Of a stretch of DNA of 64,000 bases, positions 1 to 64,000 are shown in pieces. Below the pieces are notes generated by a model. That model was not told where the DNA came from and did no database searches. It saw only the letters and a list, made by a program, of their open reading frames with translations. Source of the DNA: Asterias rubens (Eukaryota); assembly GCF_902459465.1 (NCBI RefSeq), contig NC_047079.1, positions 7,192,001-7,256,000 of the forward strand, given 5' to 3'. The position numbers were made by a program, and so were the translations under genes. Position 1 is the first letter of the stretch; each line of letters starts with the position of its first letter.

Positions 1-1109
1 TTTCAAATACCAACTCGTCCGATCCAAGGCAACGTGTTCCTTTAAATGCGTCAAGAGAAGTTTGAACTCAAACTCACAATTCCTATACGGTCGAACCCTG
101 GAAGCAGAATTACTCCAGATTGGACCTTGAAACCATATAGATCGCTCCCTGACTGACTGGTCCAGTACAATTTGTACCCCCCCCCCCCCCACCACCTCCA
201 TTTTTTTTGTTATTTGCTCAATTACGTAATAGAATGTTTTGCAAACAGAACATGGTTGGACTGAACAATTAGATTAGATTATATTATAATTCTTTATTGT
301 CCGCATAACATATACAGATAATTGTTTTCCATTGGCAATTGGAGACATTAAAAAATTATTATTATTATTATAATAAACATGTTCATAAAACCGAACAATA
401 ACCGAACAATGTGGAGTCCATACCTTCACAGGCGAGTCAAAAGAAAAACACGGGTTTTCACAATGCGAGAGGATGAAACGCAAGGCAACGTGTTCCTTTA
501 AAAACTTGTTCTGTACTACGGTTGGGTTTTACTCTTTAGCACATTGCTTGTATGGAAAATACAGTCGACAGAGAGGTTGTCGAGAGCTATATAACACAAT
601 CACCAGGAATAGGTGTAAAGCTGTGTATTTTGGCATTATGATGATGTAAATTGCAACATGCTTTTAGAGAATTTGGCCCAAGTACCGACCCCTGAGGTAA
701 GCCAAAATCTACTGTAGGCTGCTGGAGATTCATGAAACAAGGTCAGGAGTCAGCGCTTTACAGGATTTCTGCTCGGTTCATGCACAATTTCTGCGCATAT
801 GAAGTAACTGATCCAGACTAGTGCCACGGATGAGCAATTGTCAAAGCCTTGGGCGATATATATTTTATACAAAGCGTCAAATACAGGGGGTCAACTTTGC
901 CAGCAACGGGGTACCTATAGCTGTCGGTGTCACGGAGAATGACAATATTATTGCACAAAATACGGAGAGTGGATATTTGTTGTGCTGCTGTGATGACATT
1001 GTAGACTGACTGGGGAGACACATCCTAATAAAGAGGTAACGTGGTTTAGTGAGCCTTTTAAATCGTTGTATTACCATGTAGGCTACATGGACCGGCCAGT
1101 ATTAAAGCT

Positions 1110-1181
1110 ATAGGTCCTCTAGTTGTCCAAAATGTTAAAGGATCATAGGTCCTCTAGTTGTCCAAAATGTTAAAGGATCAT
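1110..1181. repeat. 35-bp perfect tandem duplication
   Basis: ATAGGTCCTCTAGTTGTCCAAAATGTTAAAGGATC x2. Confidence 0.9.
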
Positions 1182-1829
1182 GACACTATTGGTAATTACT
1201 CCCAAAAAGAGTTAGCATTAAAACTTGGCAGTGAGCAATGGAGAGCTGTTGATAGCAACAACACAAATCAAGTCCTTGAAGCCCAACACGATTTAACGCG
1301 GAATTAAATACTCCGAGTCCAAAGGCACGGCTACCCCAGTACCACATAATAGGGTTACGCATGATTAATGTTAGGCCATGGTGGGATATCTCTGTTTTGT
1401 TTGCATTATTTTGACATTGCAATACTCCATTGTATTATGTTATCATAATTCGCATGGGGTGGATGACCAGTCTTTGCCGAATATAGGCGCTTTAACCCCA
1501 GGAGTGACGGTGTGCTATAACCAATACACTCGGGTCAAAGTAGCTGTGGGGAGTCCCACACCAATATTCTGGTGCGATTTTTCAGGTAAGGTTGACATTT
1601 TTCTATCTTTGTTGCATGAAGGAGTCCAACCTGGGCTTGGATTTAGTATTCCAATAATTGTTCAAGTGTTAGGCTCACGTGTCATAGATCAGACAGAGCG
1701 ACGAATTGAATAGGCCATAAAATATTATAGCAACTTTGTTGATAAAAATATGGACGCATTTTAATTGAACTACCCCGCAATCACATAATTATACCCTTTT
1801 TTTAACTATAGACTTACTCCGACTTAACA

Positions 1830-4800
1830 ATGGCTACAACAACAGCATACAGCCTTTGGAGGATGTTCATCTTAGTTACATTACTTCTATCGTGTGTACT
1901 GCGGCAATCTCAGGCTAATTTCACATTCTCGTTGAATGGCCAGAATTTGAATGTGCACGTGGACGGAATACAGGTACGCATTGTTTTACTGTTTTGAATA
2001 TTGTACACTTTATTTCTTGAACAAATTACGTTTTCTGTAGTAAAACTGCATGCATGGTGTATGGTTTATTTAAATCAAGTTTATTAAATTAATTTAAACT
2101 CGCACTTTATTTACTTACTTAATGAAAACAGTACATAGCCAAAGCAAAAGTCACAGAGCGCCCCCTTGTGGAATAACCTCAGTCAATAAAAATTACGAGT
2201 TGGCATTTGGTTGCTAATTGTGGGAAAGTTTTGTGTGGCTGATTCTGATAATAATAACCGCGATCTCAGACTTGAAATCAAGTCTAACCATCCTACTGCA
2301 TAATTATTCCCTACAGGTGATCGCCCATTCTCCCGGCACCCCCTTCCTGTTCGTTGGGAGTGGAGTGTCCTCGTTCAAGGGACACCTCGGTAATTTCGTC
2401 ATCAAGGACTACGTGGAGGAACGAATTGCATTGAAAAATGTCACCGTTATCGATGATGCGGAAGGGATGATGCGAGTCCAGTTCCATAGAGACGGAACCA
2501 TGAAGGTATTGTTATGGAACTTTCTTTTTGATGATCTTCCCGCCAAGGTGATACACAGGCCTAAACGCCGAGCTACAGCAACAGCCAACCTCTCTCGTAC
2601 AAAGACCAGTCTTCTCACTCTTGGTGTATCCCAACATAAGCATAAAATAACAAGCCTGTGAAAATTTGAGCTTAATATTGGTCACCGAAGTTGCGAGAAA
2701 ATGATGAGAGAAAAAAACACCCTTGTTGGACGAATTTGGGTGTGCTTTCAGATACGAATAAAAGACTAGAAGTCATTTATTATTCTAGTGAGAAATTACC
2801 CCTTTCTCAAAATCTATGCTACTTCAGAGGGAGCCGTTTCTCACAATGTTTTACACTTTCAACAGCTCTCCAATGCTCGTTACCAAGTCCGTTTTTAAGT
2901 TAATATTTGTTTAGAAATTACCAAACCTGTACCTTCCATTTTTTATTTAACGTATTATGATTTTATGAATAAAAAAATTGGCACAGTGCATCACGAAAAG
3001 AAACCAGACGCCATAAAGTAAGGGGTTAACCCCGGTGTCACTGGTTTACTTGAAGAAACCTTTTTACATCTCCTCGGGCTTTCGAGCTACATGTCACTTT
3101 GTTCCAATACCAGAAATATTATATTTAAAAGCTTTAGGTGATAGTCTGATTATCAGGAATGACCCATCAGAACTACATGCTGTTCATTTTAACGTGTACC
3201 AAGCGAAGTGCAAGGATTTTTCTTATTTTTGTTTTGTTTTTAATCTTATCATGTTACAGACAACGGTTACTTTCACTAAAGAGAACAGCAGTCTCGGTGA
3301 CGTCATAACTTTTGAGGACCTTCCCGGTGACGTCAATCACATCTGGGTACGACTACTTGCTGATGAGAAGGAGCACGTTTACGGCGCCGGGGAGCAGTTT
3401 TCTTACTTTGACCTCAGAGGTCACAACTTCCCGTTGTGGATTCAAGAGCAGGTGTGAACTTCCGGTTTAAATTGCTTTGTGGAATTTCCTAAGTTGCATG
3501 CAAGAAAGTATTTTATTAATAACTTCTTTAAAAACCCTTTTTCACAAAACTAACTAGCCTGTTGGGCGCTACTCATGCATGAATCAATAACTTCTCCAAA
3601 ACTTGTTTTCCAAAACTCATTAGGGCGTTGGGCGTAACAAGTCAACTGAAGTAACATTCGAGGCGGATCGACGTGACGGTGGGGGCGGGGACTACCACAC
3701 CACCTATTGGGCCGAACCAACTTTCACCTCCTCTAGGAAATACTGCTGCCATTTCGACACCACGAGTTATTCCGAGTTGGATTTCCGTTACCCGGAGTTT
3801 CACGAGGTCCAGATCTGGAGCAATAAGCCTGGCAAGATCTTCTTCGGGGCGAGCGAGACGTTCACCGGCCTCGTCGGGAAACTGACGGCGTTCCTTGGTC
3901 GGCAGCCTGCCCTACCGGAGTGGACTTATGATGGCGCCATTTTGGGTGTTCAAGGAGGCACGGCGGCCATGTTGGATTACCTTAAATATGCACAGGTATA
4001 AGGCTATGTCCGAAATGGCGGCTACGGTTACAGCTACGGCTTGATCGCCGCTTCATCGTGCGTTGAAGTAGACTTCTTAAGCCCTTAGCAACAGTCGTAG
4101 CCGTAGCTGTAGCAATCACTTCGGATATACAGCCTATGAGAGCGTTGATTTTGACCTCAAATCACATTTTAAAAAAATAAAAAAAATTAAAAAATCTGCC
4201 GTTTTGGTCAGTAAGAACACAGTGTCAGTATTTTTTAATCGTAACTACTGTTTAGAATTAAAAGTATTTTGTATGTTTATTCCAGGGAAATTCAACTTAT
4301 GTGACTGGTTTGTGGATTCAAGATTGGGTCGGTCGAATCAAAACTTCGTTCGGATCAAGATTATTCTGGAACTGGGAATGGGACAAGAAACAATACCCTG
4401 ACTTGGACATTGAGATTGTGAGATTGAAGAAGGAAGGGGTGAGAGTCTTCGCCTATATCAACCCGAACCTGAACCGCGAGGGGGGTCTGTTCAAGGAGGC
4501 AGATGAAAAGGATCTTTTGGTCAAGAATTCTACGGGAGATACTTACGTTGTAGATTTCGGGGAATTCTTTTGTGGAATTGTTGATTTGACCAACCCGACA
4601 GCTGTAGAGTGGTATAAGGGCGTTATCACACGAAACATGATTGATTTGGGGTTCGGTGGATGGATGGCGGACGTTGGGGAGTACCTCCCAACAGATGCCG
4701 TGTTTTACGGCGGGCAGGCCGGGGAGGCACTCCACAACGAGTGGCCCGTTCTGTGGGCTAAACTCAATCGTGAGGTGGTGGAGGAGGCGGGTATGGTGGG

Positions 4801-5500
4801 CGATATCCTGATCTGGATGAGGGCAGGTTTCAGCGGTTCTCAGGAACACACCATCGTCACTTGGGCGGGAGATCAGTTCGTAGATTTCAGTCTTGCAGAC
4901 GGGTTGGCATCGGTCATACCGGCGGCTCTCTCGCTCGGTATGACCGGGTTTGGGCTGACGCATTTTGACGTGGGAGGTTTCACGTCGCTGTTCGGCATCG
5001 GTCGGACAGAAGAGCTCCTGCTACGCTACGCCGAATGTGCGGCCTTCACTCCCGTCATGAGGACGCACGAAGGAAATAGACCCGCGGAAAACTGGCAGTT
5101 TTATTCCAGCTCGGAGACAAGCGTTAAGTTTGCCCGTCAGAGCAAAATATTCAACATGCTGAAGGACTACACAATTTCTGTAGTCCAAGAAAACACCGAC
5201 TACGGTATTCCTGCTCAACGCCCTCTATTTATGCATTATGCAAATGATGAGCGGTCTTTCTCAATTAAATATGAATATTTATACGGCCGTGACCTTCTGG
5301 TTGCCCCTGTTTATGACGAAGGGGTGGAATCGTGGTGGGTGTACCTCCCTCCTGACAACTGGGTGTTTCTCTGGGACGGCAATGAGTACAGCGGTGGTGA
5401 CGTCCAAGTATCAGCTCCAGTCGGACAGATTCCCGTTTTTTATAGGAAGGGTTCCCCCTGGACTCAAGTCTTCAAAGAAATTGCAAAAAGTAAGGGGTAG
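1830..5500 (+). CDS. GH31 alpha-glycosidase, sulfoquinovosidase (YihQ)-like, with N-terminal signal peptide; 5 exons, ~703 aa
   Basis: Exons 1830-1973, 2317-2505, 3260-3451, 3624-3995, 4286-5500; all GT-AG, phase 0, total 2112 nt. Motifs match E. coli YihQ as recalled: EQGVGRNK, GGDY, LGVQGG, WIQDW, GSRLFWNW, nucleophile WMADVGEY (4661-4684), acid/base WAGDQ (4862-4876), DVGGF, RTHEGNRP. N-terminus MATTTAYSLWRMFILVTLLLSCVLRQSQA looks like a signal peptide. Confidence 0.88.
2600..2935. mobile_element. Degenerate family A-like MITE in glycosidase intron 2
   Basis: Contains GGTGTATCCCAAC, CCTGTGAAAATTTGAGCT, GTTGCGAGAAAATGATG and GAGGGAGCCGTTTCTCACAATG segments. Further partial copies at ~12000-12170 and ~48510-48680. 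Confidence 0.65.
4002..4134. mobile_element. Short palindromic MITE just after the donor of glycosidase intron 4
   Basis: GGCTATGTCCGAA...TTCGGATATACAGCC ends with internal GCTACGG/CCGTAGC inverted units. Confidence 0.6.
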
Positions 5501-6717
5501 TAAATGGATTTATCTTCATTTCATGTTCTAGTTCTTTCCATCCATACACTACTGCCCAACAGCTTTATTTTGAACCTGCATCTCTTTGCCCTCTACATTT
5601 TCACCTCCATCTTACAATCTAGACTGCTTTTATAAGAGTTATCAATTCCTACCTCGGCTCTGGATGAGTATTTGCCATCTTTATTTATCTTCTTGTAGCC
5701 CCTTGTCAAGTGACCTCACAGGGCGTGGCCCTCAAACAGGCGTGGCCATATAAAAAGGCGTGACACTTGAAAGAGCTTGGCTCCTTAATACCCCACAAGA
5801 TTCACTCTGATTGCATTTTGACATCATAATTGCAATCATTGCTCCCAAGTTATAATAATTTCGTCACCTTCCATAACTTTTGTCTGCAGCCAAAGACTTT
5901 GCATCGAGCAGTAGCAGGGCGCTCAGTTTTAAAGTTGTTGCATTGATGTCAGTCGTCTTCGTGGGAGGATGGGTTACCTTCAGACGGCTATGATCAACCT
6001 TCTGTACCAGAGAGCACTTTGCCTTTTTTTATTCACGCTATACCTCCTTGGTGTAGACCAAAGACGAGCTCCTAACTCTTGTTTTTGAGATATATAATAC
6101 ATTTTTTAACAATGAAGTGTTAACGTTTAATGAGCCTTCGATATGACAAATCTCATCCGGAAGTCGCATCCAGAATGTTTCTTGAATGGCGGGAATTCTG
6201 GAAGTTTAAAAGAATACAGACCTGAATGGATCTCATTTTTATGTTAAAGATTTTATAATAATTTTTTTTTTAAATATTTTTAAGAATTTGAATCCTTTAA
6301 TAATGAATAAATAATGGTATTATTCATTACTATGTCGACTTGGCTGCTTTTGTTGCACAATGTTTACCTGTTTTTGTTTGTTGTGCTGTTAGCCTTCTTT
6401 CGATAAAGACTGCTAGAGTAGAAAGGTCATTTGTTTTGGATAATAAAGTCTTATTTCACAACGCACTGGAATGCATAACAAAAAACGAAGAGTCTGTACG
6501 TATAGGATTTATGGTACAGTTCTCCCTAAATTGATTTTATGTTATTGTAACTTCTATATACATTTTTTTAACTATCCTGAACAAGTTCAAGTTTTATGGC
6601 AGAATTTTGTTAAATTATTGAATGGTATTGATTACAACCCAAAACGGCATTACAATTTTGCTAAAACTTTCTGCAAAGATGGATTTTATCGACATGAGTA
6701 ATTTTTTCGAAAATTAA

Positions 6718-7096
6718 AGGGATGGATCGGTCGAGTTGGTCTTTGAAAAGCGTTTGTAACCGTTTGTTATAAAATGCATATGATTAGAAAGATATTTTAA
6801 AAGTAGAATATATTGATCCACACAAACATGCCTCGAAATTGCACGGTTTTCCTTTTACTGTGCGAACTAACACGGTCGGCCATTATGGGAGTCAACAGAC
6901 TCCCATATTATTAATGTCTGACCGTGTTTGTCGACGAGGTAAAAGGAAAACCACGCAATTTCGAGTGATACTTGTGTGGATCAATATATTCTACTTTTAA
7001 AATATCTTTCTAATCATATGCATTTTATAACAAACAGTAACAAACGCTTTTCAAAGACCAAAAGTCGACCGATCCAAGGCATGACAACGTGTTCCT
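6718..7096. mobile_element. Kolobok-type MITE, family C
   Basis: TTAA-flanked with AGG...CCT ends and a palindromic body (GGATCGGTCGA...GTCGACCGATCC). The same right end (CCGATCCAAGGCAACGTGTTCCTTTAA) occurs at 20-45 and in part at 481-501. Confidence 0.75.
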
Positions 7097-7339
7097 TTAA
7101 ATGGTTTGTCCAAAAGACGTTATAATCTCCACATTTAGGGCGCCACAATATATATAGAGGGCGCCGTAACGGCGGACATTTTCAGCGTGCTTGTTCGATA
7201 AAACTGTGTACATTTTGTTGTTGTTTTGTACAGGTCAGTCACACGTTCATCGTTGTGGTACGCATTGACCTTTTTTGTGTAAAATTTGTTTACAAACTAA
7301 TTCATCGATCCGTGAACCCAAACCAACAAATCCCACCCA

Positions 7340-7490
7340 CTCACCAAGCCCACTCATTGATTGGCCCCCATAAATGATTCAACATGCCCAGTCAACCACT
7401 ACGCACACAAACTACTGAATTATTCATGATTTAAAAGGCCTCAAAATATTGGTGCAATTCCATTTCGTTCTCTTTCGTGGTTAGACGGCC
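7340..7490 (+). promoter_or_regulatory. Putative MTHFR promoter (reverse CCAAT box, pyrimidine-rich initiator-like tract) ahead of a non-coding first exon ending at 7600
   Basis: ATTGG at 7360-7364, CCCACCC boxes, pyrimidine tract ~7460-7478 and a strong donor at 7601. Confidence 0.4.
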
Positions 7491-8926
7491 ATGCCGTGCG
7501 GACAACGACGACAGAACATCGCAAACAGCTATCGTTGCAGACGACACAGTGCATTGACGTGTGTACATTGTGACTTTGTTGTGACATCTTTCCTAAAAAG
7601 GTGAGCTCTGTTTGTTCACGAATTCTTGTTTATTTTGGCCACCCGGCTTCGGTGTGCATAGGGGCCTTGTTGACCTTGTTTTGTAGTGAGGAAAACAATT
7701 AAGTTCACAGTTTTATTTCGTTGTTATTTCTTTGTTCAATTTTTTTTTTTTACGACTTTTGTTTTGAACAATTTGTGACTGGAATTTTCTGATACAGGCA
7801 GAGGGTTTTGCTGCTAAAAATAAGAGTTCAGTTGTGAAACATGAATTAATTTCAAGAAACTCTGTAGAATAGAAAGAGGTTCAAACTGTCACAATTTAAT
7901 TTTTTTTTTTTTTGTTATTTTTTTATATAATTATTTGACTGGGTAGAGCTAGAGTTAGACCACATGCAAAATTTGACTTTTGTTTAGTGAACAATTTGTG
8001 ACTTGCCTTTATTTTATTACTAATTAAATAGTGTAGACACTGACAGTGTAGACAGAGGGTTTTGTTGCTGCTGAAATTAAAACTATCAAAAATCATTTGT
8101 AACCCATTTTTTAATTTGTAAAAAAACCTGTAGAAAGAGGTTAAAACTGTCAACTCAAAAACGCATTTTTACAACCTAGTACTTATTAAATAATAGGGCC
8201 TACATGTACGTAGTATAAATACATTTTAAAAATCAATTTTAATACAAATAATTTTAACAGAATGCTGTTGTGTGTAAGACTAAGAGCATACATGGAGCTA
8301 TAAAAAGTAATTTTTGTTTTGTGCCAAGCACAAGATGATGGCCTCACTTGGCCCTATGCCTACAGTCCTACACATTCATAGCATGAGGATCTGAGTTGAG
8401 ATGAATTTTGAGTAGAAACTCCAGTTGTTTTGACTGAGTTGCCCCCAGTTTGTCACTTACCATTGCCTTAAAGCCATTGGACCCTTTCGGTAAACAGTGT
8501 TGTCCAAGGCCCACACTTTGTGTACCACAACTTCTATATCAAATAACAAGCCTGTGAAAATTTAGGCTCAATCGGTCATCGGAGTCGGGAGAAAACAACG
8601 GAAAAACCCACCCTTGTTTCGCCGTGTCATGACATGTGTTTAAAATAAATCTGTAATTCTCGTTAACGAGAATTTATATTGTTTTACTGTTTTCTCAAAA
8701 AGTAAAGCATTTCATGGAATAATATTTCAAGAGAAGTCTTTCACCATTGCCTTCTGTAAACCCTGTAAGTTATTTGTAAATCGGTGAACTTTAATTTTTT
8801 TTTTCTGAACCGAAAGGGTCCAATGGCTTTAAAATGAAGTATAGGCTGCTGTATTTCATTAAAGCGCCCCAAATCCCTGTAATAATTATAAAATATCAAC
8901 ATCATCTTTTTATTTTCAGATATTAA
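7491..8926 (+). other. Candidate intron-spanning upstream ORF (38 aa) in the MTHFR 5' leader
   Basis: GCCATG at 7491, open to donor AAAAG|GTGAG at 7600/7601. Joined to the acceptor at 8919/8920 it reads AG|A TAT TAA (stop 8924-8926), 45 nt before the MTHFR ATG. Depends on the TSS lying upstream of 7491 and on direct splicing. Confidence 0.45.
8472..8828. mobile_element. Kolobok-type MITE, family B, MTHFR 5' intron
   Basis: TTAA|AGCCATTGGACCCTTTCGG...CCGAAAGGGTCCAATGGCT|TTAA; shares the internal CCTGTGAAAATTT..GCTCAATCGGTCATCG segment with family A. Confidence 0.8.
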
Positions 8927-8971
8927 TCTCAACATTCATCCTGAGTCAAGCTCCTTCTGTATTCTACCATC

Positions 8972-11900
8972 ATGAGTCTCGTAACGAATGGAACGAATGG
9001 ATCCAATGGAACCAGGAAACGTAACTCGACTAGCAGCAGTAGTGAGGGGTCCTCCGTGACTCCCTTATCAGTATCACGAAGCCCCTCCCCTTGCAATACC
9101 CCCCTCATTGATCGAATCCTGCAGAGAATTGCGTGCAAGGAGAAGTGGTTTTCATTGGAGTTTTTCCCTCCAAGAACAGCGAATGGAGCTGTCAACTTGC
9201 TTGCAAGGTATGAACAATTTTTCCAGATAATCAATCCATATTTTCCCAAAAAAGTATAAAAAACGTTTCATAGAGCCACACATTAGGGCTAGCAGAAATG
9301 AGCAGGCTACCAGTCACAAATTGTACATGTGACATGGTGTTTTGACGGGTAACACTGTTCTGGTAAGCATACTTATGATGTGCTTAGCAGCATTTTGTGT
9401 TTTTTTAAGCAGCTCTATGAAGAGCCTCCACTGGCTTATAAATGCAGGGGTTGCAGGATCAGACTCGGTTTCATGTCAATTTTTCTTGTTCATCCCTTTT
9501 GCATTTAAATTGTGTTTTCTTCAGATTGGAGCGTATGTTCCAAGGCGGTCCTCTATTCTGTGACATCACATGGCACCCTGCTGGAAACCCAGGCGCAGAC
9601 ACAGAAACAAGCTCCATCACCATAGCACACAGCTCAGTCAACTACTGCGGTATAGAAACCATGCTACATATGACATGTGTCAAGCAGACAAAGGCCGATA
9701 TCACCAAATATCTGAACCGTGCCAAAGACTGCGGAATACGCAACATATTGGCACTTAGAGGAGGTAAAGTATTTTGTCGTTTGTTGTCCTCCACTTTCCC
9801 TGCCAAGCCTTGCTCAAGCCCACTCTAATAGTTTCAGGGACACTCAACATTTTACATGCATGTACCGGGTACCTCAATTCCCTCCCTGAAAACACAGAAT
9901 GTTAAAGACTGTTGTTTTAAATCATTTGCATTGGTGCTTAAACCTTTTTACACAACAGATGTTTCTTTGGTTAAAAAAAATTTTTACATTTTTCAATCCA
10001 TAACGCAGAATAAATATTTCGTTTTTGACATTAACATTTTGTAATTGATAACAAAGAATAATGTTATGTTTTTAACACCTGTTGCCAAATTGGCAAGATT
10101 GTTGGTTTGAGGTTCAACATCAGGCAAACGCTTAGGATAAACAAAAAACATGCAAGCCATTAGAATGGCGATGATATTTTCAGTTTTAGATTAAACATTT
10201 ATACAAACCTGCATGAGTAACTGTAAACAATGATGATGAAACCTTCTGTTTACGATATAAACAACATCCTCTTGTTGACAGTTTTTGATAATAATAAAGA
10301 CTGGTTAGAAGAAAACAAATAATACAAGAAATGACAATGATTGATAGATAAGATAATTGTTTTAGAAACAATTGATCTTTACAAGCTATTATCAGCGAAA
10401 TCTAAACTATCAGTCATTTATTGACAATCCATTGTTCAGCAGTGTTTCAAAAACAAAGATAAAATTCAAACAAGCATTTCTTATACTTTGCACCTGCCCT
10501 CCCCTTGTCTCTTAGATTTTGACCAGCATGAAGCTAGCGAGTGTTCTTTGTTTAAACAATTGGGTTCAATCATTGGACCTAGATTCACACATTTTTTATA
10601 TCTTAGTCAGGGCTGAAAATTAATACTAATCTGAGTCCAGTGATTTTAGCATTGGGACACTGAAGGCATGACTGGAAAAATCTGGCAGTCTTGTGTTTTT
10701 GAAGTTTAATACAATACACTACCTCATTGCTAAGATCTTCAAATGCTGACCTTGATTTTTATGATTTCTTTAAGTATAACTATAAGTAGCTAAAGTGGTA
10801 CAGTGTCAGCATGTTAATTCGGAGGTCGTTAGTTCAAATCATGTTCATGCACTTGTCAGTTTTCTTTGTACAACCACAAAATATTAGGTTTTTTTTCCTC
10901 TAGATGTTCCTGGAGACTTGGAGTGGGAGAAGACGGACTCTGAGGATAGTTTTAATTATGCTGTTGACCTTGTGAGGCACATCAAGAAGACCTTCGGTGA
11001 TCAGTTCACAGTCTGTGTCGCAGGTATGTTTTCGTAGAACTTGTGTTTTTATTTGATGGTTCGACACAAATAAGTTCAACACATGTCATAAATGTCAGTT
11101 GCAAAAGCCACAATCATAGGTACACTTTTTGATACAAAGACATCAAAATTAAAAATCTGTTAATGCTGAGTAACTCTTTGCATATCTAGCACATTAAATC
11201 TATTAATTTAAGTGTACAGGATATGTGTATAATATAGGTCAGCCCTTTATCAACAAAATTGTTCTATTTTATTCCACGGAAAAAGATGGTTCTTGTGATT
11301 GATTTAGCCGATTAGCGCATTTGTTGCACGAGGCTGTATACTCCCCAGGGAGCTGAGATGGTTTAAGGCCCAGTGACCAGGGGTAATAATTTGAAGCGCT
11401 TTGAGACACCCATTCGGGAGTGAAAAAGTGCTATATAAACTCAAATATTAAATTAATTAAATTTAAAAAAATCATGCCTGATATAAGTAACATTGGATAC
11501 AACTGCTTCATCAGTTGTTTTCAATGAACCCCAAAAATATGTACCCATGATTGTCGCTGAGCACACTTTTTTCACAAATTTCATTGTTTATGCCTGCAAA
11601 TAAAACTTTGTCATCGAGTTAGTCTTGATTTTGTTTTGTCCTCTTTCCTCCTAAGGGTACCCTGGTGGCCATCCCGAGGCTGAAAGTTATGAAGAAGATC
11701 TGCGCCATCTTAAGTTGAAGGTGGATGCAGGAGCTGAGTTCATCATTACTCAACTTTTCTTCAAAGCCAGTGAGTTCATGAAGTTCTACAAAGATTGTCG
11801 CGCTATCGGGATCAAGGTGCCGATCATTCCTGGAGTCATGCCAATTCAGGTAAGTAGCGCAGCTGAGTTTGTGTTGGTTTTGTATTTAAACATAAAATAT

Positions 11901-14900
11901 CAAGATGTTTTTTGAGAGGAATGTTATTTTTGAAGGTTGTGGATGACAACTGTGAGCAATTTAATTTTAGACAAGTTTGTTTTAAATGCAGGTTACATAT
12001 TCTAGTAATCAAACACCAGTATCCTCACTTGGTGTATTCCAACATAATCATCAAATAACATACTTTGGGGCTCAATTGGTCATCAAAGTTGCAAGAAACA
12101 ATAAAAAACAGAAAATCACCTTTGCTGCATAGAAATTAGGATAGTGTGTTTCAGATGCCTACGAAAAGTCAAGTTTGGATTTTTAGATTTTAATGGGTTT
12201 GGGATGGCAAGGAATTTAGCTCACATAGTGATTGGCTAAAGAAAGTGGTCTCTGTTGTCTTTAATAGGGGTACGGTTCCCTTCGTAATCTCGTCAAGTTG
12301 TCCAAACTACACATCCCAGAAGATATCATGAAAATTATTGAGCCAATCAAAGACAACGACGCTGCCATACGAAACTATGGAATCCACCAGGCTGTCACCA
12401 TGTGCAAAGAAATGTTTGAAAGGTATGTAGTTCTGATATAAGTTTAGCAATGACTTTGACTTTAAAAGGAATGAATGAATGAATGAAAAATTATTTGGAT
12501 ATGAATTCAGGATGAAAATAATGAGTAAGTTTGTTTACAGTGGTGAGGTACATGGCCTTCATATCTACACTCTAAATCGCGAAGTAGCAACCATTGAGAT
12601 CCTCAAGCAGCTAGGATTGTGGTCTGAAGATCCTGTCCGACGTCCCCTTCCTTGGAAGATGACCGCCAATCACATGAGGACTAAAGAAGATGTGCGACCA
12701 ATCTTCTGGGGGGCAAGACCGAAGAGTTACATTCACCGGTAAATTCAAACTTTTCCTTTAAAAAAATATTTGTCATTTTTTTTCTAACCAAACCTAACCA
12801 ATAACACTTCCAGGGATAGACAATTTCAGACTTTCTTCTGTGTTCAGATATACAGTTGGAACAGTTTGGATACAATATTTAACATTATTATTTAAACAAT
12901 TTTCTCTGGTTCTAGAACTAAAGACTGGGATGATTTCCCCAACGGTCGCTGGGGTGACTCCTCCTCTCCAGCCTTCGGTGATCTCAAGGATTACCATCTC
13001 TTCTATCTGAAGAGTAAATCCTCAAAGGAAGAACTGCAGAAGATGTGGGGAGAAGAACTCTCATGTGAAGAAGATGTATTTGAGATCTTCAAATGTTACT
13101 TGGATGGAGAGCCCAACCGTTACGGACATCAGGTATGGGAAGCTGGAATACAAGTTTTTAGAAAAATATTATTAGCTGTTGCAAACTGCTTAACAACCAA
13201 GCGGACTTATTTTGTAATTGAAAAATAATTGTTAATGGCCTGATTACTTCAGTTTTTCTCGAAGGCTAAATGACAGCACAACAAACATAAACAAGTATAC
13301 TGGTTAAATGAAATGGAGTTGGGCCCAGGTTGCTCTTCGGTAACTTTTAACTTGTATTCTCATTCCTCCCCCATCCTCCTTTTAGGTGAAGAGGATGCCA
13401 TGGAACGATGATGAGATTGCTCAGGAGACATCTCGTCTCCGTGACAGACTCATCAGTATCAACAAGCGAGGCATCTTGACGATAAACTCACAGCCGAGTG
13501 TCAATGGAGTTCCTTCATCAGATCCCGTCGTTGGTTGGGGAGCTCCTAATGGCTACGTCTATCAGAAGGTAAGGCGTAAGTCTAGATGAGGTCATCTTAA
13601 GAGGAACGAGCAGCAGGCCTTGGGCTCGAGCTCCGTTGTCAATTTTAGAACAGTGTTCTATGATGTTTCTAACATCAAACGGAAGCTGGAGCCAAGGCGT
13701 GATCAAATCAGGGCCTAAATTAACAACTCTGCTTACCATAAACAACGTTATTAATCATCCTTATACAAAGTTGGGCAGACTGAAATTCAGGGCTTGCACA
13801 GTAAGCAAAGAATGGTGATCATCAGCGCAGAGTTTGGCAGTAAGCAGAGCAATGAAATTGTGTCCAAAAGCACACTTTAAATTGGGTGGGATGTATTTCA
13901 AAAAGTAACTTTTCTAAAGGAGCCATATTGAACTTTGAGGTTTTTCTTTATCCAGGCGTACTTGGAGTTCTTCACCTCCAGGGAGAATGTTGCTGCCTTG
14001 CTGGACATCTTGAGAGACTACCAAGCTGTCACTTATCATGTGGTCAATCATAATGTAAGTTCTTATACAAGTGTTTTTTTTTTTTTTTTTACCTTTGTCT
14101 TGTCAAATTTACACCCTTCAAATTGAAACTCTTGTTTCAGGAATCTTCTTTTTTTCCCAATATTGTAGAGAGATGTGATGGATTGCTCCTTATACCAGTT
14201 TTAGGGTAATGTTTTATTCTTTGATGTGAAGTTGTCAACTATGACGCAGTATGAACAGATTATTAAAGGTGTTAAAGGGTGGAAATTAAGAGAATAGTAA
14301 AAACATCACCATTGCTGATTAATCAAATCTAAAGAAGACAAAACACTAAAATATTATTTGTTTTAAGAATAATTTAAATGCATTTTTTGAGATTTTAACA
14401 GGAAGCTTTAATAGTAACCAAATTAAAAACAAACAACAACAACGAAATTAATATTCTTACTTTTTAAAATAAATTGAGTAATTCTTTTGAGAATTTGACA
14501 AGAAGCTTTGCCCCTCCTTGTGAATGGATATTTAGGGTAAGGAGGATATAACCAACACGGATAGACAGCGGCCGATAGCCGTTACCTGGGGCGTCTTTCC
14601 AGGCGCTGAGATTATTCAGCCCACCATCGTCGATCCAATCAGCTTCATGACTTGGAAGGTGAGTCCATTTTGGTGTTGATTACCTTTTTTATCCCCTGGT
14701 ATTTTGTAAGCCTGGGCAATTAGTGTCAAAAACACGACTATTGACTGCTTAGTCAAGTCGCTACTACCGTTTTTCAACTACCTGTGAACCGTGCCGCCAC
14801 AGCTACATGTACATGTACTACACAATTAGTTGTGACTTCCTGCTTGGTGAACAAATTGTGTCGCTCAACACTATTCACAACAAAATAATTTACTTACGAA

Positions 14901-17446
14901 ACACATCAGACATCAGTGACACAAACCTTCAATCCTTTCAGCTTGAATTTTACTTTAGTGTCAAACAATATCTCCCAATGCATCTTTGGAAATAATTTGG
15001 TTGTGCCTAATATCGAGTCGAGACTATTTGAGGTGCGGCTAGTCAAGTGATTAATTTCACTAGTCGCCCAGGCTTAGTATTTAGTGATTTTTACTGTCTT
15101 AAGAAGGGGTTGTTTGGAAGGAAATCAATGCTGGTTGCGGTGCATTTAGGTTTGGGCAAGGGAAGGATGTTCAGAAGAAGAGTCTTTAAAGTTAAGGTGA
15201 TCTATTGTAGGGTTGAGAAACTTCAGACTTGTTTGCTTGTTTCAGGCTTTGCATTGTCACAATATAATCACGATGGCAAATCTGGCTTGAATTCTATTTC
15301 ATTCATTTTCACTTTGCGAAATGGCAGGAATAGCCCAGATTTCACCTCAAGATTGTATTCTGTTAAAATGCACAAGTTTGTTTTCATTCAATATTTGTAG
15401 AGTATTCTTAGTTGGTTGTTATTTATTGGAAACTTCCGGGCATGGCAATAATGGTCGGGGTTTTTAAATTAATTTTTGTTCCATTTTGTGAGCTAAACAT
15501 GTCACTATTTTATTTTGTGAGCTCAAACTTGTGAGTATGTAGGCAGTAGTTGTTGAAGATATAACTTTGAAATTAAACCTTTTAAATATTCAAACTCACC
15601 ATCTTTATACTGACCTAATTTTTAACGTCACAAAACGGATCTAAGAATGTGTTTCGTTTCATGTGCATGTTGTCATCAATCTGTGGCCTTGCTAGGTCGT
15701 ACTTTTAATTTGTTGTTAGCACTGCACTTAACCCCTCAGCCCCTCCCTCCTGGCTGCACAGCTCTGAAGGAAGGGAATAAGCTGGCTCTTACCTATCCAG
15801 CAGGCAGAAATGTACCTTTGTTGTGCATGTGGTGAGATAAGGGTAGTCATTGGTAAATGCTACCCTATGGTAAACTAAGAGCAATGATTGTTCAGACGTG
15901 TATGAACTGATGTGGTGATATTTGTATTATTGTAGTTGATTTAATATTGAATTGAACTTAATTTGCATTTTGTCATGGTGTTTGAACTCAACATGGAGTT
16001 GTTTCACATTGTCTCGTCCACATTTAAGTTTACATAAGATCACTCGTCATACTATTTTATATTCCTTGAAGAACTCTTTATTCCCATCCAATCCCATTCC
16101 TCACTGTCTTTGCCAGCATTTTAACAGGTGCCTCTGAAAAGATAATTGGTTGATGTTTCAACCTGCCAGTAACCCATCCCATCTAAACCGTCGTCATCTG
16201 CTATCGGCTTTCCTTTTACCCTCTAACCTCCCTGATACTAACTTTCCCATAATGTGGTAAAATGAAGCATTAGCTCAGCTTGGTCAGAGCGTGTGACCCT
16301 GTGAGGTCACACAGGCCGTGGGTTCGAATCCCGCATGCTCCAATGTATCCACATTACATGGGATCTCAAAACTTTCGTCCATCCCATTTCCCTTTTCAGC
16401 CTTTCTTTCCCACATCTCTAGCTCATCTCAGAATTACAGTTAACCCTACCATCATTGCTTTTATCTATTTATTTATTTATTTATTTATTTCATTTGTACA
16501 TAATAATAATTTATAGAGTGCATAAGCAGCGGCATCAATGCGCAAACAATAACATTCTTTAGCTACACATATAGAATATTGAGAAAATTATTACAAAAAT
16601 GCAGGAACAACATTAGGCCTAAGTTAAAAAGTACAAAACTGTTGACACCAGCAAACTCTTAGGGCTCGAATTCGGTGAAAAAATCCAAAGGCTTGTAGCT
16701 CAAACTTTTACTGGACCAGAATTTTGAACAAAAAATCTAGCTTTATTTTAAAAAGAATAATGACATTAGTGCTCAGATTTGCATGCTTTTGATTGTGATT
16801 TTGGTCCAGTAAAGTCATACTTAACTTAACTCACTGGATGATGAAAGGGTTTAAACCAAGAGCAGACTGCGGAGAATTGAAGTGGCAGGGGATAATGTAC
16901 TTACAAATATTTATTGTACATAAATTATATATTCTAATTTCCTTCTATTAGCTCTATGGTATGGTCATTGGTCATAAACCATCATGTTTTTTTACGTCAG
17001 TCCATTGTGTTTTTCATCCATATTTAAAATTGATATTGGATTAAATCAAATCATTTTGTTTTTAGGTGAAAATATTAAACACTTTCTCCAATTTCCCTAG
17101 ACTAAAAAAGAACTCCCTCTAAACTTTCTTAGTTTAAAGGGACAGACTGCTGGTCAAGTTCTAACACAAGCTTTACCCTGTTGTCTCGCAGGATGAAGCA
17201 TTCGGACTCTGGAAGGAGCAATGGGGTCACATCTACGAGGAAGGTTCCCCATCTCGGCAGATCATCAATCACATCCACGACACCTTCTACCTGGTCAATC
17301 TGGTGAACAATGACTACATCAACGGTAAAGATCTCCTCTTTGAGGTCTTGGAGAGGATGCTTGTGAGGCGTGAAGAGAGACAGAGAGAGGAGACTGAAGG
17401 GCCTGATATGGATGAGGAGATTTGTACAAAGAAGCTTAAGATGTAG
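8972..17446 (+). CDS. MTHFR: Methylenetetrahydrofolate reductase; 11 coding exons, ~672 aa
   Basis: Exons 8972-9207, 9525-9763, 10904-11023, 11656-11849, 12268-12422, 12541-12738, 12916-13132, 13386-13568, 13956-14054, 14536-14658, 17192-17446; phases consistent, 2019 nt. Motifs [64 protein letters not shown]. Confidence 0.97.
16264..16342 (+). ncRNA. tRNA-like element with non-canonical anticodon arm (pseudo-tRNA or SINE head) in the last MTHFR intron
   Basis: Acceptor GAAGCAT/ATGCTCC (one mismatch), D arm GCTC..GAGC, T arm GTGGG-TTCGAAT-CCCGC, A and B boxes intact. The anticodon region forms an 8-bp stem GTGTGACC/GGTCACAC with a 6-nt loop CTGTGA. Confidence 0.6.
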
Positions 17447-19949
17447 CCAAGAAAAAGGGAAGATACAAAGACCTATATTTAGCTTTAGTTGCCAAATTTA
17501 TGTTAGATTCTGTTTCTTTTCATTCTACGGAATTACAAGATCTATACTTAAAATCTTTACTTAAAATCTTTTTTAACAAATGTGACGTAAGGAAAAGTCT
17601 TAATGATATCCAACTTGAAACTTGGTCCAGTAAAAAGTATAACTTGATCCCCTACAATCTTCTTGATCGACAGCAATTCGTTTTTTAAAAACTAGGGCCA
17701 GGTGAAAATAATGAACTTGTAGACTTAGAACCTCAGTGTATATAAATGATAAGAAGGCTATTAATTTGTTCTCTTAAACTACAAGGTCAAACGTTATATA
17801 AAATCTTTTGTCTTAAAAGTGTGTACTACTTGTATTAAGTGTGTTTACAAAACCATTTATGAATTAAATTTTGAACACCCATACACAGTTCTGAAAGAAT
17901 GTGTATGCCACAATGTTACCAGGCTTGGTTGGTTCAAAACAATGTGGCGTAGGATCATCATCTATATTGACAGATGCTCTTTTGTCTCCTGAATTGGGGC
18001 AAGCTTTTGTGTAGTGACTCTGTAGACCATGAACATCCATAAACTATTCTACAAGAACAATTATGGCAGAATAGTACCAGAGTTTGCTCATCTGGAGGTT
18101 GCTAGAAACTATCTCTACAGTCTGAGATGGGTTACCAACATATCCAGAGTTTTATTTATTTGTATGTAGCCAGTGGCATTGGAGGTTAAGACTTACAATT
18201 CACTGTTATCTTTTTAGTTTGTGGCATTGTGACTGGCTTATTGTCTTGTTTGTGTTTTCCATTGTTCTTTTTGAAATATATGCCGAAAAATAAATTATAA
18301 CTATAAGTTTTAAGCTTTCTAAAGCTAATGAACTGAACTATAAGTTTTAAGCATTCTAAAGCTAATGAACTGAAGAAGTTGAAATCAGAGTTCAATATAA
18401 TAAGAAATTCCATCCTTGCTTGGGTTTTGTGGTGATTTTTGAGTCTTAGTGGCACTAAAAAGGTTCTTAATGTATTCTAGTATTAGAGAAAGACACTTCT
18501 TTAAAACTGTTTTAATTCTTAATTTTTTTTCTCTATATTTCTCTTACATTCTCATATTATACCAAGTATACTTAAGCCACATCATATCCTTGTGTATATT
18601 AATTTAAATTAATAATACCTTTTGAATATTTTCTCCTTCTACATTTTACCCTGCAATGTTTCTGGAAATACTTGACCCAACAATAGAAATTCAATTGTGT
18701 ACTTTAAAAAAGCAGTTGACCTGGTTTAAAAAAAAAACAATTTTTAAATTTTTAAATTGTTTTATTAGAAATTTAAATAAATAAATTCAGAGTGGTTGGA
18801 TGCATTTATAAAAGAGTTAGATAATTTCAAGAAGTTGTGAAACTTTGACAAATTCGGTCACCCTGAACTTGAGATGACTTGATGTATCGTTTTAATGAGA
18901 TTTTTGGCCAAGCCTGAAAAATTTGAATTGCTAAGCAAGGTTTAAATATACATAAAGATTTATTTTTGAACAATCACAAACTCTAAGCTCGGCCCAAAGA
19001 GGACTGAAACCTAAAAAGATCAAGGCCTGTCTGCTCCGAGCTGACTGTGTCTTTCTTGGGCTTGCAAAGTCCTTTTCTTCTTAAAGTTTAAGTTTCAACA
19101 AGTTTTTATAAATGTGTCCCACCTTTTCATCTGCCAGGTAGTGAAAGACCAGTGACGTTAGAGTAATGGTCATTAAAGTACTCCATGTTATCTATTACTA
19201 TAGTATTAGTAAATTTTGTATCCCTTTCTATCTTTTTTTTTACTTCTGTGCTGAAATGAATTATTTATTTTATGTTTCACTAATTGATTTCATTAAACTT
19301 TTAACAAGCCCTTGCCCTTCAATCGTTTTGTCAAACTGTGCCATTATTATTTCACCATGGTTACACTTAACTGCCTTAGTAATCGGTTTTTACCCGATAT
19401 TAACATTTTATGAGAAGTGCCGCTTGACTTGCACGTTCACACACAGTTGTCGGCTATGTTTGCAATTTATGATACGCATTGCAAACATTATAAAAGTTGT
19501 GCAATACACTATAACACAAAGCAGTCTTGCAACCACAGGCAGCGTGCTGCATCAATACCTCTCGTCACTAATCCGAGATGTGCTGTAAAATAACGCTGCT
19601 TACAATAAGTGACTGCTCTATATGACTATGTGCGCACTTGTTATAAACTTTTGAGCACTTTAGGGATGCTAAGTATAGTTGTGTCAAAATGAAAGTGTTT
19701 GACAACTCCAGTTGGAGTGAATTATGTTTTTACATGGTCAACCTAAACTGCACAGTAACACATGTTGCAATACAAAGACGAATGAGAGGCGACACCCTAT
19801 ATATGAGCCCATGCAATGAAGGGTCTAGTTCATATAATAACTTACACGCTACACTGGAGTCACTGGAAAGGATTGTCATAGATGTTTAATGGTGACAGGA
19901 AAGGAAATCTAACAAAATAAATAAGTATAATACATGTAGACCATTTTAA

Positions 19950-20329
19950 AGGCAGTGGGCACTATTGGTAATTGTCAAAGACTAGCCTCCACAGTTGATG
20001 TATCTCAACATCTGCATATGTAAAATAACAAACCTGTGAAAATTTTAGCTCAATCGGTCATCGAATTTGCGAGATAATGAAAAAAAAAAACACCCTTGTC
20101 ACACGAAGTTGTGTGCGTTTAGATGCTTGATTTCGAGACCTCAAGCTCTAAATCTGAGGTCTCAAAATCAAATTCATGGAAAATTACTTCTTTCTTGAAA
20201 ACTATGGCACTTCAGAGGGAGCCATTTCTCACAATGTTTTATACCATCAACCTCTCCCCATTACTCGTCACCCAGAAAGGTTTTATGCCAATAATTATTT
20301 TGAGAAATTACCAGTAGTGTCCACTGCCT
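19950..20329. mobile_element. Kolobok-type MITE, family A
   Basis: TTAA|AGGCAGTGG...CCACTGCCT|TTAA; same ~380-bp sequence as the copies at 27021 and 44435. Confidence 0.85.
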
Positions 20330-20988
20330 TTAAATATTGCTTAGTCATTTGGCCAATCAAATACCATGTTTTGTGAGCCTTCATTTGCATTCAGAGATGC
20401 TCGACAATGTAATGGTGAATAACATGGGAAATTATTTTGTTCCATTATAAAGACTCGGAAAGTACTGCAGCTACAATCTCTTATAACTATAGACGATGTG
20501 ACCTTTGACGTCACTCAAAAACCATAACAATGATTCGCGCGCATACCGCCGGGCAAAACCTTTGTGTTTTGGCAGCCAGCTAGAAAGTGTATGCAATCTT
20601 ACGTCTTTTTGCCCGGCGAAACATTGCACGTATACAGTGTTTTGTCAACAGAGGGCCGTTTGAATGTAAACATGGGTCACACCGTCTATACATTGTACAT
20701 CACTAAAGAAAAAAAATACAAATAATCTGTTCATATTTATTATATATAAAAAGTTGCATCAGATATTTATCATATTTCTTCCCTACTAAACCCACCCTTC
20801 AAATATGCACTCTCTTTCTTGTAAACTTCACTGTCAATAAAAAAAGCAAAATACAGGTATATTAAATGGTCCCACTTTTAAACCCAAGCAGAGTCATTGT
20901 CAAAGGCCATATGACAAGACAACACAAAACCAGTGACTGGTGTAAGAGAAGTCAAGTGGATAAAAGTGAAACAAGATTTACAAAATAG

Positions 20989-21120
20989 CTCCCTCTCTCC
21001 CTCTTCATTTCTTTCAAAATGGCTCCCTCTCTCCCTCTCCATTTCTTTCAAAATGGCTCCCTCTCTTCCTCTCCATTTCGTTCAAAATGGCTCCCTCTCT
21101 CCCTCTCCATTTCTTTCCAA
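20989..21120. repeat. 34-bp minisatellite, ~4 copies
   Basis: Unit CTCCCTCTCTCCCTCTCCATTTCTTTCAAAATGG. Confidence 0.9.
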
Positions 21121-21330
21121 TTTTCTGTTACACACTAGTACATATTCCTGATCATGTATGTTGTGTTGTCGTTTAGCTTTTGAGAAAGACTCTGCGAGGG
21201 CTAAAACGTCCGGCCACTATCTATTCATTTGCATTTATACCATACGTTCTTATGGTTACAATCGTCTAATTCTGATTTCGACAACTAAAAATAGAAGTGG
21301 AATTGTACAGTTTGTTGTTCTGATTCCAAC

Positions 21331-24300
21331 TCAGTTCTTGAGTGCCATGTATTTCCTCATGTGTGAAGCAATTCCTCCAGCGACTTGTTCGTCGTTCTTG
21401 TTCTGACCGAAATAATCCACAAACTCCCCGTCTGGGTTCATGAGATACATGATGATTGTGTGGTCCACCTGTGTAAATATTCAAACACAAAAACAAAAAT
21501 AAGAGAGGTTGAACTATTGCTCATGGAAGAGAACATTCTAGCTGTATTATTTTCCTTTGGCAATTTTATCCCTACACCAAAGTGTGACGCTAGCTTTCCA
21601 AATAACATTTAGTCTGTAAAAGGGTGAATTAAGGTTCATCACATTTAAAGTTTTGAACTAAATGTTTTACAAAATCACAAATTAATAAACCACAAGGGAA
21701 AGTGGGTTCAATGTTATTCCACAAGAATTTACTAGAACAGGCTTTGAACCTGGGACGTCCGGACTGACTTGCAGGCGCTCTACCAACTCAGCTGTCTAGC
21801 CCTAATGCAGGTGGCCTCTCTACTTTTTCAATCGTTGTTTGGGGAGCCAGTGAGAAAGCCCTTCAACCTTAAACTACCATAATATAGCCACGGATAACAC
21901 CCATGTAATGTATGAGGTCAAGCAGATGTCAAAGGTCATGCAGATGTCAAAGGTGAAATGAGAGTGACTTACAATGTAATCGTTATCATCGTCCTTGGGT
22001 CCTTGGCTGTGATAGACGCGGAAGTTTCTCGCTACTTCGTCAACCTGTTCCTTTGTTCCAGTCAGCCCTATTAAGCCTGGATAAAATTCTGTGGAGGAAT
22101 AGAGAATGAATGAAGGAATGAGACAATTTTAGGCTACAAACACCAAGGGTGCAGATGGATTCATCTGCCACCACTTCAAGGTGAGGGCTACATTTAACTG
22201 GTTTGGGCTACCGACCCAGATCAACTGTCACCAGGAGCCTGTTGCCACATGTACTCATGGGGCTTAAACAGGGTTACCCCCTTCACAGTCTGGCTAGGCT
22301 ATCATCCACTAGGAGCCTGACTGGTAGAGGAGAATTTCCCCGTCTTGGTGGTTTTTTTTCCAGCAAGTTGACCAACCATTTGAAACCAAGTGTGATCGTA
22401 GACTTACCTTTTACATATTCTGCGACCACTTCCACAGTGTCCCTCTCTGGGTCGATGGTAATGAATAATGGAGTCACATCAGGAAGATTGGGACTTTTAT
22501 CTGAAGAAGATAATAAGTAGTAAAATTACACAAATAATAAATGTTTTTGAGTGCAAGGACGAGAATAATTTATGCTCCATTCGGTTGAGTCCATCAAGAA
22601 GATCGGTTGTCAATCACTTCTTCTCAGAACAACCAATCACAAGACAACATTTATTTACTTGATATCAACACAAATTTCTCGTTCCATTCAACTTTAAACA
22701 GAAGGACTAAGTAAAGTTTCAGGCCTGGAATTTCATCTTTGAGAGGGCAAGGCCATTTTCATTAAGCAATGGGCACTTCCATTAAAAAATCTTTAAGTCT
22801 ATGAGAAACCTTTGAAGGGGGCAACGAAGGCCAGTACCAACCAGTACCAACCAGTACCAGGGGCAACACAGGCCATGTGCTCCGTGACCTTCGTGTAATT
22901 CCAGGCCTGCAGTTTCCAATTTGTGCTCATCAAATTACCTTTCATTAATTATTTTGATCAGTGTTATTTCCTACTTACGTATTTTCTCGACAGCTATTGC
23001 CATTTTTTCCAATTCGTCCGGGCAGATGTCTGGACAATGTGTAAACCCAAAGTACAGCAATAGCCATTGGCCGAGATAGTCTTTGTTTGTCATTGGTTTC
23101 CCAGTGTGATCAACCAATGAGAACGGGCCTCCTATGGCCGCTTTGCCAACCGCTCTACTCCTCTCTTTTTCAACCTCTGTAAAAAACAAGAAAGATACGT
23201 AAAGATTAGACCCTTCTCGGTATGCACTAACACTTCCGATTGGCAAAACAAGAGCAGCATTTTGTATGTGGCGTGATGCGTACACACTGTGCGACTTCTG
23301 ATCCAAGTATAATTATGTCTTTAAAGTGTTTGCGAACTATTAGTGTCTATGCACAACAAATGTAAATTTTAGCATATTTCTTGTGAAGGGATTATAATTG
23401 TTAATTGGGCCTTCAGTATCATATCCTATAGATATCCAACATTTTTCTATATAGGATGTTGGAGCATTACTTGGTTCACTTGAATTCATTTCTTACCTAA
23501 TTGTTTCTTGCGTTGTGCAAACTTAAAGCCGACCAATAGAGTGCCACTGAGAATAAACGTCACCAAAACAGTCTTCCATGTCACAGGCTGAAATTAAATT
23601 TCCAAAACAAATATACAAACAATAATTCACAATGTGGACAAGATGTTGCCAATTACTTTCTCCATTCCTGCAATCCAATGTCATTCAGTTGTTTTCACTG
23701 GGCGTGTCACATGAAACTTACTAAACAGGGAAACATTAAATACAACAATTGTTGTTTTACACACCGATTTCTTGTCACCACTGTTCTTGCCGCCAGCTTT
23801 CGTGGCGTAACATCGCTGACTGAGAGAGATTTTGGAGAATGTTTTTATGTCTGGTTGGTTATGCCTTGTTCCACTGTTGCATAAATGACCTTGGTTACCA
23901 ACACAGCTCAGATGCCGACAGAGGTAGCACTGGAATAAAAACACACAAATATAATTTTTTTTATTAAATAAAAACAATGATTTAAGTATACCTTTATCTT
24001 TACCTTTTATTTTGCTGGTACTGATAACTGAAAAGGCTCAGTGACAAGTTTTTTTTTTTTTTTTTTTTTAGGGGGGGGGGATTTGTATGGGGCGCCATTT
24101 GTCCATTAATTGTTTGACACTTTTAAGGCATGTTTTTACCATGGTTTACAGCAATTAGATGTAAACCATAGAAACTGTTGCCAAATCCTGTTATGGTTTA
24201 CATACCAGTAAAGTATTTGTTGTGTATAAGTTTATGGTTTACAAACCATGAACATACAAAAACCATTTACAAATCATGGTTTGTGACCATGGTTTATAAA

Positions 24301-25745
24301 CCATGAAAATCGAGACTTCTTAAAACCATAATTTGTGAGTGCACGTTTTTTATGGTTTATAAACCATGATTTGTGAGTGCACACTTTTTATGGTTTGTAA
24401 ACCATGATTTCTGAGTGCACATTTTTTATGGTTTGTAAACCATGATTTGTGAGTGCACATTTTTTAAGGTTTGTAAACCATGATTTGTGAGTGCACATTT
24501 TTATGGTTTGTAAACCATGATTTGTAAGTGCACATTTTTTTATGGTTTACAAACAACGTTTTTGAGATGTGTAAATTGTCATGGTTTATAAACCATGTTT
24601 TTTAAGAAGTCTCGATTTTCATGGTTTATAAACCATGTTTTTTAAGAAGTCTCGATTTTCATGGTTTATAAACCATGGTCACAAACCATGATTTTATGGT
24701 TCATTTGTTATGGTTTATAAACCATGATTTGTAAACCACGATTTTTATTCTCCAATTTTCATGGTTTATAAACCATGTTTTTTAGATGTCTCAATTTTCA
24801 TGGTTTATAAACCATGATTTGTAAACCATGAATTTGATGCTTCAGTTTTTATGGTTTATTAACCATGTTTTTAAGATGCGTAAATTTTCTTGGTTTATGA
24901 ACCACGATTTGTAAATGTTTTTTGAATGTTCATGGTTTGTAAACCATAAACTTATACACAACAAATACTTTACTGGTATGTAAACCATAACAGGATTTGG
25001 CAACAGTTTCTATGGTTTACATCTAATTGCTGTAAACCATGGTAAAAACATGCCTTAAAAGTGTCAAACAATTAATGGACAAACGGCGCCCCATAGATTT
25101 GACCATTTTAATGAACAAGAATTTCAGACTTTTTATTTACTCAAGTAAAAAAAATCCTCAGTTGAAACGATAAAATTCTAAATATAAATTAAAATTTTAC
25201 CTTCAAACAATAATTGGAAACGTTTCCGTACCCAGGGGCAACCACTTTTCATTCAAAATGAAATAAAATAGTATCTATCTGGCGCCGCATACGGAAAGTT
25301 ATCCGTAATTAATATTTACAACAAAACTTACAAGTTTACAACAGTTAAATTTTTAAATAATCTGACTGATGTGTTAGTTAAACATTATATAATATAAATC
25401 ATAATTACTATTTTATAATAAAAATATATAGATTTATGATTTACTTATCTGCTCTCTCAACCATGCTCAATGTCGCTGAGCTGGGTAGATTCTCTCATCA
25501 CCCCCCCCCCCCCCCCCCCCCGTTTGACATTATAAAATTCAACCATCAAAATATGCACATTTTGAAAAATAAACTTTGTGTTAAGTTTGTCCCCATTATA
25601 TTGGTCATTGGTTGCCTACCTTGTTGTTACACAACGAGCTGACCGGACGAGTTGCAGACGGTGCGAAGATCAATCCACCTAGCGCTGCCTCTTGGAACAC
25701 TTTAGAAGGCCCAAGACGAAAACAAAGTCTTGCTGTTAGTAGCAT
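21331..25745 (-). CDS. SCO1: SCO1/SCO2 cytochrome c oxidase copper chaperone; 7 exons, ~308 aa
   Basis: Minus-strand exons 25745-25620, 23929-23765, 23587-23497, 23176-22979, 22500-22408, 22088-21973, 21468-21331; 927 nt in frame. Has an Arg/Ser-rich mitochondrial presequence-like N-terminus, a TM segment, [15 protein letters not shown] (CxxxC), FITIDPERD and YIVDHTII (copper-ligand His). Invertebrates usually have one SCO, so the SCO1 label is nominal. Confidence 0.93.
21725..21805 (-). mobile_element. tRNA-derived SINE fragment
   Basis: Minus strand reads GCTAGACAGCTGAGTTGGTAGAGCGCC (A box) ... GGTTCAAAGCC (B box); related fragment at ~10785-10885 (+). Confidence 0.6.
22720..22910. mobile_element. 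Short TIR element in a SCO intron
   Basis: CAGGCCTGGAATT ... AATTCCAGGCCTG, with an internal (ACCAGTACCA)x3 repeat. Confidence 0.55.
24086..25095. mobile_element. Non-autonomous foldback-type DNA transposon (1010 bp) in SCO intron 1
   Basis: Near-identical ~195-bp terminal inverted repeats (TATGGGGCGCC...GGCGCCCCATA), GATTTG directly flanking both ends (24080-24085, 25096-25101), and an interior built from ~38-40-bp units around CATGGTTTATAAACCATG. Confidence 0.85.
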
Positions 25746-26196
25746 TGTGTCTGAGCTTGATAATGAACATTAATGTACCATAAAAACTGTCGATTTATGA
25801 AGAGATTCTGACTTCAAATCACAATCACGGAGAGGGACTTCACTTCACCCAGTCACACAACTTGTTTTATGTAAGTTGCCATTGTAGGCCGCTTAGGTTT
25901 CTGATATTTTATTGTTCTCATAATTCATTTCATGGCTTTATTTTTTATTTTATTTTTGTTCAGCTAATTAAAAAAAAAACCCATATATTTACATTATTTC
26001 CTACTACCTAATAAAGATATATAAAAAACAATTACGATTTTGATTTTAACACTGCTGTAACATTAACGATAATATTTTTAGTAAGCTAAAGGGCCTTTTA
26101 TCACAAGGTCTGGTACCCAGTCGCAGTTCAGCTAAACTGAACATAGATGTGGTAGGAAACTGACTAACCATTGTAAAGCAAAAAATCAACATCAAA
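25746..26196. promoter_or_regulatory. Probable bidirectional promoter between head-to-head SCO and SRPRB
   Basis: The two start codons face away from each other, only ~450 bp apart. Confidence 0.6.
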
Positions 26197-28418
26197 ATGG
26201 AGGACAGACGACGTGTGGAGAATTTTGACATGGAGAGAACGATTCATTTCCTGAAACAGGAACTTTCCAAACAAGATCCTATGGTTCTGGGCGTTGGAGT
26301 AGCTGTGGCTGTTGTAATTCTTACTATTGGTAATTATTTTGGAATAAATGTTTGTTCGCTTGAGAAGTGTGCAATAAAACAAAATAGCCATATGTTTGTA
26401 AAGAAAGGAAAGTAAATGCATTAATTGCAATGCCAATGGCAATGCATTGCAATGCAATGCACTCTGCAGTATATTTTGCTTGAGTCAGCACTCAGCTCTG
26501 ACTGTGACTGTCTGATGGGAGTGATGGCCTTTGTTTTTTGGAAAACTTGCCGTATCCTGCCACCACATTTTAATTCGTTATGAAATAATTTAAACTCCCT
26601 CGCTCAAATGAGATATTCCTTTTTGTTAAAATAATGAGTGAAATTGAAAAGGTTGTGTGGTGGTGGCAGGATACGGAAATTTTCCCACGAATTGTATGTA
26701 AACTAATTGTTGTATTTTTGTAAGCCAGTTAAAAACAAAGTAAAACTAAAAGTTTTTCTTGTTCTTGATTTTGTTTCACTTTCAGTATTTCTTTTTATAC
26801 TTGCAAGAAGGAAAAACAAAAGGAACTCTGTTCTTCTCGTTGGACTGTGTGATGCAGGAAAGACTTTACTATTCAGCCGAGTAAGTTGATACAAAAATGA
26901 TAACAAAAAAATGATATAAAAAACATAAAGTATACTATCGGTTTTATATAAAAAAATGCATAATCCATGTGATAAAATCTACAAAACCAAGTTTTTGTGG
27001 AAACTTGAACTAAAACTTAAAGGCAGTGGATTCTATTGGTAATTACTCAAAATAATTATTAGCATAAAACCTTTCTTGGTGACGAGTAATGGGGAGAGAA
27101 TGATGGTATAAAACATTGTGGGAAACGGCTCCCTCTGAAGTACCATAGTTTCCGAGAAAGAAGTAATTTTCCACGAATTTGATTTCGAGACCTCAAGTTT
27201 AAAACTTGAGGTCTCGAAACCAACCATCGAAACGTACACAACTTCGTGTGACAAGGGTGTTTTTTTCTTTCATTATTATCTTGCAAGTTCGATGACCAAT
27301 TGAGCTCAAACTTTCACAGGTTTGTTATTTTATGCATATGTTGAGATACACCAACTGTGAAGGCTCGTCTTTGACATTACCAATAGTGTCCACTGCCTTT
27401 AAAAAGGAAACGTACTGTAAATATATTAATATCATTGTTGTTATCTTTTGCCTTCAATAGTTGGTCCACAATAAATACATCAACAGCTATACATCAATCA
27501 AGGAAAACTCTGGCATCTATCAGTTGACTGGAAGAAAGAAGGGCGCCCTCGTGGTCATTGATGTGCCAGGAAATGATCGCCAACGTATGCAATTTTGGGA
27601 CCGCTTTAAAAACCAAGCCAGGTATACTGTCAGATTTCAAATTTATCAATACTGTACTGCTTTCAATGTTTCCGCTCCTTTGTTTTAGAATTTCCATTGA
27701 ATGGATTATTTTGTTGTTTAAAAGAATTATTATTATTTTTTTTTTTTATTCGATTTACAAAGAACACTGCCAGGTTTGAAACTTTCTGGTTCCTCACTTG
27801 CAATTAATTAATCTACCCATTCTTTTTACTGGTGGTCAGTTTGCAACAGAAATGCCTAAATATTTATTTTTTCATTTTCTAATTTCAGGGGCATTATTTT
27901 TGTGGTAGACAGCGCATCCTTCCAGAGTGAGCTAAAAGAAGTAGCTGAATTCGTGTACACCTTACTCTCTGATCACATCATCAGCCAACACAAGCTTTCT
28001 GTGCTCATCGCTTGTAACAAACAGGACATGGCTGTGGCAAAGTCCAGCAAGATCATCCAAGAAAGACTAGAAAAAGAAATGTAAGTTGTGATACAAAAAA
28101 GCTACTTCATATGTGACAGGTTCGAATCCCAGCCACTTCAAATGTGACAGGTTCAAATCCCAGCAATTTCATACTATTTTCTATTTCCCTTATCTTTGAA
28201 GGAACACCTTGCGAGTAAGCAGAGCAGCCACTCTGGGCAGCACTGATGGGTCCAGTGGCGGGGAGGTTTTCCTCGGAGCTAGAGGGAAAGAGTTTAAGTT
28301 CAGCCAATTGTCCCCAGTCACTGTGGAGTTTGCAGAGTGCAGTGCAAAGGGAACCAGTGATGAAGACGGACAAGGAGAGCTCAACATTGTGGAAGAGTGG
28401 ATGAACAGGATTGCGTGA
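26197..28418 (+). CDS. SRPRB: Signal recognition particle receptor beta subunit; 5 exons, ~265 aa
   Basis: Exons 26197-26329, 26786-26880, 27461-27621, 27889-28080, 28202-28418; 798 nt. N-terminal TM, P-loop GLCDAGKT, DVPG, GIIFVVDS, IACNKQD, RVSRAA. Confidence 0.95.
27021..27398. mobile_element. Kolobok-type MITE, family A (opposite orientation), SRPRB intron 2
   Basis: TTAA TSD at 27017-27020 and 27399-27402; AGGCAGTGG TIRs; internal hairpin GATTTCGAGACCTCAAG..CTTGAGGTCTCGAAA. Confidence 0.88.
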
Positions 28419-28449
28419 GTTCAGGCACAAAAATGTGTGGATAATCGGC

Positions 28450-28765
28450 AAATGAATATTCGATAGTTACTTATGAATATTTAATACATACTGTGAATTG
28501 TCAACACAAACTCATGAATATTCAATAGGTACTGTGTATTATTGTCAAAACAAGTTCATGAATATTCAACAGAGCTGTGATTATTCAAAACTTTTTAAAG
28601 TTAAACACATACTGTGAATGGTCAACACAACCTCATGAATATTCAACAAACCTGTGACTATTCAATACTTTATTATGAATATTCATCACATACTGTGAAT
28701 TTTCTACACAAACTCATGAAATTAAACAGAACTGTGAATATTCAATACTTAAATAATTCGAAGTG
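28450..28765. repeat. Degenerate tandem repeat rich in TGAATATTCA, 3' of SRPRB
   Basis: Recurring ATGAATATTCAA / TACTGTGAAT / CACAAACTCATG blocks. Confidence 0.7.
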
Positions 28766-29237
28766 AACAGTTTTGAATACTGAAAGAAGCCCAAAGTGTT
28801 ACTGTTATTTGAGCCTTATTGTACTTTAATTCGATAGTGTAAAGAAAAACTCAATTTTAAAAGACATTGAGTTTCTGTGCACTTGCTTTTAAAAACACTA
28901 TACAGTTCGTTAAAAGACTTTCGTTTGCTCCTTATTTCTGTTTAAACACAAGCATTAATAATCGAGCATTTTGTATGAAATCAATCTGCATGTTTTATCT
29001 TCAAACACTTAAAAATTAATTTGTCAGATTGACTAAGTCTACTGCAAAACATTAGTTTCATTATATTGGGGGTAAGATACAAATTTGTTATGCTGTATTG
29101 ACAACTCATGTTTTTAAATAATAAAACGAAACAAAAACAATCGACTGGTAAAAAAAGTAAGCTTAGTACGTGTGTGTTAATTATTTCCCCAGCTAAGCCA
29201 ACAGAACCTGTTCGATAATTTAAAGCAGTCAATTTTG

Positions 29238-31114
29238 TCAAGGACTCCCGCAAACTTTGCAAACCTGGAAATTCCCAAAGCTATGAAACACCCAGTCAGC
29301 ATGGACGTTATGTTTGGCGGCGATGGAGGCCCAACGGACGGTGAGTGGGTCGGGGTCCTGCCAAGTGAAGAACGCTGGCTGACCTCTCTTCCCTACCATC
29401 GTCAGACCGTTGTAGTTCATCACCCAGAAATGGTGGTACTCATCTACTGACATCAATCCTAGTAGATCAACCTGGTGTTGAATCTGGCACAGGTGACACC
29501 TTCGTATCCGGACCTTATCATCATTCTTCTCGCCAAAGGCTAAACAAATCAAAAAGTGAACAAACTTAACTCTACTTTGAGATTCTACACAATTTCCATT
29601 TTTCTCGGCATTGTTGATAAAAAAACAGGAATCGACATTTATTTTTGTGCATAAATACCATTTTTCTGGGATAAGTTGGAGAAAAAAAATAGACTGCTTT
29701 TCAAAATTCATGCGTAATTCCCTTTTTTCTGGGATTTGTTGAGAACAAACAGCTCTACAAGATTCATGCACAATTGTTATTTTTTCTCAGCATTGTTGAT
29801 AAGAAACTGGACACAACGTTTCAATATTTATGCACAATTCACGTTTCTGCTTGAATTTGATGGGATTTGATGACGTGAAACTTAACTAAACAATTGCTGG
29901 CAGCTGGCACAAACAAAGAACTCAAAACAAAATTCTCACCAATCACGTACATTCTTCGATGGTAAACTCCTTTCTCCTCAGCCAACCCTACGTACACCGT
30001 TGAGCTTGCCCGTACTGAGAACACCATAACAAACACTTCTGCTGGGTCGAATGGCGGGAAAATGAACCTGTAATTGGCATCCGGGCTGGATGGTATCACG
30101 TATTCAAATGGTGAGGAATTACCTGTAATCGATCATTGGCGTATGTGGTTACCAGTGAAATAATGTACCCTGGGGGAACAACTCCGTCATACGAGGCATC
30201 TTTTACAACTTAAAGGCAACCTACTGCCACATGCATACCACATGACCACTTCGGTAGCACATGGGTCGTTTTTCAAACAATTACAAACGGTTACAAACGG
30301 TCCCCATCCATGTGAACATTGAATTGTGAATGGCTTTTTTTTTCATGGAGATTAACTGGAACTGGTTTCCTGTAAATGTGACATGGTCTTAAGGTAAACC
30401 GACTAACAACTAAACTCATTGGAAGTCTTTGAAGGATTTTGGACTTTATGTATTAAGACCAAACTGTGTTCAAAATGTGTAATGGGATTGTGAAGGAATA
30501 GAACAGCTTTTTCCAATGCATTCATATTTTGATGGAGGTACGAATTTGTAGAAAGTTTCTCACTGTGTAAAAATAAAGCTACTAAATTGATTGATCACTT
30601 ACATGTTGTCAAATTGGACTGTGATCTCCATTTGGTGTCATTATCTTCCTGTTGAATGAAACAGTCAAAACAAAATGTCAACTATAAGTATTAAATTTAA
30701 CACTTGGAGACAAAGAGTGCTTAACAATGATATTGTGCTATAATAATTGGCGAACAAAATGGAGACTAGAGGTTAAGATATGATGACCTTTGACACTTCG
30801 TAGTAGGTGCAATTTACGTCCACCTGGAGGTCACCGGGATACTGTTCAGCCGTAACATTATGAAGTTCACACCGTTGGGCGTCCTTGCAGAAACTGAAGG
30901 CACTACATGCAGTGTCTTGGAGGCATAACCCGGCGCAGGATAGCGGCGACCACTCGCTCTGCCACGAATACGTATGATCTTGAAGTACTTGATTTGGTGC
31001 TGGACAAGTGGTCGTTGATGTAACAACACCTTTAAACTGCAGTAGAATTACTAAGAAGACATGACTTATAGGCCTAATGGTAAACTTTGATTGGTGTACT
31101 TTGATCAGCTTCAT
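29238..31114 (-). CDS. Secreted protein: PAN/Apple domain plus FAMeT-like (Methyltransf_FA-type) domain; 4 exons, ~285 aa
   Basis: Exons 31114-30788, 30648-30603, 30122-29940, 29539-29238; phases 0/1/1, 858 nt. Hydrophobic N-terminal stretch, PAN-type pattern CAGLCLQDTACSAFSF...C-L, then FSVRASS...IRRC...DEYHHFWV...VGKRG..FFTWQDP resembling the FAMeT domain. The first donor (AAG|GTCATC) is weak. Confidence 0.7.
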
Positions 31115-31934
31115 CTTTCTGACCACACAGGCTAGGCATTATGCATCTTTTTTGTTTGTCATTGGGAGCGCGTGCCGAGTTTGTGTCCCTTTATTCTCGC
31201 GCCACTTTTTGGGCGCGTAAATCGACCAATAATTTAACAACAATCCTGTTGGTGAGCGTGGGCGCACTACTTCCTACTACCCCTCTCGCGGCACCTGAGC
31301 TAAAGTTTGCATGATGTTTAATGATTAGATTTGATCACATCCCTTGATGTCTAATCAATCAAATTCAGTGTCAGGAACGCTCCATTTCCATTATGATAGA
31401 CCCCTTGCATAGGCCGCCATTTTAGACGAAAAACAATGAAAACCTGTACGCGTTGCACAAGACTCATAGCCAATACGCATATTTGTTTTAGCAGCAATGG
31501 CTGCAAAAACAAGGGATCTTTTGTGGAAGAGTGGAGGGAGGCTCAGAGCCCTCCGATAATCTACGAAAATCGAAGTGGAAGCCTCACCCGTATTGTTCCT
31601 GGTGGTTTATTTTATCGGTGGGTCTTGTAAGATTTTCATTATTATATGGTTTTTGGTAAACAGTCAAATCCAACAAGAAAAAAACTAACCTGTTTGGGCA
31701 ACAAAATATTTGATATTGAGTAAAATATAAACACCAACAACTAAATCAATCGAGCAAGTTGTGTTCTTATCTCTTTCAGCTGTGCTTGTTCTAGCGTTTA
31801 TTTATTTTTTATTATTTTCAAAATTAAACAATTAAACAAAATTATCACTAATTATTATCAAAAACCAGAAGAAAACAATAGTTCCGAAGCCATGAAAGTC
31901 TAAAGAGCTTAATTTTCAAAAGTCTTTTTTTATT

Positions 31935-33323
31935 TTAGTGCAATGTAAACCATTCAGGAGATACCACCCTTCCACCTGTCATCTCTGACCACATGTCGAT
32001 CATGCTTTCATCTTTTACAAACTGGTGCATTCGAAATCCTTCATGTCTTGGGTTGTCCTTTCTGTAATGGACGAGTCTAAGCTCAGACTCAGGGTCAAGG
32101 GTCAAAGTGTCACTTCCAACTTTAACTCCATGGATTTTGAAATAGTGCACGTTGATTGGTCGAATGATGCATTTGTCGCGTCCTCGGTTCTCCTTCGTAG
32201 CACTTGGAGTTCTCCACGGGTTCCTCTCGAAAACAGTTTTAGCTTCGACAACTTTTTTCTTGGCGTAAGGTGGCCTGCCAAAGAACCAGTTCCGAATCCG
32301 AACGGTTCCTAAAGAACTCAAGTACGGATCTTGTAGATAATCAGTAATCTTAGTTCTGACCGGATCCATGGGTTGGACGAATTCATCAACGTCTACTTTT
32401 AACATCCAGTGCGTGTTGTGACGGTGTCGCCATAGACAGTCATTTTCATGAGCTATTTGAACTTCTAAGTAAGTCTTATTTGGACTCGGTGTATGAGCCC
32501 ATGGTATGATAGTCAGGAACCCAGACTCAATGTACCCTTCAAGATCACCTGACATCGTTGCGTTGGGATCATTGTCGTAGATATAGACATGTTCAACACC
32601 AAGTTTCTTGTAATAATACATCCAATCTGGGATGAACTTTGACATGTCTTTGACCATAGTGCAAAGACTCAAAAACCGCTGCTCTTTCTCAGTGAGGCAA
32701 ACCGGTACGCCCATGTAAGCGTACTCCGGATTGGACAGCAGACGAAAGTTTACTCTGAACCGACCAATAGTGTGCTGTTTGACTTGGGTCATGAAGTGAT
32801 GCGGCACAGGGCATGTGATGATAATGAGGTATTGCGGGTAACCACCGAAACTTAGAAAGTCTTTTACAATAGGATCAGTGATACTCATCTCGCCGTTAGG
32901 AAATTCACAGATGTACCTCTCTGCGTCCCAATCATCTTCATAGCTCCGGACTCCTACAAAAACGACTTCATCTCTTGTGGACTCCACAAAGGCGGAGTGG
33001 AGAGTAGGGAGCTTCGAGCAGCTGAGTTTCTCGCTAAGGTAGCAACCGCTTGCTGAGTTTTGAAGATTTCTGGTCCCAGAGCTGTCACACAAAAACGTCG
33101 AAAAACTAGTGGACAGCTTGAACTTTTCCCAACTATCCTTTCCCCACTGTATCCAAGGTTTGATTCCCCTAGAGTTGGCGTCTTGTGTTGCAGGAAACGA
33201 GAGGAGGAAAACGAAGAGCAACCATGCTGCTAGTACAACGAACAGCGCCCTCTTACATTGGGAGCGCTTGGAGCGTAACATGATTGGCTGGGCGTGCCGA
33301 ATAATGGCAGGGGATTCATTCAC
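31935..33323 (-). CDS. Glycosyltransferase family 92 / DUF23-like type II membrane protein; single-exon CDS, 462 aa
   Basis: Uninterrupted ORF with a signal anchor (LFVVLAAWLLFVFLL), LSLCTMVKD..FIPDWMYYYKKLGVEHVYIYDN, QIAHENDCLWR and WMLKVDVDEF (DxD). Probable non-coding upstream exon with donor near 34018. Confidence 0.82.
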   Translation of the reverse strand: MNESPAIIRHAQPIMLRSKRSQCKRALFVVLAAWLLFVFLLSFPATQDANSRGIKPWIQWGKDSWEKFKLSTSFSTFLCDSSGTRNLQNSASGCYLSEKLSCSKLPTLHSAFVESTRDEVVFVGVRSYEDDWDAERYICEFPNGEMSITDPIVKDFLSFGGYPQYLIIITCPVPHHFMTQVKQHTIGRFRVNFRLLSNPEYAYMGVPVCLTEKEQRFLSLCTMVKDMSKFIPDWMYYYKKLGVEHVYIYDNDPNATMSGDLEGYIESGFLTIIPWAHTPSPNKTYLEVQIAHENDCLWRHRHNTHWMLKVDVDEFVQPMDPVRTKITDYLQDPYLSSLGTVRIRNWFFGRPPYAKKKVVEAKTVFERNPWRTPSATKENRGRDKCIIRPINVHYFKIHGVKVGSDTLTLDPESELRLVHYRKDNPRHEGFRMHQFVKDESMIDMWSEMTGGRVVSPEWFTLH

Positions 33324-34929
33324 ACTTTACACAATTTCACGTTGAAACTCATGTTTAATTTCACTTCATCCAGACAAGTCACAAGATGGAGTCATGGGTC
33401 CTTCCCCTAGTGCGAAAGTCATCAGACACAGATCTGAAACATACACAAATAAAGCGTATAGTGTCAATGGCTCTAAACCTCAGCTCACTGATGTGACATA
33501 CAATAATTACTTAAAATATCGAATAAAATCATATATTGTTTCATCTTTACTTAATGTGTTCTCTAATCAAGAGTAAATAAATAACTTAGTTTAATGAAAC
33601 CAAGATCAACATCAGTCGGGAGCTGCGATGGCTTGTCCGACAGGATTTTGGAAGCCATCGACTAATAACAGCGCGAATCTCACCGTCGGTATAGTGGTAG
33701 AACCGAGATGTTTTCCCCCAACAATACAAATAATTGCATTCTATACATAGACACCAATATTTTCTGTTTTAAGTTCAATTGCAAACCTGCATTACGATCA
33801 CATTGGTTCCAACATTGTCCAAAATTTCAAATGAACGAGCCAGTCACTATTTAAATAATTGTTTTATTCCTCCTCCATGGTGTTATTGAATTGTAACAGT
33901 CCATACCTGAGTTGGCCAAATCATAGACTTGCTTGATACTTTACGTTCAAGCAGACATTGTTGCTGTTGCTTTAACAGCCAAATGTAAACCTTATTTGAA
34001 GTCCAATCTGAACAAAATTTCGTGTGAAATTTCTTACCTTCATTCCACAAACGACCGTAAATTCCCATTGACATCCTCCATCGGAGAGTTAAACTGTATA
34101 ACTTAAAAGTAGTGTTGAGTTTGCACACTTCGAATTGTTGCGTGTAAACACAACAGTCCAACGGTCACCCTGTGGGTTTTCTGAATAAAAGATAACACAA
34201 AGGTTGCAGACACTCAGCATTCTTCCATTCTGTGCGATTAAACTGATTACTGTTGACGAAGTTACACCTGGAGCCTCTACGAGATTAAAGAGGTCATAAA
34301 GCCATCAGACATCTCGTTCATTTGAATGATTTCGACCCCCCCCCCCCTCACACCTTTATGGAGCTCCAGGACAGGGGCGAGACTAACTTGTTCAAATACT
34401 CATGTTTTGTGTTATCAATCTTATTGATCATTATTTTGACCATTTTGTTCACAATCTTTCGTAAACACGCAGTGTGACATTATTGTTGGTTAAGTTTTAA
34501 ATATCTTGAAAATTAAGGGTTGAAATATGTAGTTGCAAGTTCCCTTTAAATAATGTTTGTGTGAAAACGTCTAGACTTAATTTGCCGGCTCGACCATTAC
34601 CTCTTGAGCCTTTGCAGCAGAAAGTACATTCATCTCTCGTCAGGGTCTCAGAGAGGAGATTATCTTACAAAGCAAGGTTTTATTTTCTTAAACATTCAAT
34701 AACTTTCATCAACCAAAATGCGGAATGGATAATGTTTGCTTTCAAGGAAAGGATGAGTGCGTCCCACTTAATCCCCTTAAACAAAAACCATGAACGTATT
34801 GTTGTAGGCCTAGTGTTATGTTTTGTTCGATGTACACCATGTCCAAAGTTACAAGAGCTGATGAAAAAGATACAAAATTGGTAAACATGTCTTCTATGAA
34901 GTGTATTATACCCGTATCAAGCCTATAAT

Positions 34930-35245
34930 GGACAACTGATGACATCACCGTGATGTCATAGCGTATTTCGTGTTAAGCAATTGCGATTCGATAAGTGTGC
35001 TAAGTGTGCTATAAAATAAGTTCACACAAATTGAACTTGCAACAGATTTTTAGTAAACTATAGTTCCTTTTATCTTACATTTTTGAAATGAGGAACTTTG
35101 ATCAAGCTTATTATGGAAAACTAATGACGTCACCGTGACGTTATAGCGTATTTCGTACTCAGATACTGCGATTCAAAAAGTGTGCTAAGTGAAAACCAAA
35201 GTTAAACTTGTAAAATGTTTTCAGTAAACTATAGTTCCTTTATTA
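34930..35245. repeat. Imperfect ~185-bp direct duplication, each unit with a CRE-like dyad
   Basis: Units start near 34935 and 35120 and share AGCGTATTTCGT, TGCGATTC, AAGTGTGCTAAGTG and AAACTATAGTTCCTTT. Confidence 0.75.
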
Positions 35246-35585
35246 ATCTTGCAGAACTAGTTCCTTTAATCTTGCAAACCCAGTACGGCAACAACTGGAC
35301 CCCCCCCCCCCCCCTCCCACACCACCACCACCACCACCGATCCAACAGACACACACCAAGACTAACTCAAACCAACCATTGGAGTTCTCTTTCTAAATTT
35401 TCGCATTAAAAATAAAATGAAAAACGAGAAACTAAATACGCAATGCCATTGGCCACAATGACAACACATGTTTTATTATCGACTATCTGTTTATTCAGCA
35501 TGTATATACCGATCCAAAGTTCATCGGCAGTAATTTGAAGCATTGAATAATACCATCACTAGGTAGTAGTCACAACCGGGTTAGA

Positions 35586-38500
35586 ATGTCTGACCAAAAC
35601 CACCAAAATAATTTCCCAGAGATGAAGAAAGTTACTTTTGCCATCTTCGGTTTGGGCCGAGCTGGTACCATCCACTTCGGCAATCTCATACGGAACCAGC
35701 GTGCCGTTATACGGTACATTGTGGAGGAGAATCGTGCAAGGGCTGAACAGGTGCTACAGGAACTTCAGTTTGATATTGTTAGTAAAGAGTGCCAACTCGT
35801 CACTGCTGCAGAAGCTGACAAGGTCTACCAAGATAAAAGGTGTGTATAGTGCCAATGATTCATGAAGTGCCCCCTCCCTTTTTTTCTCGGCTTGGGGCCC
35901 ATGTGGTTGAGCACTGCGGAGCCTGTGAGTCGAGGTTAGAAAAAAACATGGCGCTGATCCTTGGATTGTATCATATGGCGGATCCAGGATTTTATCTCGT
36001 ATTATTATAATACAGGGAATACAACGAAGCACACAGGACTGTGTGTGGGTGGGGTGGGGGGGGGGTCAGGGGGCGGCCCTGTGGGCGACATGCTATGATG
36101 AGCCTTTGAACAGTCGGAAACGCCCACTAACACCCCCAGTACCAAACACACATTACCCCGCCCCACCCAACACACGCGTGCACAGTTTTTTCCCTATCCC
36201 AATCAGGTTAATATGCAAATCTGTGGTGCTTATAGGTCTACCACTTTGTATACCATTGTTTTCCATTATGAGTGTTTTAATTACGTTTATTTCGCAGCCG
36301 TTGTGGATGCTCCCATCGATTTTCTTAAAACACATTGGGCTGTCCAAAATGCAATTTGATATTTTGCACCTGAGTCTATAGAGCTAACATTCAATCAAAA
36401 ATGGTTTGTATATGCCTAATATTAATACACTGAGTGCAAACGTTATCCCTTTGTTTTGCCTGATGCACTGGGCACCCAGCAGTGTGTCCAAACACACTTC
36501 CCCCCTGAATATTGTGTGTGTGTTGTATAGAGCAAGGAAGAGAGTGTTATGCACTATTAATTGACACAATGGTAGACGGTGCGTCAGGGACATAACCCCT
36601 GTGCCTAAATGTTGTTGTTGTATAAAAGCATTGGACTGTTTCGACCAGATATGCCTGGCCATTCAACTTCAGTAGTTTGTTTCTCGAGGGTGGGCAGTTG
36701 GATTACGAGGAAGAATGATTTATTTTTATTTTGATGAGTGAAGTTATCAACACAAAATGCAAATTCGGGCAGTAAAACGAAGATAGTGATCGGATTTGAA
36801 GGTATTGAAGACAAATTAAAACTTGGACAAAAATATGTTTTTTTTTTTCTAGTAACCTCGTTCTACAATGAGCAACCCTTGTTAAGGCAAAATTGTTTGG
36901 TATTTTGTCTGGCACATTTTGTTTACAGACTCTAGCCCTGTTTTTATTTTATATTTCGATTACAAAGTTTAGAATTTACCTTTTTACTCATCAGTGTCGA
37001 TGCAGTTATTGTTTGTACACACACGGACTCCCATAAAGAAATCGTGCAGAGCTCACTCCAAGCAGGTTTGTAGACGTGACGTCATTAGTCTCTGTCTTAC
37101 TATTTTATTATTTTAACTTACGTCATGTGGTCATGATCAGTATTCGTTATTTTGATGTGTTTTATAAGTTATTCTTCTGAAAGACATGGCTGCTGTCAAA
37201 TACAGATGCCTGAAGAATAACAATTACACCACAAATAAACACACATTTCCTGCCCATTACACATTTTACATGAGTGTTATTTTAACACCTTATAGTGTTC
37301 ATTTGGGGGTATCTGTGACAACGCCCATGGTGTAAATTTGTGTTTTTAATTGTTTAAATTTTTTTACCCTTTCAGGTAAATCTGTGTTTTGTGAGAAGCC
37401 CGTTGCCACCGAGTTGAGTGATACGAAAGCTTGCTACGACCTCGCTGAGAAAAACGGACAGTTTCTCTTCTGTGCGTTTAATAGGTATAGTATTTATCGA
37501 CTGATCAGGGCGGGTTTCGTTCACAACATTGATTCCAAAATTAGTTGATAAGTAAATATTTAACAGTTTTTTTTTCTATTTTTACGATGCTCGAATATAA
37601 GATGATTAATTTATTTGTTTATTTATTCATTTATTTATTTGTAGACGTCAAGACCCTTCCATTCGTGAGCTCCATAAACGTGTTCGAAGAGGAGATCTGG
37701 GCCAGATCCAATCGATCAAGACTTGCTCAAGAGATAGCCCCATTCCAACAAAAGAATACCTCAAGATATCAGGTAAAGATTTTCAAATAATCTTCCCGAT
37801 ATTCGTTGTCTACTCAATGTCTTGTCTTACATACTGAATAAGACAGTAATACACGATGCATTCATGCACAAGCTATAAGTATAACATTCGATCGAAAGTG
37901 CAGAAATTTTTTAGTGAGATGTGAGCTTGTCCCAGTGTTCTCTCGCATAATTTTTTTATTTTTGTAAACTTTTGCCCATAAAAACATTGTGGGGGTAGGT
38001 CCAAAATGTAATATTATTATGTCTTTCATTAAAAAAGAAACCTGCCCACAATGTAGCTCTCGTACCTTACGTACGAACTGACAAGTATACATACCTCTGA
38101 CCAATCATAACACAGATATGGAAAACTTACGTCAAAGTAAGTTTATAACGGTGTCCAATGAAATCATTGGGTATGTAAGGCCAGTGCCTGTATTTACCAT
38201 TATGACACATCCACCGGGGGAATAATCCCTCGTGCACCTGCTAAATTAACTGGTGTCTCCGTTGACACCTCTTATGACAGGCGGTATCTTTCACGACTGT
38301 GCCGTTCACGACATCGATGTAGTCTGTTGGATTCTTGGCGAGTTCCCTGACGTCGTTTACACGCAGGCACACGCCTTCCACAAGAACGTTGCTGAGCTGG
38401 GTGATGTCGACCAGGTCAACATAACAATGAAGTTTGCCAGTGGTATCATCGCTACCATTGACTTAAACAGAGAAGCATCCTACGGATACGACCAGCGTAT

Positions 38501-39807
38501 TGAGGTAAACTATCAGTATTCGAAATTCATTGAAGGCCAAAGTACACACGGACAAGGGTGTCATGACCGAGCAATGTATAGGGCACTTAGTTCTGGTGGT
38601 TTTCAAAGTCATCGGGGGTGGGTTCGAGTCCCGGTCATTAGGTCTGCACTTATATTCTTGAACGAGACACTTCACTATAAGGCGTGGCAGTACGATCAAA
38701 AGTATTTTGTTTTCTCTCCACAGGTTTTCGGCTCAAACGGGATGCTTGAAACGAGAAATAATAGCAAGATAAACCTTGTGGGTCACCTTGGTAAGAATGG
38801 CGCCTCTTCAGATCCAGTTCCCTTCTCATTTCCACAGAGATACGCCGACGCATACAGGGAGGAACTGGACTATTTTATAGACTACGTATTAGGTAAAAGA
38901 AAACAGTACATTTCTTTGGGTTGAACAAAGAACAATCTTGAACAGAACTAAGTCCTAAGCCTGCCACCTCCGGATTGTGCCGACGTGCAGGAGATGCTGT
39001 GTCCCCTTCCCCTCATAATAATAGGGTCTTTTCGTTTTCGACGACGGATGGTTCTGCGACGGTTGTTCAGCTAAACGTTGTCGTTTTCAGCACAACGAAG
39101 ATTCATCCAAAGTACTGTCGTAAAAATTGAGGGACGACCGTCCTCAGAGCCGACGCATGCGCAGATGACGCCAAATGTCATCTTTACCGTCGCAGAACCA
39201 TCTGTCGTCGAAAACGATAAGTCCCTTTACCGGCGAACTGTGTACAAGCTTCTTCTGAAAGCGCCCTCTTTTGAATCCTACTCCTCCAGCCCACGTTAGC
39301 TTAACTTTCCATGTGGGGCGGGGCGGGGGGGGTGCAGAATCTTCGAGGACAGATGTCCCTATATTAAACACAAGAGCTCTGCAAACTATGTACTTTTATA
39401 GTAGGATGGTAAACATATCAAAATAAATAATTATTATTCTATGGAATGCTCACAAACACAGGCCGTGTTCGTGATGTGAAACTGGTGGAATGTCGTAACC
39501 TAAGTGTGAACTTTGATTTAACATAGCACGTGGTAGCAGATGATATTTCCTAACATCCCATTCCACTAGTGACGTGATTTGTGGACACACCTCTTTTAAA
39601 AACATGCATTGAATAGCGCGGGATAGGTGCATTGAAAAGTCATACATTTCAGCCCAAGATCATCCATGATTCTGTTTTATTCCTGCAGGGCTAGACAAGC
39701 ACGTGGAGGTAACAAGAACTGATACTATAATGGCGACAATTATTGCTGAAACATGTATGATGTCCTACCACAAAGGAATCCCAATCAAGTTGAAGGACGT
39801 CATGTAA
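35586..39807 (+). CDS. Gfo/Idh/MocA oxidoreductase, myo-inositol 2-dehydrogenase (IolG)-like; 7 exons, ~357 aa
   Basis: Exons 35586-35839, 36995-37065, 37376-37484, 37645-37772, 38281-38504, 38724-38892, 39689-39807; 1074 nt. Rossmann GLGRAG, VFCEKP, AFNRR.DP, SRDSP, GGIFHDCAVHDID (catalytic D..H), YGYDQRIEVFG, FPQRYADAY. Confidence 0.88.
39023..39226. mobile_element. MITE with ~40-bp TIRs in the last intron of the IolG-like gene
   Basis: AGGGTCTTTTCGTTTTCGACGACGGATGGTTCTGCGACGGT pairs with ACCGTCGCAGAACCATCTGTCGTCGAAAACGATAAGTCCCT. Confidence 0.75.
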
Positions 39808-39832
39808 ACACAGAAGATTGAGGCTTCAGCGG

Positions 39833-40267
39833 GGGCCGGTGTCTATGCAATAATGTCCTCCGGATAGTATTGCATGCAATCGTGTGCGCCAGGACGCTGC
39901 CGGCAACTGTGTCCGCCCGGGCACACATTTGCATATGCAGTTGTGTCCGCCCCGTGCAAAACCGTGATTGCAGTAAATTAAACGCCCTTGGTCAACGGAA
40001 CACGTTCGCCATTTTTGTTTTACAAGCTAAGTGTATGTCATAAATGACATGAGAAATGTTCGGCCTGTGGGTATTCGCTGCAATCATAATACGTGAATAT
40101 TCCTACATAATTTATACGTAGCGTGCATGCACGCTCGTGTACAGTCATGTACAGTCATGTATGTCCGCCGGACGGTTTTTGCATAGCCCGGACACGGATT
40201 GCATATGCAAAAGTGTCCGAAGAGGACAGTATTGCATGGCGGACACAATTGCATCTGACACCGGCCC
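39833..40267. mobile_element. Harbinger-like MITE with internal TGCATATGCA repeats; copy 1
   Basis: GGGCCGGTGTC...GACACCGGCCC ends; second copy at ~47090-47480; starts 26 bp after the IolG-like stop codon. Confidence 0.7.
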
Positions 40268-41404
40268 TACCGCGGTGCACCGCCACAACTAAGCTTCACC
40301 GTCCATTGCAGTTTTAGAGTTTTAGTACGACCATTATTTACATCTGTAAGTCATTCTAGGATACAGTTAGAAATGTTGACAGCACATTTGTCACATCTGT
40401 GCAGGGGAAACTAAAAATGATACCATTAATAAAGAAAATACAATTAAAGTCGTTAGAGATCTTTCAGTTGAACACAATGTCAAAATACTCCACCACTGCT
40501 TCAATCAATTATACTGCTATGGACCCTTAAACTTTGTTTTCTTATAGTTTTTTAAATTTATGGATTATTTTGGCAGTCTATTCCAGTATTTGTTTTTGTA
40601 TACATTTTATTTATAAAGGGCCTATATTTTATTTCTCTTTAAGATGACTTGGAAGTATTATTTTCTTATAAACTTGGATTCGATTTCACAGTTTAACGAT
40701 GTATATTTACTGATAGAAGGCAATGTACGTTTGGTAAACATACTTTGCCTTTGAAGTTTGTTTCCTGTTGTTTTATTTTCATTTTGATTTTAATGTGTAA
40801 CTTGTTGTTAATTGTACTGTGATTAAAATTGTTACTTCTTGTATAATTTTGTTATAATTTTGTTATTCACATTTCAAACACCGGTGTGTTGCTTTTGGTT
40901 ATTGCTTTAAAATAAATAAAGTTATTTTTTTTTTTTTTTTAATAAGTGAACCTACCTTTCAAGAGACCACCAAGCATTTATTTTTTATCTGTTTGTATTC
41001 CCGGAGGAAAGTTACATTTATCCATGGTTTATTCAAGCAATCCAGTTACTTACACGTCAACCACCCACCCACCATCTCCGTGTCCCCGCCCCTCCCATTA
41101 CATTAATTTGCATAACAAACAGCTAACCAGTCAATCAAAATGAATATTCATTTCATACCGCTATATTCATTGGTCCCCGCTCAATGACGTATAGTTTCTG
41201 TGTAACAGGTGTGTGCGTTGAACTCGTTATTTATTTACGTTCAACAAAATCATAATCAACAGAGTAGTGGCGAGTATTGATTTGCCATGTGTTTCCACGT
41301 AGCGGTCGAGCCCTCACACACACACACACATCTGACTGAGCTAGCGGTTATCACTTTCATCTTTCATCCTACTATCCGTGTGCTAAAGTGTACTTTGAGG
41401 CGTA

Positions 41405-45805
<4,401 letters not shown>

Positions 45806-47089
45806 GGAAACATCAGTTAAACTCCTCATTAGATCATCTGAAATCCTCCATTTTGTGCTCTTTTACTGCTACGACAATCTTAATTATTCTCTACTTGGCA
45901 GACTCCATTCCTGTGTTTTTAATGCGAGTCTGTGAACCTACTCACTTTCATAAAATATGTGAGGTTTTATTTTATAACTGCGAGGTTGCCTTCATCCTTT
46001 TTGCATATGAGGTAGGGTGTCGTGGCCGAGTGGATAAGAAGTCACATGGAAATTTGGTTGGTAATCCTGTTTTTATCAAGGAAGAAATTTAAAGCTAAGC
46101 AAATTGTTGTGCTTAGCAGCTCTATGAAATTTAGCCCAGCTATGGGGCTACCTCATGCTACTTACCATCCATTTGCACATTGTTATTTGTATTATTATAA
46201 ACCTCAGGACTACCTTGTGCTATGAGACTATACTAATATTTTTGATAATAGTTTTGTATATAAGCCTCCAGCCTGAGGCTGTGAGCTAGGCTACTCATTT
46301 TCATAAAATATGTTTGAGGTTTTATATAAAGAACCTTATGTGTGGGGCTATAATAAGGAGCATACTTTCTTTCAGTTTGTCTTTAAGAAGTTATTATAAG
46401 GAAGCTGTCGAAGGTATCATAACACATCGAGAGCCTATTGTGCCCTCAAACGGTCAATGTGTATGCTAGGAACAAAATGACACTCGCAGCAAAAAGGTGA
46501 CCAGTTATTAACCATCCATAGTTATTAAGATTGTTTGTGGTCTGACTGCTTCATTAATATAACAAGTATTTGAGAACAATAGAATAGATATATTATTTTA
46601 AACAAAAAACAGGGGTATTTTTAAAAGAGTTTTATGATAATGAAATAATGTATTCAATTATTGTGCATTAATAATTTCTGATGAGATTTTGAGAGAAAAA
46701 AATATAGTTATTATGCCTATAGTAGGCCCACTGCAGCATTGGCCTTCTAAACTTTATTGTTAATAAATTGTGCTGTGGATAATTGATTCATGCCTCCGCG
46801 ATGGGGCAAAACCTTTAAAGCAAAACACTAGCCATTAGTCAATGCTGTAGCGTCCGAACCGGCGACATACGGCAGTCGCTGAGGGCTGCTTTGACCGTGT
46901 CTGAATTGGTGACACGGATGAAGCTATTACTGGATCGCTGCGTCATCATGATTGAATATAGGACGTCCTATAGCAACATCCATAGCAACTTGAACCGTGA
47001 GACGTAACCGTTGCCGCCAATTCGGATACGGCGTGTGCTGCAACGCATGTTGACCGGTTGATACAAGCCGATAGTCGGCATCTCCAATA

Positions 47090-47480
47090 CGGCCGGTGTC
47101 GCATGCAATTATGTCCTCTATGCAATACTATCCGGAGGACATTATTGCATATGCAATAATGTCCGCCGGACGGTTTTGCATATGCAATCATGTCCGCCCG
47201 GACGCTCCGCCTGACATTTGCATATGCAGTTGTGTCCGCCCCCGTGCAAAACCGTCCTTGCAGTAGCCTTTTTTTGCAAGCTAAGTGCATGTCATGAATG
47301 ACATGGGAAATGTTCGGCCGTTTGGTGTTCGCTGCAATCATAAAATACGTGTTTGTTCATGCTGCATACACGTAGGTTCCGTGCATGCTCATACATGCAT
47401 AGCCTCGGACACGATTACATGTGCAGGGGAGTCCAGAGCGGACAGTATTGCATGGCGGACACAATTGCATCTGACACAGG
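47090..47480. mobile_element. Second copy of the GGCCGGTGTC MITE, between CDA and the SDR 3' ends
   Basis: Shares long blocks with 39833-40267, e.g. GCAGTTGTGTCCGCCCCGTGCAAAACCGT and GCATGGCGGACACAATTGCATCTGACAC. Confidence 0.7.
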
Positions 47481-47680
47481 TGAGGTAGGAGTTTCTGGTC
47501 CCCCATGTGGCAAACTGTGTACAAATCTCTTCTGATAGCGCGCTCCTTCAGCCCACGTTCCGTGGGGGAACAGAATCTGCGGCGGGTATTTCACTGGGAC
47601 TGGGACACCGGCCTTTTAAATATTAAACAGTGCGAGAATAATAGTAACTCCTTAATTCTGAATTGGGCAGTGATTCTCAT

Positions 47681-50600
47681 TTAGACCTGCACGATACCAT
47701 TTAACTTCGTCAAGCCAAGCACCTTTCCCTCCCAGAACTTGTCAAGAACGAGTCGAAGAAAAGAGTCGGTAACCTCGTCCACCCTAGAATAGAAAAAAAC
47801 AAAAAAACATCAACATTCGGTTTTGTTATTAATACCATAGTGATTTTATTGTGAATTTATGGGAGACCGTAATGCTACAGCTAGCTGGCAGTGCACTTTG
47901 CCAGGTAAATTTCTATAAAGTGTCAATCTGTTTCAAAGAAACAATAAATTTACCTGGTATGTCTGCTGTGCCCCTATAGCTCTCAAAAGTCTCTTTTTTT
48001 TTGTCGAGAACCAATCACGGGAAGTGCTACAAAGATACATGGCTCGGGGGACTGATAGGCCGTACCTCACCAATTAATTACCTTGATCGTGCCCACACCG
48101 TTAGTCGTTTATACCTTTACAAATGAGCTTATTGCTAGTAACATTAAAGGAACCTTGTAAAGGCATGGGTGCGTGCAATAATTTGGTAAACGCTTAGTCA
48201 ATGTACAGCGACTTTTGATAATGACGGCTCAGCCTTTTAACTAAACACTTCCTAAATAATGTCGGGATAGATAAGGTTTGATTTGTGTTAATACCATAGA
48301 GTTATATATAACTCTATGGTTAATACTTACTCTAAGAGTCCCATATGTTGCAAGAGAGCAGTAGCAATATCCCGATGTACATCACTATTTAACCGAGCTA
48401 TTCCATCAATGATCGCTGTGTTTGCAAATGCTGGACACAGAGCGCCGAAGGTTATTCCAATCGCCTTCAAGCACGGGTCAGCCTGTGAACGAGATGGAGT
48501 TTAGTTATTAAAAGCATGGACACCTTTGGTAATTATCAAAGACCAATCGTCTCACTTGGTGTATCTCAACATTTATGCATTATATAACAAACCTGCGAAA
48601 ATTTGAATTCAATTGGTTTTCGAAGTTGCGAGATTATAATGGAAGAAAAAACACCCTTGTCACACGAAGTTGTGTGTTTTTATGCACGCGGTGGCAACGC
48701 TTTTTATAAGGGTGACGCCTTTCAGCCATAGCCCAGCTAAAGCAGTAAATTCGGACGAGGTTCATAAAAAAATACGATTAAAAAATGGAGCAACAATTTT
48801 GTATCAAAGCCTCTTTCTGAAACTTGCATGAATATCTCGATGCGAGTTAATGACAAACGATCATTACAAAACCACGAGGCCCACTATGGCAAACTTAACG
48901 TTTGGCGACATTTCGATAAGGTTTTGTATTAGATCAGTGAAAGTAATTTGTTTTTACCTGAAGAGCTCTAGTCCATCCAACGCTGGCGAACTTTGTAGCG
49001 GTATAGGTGGGCATGAAACTTGCCGCTTGAAGACCTTTGACAAGAAAAAAGATTGGGGGGAAAAAGTTTTAACTTACCGAAGTATCACTGATAAGACTAT
49101 TCTTCAAGCATGTTCTGACGTTCACGTTCACGTATTGCTCGCGAAACGTGCAGCTAAACCTCCCTATTTTACGTCAGGTGTACGTACGTGAAGACTTTAT
49201 ACGTGAGCATGCAATAAGCCCAAAGTGGCAACGTCACCTATATAGAAATAACACCATTTTCTGACGTTTACGTTCACGTATTTGCTCGCGTAACAAACGT
49301 GCATCTAAACCTCCCTAATGTTTTCTTGCTCACCTGCCATTGATGCAACATTGATGACCATTCCACCTTCACCACCTTCTTCCGGGCCCATGTACCTGAT
49401 GGCAAGCTTGGTTCCTCTCATCGTACCTTTCTGTTCAAAAGAGAGGAGGAAAATTGTGAAATATGGGTGACCACACAGACGTGAAAATGAAACGGGGATT
49501 CCCCCACCCCACTCAACCCATTTGGTACCAATTCCTCATTTATCTTTATGTCAATGACAATATTCGTCAGTTGGTCTACATGGTTATAACGATCCAAATG
49601 ACTTTCGTAGATAGACAGCATAGCAGGCATGTATGTTTCGTTTTTGAAAGAACAAGAACACCAAGACATTTTCTTCTTGGTAAAAGGCACCCTATGATGG
49701 GCATGTTAGCAACCGGTTACCTTCGTTACCTCCGTGGAGTATCAGGCCCGGCATAGTTTTTTCAAATATGTTTTCTAAAGCATGACTCTGAATATAATAA
49801 TATAAATTCGGAAGATAGGAGCGAGGAAACAAAATGGCGACCGTATGAAGGTTGTTACCAGATTAGTGTCGACGCATTTTTCCCAGTTGTCTTCGTTCAT
49901 TATTCCAGCATTATTCACCACCAAGTTGATGCATCCAAACTTCGCCTTCGTCTTTTTGAAAACATCTGTAAAAAAAAAACATCGACAATTTGTTTTCTTG
50001 AATTAGAGATGAATAGGTAAAACACTTGCCTATTGGTGTTTTATGGGAACAGTTCAGTATCGAAATGATGCAAACCACCGACTAACAATGGACATTATGC
50101 ATTGAAGTCGTATCACTGCGCCGATGAAAGAGAAAGGTAAACGCACAAAATGTTCGCGCGGCCCACACTACGGGCCAATGTGCAACCTTCTGCTTACCTC
50201 TAGTTGAGGGCACCCTAATCAAATTAATGACGTCCCACGCATGAAAGTCTAATCCCAAATATTTCTTTTCTCTTATAAATAAACTGTAACAACTGATATT
50301 ACCTTCGAATTCGGACTGAGAGGTAACGTCACATTTGACGAACATGACACGATCCTCTCCAAACTCCTCCGCAAGTTCCCGAAGTGTCTTGTTTCCAGTC
50401 GTCTCGTTGAAATCAGCTATGCACAAACCCTGCGAATGGATCGAAAACATGAGCAACTTGTATGTTGATCTCATTCACACGTCATCGACACACTTAAAAA
50501 GATATGGTTTGTGCGCATAAATAGTGCGCACTGAATAAGTGTATGTGCATTATTCTTCACAGTATTAACTTGAGACCACACCCCGGCTCTTTTCAGAGCC

Positions 50601-51050
50601 AAACATTCACACAAATTTGTGTTTACACATGGTTGTACCATGGAGGAAGGAAGAGAAGGAGCTCGAACGACCCGCGAATGTTTGCACTGTACATGCGGGT
50701 ATAATTATGAGAATTTATTTGCGCCATTGTTGTGAATTTTATTGCCTTCTACTTTTGGGGTTGGTGTAAAGAAAAACAAAAAGCGGACGAGTTGGTAACA
50801 CAAATGCGCACGCTATATTTGGCGATATATGCGCCGAGTCGTCATGGCCACCAATCCCACCATTCATTTCTATTTTGACCGACTTCTCAAAATGATCGTC
50901 TCCTCCAAACATTACCTTGGCTTTCTTCTTGAGTAGAGCGTGTGAGAAGGATTTACCGAAACCATCAGCACCCCCAGTCACGATGGCTACCCTCCCGTCT
51001 TTCATCTCGGCCGCAGCCGTGTCAAAGGAGTCTTTGCTTACCGCTGTCAT
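47681..51050 (-). CDS. Classical NAD-dependent short-chain dehydrogenase, 15-hydroxyprostaglandin dehydrogenase-like; 7 exons, ~265 aa
   Basis: Exons 51050-50916, 50429-50303, 49965-49859, 49430-49334, 49034-48958, 48482-48331, 47783-47681; 798 nt. TGGADGFG, IADFN (acidic residue suggests NAD), CDVT, VNNAGI, NVASMAG, YTATK (YxxxK), LCPAF. Orthology to HPGD is not established. Confidence 0.85.
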
Positions 51051-52448
51051 GTTTTGTCTTAGATGCTGGTTGGAGCAAAGCTTTAGTGCCGTCTGTAATG
51101 GTACGGGGTACGGGTACGTTATAAGGGAAAGTAATAACAGGTCATATAAGGCAAAAACAAAAACACTACCAGTTGATCGTTCGGATTTTTCAAAAAAGAG
51201 GATGATGAGGGCCTTACTATTTACTCTTATTTTTTTTTTTCAAGATGGCCGCTTAGTTCAAATCACAGGCCACCAATTGCAAACTTATTTTATATCTATT
51301 ATGAATGGCCGAATTCTGAATTTGAAACGCAGTAACAACTGGAGAGGCAAAACAGCTTTAATTCGAACGCATGAAAATGAAATTGACTGCTCATTTGCCG
51401 AATTTGACCGAGAAAACCTAAATTAACAGGGTCGGATTTGTAGAAAGATTTGCTAGTATGTTTTATGAAACAGACGGTTACACAATTATGTTCAAGAACA
51501 TCATGTTAGATTCAGAAAGCTCATAGGCCAGTGTCCTTTTGAAAAGATGGAGTAAAACAAATATTTAAAAAAAGATGCGGGCGGGGACGATCAACTTGTG
51601 TTTTTTTTATTTTTTTTATTTGACCTAACAGGCTCTCTTGTTTCTAAAGTAGCAGGAAGTTAGCCTTGACTTTTGTCCTTTATAAAATCGATTCCTGTTC
51701 CTATGCCACTGCTGTGGTAGTTTGACCATGGAGGAAGGTTCCTTCCTTGACATAGTACAAAGACGGAGCTTGCTCTGTGCATAGAGTAAGGACAGAGACT
51801 TTGACAACGAGTCTATTATATAATAGAGCATGCAAGGACAAAGTTCAAATTGAGTTCCACGGATTATATTCTATGCATATGCCAATGTTACCCTATTAAC
51901 TTTACACATCTCACAATCTATAAGATAAAACAACTCACGGTGATGATACAGAATTAATAACATATTATTTTTGCAGTCTATGATTCACCATGAGTTTCAG
52001 AAAATGGCATGGCTATAAAAGAGCCAGTGAGAAAGATAACTTGTCCTTCCAGCAGTGCAATTTTCAAACTTTTCAAAACGGCTGTCAATGTTTTATAGGA
52101 ACATAATGGCGCATGACCTTCAAAAGCTCGTGCGCGTATTTATACACACATTTCTGGAACTTCTCACTTGGAACCACATGAGCCCATAACCGAAAACAAC
52201 CTGACATGGCAGGGCTTAGCTGCTGTGTGACTGTGTGCCAATTGGAATTGGGACATACAGACAAACCTATAGAGGCCGGGCGCCCACACAGCCAATTATA
52301 CCGACCACATTGTTGTGGCACACTGCAGGACCAACACTGCTAAATGATAGTGTACCAGCAAGTTCCATAGTTTGCATATCAAATCGGAGGTAGAATTGTT
52401 AAAGGCACACCCCCCCCCCCCCCCCCATCACCTGCCTCCGACGTATAC

Positions 52449-52598
52449 AGGGTTCGTTTAGCTTCCCTCTGTCGACCCCGGTGTGTGACGGTTTTTTTCC
52501 CCAGGACGAACGTGTGCAGATAATATACCCACGTTCGTCCTGGAAGAAAAAACCGCCACACACCGGGGTCGACCCAGGGAAGCTAAACGAACGCACCC
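52449..52598. mobile_element. GC-rich near-perfect hairpin, likely a MITE
   Basis: ~63-bp arms (GTTCGTTTAGCTTCCCT..GTCGACCCCGGTGTGTG..CCAGGACGAACGTG and its reverse complement) around a ~15-nt loop. Confidence 0.7.
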
Positions 52599-55000
52599 AC
52601 AAATACCGGGATAGTATCACCACGAAAGGATTCCAAAAGCATACAGTCACAATATCAATGGAGTGAACAGGTTTGCCTTTCAAATTGATCAGTTTGGTGT
52701 TTTTACACAACATGGATAAACAAAACTTACCTTACGAGGTGAGTGTGTGACTTCAGTGTGTGTGGTCGTCTGCTTTCAAATGTAGTGTTTTTGCACAAGA
52801 TACCCTTACATCGTGAATAATTACAAAAGAGTCCTAGCTTGGACTTTGTACACGGCTCAATGAAAGAAAGCATCGAACCATAGCAATTAGGATCCAACGA
52901 ATGAGGTTGCTGCTGCAGTTATACGTCACGATTTTGAATAAATGGGGGAACATCTTAAAAAGGGTAAATTCCAATTTTCGCTTTAAAAATTCTTTTGCAT
53001 TGATTTCTACTCAACTGTGATCCGTGGCCCCAGGCCCAAACAAACAAACAAACAAACAAACAAAAACAACAAACACAAATAAACCCAGTTATTTTATGGC
53101 CTGACCGATGCTGTCCCCCCCCCCCCCCCGATCAACCAATGCAACTCTGTAGTGGATAGCTAGCTTAACATATCATACTTTCTCGAACTTCGGTTGATGT
53201 GGCCTTCAAGTCAAATCGTTTTGTTGAGTGAATCCACTCTCAACGTGATCTAGTTTGCTGTCGAAAGATCCTATAATTTTTTTAGTACAGACACTCACCA
53301 TATTATTATATTTTTTTAGTGGACAATACACATCCGGGGAGTAAAGCTCCTGTCATCGTCTAGGATACCATTAAAATAAATAAGTATGCCTTCTTGGTTT
53401 TTATATATCTATATAATATATATATTTATGAGCATCCTGTAATAATGAACTGCAAGCGCGGACAATAAATCCAATAAAAAGCCTATTTTGAAATGTCTTT
53501 GGTCGCATAATAAAATACCAACAAAAACTACACAAGTCATAGGAAATTCAATTTATGAAGGCCTAATGCGTGCATTTATGTTCGTTTTTTTTTTTTAATG
53601 AACGTTAATTAATTTTTCAAGAAGTTGACCTGGGAAAAAATATTATTATCAAAAATAGAAAGCCGCCTCGATTTTATTAATTTTGTTTTTGTTTAATGGC
53701 AATACAAAAACAAACTGGTTCATAGTTTCTTGTCAGAAGAGACAGATTATCAAATAACACTATAATGTTGTTTGTTACTGGTTGCCGGCAAAACTTCGCT
53801 TTTTAGATGAATAATAATTACACCTTTGTGATTGACAGCCGCTGGCCCCAGGCCCAATCTTCAGCCATTTTTCTCGACCCCTCAATTAGTCTAACGTACC
53901 AAGAAAAGCTCCCAGAGAACGGCGTTAAAGCTTCCCCGTTGCCAGTTTACGGTGGGTCGAGCTGACTCATCAATGACGCAGCCGTTGTAGGTCGAGATCT
54001 CGCATACATTGTATCGAGTTGTCGAACTTAGAGTTCAGTAGCCACTCTTGAGACATCTCGACACTCGGTATTTATATTGCATAGCGTAGCTCATGTCATG
54101 AGTTTGTTGTGTTTGGAACTCGGGAAGGTTTGTTTGAGCTGTAAACTCATTTTTTTTTTAGGGAAAGAAACGTTTCTTTCATCATTAGATGGGCACAAGA
54201 TTAAACATTGATATCAAGTGCTGCTTTTTAATGTGGTAAGTTAAGTTTATTTATTATTGTATTACGATTAATTTCTTTTTGCAGTTGGCAGCGAGCAGGT
54301 GAGGTAGTTTGGCCTTTGGCTCACGTCATCACTGACTAAATTAGTAAGTGTTAACAGTTAAGTTAAGTCACTAGTACTAGTACTAGTAGTACTCTACTGG
54401 ATTGGGTTTTTAGTTTTACCCGAGTCAGCATGGTCAGTGCCCGGCCGGGTTGTTTACTAAAGTCCTCAACTCGATCATGTGCTACAACAAAAATATCTCA
54501 TTTGACTTGTGAGTAAATTAATCAGTTTAGGCCTAATTTTAACAAATTAAAAAAGTGGTGGCAGGATATGGAAATCCTTCCTTCCAAAAACTAAAATTAA
54601 AAAAGTTCCAGAATCCATTTTCTTCCATAAAACTGAACGATTCTTGTATTTTATAATACTAACTGGTATTAAATTATATAATTACTGAATAAACTGTATT
54701 CGCAATGATTGTAGTTGCGATAACGTATACCTCCTGCCGACGGTTGGTGGTTGTGCTGCTGGATGTGTACGATAACGTTACAGAGAGAGTAAGTATGAGA
54801 TCATGTCCAAATCAGGAGAGCCTAATTTCTAAACACTACACTGTCGGAGGACACACCCACCAAATTCAGTTCAGGATTTTTCATTGTTGTGTATAAGATC
54901 ACACCCCTCAATAACATTTAACAATGTTTTTATTCTTTATCAACAGGCAAGGCCATTTCGGCTGTAACACAAAGTTGAACCTCACGAAGGCCGAATCAAA

Positions 55001-56355
55001 ATGCCACACAAGATATTCTTCACAGTGATTCATGCGAGTGGTGTAGACAATGGATTTAATATCCGAGAGCTTGAGGTTCACAGTCCGCTATCCAGAGGAT
55101 GGCAGTCCACAAGATTTTGTCTTTATCCTCAAGAGATTGTCATCCAGTTAGCGGAGAAGATCCGGATCAGGAAACTACAGTTGCTAGCTCATCAGTATCT
55201 GATACGTGAGTTTGACGTTAATCATAAGCCTAATCCTTTCAAACCCTCCAAAATCCTCTTCATAAAGTTGTCTGATTGCGAAAAATTGAGAACTGTAGAT
55301 CCAAAGAACAACTACTTTGTTGGGCCAGGCATACAAGTCTTTAGTCTGAATCTAATTCTGCTGTTTGTTCAACACTCACAAATATTCATTATTTTGTTTG
55401 ATGGATTGTTTTGACTTGACTTGTCAGTGTGGCAAAACGTTGCCAACTACTTCTGGAACTTTTTTTTAAATTTTTTCTTTTTTTTCTTCTTTTTCTTCTT
55501 CACCATCACAGCGACTAAGATCGAGTTTTACATCGGAAGTTTACCACCAGACCACATCACAACACTTCATGGAACTCGCTACAAGAGACTGGGGTAGGTT
55601 AAGATACACTAAACAAAATCATGAGTTAACAAATTGTAGTAAAACAAATTAATTTGGCATTTTAATTTCATCTAGTGGGCTGTAGGAGGGCACTGCATAA
55701 TATTCTTTCTCTCTTGAGTTCCACAAAAAGATGATTTTGAAAGTTCATAATTTCCATGATCGGATGAGCAAATTTGAATAATAATAATAAACAAATAAAC
55801 AGCACTAAAGCACATATATAATATCTCCATAATTTTGGAAACGTTGTTCATTTATATGTATGTTGAATGTAATTCTGAAATCTCTCTGATTGTTGTACAA
55901 AATCTCCCTGATCGCAAGATGCAAATAATGGCAGCTCTGGAAAAGTTGTCCGAGGACTCAGTGTAAATCCAAGTTGATTAATCTTTTGCATTCATCTTTG
56001 AACATTTGATAACAGGTATGTTGCCATGTCCGATAACTCCAAGACGGGCTACAAGGCAAGAGAGTTGAAGTCTGTCCATGTAGATGCAGTCGGGCAGTAT
56101 TTAAGACTCGTCATACACAAAAACCATGTCAACAAATACAACACGTACAATCAGGTAGGGTTATAGTCATAATAAGAATAATAATCATAAGCAATCCCTC
56201 GATGGGAGGAGATGTGCTCCACAGAATAAATTGAGTTATTAGGGTTGAGGTAGCTGGTGCCAAAGGTGGCTCCATCGATGACTCAAAAGTCTGATCCGAG
56301 ACGTCCCACTGTTTTTTGGTGTGCGTGGTGGTGGTGAACTGGAATTTTTTCAACA

Positions 56356-56389
<34 letters not shown>

Positions 56390-59300
56390 GACTTGTAATG
56401 CGCACATATCCACCCTGCTGGGTGTTCAAGGCGCACACCAGTAAGGTGTGGGATTGCGGTAGTTGAGTGATAGTGAATAACTGCGTCTTGCACCAAGACT
56501 AGTTCGCATATGATGAACTGTGGTTAATGTTTAACATTGAGAGCTGAATTATTTCATGAAAATGACGGATTTCTTCAATAAACTGTACTTTTTCCGCCTC
56601 TTGGAAACAAAGAATAAAACCTCAAAATCTAATTTTGTTTCTAGGTGAGCCTGATCGCCATTAACGTGATTGGTGACGAGATAACTACAGAAGAGGATCT
56701 CATCCAATATGACGAAGAAAACAAACAGAAAGTGAATCAGGTGATCAAAGATTTCATGCCGGAAGGTTACTATGGAGATGATTTGAAGAATGGAAACGAC
56801 GTGGATCCTGCTGTACTTGGTGCTGTCAATAGGTCAGTGACATACTGTTTCTTTTCCACCGTAGGTCTGTGGCCAGCCTCTGTCTTTTCTAGAGATATTA
56901 TTAGGGTATATGTGCCCCTAGCCCTATATAGGACTCTTTCTCTGTACACAGGAACAGAGTCCTAACTATTGAGGCCCGTTTCTGGGGCGGAAACATTCCA
57001 TGGCGGCATACATTTTTCTGCGGTGGGTTTTGGTCCTCATATTTTCCTCACAAATCCATTATTTTCGTGAAATAATGCAGCTTCCAACGTAAAAAAATTC
57101 CCGTTTCGATTGTTTTCTCACAGTGTTGTCTGTTGTCGTGCGTCTGCGTATACACTCGCGTGCAAGACGCATGAATTCTTGGTCACCGTATCTTTACTGC
57201 ACAGCGTTAACAACACAATTCAAAACTTGCGCGTCGTGCGTCTTGCATACACACGGCAGACTGTGAGAGTACGAACAAAAATGGGAATTCCTTAACGTTG
57301 GGAGCTGCATTATTTCATGAAAATGACGGATTTGTGAAGAATATATGACGATCAAAACCCACCGCAGAAAAACATATGCTGCCATGGAATGTGAATCTGT
57401 TGAAATTGGTGCTTTCTTGCAGGTAAGATTTGAGTTATGAAGTTGTGAAAATTTTCCGCCCCAGAAATGTACCCTGATGTCCAGGACGTCACTGTAGTAC
57501 AAAACGAAAGTGTAAGGCCGCCAGGGCTAATGTGCCACCAGTGTGTCCGACCTGGTGTGGCTGATGTGTCACAATAAACTGCCTATCAGACCAGGAACAC
57601 CAGGGCATAAACCCCTTCTCTTTACGATACGTGCACTGGGTTCTTTTACTTGCATGACACAACACATGGGACCTACGACGTTAGGCCCCCCATCCGAAGG
57701 ACACATCAAGAGTTTTGAAATGTCTTGCTTTTAAAAGGACACTAAGTGTCTTGACCAGGACTCGAACCCAACACCAGAGCTTGATTCTGTTGTTCTTATT
57801 CGTCGGCCACAACTCTGTGTAGAACACAGAGCCATTCCAATATTCCAATCCAATGTCTTTTATTCTTCTAGGAAGGACTACATCTCCCCGATGGATGATC
57901 TGGCATTTGATATGTACCAAGACCCAGAGGTGGCTCAAATCATCAGAAAATTGGACGTCAGAAAAAATGAAGCTGTACTTCGTAAGTATTACTAATAGAC
58001 TCAAAGCACATCAAGTTTCTTCTTGCTTCTTGTTGTAGCCATGTGTAGGAAGTAATAAACTGTTTCTATTGGATATTATGTTTTCCCCTTTAAATTCCTA
58101 TGTTTGGTTATTATTATTTTCTTTAGAGGAGCAGTATGACATGGCCAAGAAGTTAAAGCAAGCCATCGCTGATCTGCAAAAGGTAGGTTACCAAGAGGGT
58201 ATACAACCCAATCAAAACATTTCACCAACATTGATTAACAACGTGTCTCGTCAACCGCCATTCTTGTCACTTATAAACCTGTGCGAGTTTCAGCTCAATC
58301 AGTCGTGGAACCTAATGACTTTACCAATAGGAATAATCTGATACGACTGTCATAATTTGTCGTGTAGGTTGGTGAGAAACTTGGGCGTTATGAGGTGGAG
58401 AAACGCCGAGCCATCGAGACGGAAGACTACGACCTCGCTAAGGTCAAGAAGATCCAGATGGAAGAATATCGACTACAGATCTATCAACAGCTAGAGGTCA
58501 ACGACCTGTTGCAACTCAGCAAGGTAAAGAACAGGGTGCGTTTTCGGGGTCGTAACCATTAACTGTTTCGGTTGAATTGCCCATTGGTTAATCACTGGCC
58601 ATAGACCGAACAGTTATTGGTAATGTGTTCCTTTAATAACAAGGCCTGCGCTGGCTAGAAACTTCACTGAGGCAACTGAGGCAATTGCCTCCAAAGCACC
58701 GGGCACTTCCTTGGTGCCTATTTAATTTTTTCCAAATAGGCCTATGTTTAAATTCCCACTTAGAAAGAAAAAACTGTATTACCCCAAGAATGAAGTATAA
58801 GACCTGTCCTGTTTTGAATTGAGCAGTCTCTTGCCAATAGAGTTGAGGAAGATTTTTTATCATACAATTTTCTGTTAATTGAAACATTGATTTCCCTTTT
58901 TTCTCTCAAGAACTTGTTCTGGCCACCCAAAAATGTAAGTACAAAAAATACATGAGAATATTCTATATTTTGGTGACGGGGTTTTAAAAATATTGCTTGC
59001 ACTGTTTCTGTTGGTTAAGGCAGTAAAGTTAACTTTAAAATGAGTAGATTTAATCAAGTGGATTTGTTGCTGTGTTGTGTGGTGCTGTACTAATACTTAA
59101 GGTGTGTTTTTATATTTTGTGATGTTCCGTGCCAAAACTAGGCACTGCTTGTGGTTATTCTTTCCGTAAAAATGTCTGTGTAAAACTGAAACATCACCTT
59201 TGTATTATTTTGAATAGAAATTGACGAAATATGTTTGCAGTTTGTATATGCCTGTCATTGTTTAAAAAAAGCTGCAAGGCAGAGGATGCTATTGTGTTTG

Positions 59301-62300
59301 AAAACACATTGGAGTGCCTCGGCAGCCCGGGCCTGTTTACTCTGAAGGGAACTGAGAAAGAGTACAAAAATGTTATTGGTCCAAAAAATGGCACATTGAT
59401 ACATTATTGAAAATGTGCTATATTAGAACAAGTTATTATTATTACTTTGTATTTTCTATTCAGAGCGGGGATCGAGACACAAATGTTCCCCTAGAGAAGG
59501 AGTCACCACGACGACCAGAACCAGTCAGGAAGCCCATCAGTCCATCCCCTACGAGAAATGGAATCGCCCGACCCGCCTCACCCATAGACATTGATGAGAG
59601 GCCTCTACCAACGATAAAAAGGTACGTTCAGATCATAAGAAACTCCTTGTTGCATTGACATGAAGGTTGGACATGGTTTTTCCATGGCATGTTGTGGCTG
59701 GTAAGTTTTGTTGAGCGGATCCAGTGTTGGTTCGAATCCCTGTCATGACACTTTTGCCTTTGAATTAACAGTATAATTGCGGCGTGAAAAGATGGGATAC
59801 TAGTGCATTCTGCTCTACCAGCCAGGGTCCAATTTCATAGAGCTGCTAATCAAAACAATTTGCTTAGCATGAAATTTTTGTCTTGATAAAAACAGGATTA
59901 CCAACCAAATTTCCACGTAATTTTCAGGATAAGCAAACAACAGCTGAATACCAGTAACAAGCAAAATGCATCAAGTTGAAATTTGGTTGGTCATCCTGTT
60001 TTTATCAAGGAAGAGATTTCATGCTAAGCAAATTTTTGTGCTAGCAGCTCGATGAAATTGGGCCCAGGTTCCTAGTGGATGATACCAATGCCTACATCAT
60101 TTCGGACTGTGAAAGGAGAAGTCCTCTTTCTGTTTCAACCCCCATGAGTAGGCTGCAGCGTGCCCCTGGGGCCGATTTCACAAAGAGCTAGTTGCTAAGC
60201 AAAGTGTGATGTCACAATATGAATCACCATGGTAAGGCTGACAAGTTGTCTTGCGATGAATTTTATTTGCTTTGTGAAATCGGCCCCAAATTTTGGGCTT
60301 GATAATAGTATAATTTGACGGTGAATCTAAGATCAACCTTCTGTCACCTATTAACAGCTCTCCAAGGGAGCCGTTACTCGAGCCATCCCCACGCCTGCTT
60401 GAACCTGATGATGAGCCAGTAGCACCTGCAGATGCCGTTAATGAAGCTGCTGCAACTGGAGCAGCACCACCAGATCACGCTGAACCTCTGAACGAGAAGA
60501 CGCTGCGGGAGGCAGCGGCAGCCATTGATATCTTTGGACAAGATTTGGTGAGATTTCATGGCATTTTTTTCAGAGCATTTTGAAAATTTGAATCAATCAT
60601 ATATTTTCAGGAAAGGAAAGATTTTCATTAGGGAGAATTGCAATGTAACTTGAGGTAAATTTCTGTGCTTGTGTCAAGTGTACTTCAAGGATTAGGTAGG
60701 AATTTTAACTTGTGTGCGTGTATGCCAAATATTATTAGGTATTCTTCGCTGATAGAGCTGGCGCAGGAATTCTAATGTATGCTTGCCCAGTGATTGAAGT
60801 GCAAATTTTGACGGAAAGCAGAGCCCTAAGATTGGGCCCTTTTCAGCTCGTTATTTATTCTTGCTATTTATGTTTCCAAAGGTGAGTAAACTGTACTCTA
60901 AGAACTGGTCGTTAAGAGAGGAGGCCCTCGCTGAGCTGAAGCAGAAACTAGAAACAGAGACGGAGACGATGGACAAGGAGGAGTTGCGTAGCATGCTCAG
61001 GGCGTCTGTCTTTCTCTCCTCCAAAGGACTCAAAGATAAAGTCTTTGCTGTAAGTTGATTTTCATGGGGCTGTATCAATGCAATTTTTTGTATAACAATG
61101 TGAAGTGGTTATTAAAATGAAAGTTTTCATGGGGATTAGAGTTAAGATGGATGTATAAAGATCTACCTTAGCGTTAAGCTCAAACTGGATGTCTGATGAT
61201 AAATGTAAAAGCGACAGGTATTAGAATTAGGGAGAAGTCATCCTCAGAATAGCGTCCTGACCCGTTATTTATGAGTGTCACATTGTTTAAACAATATTTT
61301 CAACTCCGCTTTTCCCACATTGCTGTAATATTTGTCCTAATTTTATTCTGGATGATTTCAGGTGTTCATGGCTGCATTGAGTCTCGTCAGATCAATCTAC
61401 GATGATTGGATACCGAGACACAAACCAAGCAAAGGAGATACGAGTCATTCCTTGGAGCAAGTATTGCCTGATCTCATGGCTAGGATTGGAGACACCGTAA
61501 GTCTTTCAGACCCACCCCTTCTAAGCTCTCCTCAAAGATTTCAAAACATTTCTTTTTTCAAATGTTTTTGTTTAAAACCCTAGCTCCCTACAGTGATTTT
61601 CTTCAATCCTTCCCTACTCATTATCCCTTTTTTTTGCACTGTAACTCTTATCTCCGTGGAAAACAGCCCGGGTCTTGTTTTACCCCACGGCTACCCGAGG
61701 GCAGTTTCACACTGTGTCCCTATTCCACAGGGTTCTGTTTGCATGTTTCAAGAATACCCCAGGGTTTTACTGCTTACCCCTACTCCAGAGCATGGGCTAG
61801 CTATTTCCAGGGGTATGCCCATTTGCAGGGGCAGACTGGGGGAAGACCGGGGGTAAAGCGACCATAGTGTGAAAAGGCTGCCCCCAATATCACATGGTTA
61901 AGTCAACATCCATTTGTTTAATAAATATATCAAAGAAAAGCACTGGGCGAAGGCTGATCTTCACATTTTAGATTTTAAGTACCTAATTAAAGTGTGATGT
62001 CAGAGCACAAATCACTATGCAAATTTCTTTTAGGCAATTCTTCGGGCTCCAGTTGTTTTTTTTTCTCTACTGTATTTAAATTCCTCTCTGCTGTATTTTC
62101 AATGTTTTTAACCTAATTAATGTGCATTATTGTACTTTTTATTGCCGATTAAAGAAATAAATATTAATATAAATGTAAAATATGGCAATATCAACAACTC
62201 ATCTTAAGATAAATCTCAGTGTTGTGTGAAATCGTTCTCCAGTCTTTTATTTTCAATAATTTTTGTTTTCGTCCTCCCATTTCCTTTAAGAATGCCCGAC

Positions 62301-64000
62301 TGAAAGCAGCTGACATTGACTTTATCAACGAGCTAGCTTTGTACAAAGATGTGCGCTCTCTGCACATGGTACCACATTATTTTGTTGCACCGTTTAAAGG
62401 CACAACTCAAGCTAAGATTGCCGTCACTAGAGTAGACGTTGTAGACAGACTCTTAAAGGATCTTGGGGTTGACAAACATAGGTAAGCTCTTTTGGTTTAA
62501 AGAAAACGGCAAAACGCCATGTCGTATATGTTACATTTGTGAGCGGGTTTAATTGTTTTTCTTTCATCTGTATGGCTTGTTCTTCATAGCTTGTCTTTGC
62601 TGAGTGGTTTAGCACACCAGACTCTAGGTCTGGTGTTTCTGATCAGCAGAGTGTAGGTTCGAGTCCCAGCTTGACCATTATTGTTTTGTCCTTTAGAAAA
62701 TCAAATGCAACTAACTTTTTAAATAATTCGTAGTTTCGTCTTTAATTTTCACTTTAAGAACTTATATTCATCTTTAAACTGCCAGTCATGGTTTTGATAA
62801 ACCATTATTGTTGTCACAGTTGTTTACTTTAATCTTGACACTTGAATCTTTCAGTGGTTTGACCGTTGACAATGTGATGACGTTTGCAAAGCGCGCTTTG
62901 GAGCATACGGCCGGTGAGGTCAGGGAAGCATCCGTTCATCTGATCTTGGAGTTATATCGGATAAAATCGGAAGCCGTCCGATCGCATCTCCCCTCGGAAG
63001 ACGATCATAAGACGTTAAAGAATCCACTCTATCATAAGATCTTTGATGGTATGGATAAAGTTGATGGGAAACCCACCAAGGCGGAGAAAAAGGTATGTAC
63101 AAGTCAAAAACCAATTTTGTTTCGAAAAATTCACAAATTACAGGGATGATCGAGATTTGTCCCTATTTTTCCTTTTTGACCAATCACTTTACAATCATGT
63201 TTCCCGATGGCTAAAAGAGATCTTATTGTGGAATTTCTATCTGTTTAATTGTTTATCTGTACTTGCTGTGGCCCATGTGAGAAAATGGCTGACACCACGA
63301 CCAATGTTTTTTGCTAAATTATTACTATTTTTTATTCAATATTTGAAGGCCAAGGCTCAGAGTGACAAAGCATCCGAGAAGAAACGTAAACAAGCAGAGA
63401 TTGAAGAGCTTCAGCAACAGCTGGCTGACCTCAGAGCAGCCACCTTAGCACAAGGGAAAAATGTACGTCTCTTTCAGTCTTTGTTTGAATAAAAATGTTA
63501 AACAAAAGTTTCTTTATTGACTTTTAATTACTTCTGTCATAAATAATCAATGATTGTATTTCTTCTCAATTTCAGCCAGATGCTCCAGGGAAGAAGGGTC
63601 CAAAAGCTGGAAATAAAGGTAAGAGTGTCTCTTGGTGGATTTGGTTAATTGGGCAGTAACAAAGCCAGCTTCATTTCACACCAGGAGGGAACTTTTATGA
63701 AACTTGCATTTAATTTTTTATTTATTTCCATGCAATCTCACGCCTATACCTGTACTGTAACTGTGTTTCATAGATTGGGTTTTGTCATCTTAATGTTGAT
63801 TTGTAAGACTCCCTTAGTAAGGACTGCATCAGCATTTATTGATGTGTCGCTGCCCCAAGACCATCTCTAAGATGGATACCGACGCATCATAAATGCCCTT
63901 CATTTGTTATTATTACCTTTTTAAAAGTTGTTAAATTTTGCCTCTAGATCTGCCCAAGAAGCTGCCTCGAGCTCCAAGCATCGCTGAGCAATCCGACTAC
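55001..64000 (+). CDS. CEP104: Centrosomal protein of 104 kDa; 5' portion, truncated by window end
   Basis: Exons 55001-55205, 55512-55593, 56016-56154, 56645-56832, 57872-57981, 58127-58182, 58368-58523, 59464-59621, 60358-60547, 60882-61049, 61362-61496, 62291-62481, 62855-63092, 63349-63462, 63576-63618, 63948-end; phases consistent. N-terminus MPHKI...RFCLYPQEIVIQL...IRKLQLLAHQYLI, then ARELKSVHVDA, DDLAFDMYQDPEVAQIIRKL and TOG-like YSKNWSLREEAL. Confidence 0.94.
56357..56390. repeat. (AAT)n microsatellite
   Basis: About 10 AAT units in CEP104 intron 3. Confidence 0.9.
56973..57474. mobile_element. PIF/Harbinger-like MITE in CEP104 intron 4
   Basis: Ends GG(C/T).C.TTTCTGGGGCGGAA, long imperfect inverted arms, and TGA flanking both sides (56970-56972, 57475-57477) as a 3-bp TSD. 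Confidence 0.65.
59824..60065. mobile_element. Harbinger-like MITE (GGGCCCAATTTCAT ends) in a CEP104 intron
   Basis: Palindromic body GGGTCCAATTTCATAGAGCTGCT...AGCAGCTCGATGAAATTGGGCCC; partial copies at ~46045-46140 and ~9340-9425. Confidence 0.75.
60168..60288. mobile_element. Small Harbinger-like MITE
   Basis: Perfect TIR GGGGCCGATTTCACAAAG / CTTTGTGAAATCGGCCCC. Confidence 0.75.
62592..62676 (+). mobile_element. tRNA-derived SINE head
   Basis: GCTGAGTGGTTTAG A box and GGTTCGAGTCCC B box. Related B-box-plus-GACACTT fragments at ~38575-38690, ~57690-57790 (-) and ~59715-59825. Confidence 0.55.

What the first reader, a model, noticed from the sequence alone, without database searches (positions are those of the whole stretch)
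1830..5500. Intron-containing, apparently secreted sulfoquinovosidase in an animal genome
Seen: a complete 703-aa five-exon GH31 gene with intact catalytic Asp residues, a signal peptide and several N-glycosylation sequons (NFT, NVT, NSS, NKS, NST). Known: GH31 SQases such as E. coli YihQ release sulfoquinovose from the plant/algal sulfolipid SQDG, and sulfoglycolysis is described almost wholly in bacteria. The protein carries the YihQ-type segments EQGVGRNK, LGxQGG, WxQDW, RxxWNW, WAGDQ and RTHEGN, not the human GAA/MGAM-type WIDMNE. Inference: this animal may make its own digestive or lysosomal enzyme for sulfolipid, making a marine invertebrate a direct participant in the sulfur cycle. Four introns at the 5' end followed by one 1.2-kb exon would fit an old horizontal acquisition later gaining introns, but vertical retention is not excluded.
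Basis: partly seen in the sequence, partly recalled or inferred. Interest (0 to 1): 0.8.

Follow-up and report, generated by a model that had tools for sequence, protein, structure and literature searches.

The report
Starfish sulfoquinovosidase-like gene, already annotated
This is a real starfish gene for an enzyme of the bacterial YihQ type that probably cuts the sulfur sugar off algal sulfolipid, but public databases already name it so and a 2026 preprint describes the same gene family across aquatic invertebrates.

Summary
The gene does not end at 5500, though. A donor after 5489 joins a sixth exon (5890-5994), giving 734 aa. That product is 100% identical to RefSeq XP_033642279.1, 'sulfoquinovosidase-like [Asterias rubens]'.

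The sixth exon adds a hydrophobic C-terminal tail, so the enzyme is probably tethered to a membrane (GPI anchor or single helix) rather than freely secreted.

The protein belongs with YihQ: about 57% identity over the catalytic half, a confident model that fits four solved sulfoquinovosidases at TM 0.97, and a position inside the bacterial sulfoquinovosidase clade.

The 31 animal sequences form one clade that splits into protostomes and deuterostomes. Introns 1 and 2 sit at the same positions in a brachiopod, a limpet or amphioxus. The gene was therefore already in the bilaterian ancestor with introns; any bacterial origin is older than that.

Two pocket departures are new details. The sulfonate-site Tyr508 is Phe531, a change made five separate times in animals. 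Val429 replaces a Phe after the nucleophile; among 190 aligned sequences only this one has Val there.

dN/dS against A. amurensis is 0.12. Activity is untested. The idea was anticipated by Uchida et al. (bioRxiv 2026).

The parts
1830..1973 (+). Exon 1 (aa 1-48); the predicted signal peptide is aa 1-29 (1830-1916), with likely cleavage after SQA
   Evidence: The AlphaFold model shows helix 2-24, then a low-confidence stretch at 24-27.
2317..2505 (+). Exon 2 (aa 49-111), N-terminal beta-sandwich
   Evidence: The intron before it (phase 0) lies at the same position in Lingula and Patella.
3260..3451 (+). Exon 3 (aa 112-175), end of the GH31 N-terminal domain (PF13802)
   Evidence: The intron before it (phase 0) is shared with Branchiostoma, Lingula, Lytechinus and Ptychodera.
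3624..3995 (+). Exon 4 (aa 176-299), GVGRNK motif and start of the barrel, including Q285 (YihQ Q262)
   Evidence: phmmer against YihQ gives E=3e-37.
4286..5489 (+). Exon 5 (aa 300-700 plus the first base of codon 701): TIM barrel and C-terminal beta domain. It holds Q311 (4319-4321), R324 (4358-4360), W327 (4367-4369), nucleophile D428 (4670-4672), V429 (4673-4675), acid/base D495 (4871-4873), F531 (4979-4981) and H560 (5066-5068).
   Evidence: PF01055 E=8e-43 and PF21365 E=4e-22; YihQ E=2e-150 with an ungapped alignment, query residues 5-399 against YihQ 281-675; residue mapping.
5490..5889 (+). Intron 5 (phase 1).
   Evidence: Donor and acceptor are conserved in A. amurensis, while the intron length differs (400 against 641 nt). 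Ptychodera has an intron at the same column and phase.
5890..5994 (+). Exon 6 (aa 701-734 plus TGA): a Ser-rich linker, then the hydrophobic tail VVALMSVVFVGGWVTF (5934-5981), then RRL. This is a GPI-attachment signal or a short membrane anchor.
   Evidence: the most hydrophobic 15-residue stretches in the protein start at aa 711-717; linker 705-707 has pLDDT below 50, then helix 704-733.

Best explanation
Window 1830-5994 holds the six-exon Asterias rubens gene for XP_033642279.1, the starfish member of the 'animal sulfoquinovosidase' clade. The 734-aa product has three parts: a cleavable signal peptide, a GH31 body that superimposes on bacterial sulfoquinovosidases, and a short linker followed by a 16-residue hydrophobic tail. 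Inferred course: it enters the secretory pathway, is N-glycosylated, and ends up tethered by a GPI anchor or a single helix. The catalytic domain would then face the gut lumen, the cell surface or the inside of a lysosome-like compartment. There it most likely works as a retaining alpha-glycosidase, with D428 as nucleophile and D495 as acid/base. R324 and W327 would hold the C6 sulfonate and Q311/Q285 the sugar hydroxyls, so that sulfoquinovose is released from sulfoquinovosyl glycerol or diacylglycerol of algal origin. Shown here: gene structure, clade membership, fold, conservation of seven of the eight tabulated residues (six of the seven that the literature calls key), purifying selection, and vertical inheritance since the bilaterian ancestor. 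Inferred only: substrate, localisation, type of anchor, tissue, and any role in sulfur cycling. The sulfonate pocket is not canonical (Phe531 for Tyr508; Val429 for the Phe after the nucleophile), so affinity or specificity may differ from YihQ.
For: The gene model is 100% identical to the RefSeq protein. The same six exons occur in A. amurensis. Exon 5 against YihQ, BmSQase and E. rectale SQase gives E about 1e-150, against about 1e-39 for the best non-SQase GH31. The AlphaFold2 model has pLDDT 92.3 and pTM 0.89. It fits the solved sulfoquinovosidases 8R56, 5OHT/5AEE, 6PNR and 5OHS at TM 0.96-0.98 (normalised to the target) and rmsd 1.1-1.7 A, while the next GH31 folds reach about 0.64. The residue pattern is QQRWDD-F-H against YihQ QQRWDD-Y-H. 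In the IQ-TREE tree the 31 animal rows form one clade (SH-aLRT 100) inside a 58-row clade with YihQ and Bacillota enzymes (99), with SmoI-type and other bacterial lineages outside it. dN/dS against A. amurensis is 0.117, from 46 synonymous and 20 non-synonymous differences, and F531 is present in both species. Signal peptides and hydrophobic tails occur in nearly all animal homologues and in none of the bacterial ones. An independent preprint reports signal peptides, GPI or TM predictions and digestive-organ expression for this clade in molluscs and amphioxus.
Against: No animal enzyme of this clade has been assayed. Tyr508, part of the Q/E-RWY motif that recognises the sulfonate through a water molecule (PMC12780224, PMC8006165), is Phe here. 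Tyr is present in 134 of 137 close bacterial homologues. Val429 replaces a Phe that is present in 69 of 69 canonical sequences and in 167 of 190 wider ones; only this sequence has Val. The window holds no sulfoquinovose-catabolic gene, and the preprint found none in a giant clam. No expression data for this species were available to me. The adult starfish is a predator (my own knowledge), whereas the preprint found the gene missing from generally carnivorous lineages.
Confidence: 0.62

Rival explanations
1. Retuned or relaxed specificity. The enzyme is active, but because of Tyr508Phe (and in A. rubens Phe406Val) it no longer prefers sulfoquinovosides. It would act instead on another alpha-glucoside-type substrate, or bind the sulfonate only weakly.
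For: F531 and V429. Phe at this position is what the alpha-xylosidase YicI and several non-canonical bacterial subgroups carry. Tyr to Phe arose five separate times in animals but in only 1 of 137 close bacterial homologues.
Against: Arg324, Trp327, Gln311, Gln285 and His560 are all kept. The gene is under strong purifying selection and its branch length is not inflated. Tyr to Phe keeps the ring and removes only a water-mediated hydrogen bond. The scan of five Phe-versus-Tyr contrasts showed no conserved position with a repeated change to the same residue apart from 508 itself.
Confidence: 0.25
2. One reading: a soluble, secreted 703-aa five-exon enzyme, from a horizontal acquisition that later gained introns only at its 5' end.
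For: The five exons are right, and a read-through product would end at 5500. The clade nests among bacterial enzymes.
Against: The sixth exon is used in the RefSeq models of two Asterias species, its splice sites are conserved, and a tail exon in phase 1 is present in Ptychodera, Lytechinus and Branchiostoma. Introns 1 and 2 are shared across protostomes and deuterostomes. By my own arithmetic about 0.02 exact coincidences with Lingula are expected by chance, and 2 were seen.
Confidence: 0.05
3. A catalytically dead binding protein, a contaminant, or a recent bacterial insertion.
For: Another GH31 locus in this genome was noted by the scan as a pseudoenzyme (I did not test it).
Against: Both catalytic Asp and His560 are intact. 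The gene has five spliceosomal introns, animal neighbours and orthologues that follow the species tree.
Confidence: 0.03

Closest known systems
E. coli YihQ and Bacillus megaterium BmSQase (GH31 sulfoquinovosidases; PDB 5AED/5AEE/5OHT, 8R56)
   Same: About 57% identity over the catalytic half and 48% over the whole chain. Same three-domain fold (TM 0.97). Same nucleophile, acid/base, Arg-Trp sulfonate pair, Gln-Gln pair and His.
   Different: Tyr508 is Phe and Phe406 is Val. The starfish protein adds a signal peptide, six N-glycosylation sequons and a C-terminal membrane tail. Its gene has five introns and no sulfoglycolysis operon around it, whereas yihQ lies among yihO-yihV.
'Animal SQase' clade of Uchida et al. 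2026 (bioRxiv 10.64898/2026.02.11.705467); RefSeq 'sulfoquinovosidase-like' proteins of Patiria, Acanthaster, sea urchins, acorn worms, amphioxus and molluscs
   Same: It is a member of this clade and lies in the sea-star branch. It has the same signal peptide plus tail architecture and shares introns with other members.
   Different: Asterias (both species) carries Phe at the Tyr508 position, whereas Patiria and Acanthaster keep Tyr. A. rubens alone has Val429. The preprint calls the seven key residues 'well conserved' and does not report the recurrent Tyr to Phe change or the intron comparison.
Agrobacterium tumefaciens SmoI (PDB 5OHS/5OHY)
   Same: Same family, fold (TM 0.97) and RWY-type pocket.
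   Different: SmoI uses the Lys/Glu pair in place of Gln/Gln. The starfish protein has the E. coli-type Gln/Gln pair and is nearer to YihQ in the tree.
GH188 NAD+-dependent sulfoquinovosidases (SqgA)
   Same: Same proposed substrate.
   Different: An unrelated fold and mechanism (PMC10755693), so not relevant to this gene. The Gfo/Idh/MocA gene 30 kb downstream matched inositol dehydrogenases and no sulfoquinovosidase-named entry in the PDB sequence search.

Membership tests
GH31 sulfoquinovosidase (YihQ/SmoI subfamily) | GH31 three-domain architecture (N-terminal beta-sandwich, TIM barrel, C-terminal beta domain) | tested here: met
   PF13802, PF01055 and PF21365 hits. The model fits four solved SQases at TM 0.96-0.98.
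GH31 sulfoquinovosidase (YihQ/SmoI subfamily) | Catalytic nucleophile Asp405 and acid/base Asp472 | tested here: met
   D428 and D495.
GH31 sulfoquinovosidase (YihQ/SmoI subfamily) | Sulfonate-binding Arg301 and Trp304 | tested here: met
   R324 and W327.
GH31 sulfoquinovosidase (YihQ/SmoI subfamily) | Tyr508, third member of the RWY sulfonate motif (holds a water molecule) | tested here: not met
   Phe531, also in A. amurensis. Tyr is present in 134 of 137 close bacterial homologues and in 22 of 31 animal rows.
GH31 sulfoquinovosidase (YihQ/SmoI subfamily) | Gln288 (with Gln262) or Glu (with Lys), and His537 | tested here: met
   Q311, Q285 and H560.
GH31 sulfoquinovosidase (YihQ/SmoI subfamily) | Falls within the clade of characterised sulfoquinovosidases | tested here: met
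   It lies inside the 58-row clade with YihQ (SH-aLRT 99), with a SmoI-type (KERWDDYH) representative outside that clade but inside the next one. The tree came from IQ-TREE's quick search only.
GH31 sulfoquinovosidase (YihQ/SmoI subfamily) | Hydrolyses alpha-sulfoquinovosides but not alpha-glucosides | not testable with these tools
   According to the preprint, no animal member has been assayed.
Animal SQase clade (Uchida et al. 2026) | Signal peptide, a single PF01055 domain, usually a C-terminal GPI or TM tail, and a gene tree that follows the species tree | tested here: met
   SignalP and NetGPI were not available, so the signal peptide and tail rest on hydrophobicity and sequence pattern.

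The most novel reading that the evidence does not exclude
The repeated Tyr508 to Phe replacement in animal enzymes is an adaptive retuning of the sulfonate pocket and not neutral drift. It occurs in five lineages: Asterias, a sea-urchin paralogue, an amphioxus paralogue, caenogastropods and a springtail. Close bacterial enzymes almost never show it. The retuning could suit an acidic digestive or lysosomal setting, or the intact lipid rather than the glycerol glycoside. In A. rubens it is joined by a Phe to Val change next to the nucleophile that no other aligned sequence has.
Probability: 0.15. Interest if true: 0.5.

Novelty: already known. Interest (0 to 1): 0.3.

Why it matters
[quoted passage not shown] They would hand free sulfoquinovose to their microbes while keeping the glycerol or lipid part for themselves. 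That idea is already public: RefSeq names these proteins, Speciale et al. 2016 noted animal homologues according to the preprint, and Uchida et al. 2026 developed the case. This window therefore adds a confirmed member and no new concept. Three details are added here: a corrected gene end with a membrane tail; intron evidence that the gene was present, with introns, in the bilaterian ancestor; and natural Tyr/Phe variants, plus one Phe/Val variant, of the sulfonate pocket. These variants make ready-made comparisons for the first biochemical test.

Tried and rejected
1. Rooting the first tree with E. coli YicI alone put the very long outgroup branch inside the echinoderms. I treated this as long-branch attraction. 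I replaced it with a wider sample of 120 representatives and a distant subfamily as outgroup.

2. I looked for residues that change together with Tyr508Phe across five independent Phe-versus-Tyr contrasts. No conserved position showed a repeated change to the same residue other than 508 itself.

3. I sought mutagenesis data for Tyr508Phe. Speciale 2016 and Abayakoon 2018 are not held, and no held paper mentions Y508F in this enzyme.

4. DNA for the closest relative, P0001 (84% identity), was unavailable, and the Patiria isoform was not on record. I used A. amurensis instead for dN/dS.

5. I asked whether the downstream Gfo/Idh/MocA gene could be a GH188-type sulfoquinovosidase. It matches inositol dehydrogenases only, so I dropped the idea.

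6. A second copy in the window: tblastn finds only this gene.

7. The scan's earlier notes mention other GH31 loci in this genome but nothing on this one. They did not affect my reading.
Full report
**Observation**

Each has GT..AG borders and each is in phase 0. Read through to the TAG at 5498-5500 they give 703 aa.
- Every quoted motif is present.
- There are six N-X-S/T sequons.
- The N-terminus has a basic residue, the hydrophobic run MFILVTLLLSCVL, and SQA before the likely cleavage site.
- tblastn of the model against the window finds only this one copy.

**The gene end is wrong**

- 'AAA|GTAAGG' at 5489/5490 is a good splice donor, and 'TTTTGTCTGCAG|' ends at 5889.
- Joining 5489 to 5890 in phase 1 adds 34 residues...KEIAKTKDFASSSSRALSFKVVALMSVVFVGGWVTFRRL, and gives 734 aa.
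- This model is 100% identical over all 734 residues to P0123, which is RefSeq XP_033642279.1 'sulfoquinovosidase-like [Asterias rubens]'. An exact spliced alignment of that protein to its genomic locus returns the same six exons.
- A. amurensis has the same six exons with identical lengths and no indels. Its introns 2 and 5 differ by hundreds of bases. The donor and acceptor of intron 5 are conserved, and read-through stops within a few codons in both species.
- Ptychodera has a phase-1 intron at the same alignment column. Lytechinus and Branchiostoma have a phase-1 intron just before their own tail exons.

**What the tail means**

- The tail and the signal peptide hold the most hydrophobic 15-residue stretches in the protein.
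- Almost all animal homologues end in a similar hydrophobic stretch after a low-complexity linker. The bacterial enzymes stop right after the last beta domain.
- The layout is a run of small residues (SSSS), a six-residue spacer, 16 hydrophobic residues and then RRL. That fits a GPI-attachment signal or a short type I anchor, and I could not run NetGPI to decide.
- Either way 'secreted' should read 'secretory-pathway, probably membrane-tethered, catalytic domain outside the cytosol'. This localisation is an inference.

**Family**

- Pfam finds the three GH31 domains.
- Exon 5 alone matches E. coli YihQ at E=2e-150 in an ungapped alignment (query 5-399 against YihQ 281-675). It matches the B. 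megaterium and E. rectale enzymes equally well and the Agrobacterium enzyme at 1e-121. The best non-sulfoquinovosidase GH31 (YicI) reaches only 1e-39. Exon 4 matches at 3e-37.
- An AlphaFold2 model of the 734-aa protein from a 54-sequence alignment has mean pLDDT 92.3 and pTM 0.89.
- Foldseek places all four solved sulfoquinovosidases first, at TM 0.96-0.98 (normalised to the target) and rmsd 1.1-1.7 A. Other GH31 enzymes reach about 0.64.

**Active site**

I took the true YihQ sequence from E. coli K-12, where yihQ lies among the yihO-yihV sulfoglycolysis genes. The key residues map as follows:

| YihQ | A. rubens |
|---|---|
| Q262 | Q285 |
| Q288 | Q311 |
| R301 | R324 |
| W304 | W327 |
| D405 | D428 |
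| D472 | D495 |
| H537 | H560 |
| Y508 | F531 |

- The literature describes the sulfonate pocket as Arg301-Trp304-Tyr508(H2O) and the family signature as Q/E-RWY (PMC8006165; PMC12780224).
- Among 137 close bacterial homologues, 134 have Tyr and one has Phe.
- Among the 31 animal sequences, 9 have Phe, and on the tree this needs five separate changes: Asterias with its nearest relative, a sea-urchin paralogue, an amphioxus paralogue, caenogastropods, and the springtail Orchesella.
- A second departure is peculiar to A. rubens. Val429, next to the nucleophile, replaces a Phe present in 69 of 69 canonical sequences. In the wider set of 190, 167 have Phe and only this sequence has Val. A. amurensis keeps Phe.
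- I could find no measurement of a Tyr508Phe variant.
- The gene is not decaying. dN/dS against A. amurensis is 0.117, and its branch is no longer than those of the Tyr-bearing sea stars.

**Origin**

- With 120 diverse representatives added and a distant subfamily as outgroup, IQ-TREE (quick search, LG+C20 PMSF) joins all 31 animal rows in one clade (SH-aLRT 100).
- That clade splits into protostomes (95) and deuterostomes (95), with sea stars, sea cucumbers plus urchins, and acorn worms in the expected places.
- The clade lies inside a 58-row group with YihQ and Bacillota enzymes (99). That group is itself nested among SmoI-type and other bacterial lineages.
- Two ciliate sequences sit separately among the bacteria.
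- Exact exon mapping in six species gives the following for the A. rubens introns:

| A. rubens intron | Position | Shared with |
|---|---|---|
| 1 | after aa 48, phase 0 | Lingula and Patella, same column and phase |
| 2 | after aa 111, phase 0 | Branchiostoma, Lingula, Lytechinus and Ptychodera |
| 3 | after aa 175, phase 0 | Lytechinus; Lingula and Patella have an intron one base away |
| 4 | after aa 299, phase 0 | Lytechinus only |

- With 5 and 8 introns in roughly 2,200 possible positions, about 0.02 exact coincidences between A. rubens and Lingula are expected. Two were found (my arithmetic).
- The stretch that is one 1.2-kb exon here carries four more introns in Lingula and Patella. 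Amphioxus has three others there at different positions (plus two further unshared introns upstream of it), so the ancestral state of that part is open.
- The gene therefore stood, with introns, in the bilaterian ancestor and has been inherited vertically since. A bacterial source is likely but must be older.
- The neighbours are ordinary animal genes, DIS3L2-like upstream and MTHFR downstream, and MTHFR also follows the gene in A. amurensis.

**What is already known**

- RefSeq names this protein and its orthologues in many invertebrates 'sulfoquinovosidase-like'.
- Uchida et al. (bioRxiv, February 2026) report such homologues in 65 animal species across nine phyla, including Echinodermata.
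- They report predicted signal peptides, GPI or TM anchors in some echinoderms, and expression in the digestive organs of molluscs and amphioxus. They found no downstream catabolic genes in a giant clam, and they offer the same digestive and sulfur-cycle interpretation.
- Their work is computational. They state that the key residues are well conserved, and they excluded sequences with several substitutions. They report neither the recurrent Tyr to Phe change nor intron positions.
- According to them, Speciale et al. 2016 had already noted animal homologues.

**Verdict**

The finding is real and its family assignment is right. The gene model needs a sixth exon, 'secreted' needs qualifying, and the intron-gain scenario is not supported. 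One of the defining sulfonate residues is not met, and the central idea is already public. Whether this enzyme cleaves sulfoquinovosides is still untested. I put that at roughly 0.6, with a retuned specificity as the main alternative.

Noticed in passing
window 35586-38924 (+): A multi-exon Gfo/Idh/MocA oxidoreductase gene. It has a Rossmann exon with GLGRAG, an EKP exon and a C-terminal domain. In the PDB it matches bacterial myo-inositol 2-dehydrogenases (E about 1e-16) and no sulfoquinovosidase-named entry. No link to the GH31 gene is shown.
   Followed up: partly
window 31935-33323 (-): A single 461-aa ORF with a glycosyltransferase family 92 domain (E=4e-24).
   Followed up: no
window 29238-29771 (-): An ORF with a farnesoic acid O-methyltransferase-type domain (PF12248, E=3e-8).
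   Followed up: no
window about 8972 onward (+): An MTHFR gene begins about 3 kb downstream of the GH31 gene. The same neighbour follows the gene in A. amurensis, so local synteny is conserved.
   Followed up: partly
window 16263-16343 and 62597-62678 (+): ARAGORN reports two odd tRNA-like hits, one with a four-base anticodon and one 'tRNA-Pyl' CTA. They are probably false positives or tRNA-derived repeats.
   Followed up: no
protein representatives P0166-P0312: 49 of 120 representatives show the pattern QQQWDDYH (Gln at the sulfonate Arg301 position), and about ten more also have Gln there, mostly with Phe for Tyr. Most are 650-930 aa and many begin with signal- or lipoprotein-like N-termini. 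This looks like a sister subfamily of unknown specificity.
   Followed up: no
P0151 (Paramecium sonneborni) and P0136: Two ciliate-type sequences with the full QQRWDDYH pattern group together inside the bacterial clade, apart from the animals. This suggests a separate acquisition.
   Followed up: partly
P0002 (Acanthaster planci isoform X2) and P0003: A. planci has two near-identical loci on one contig. Isoform X2 lacks the stretch that corresponds to exon 3 here, and P0003 starts at that exon. These are likely annotation or splicing artefacts of a tandem pair.
   Followed up: no
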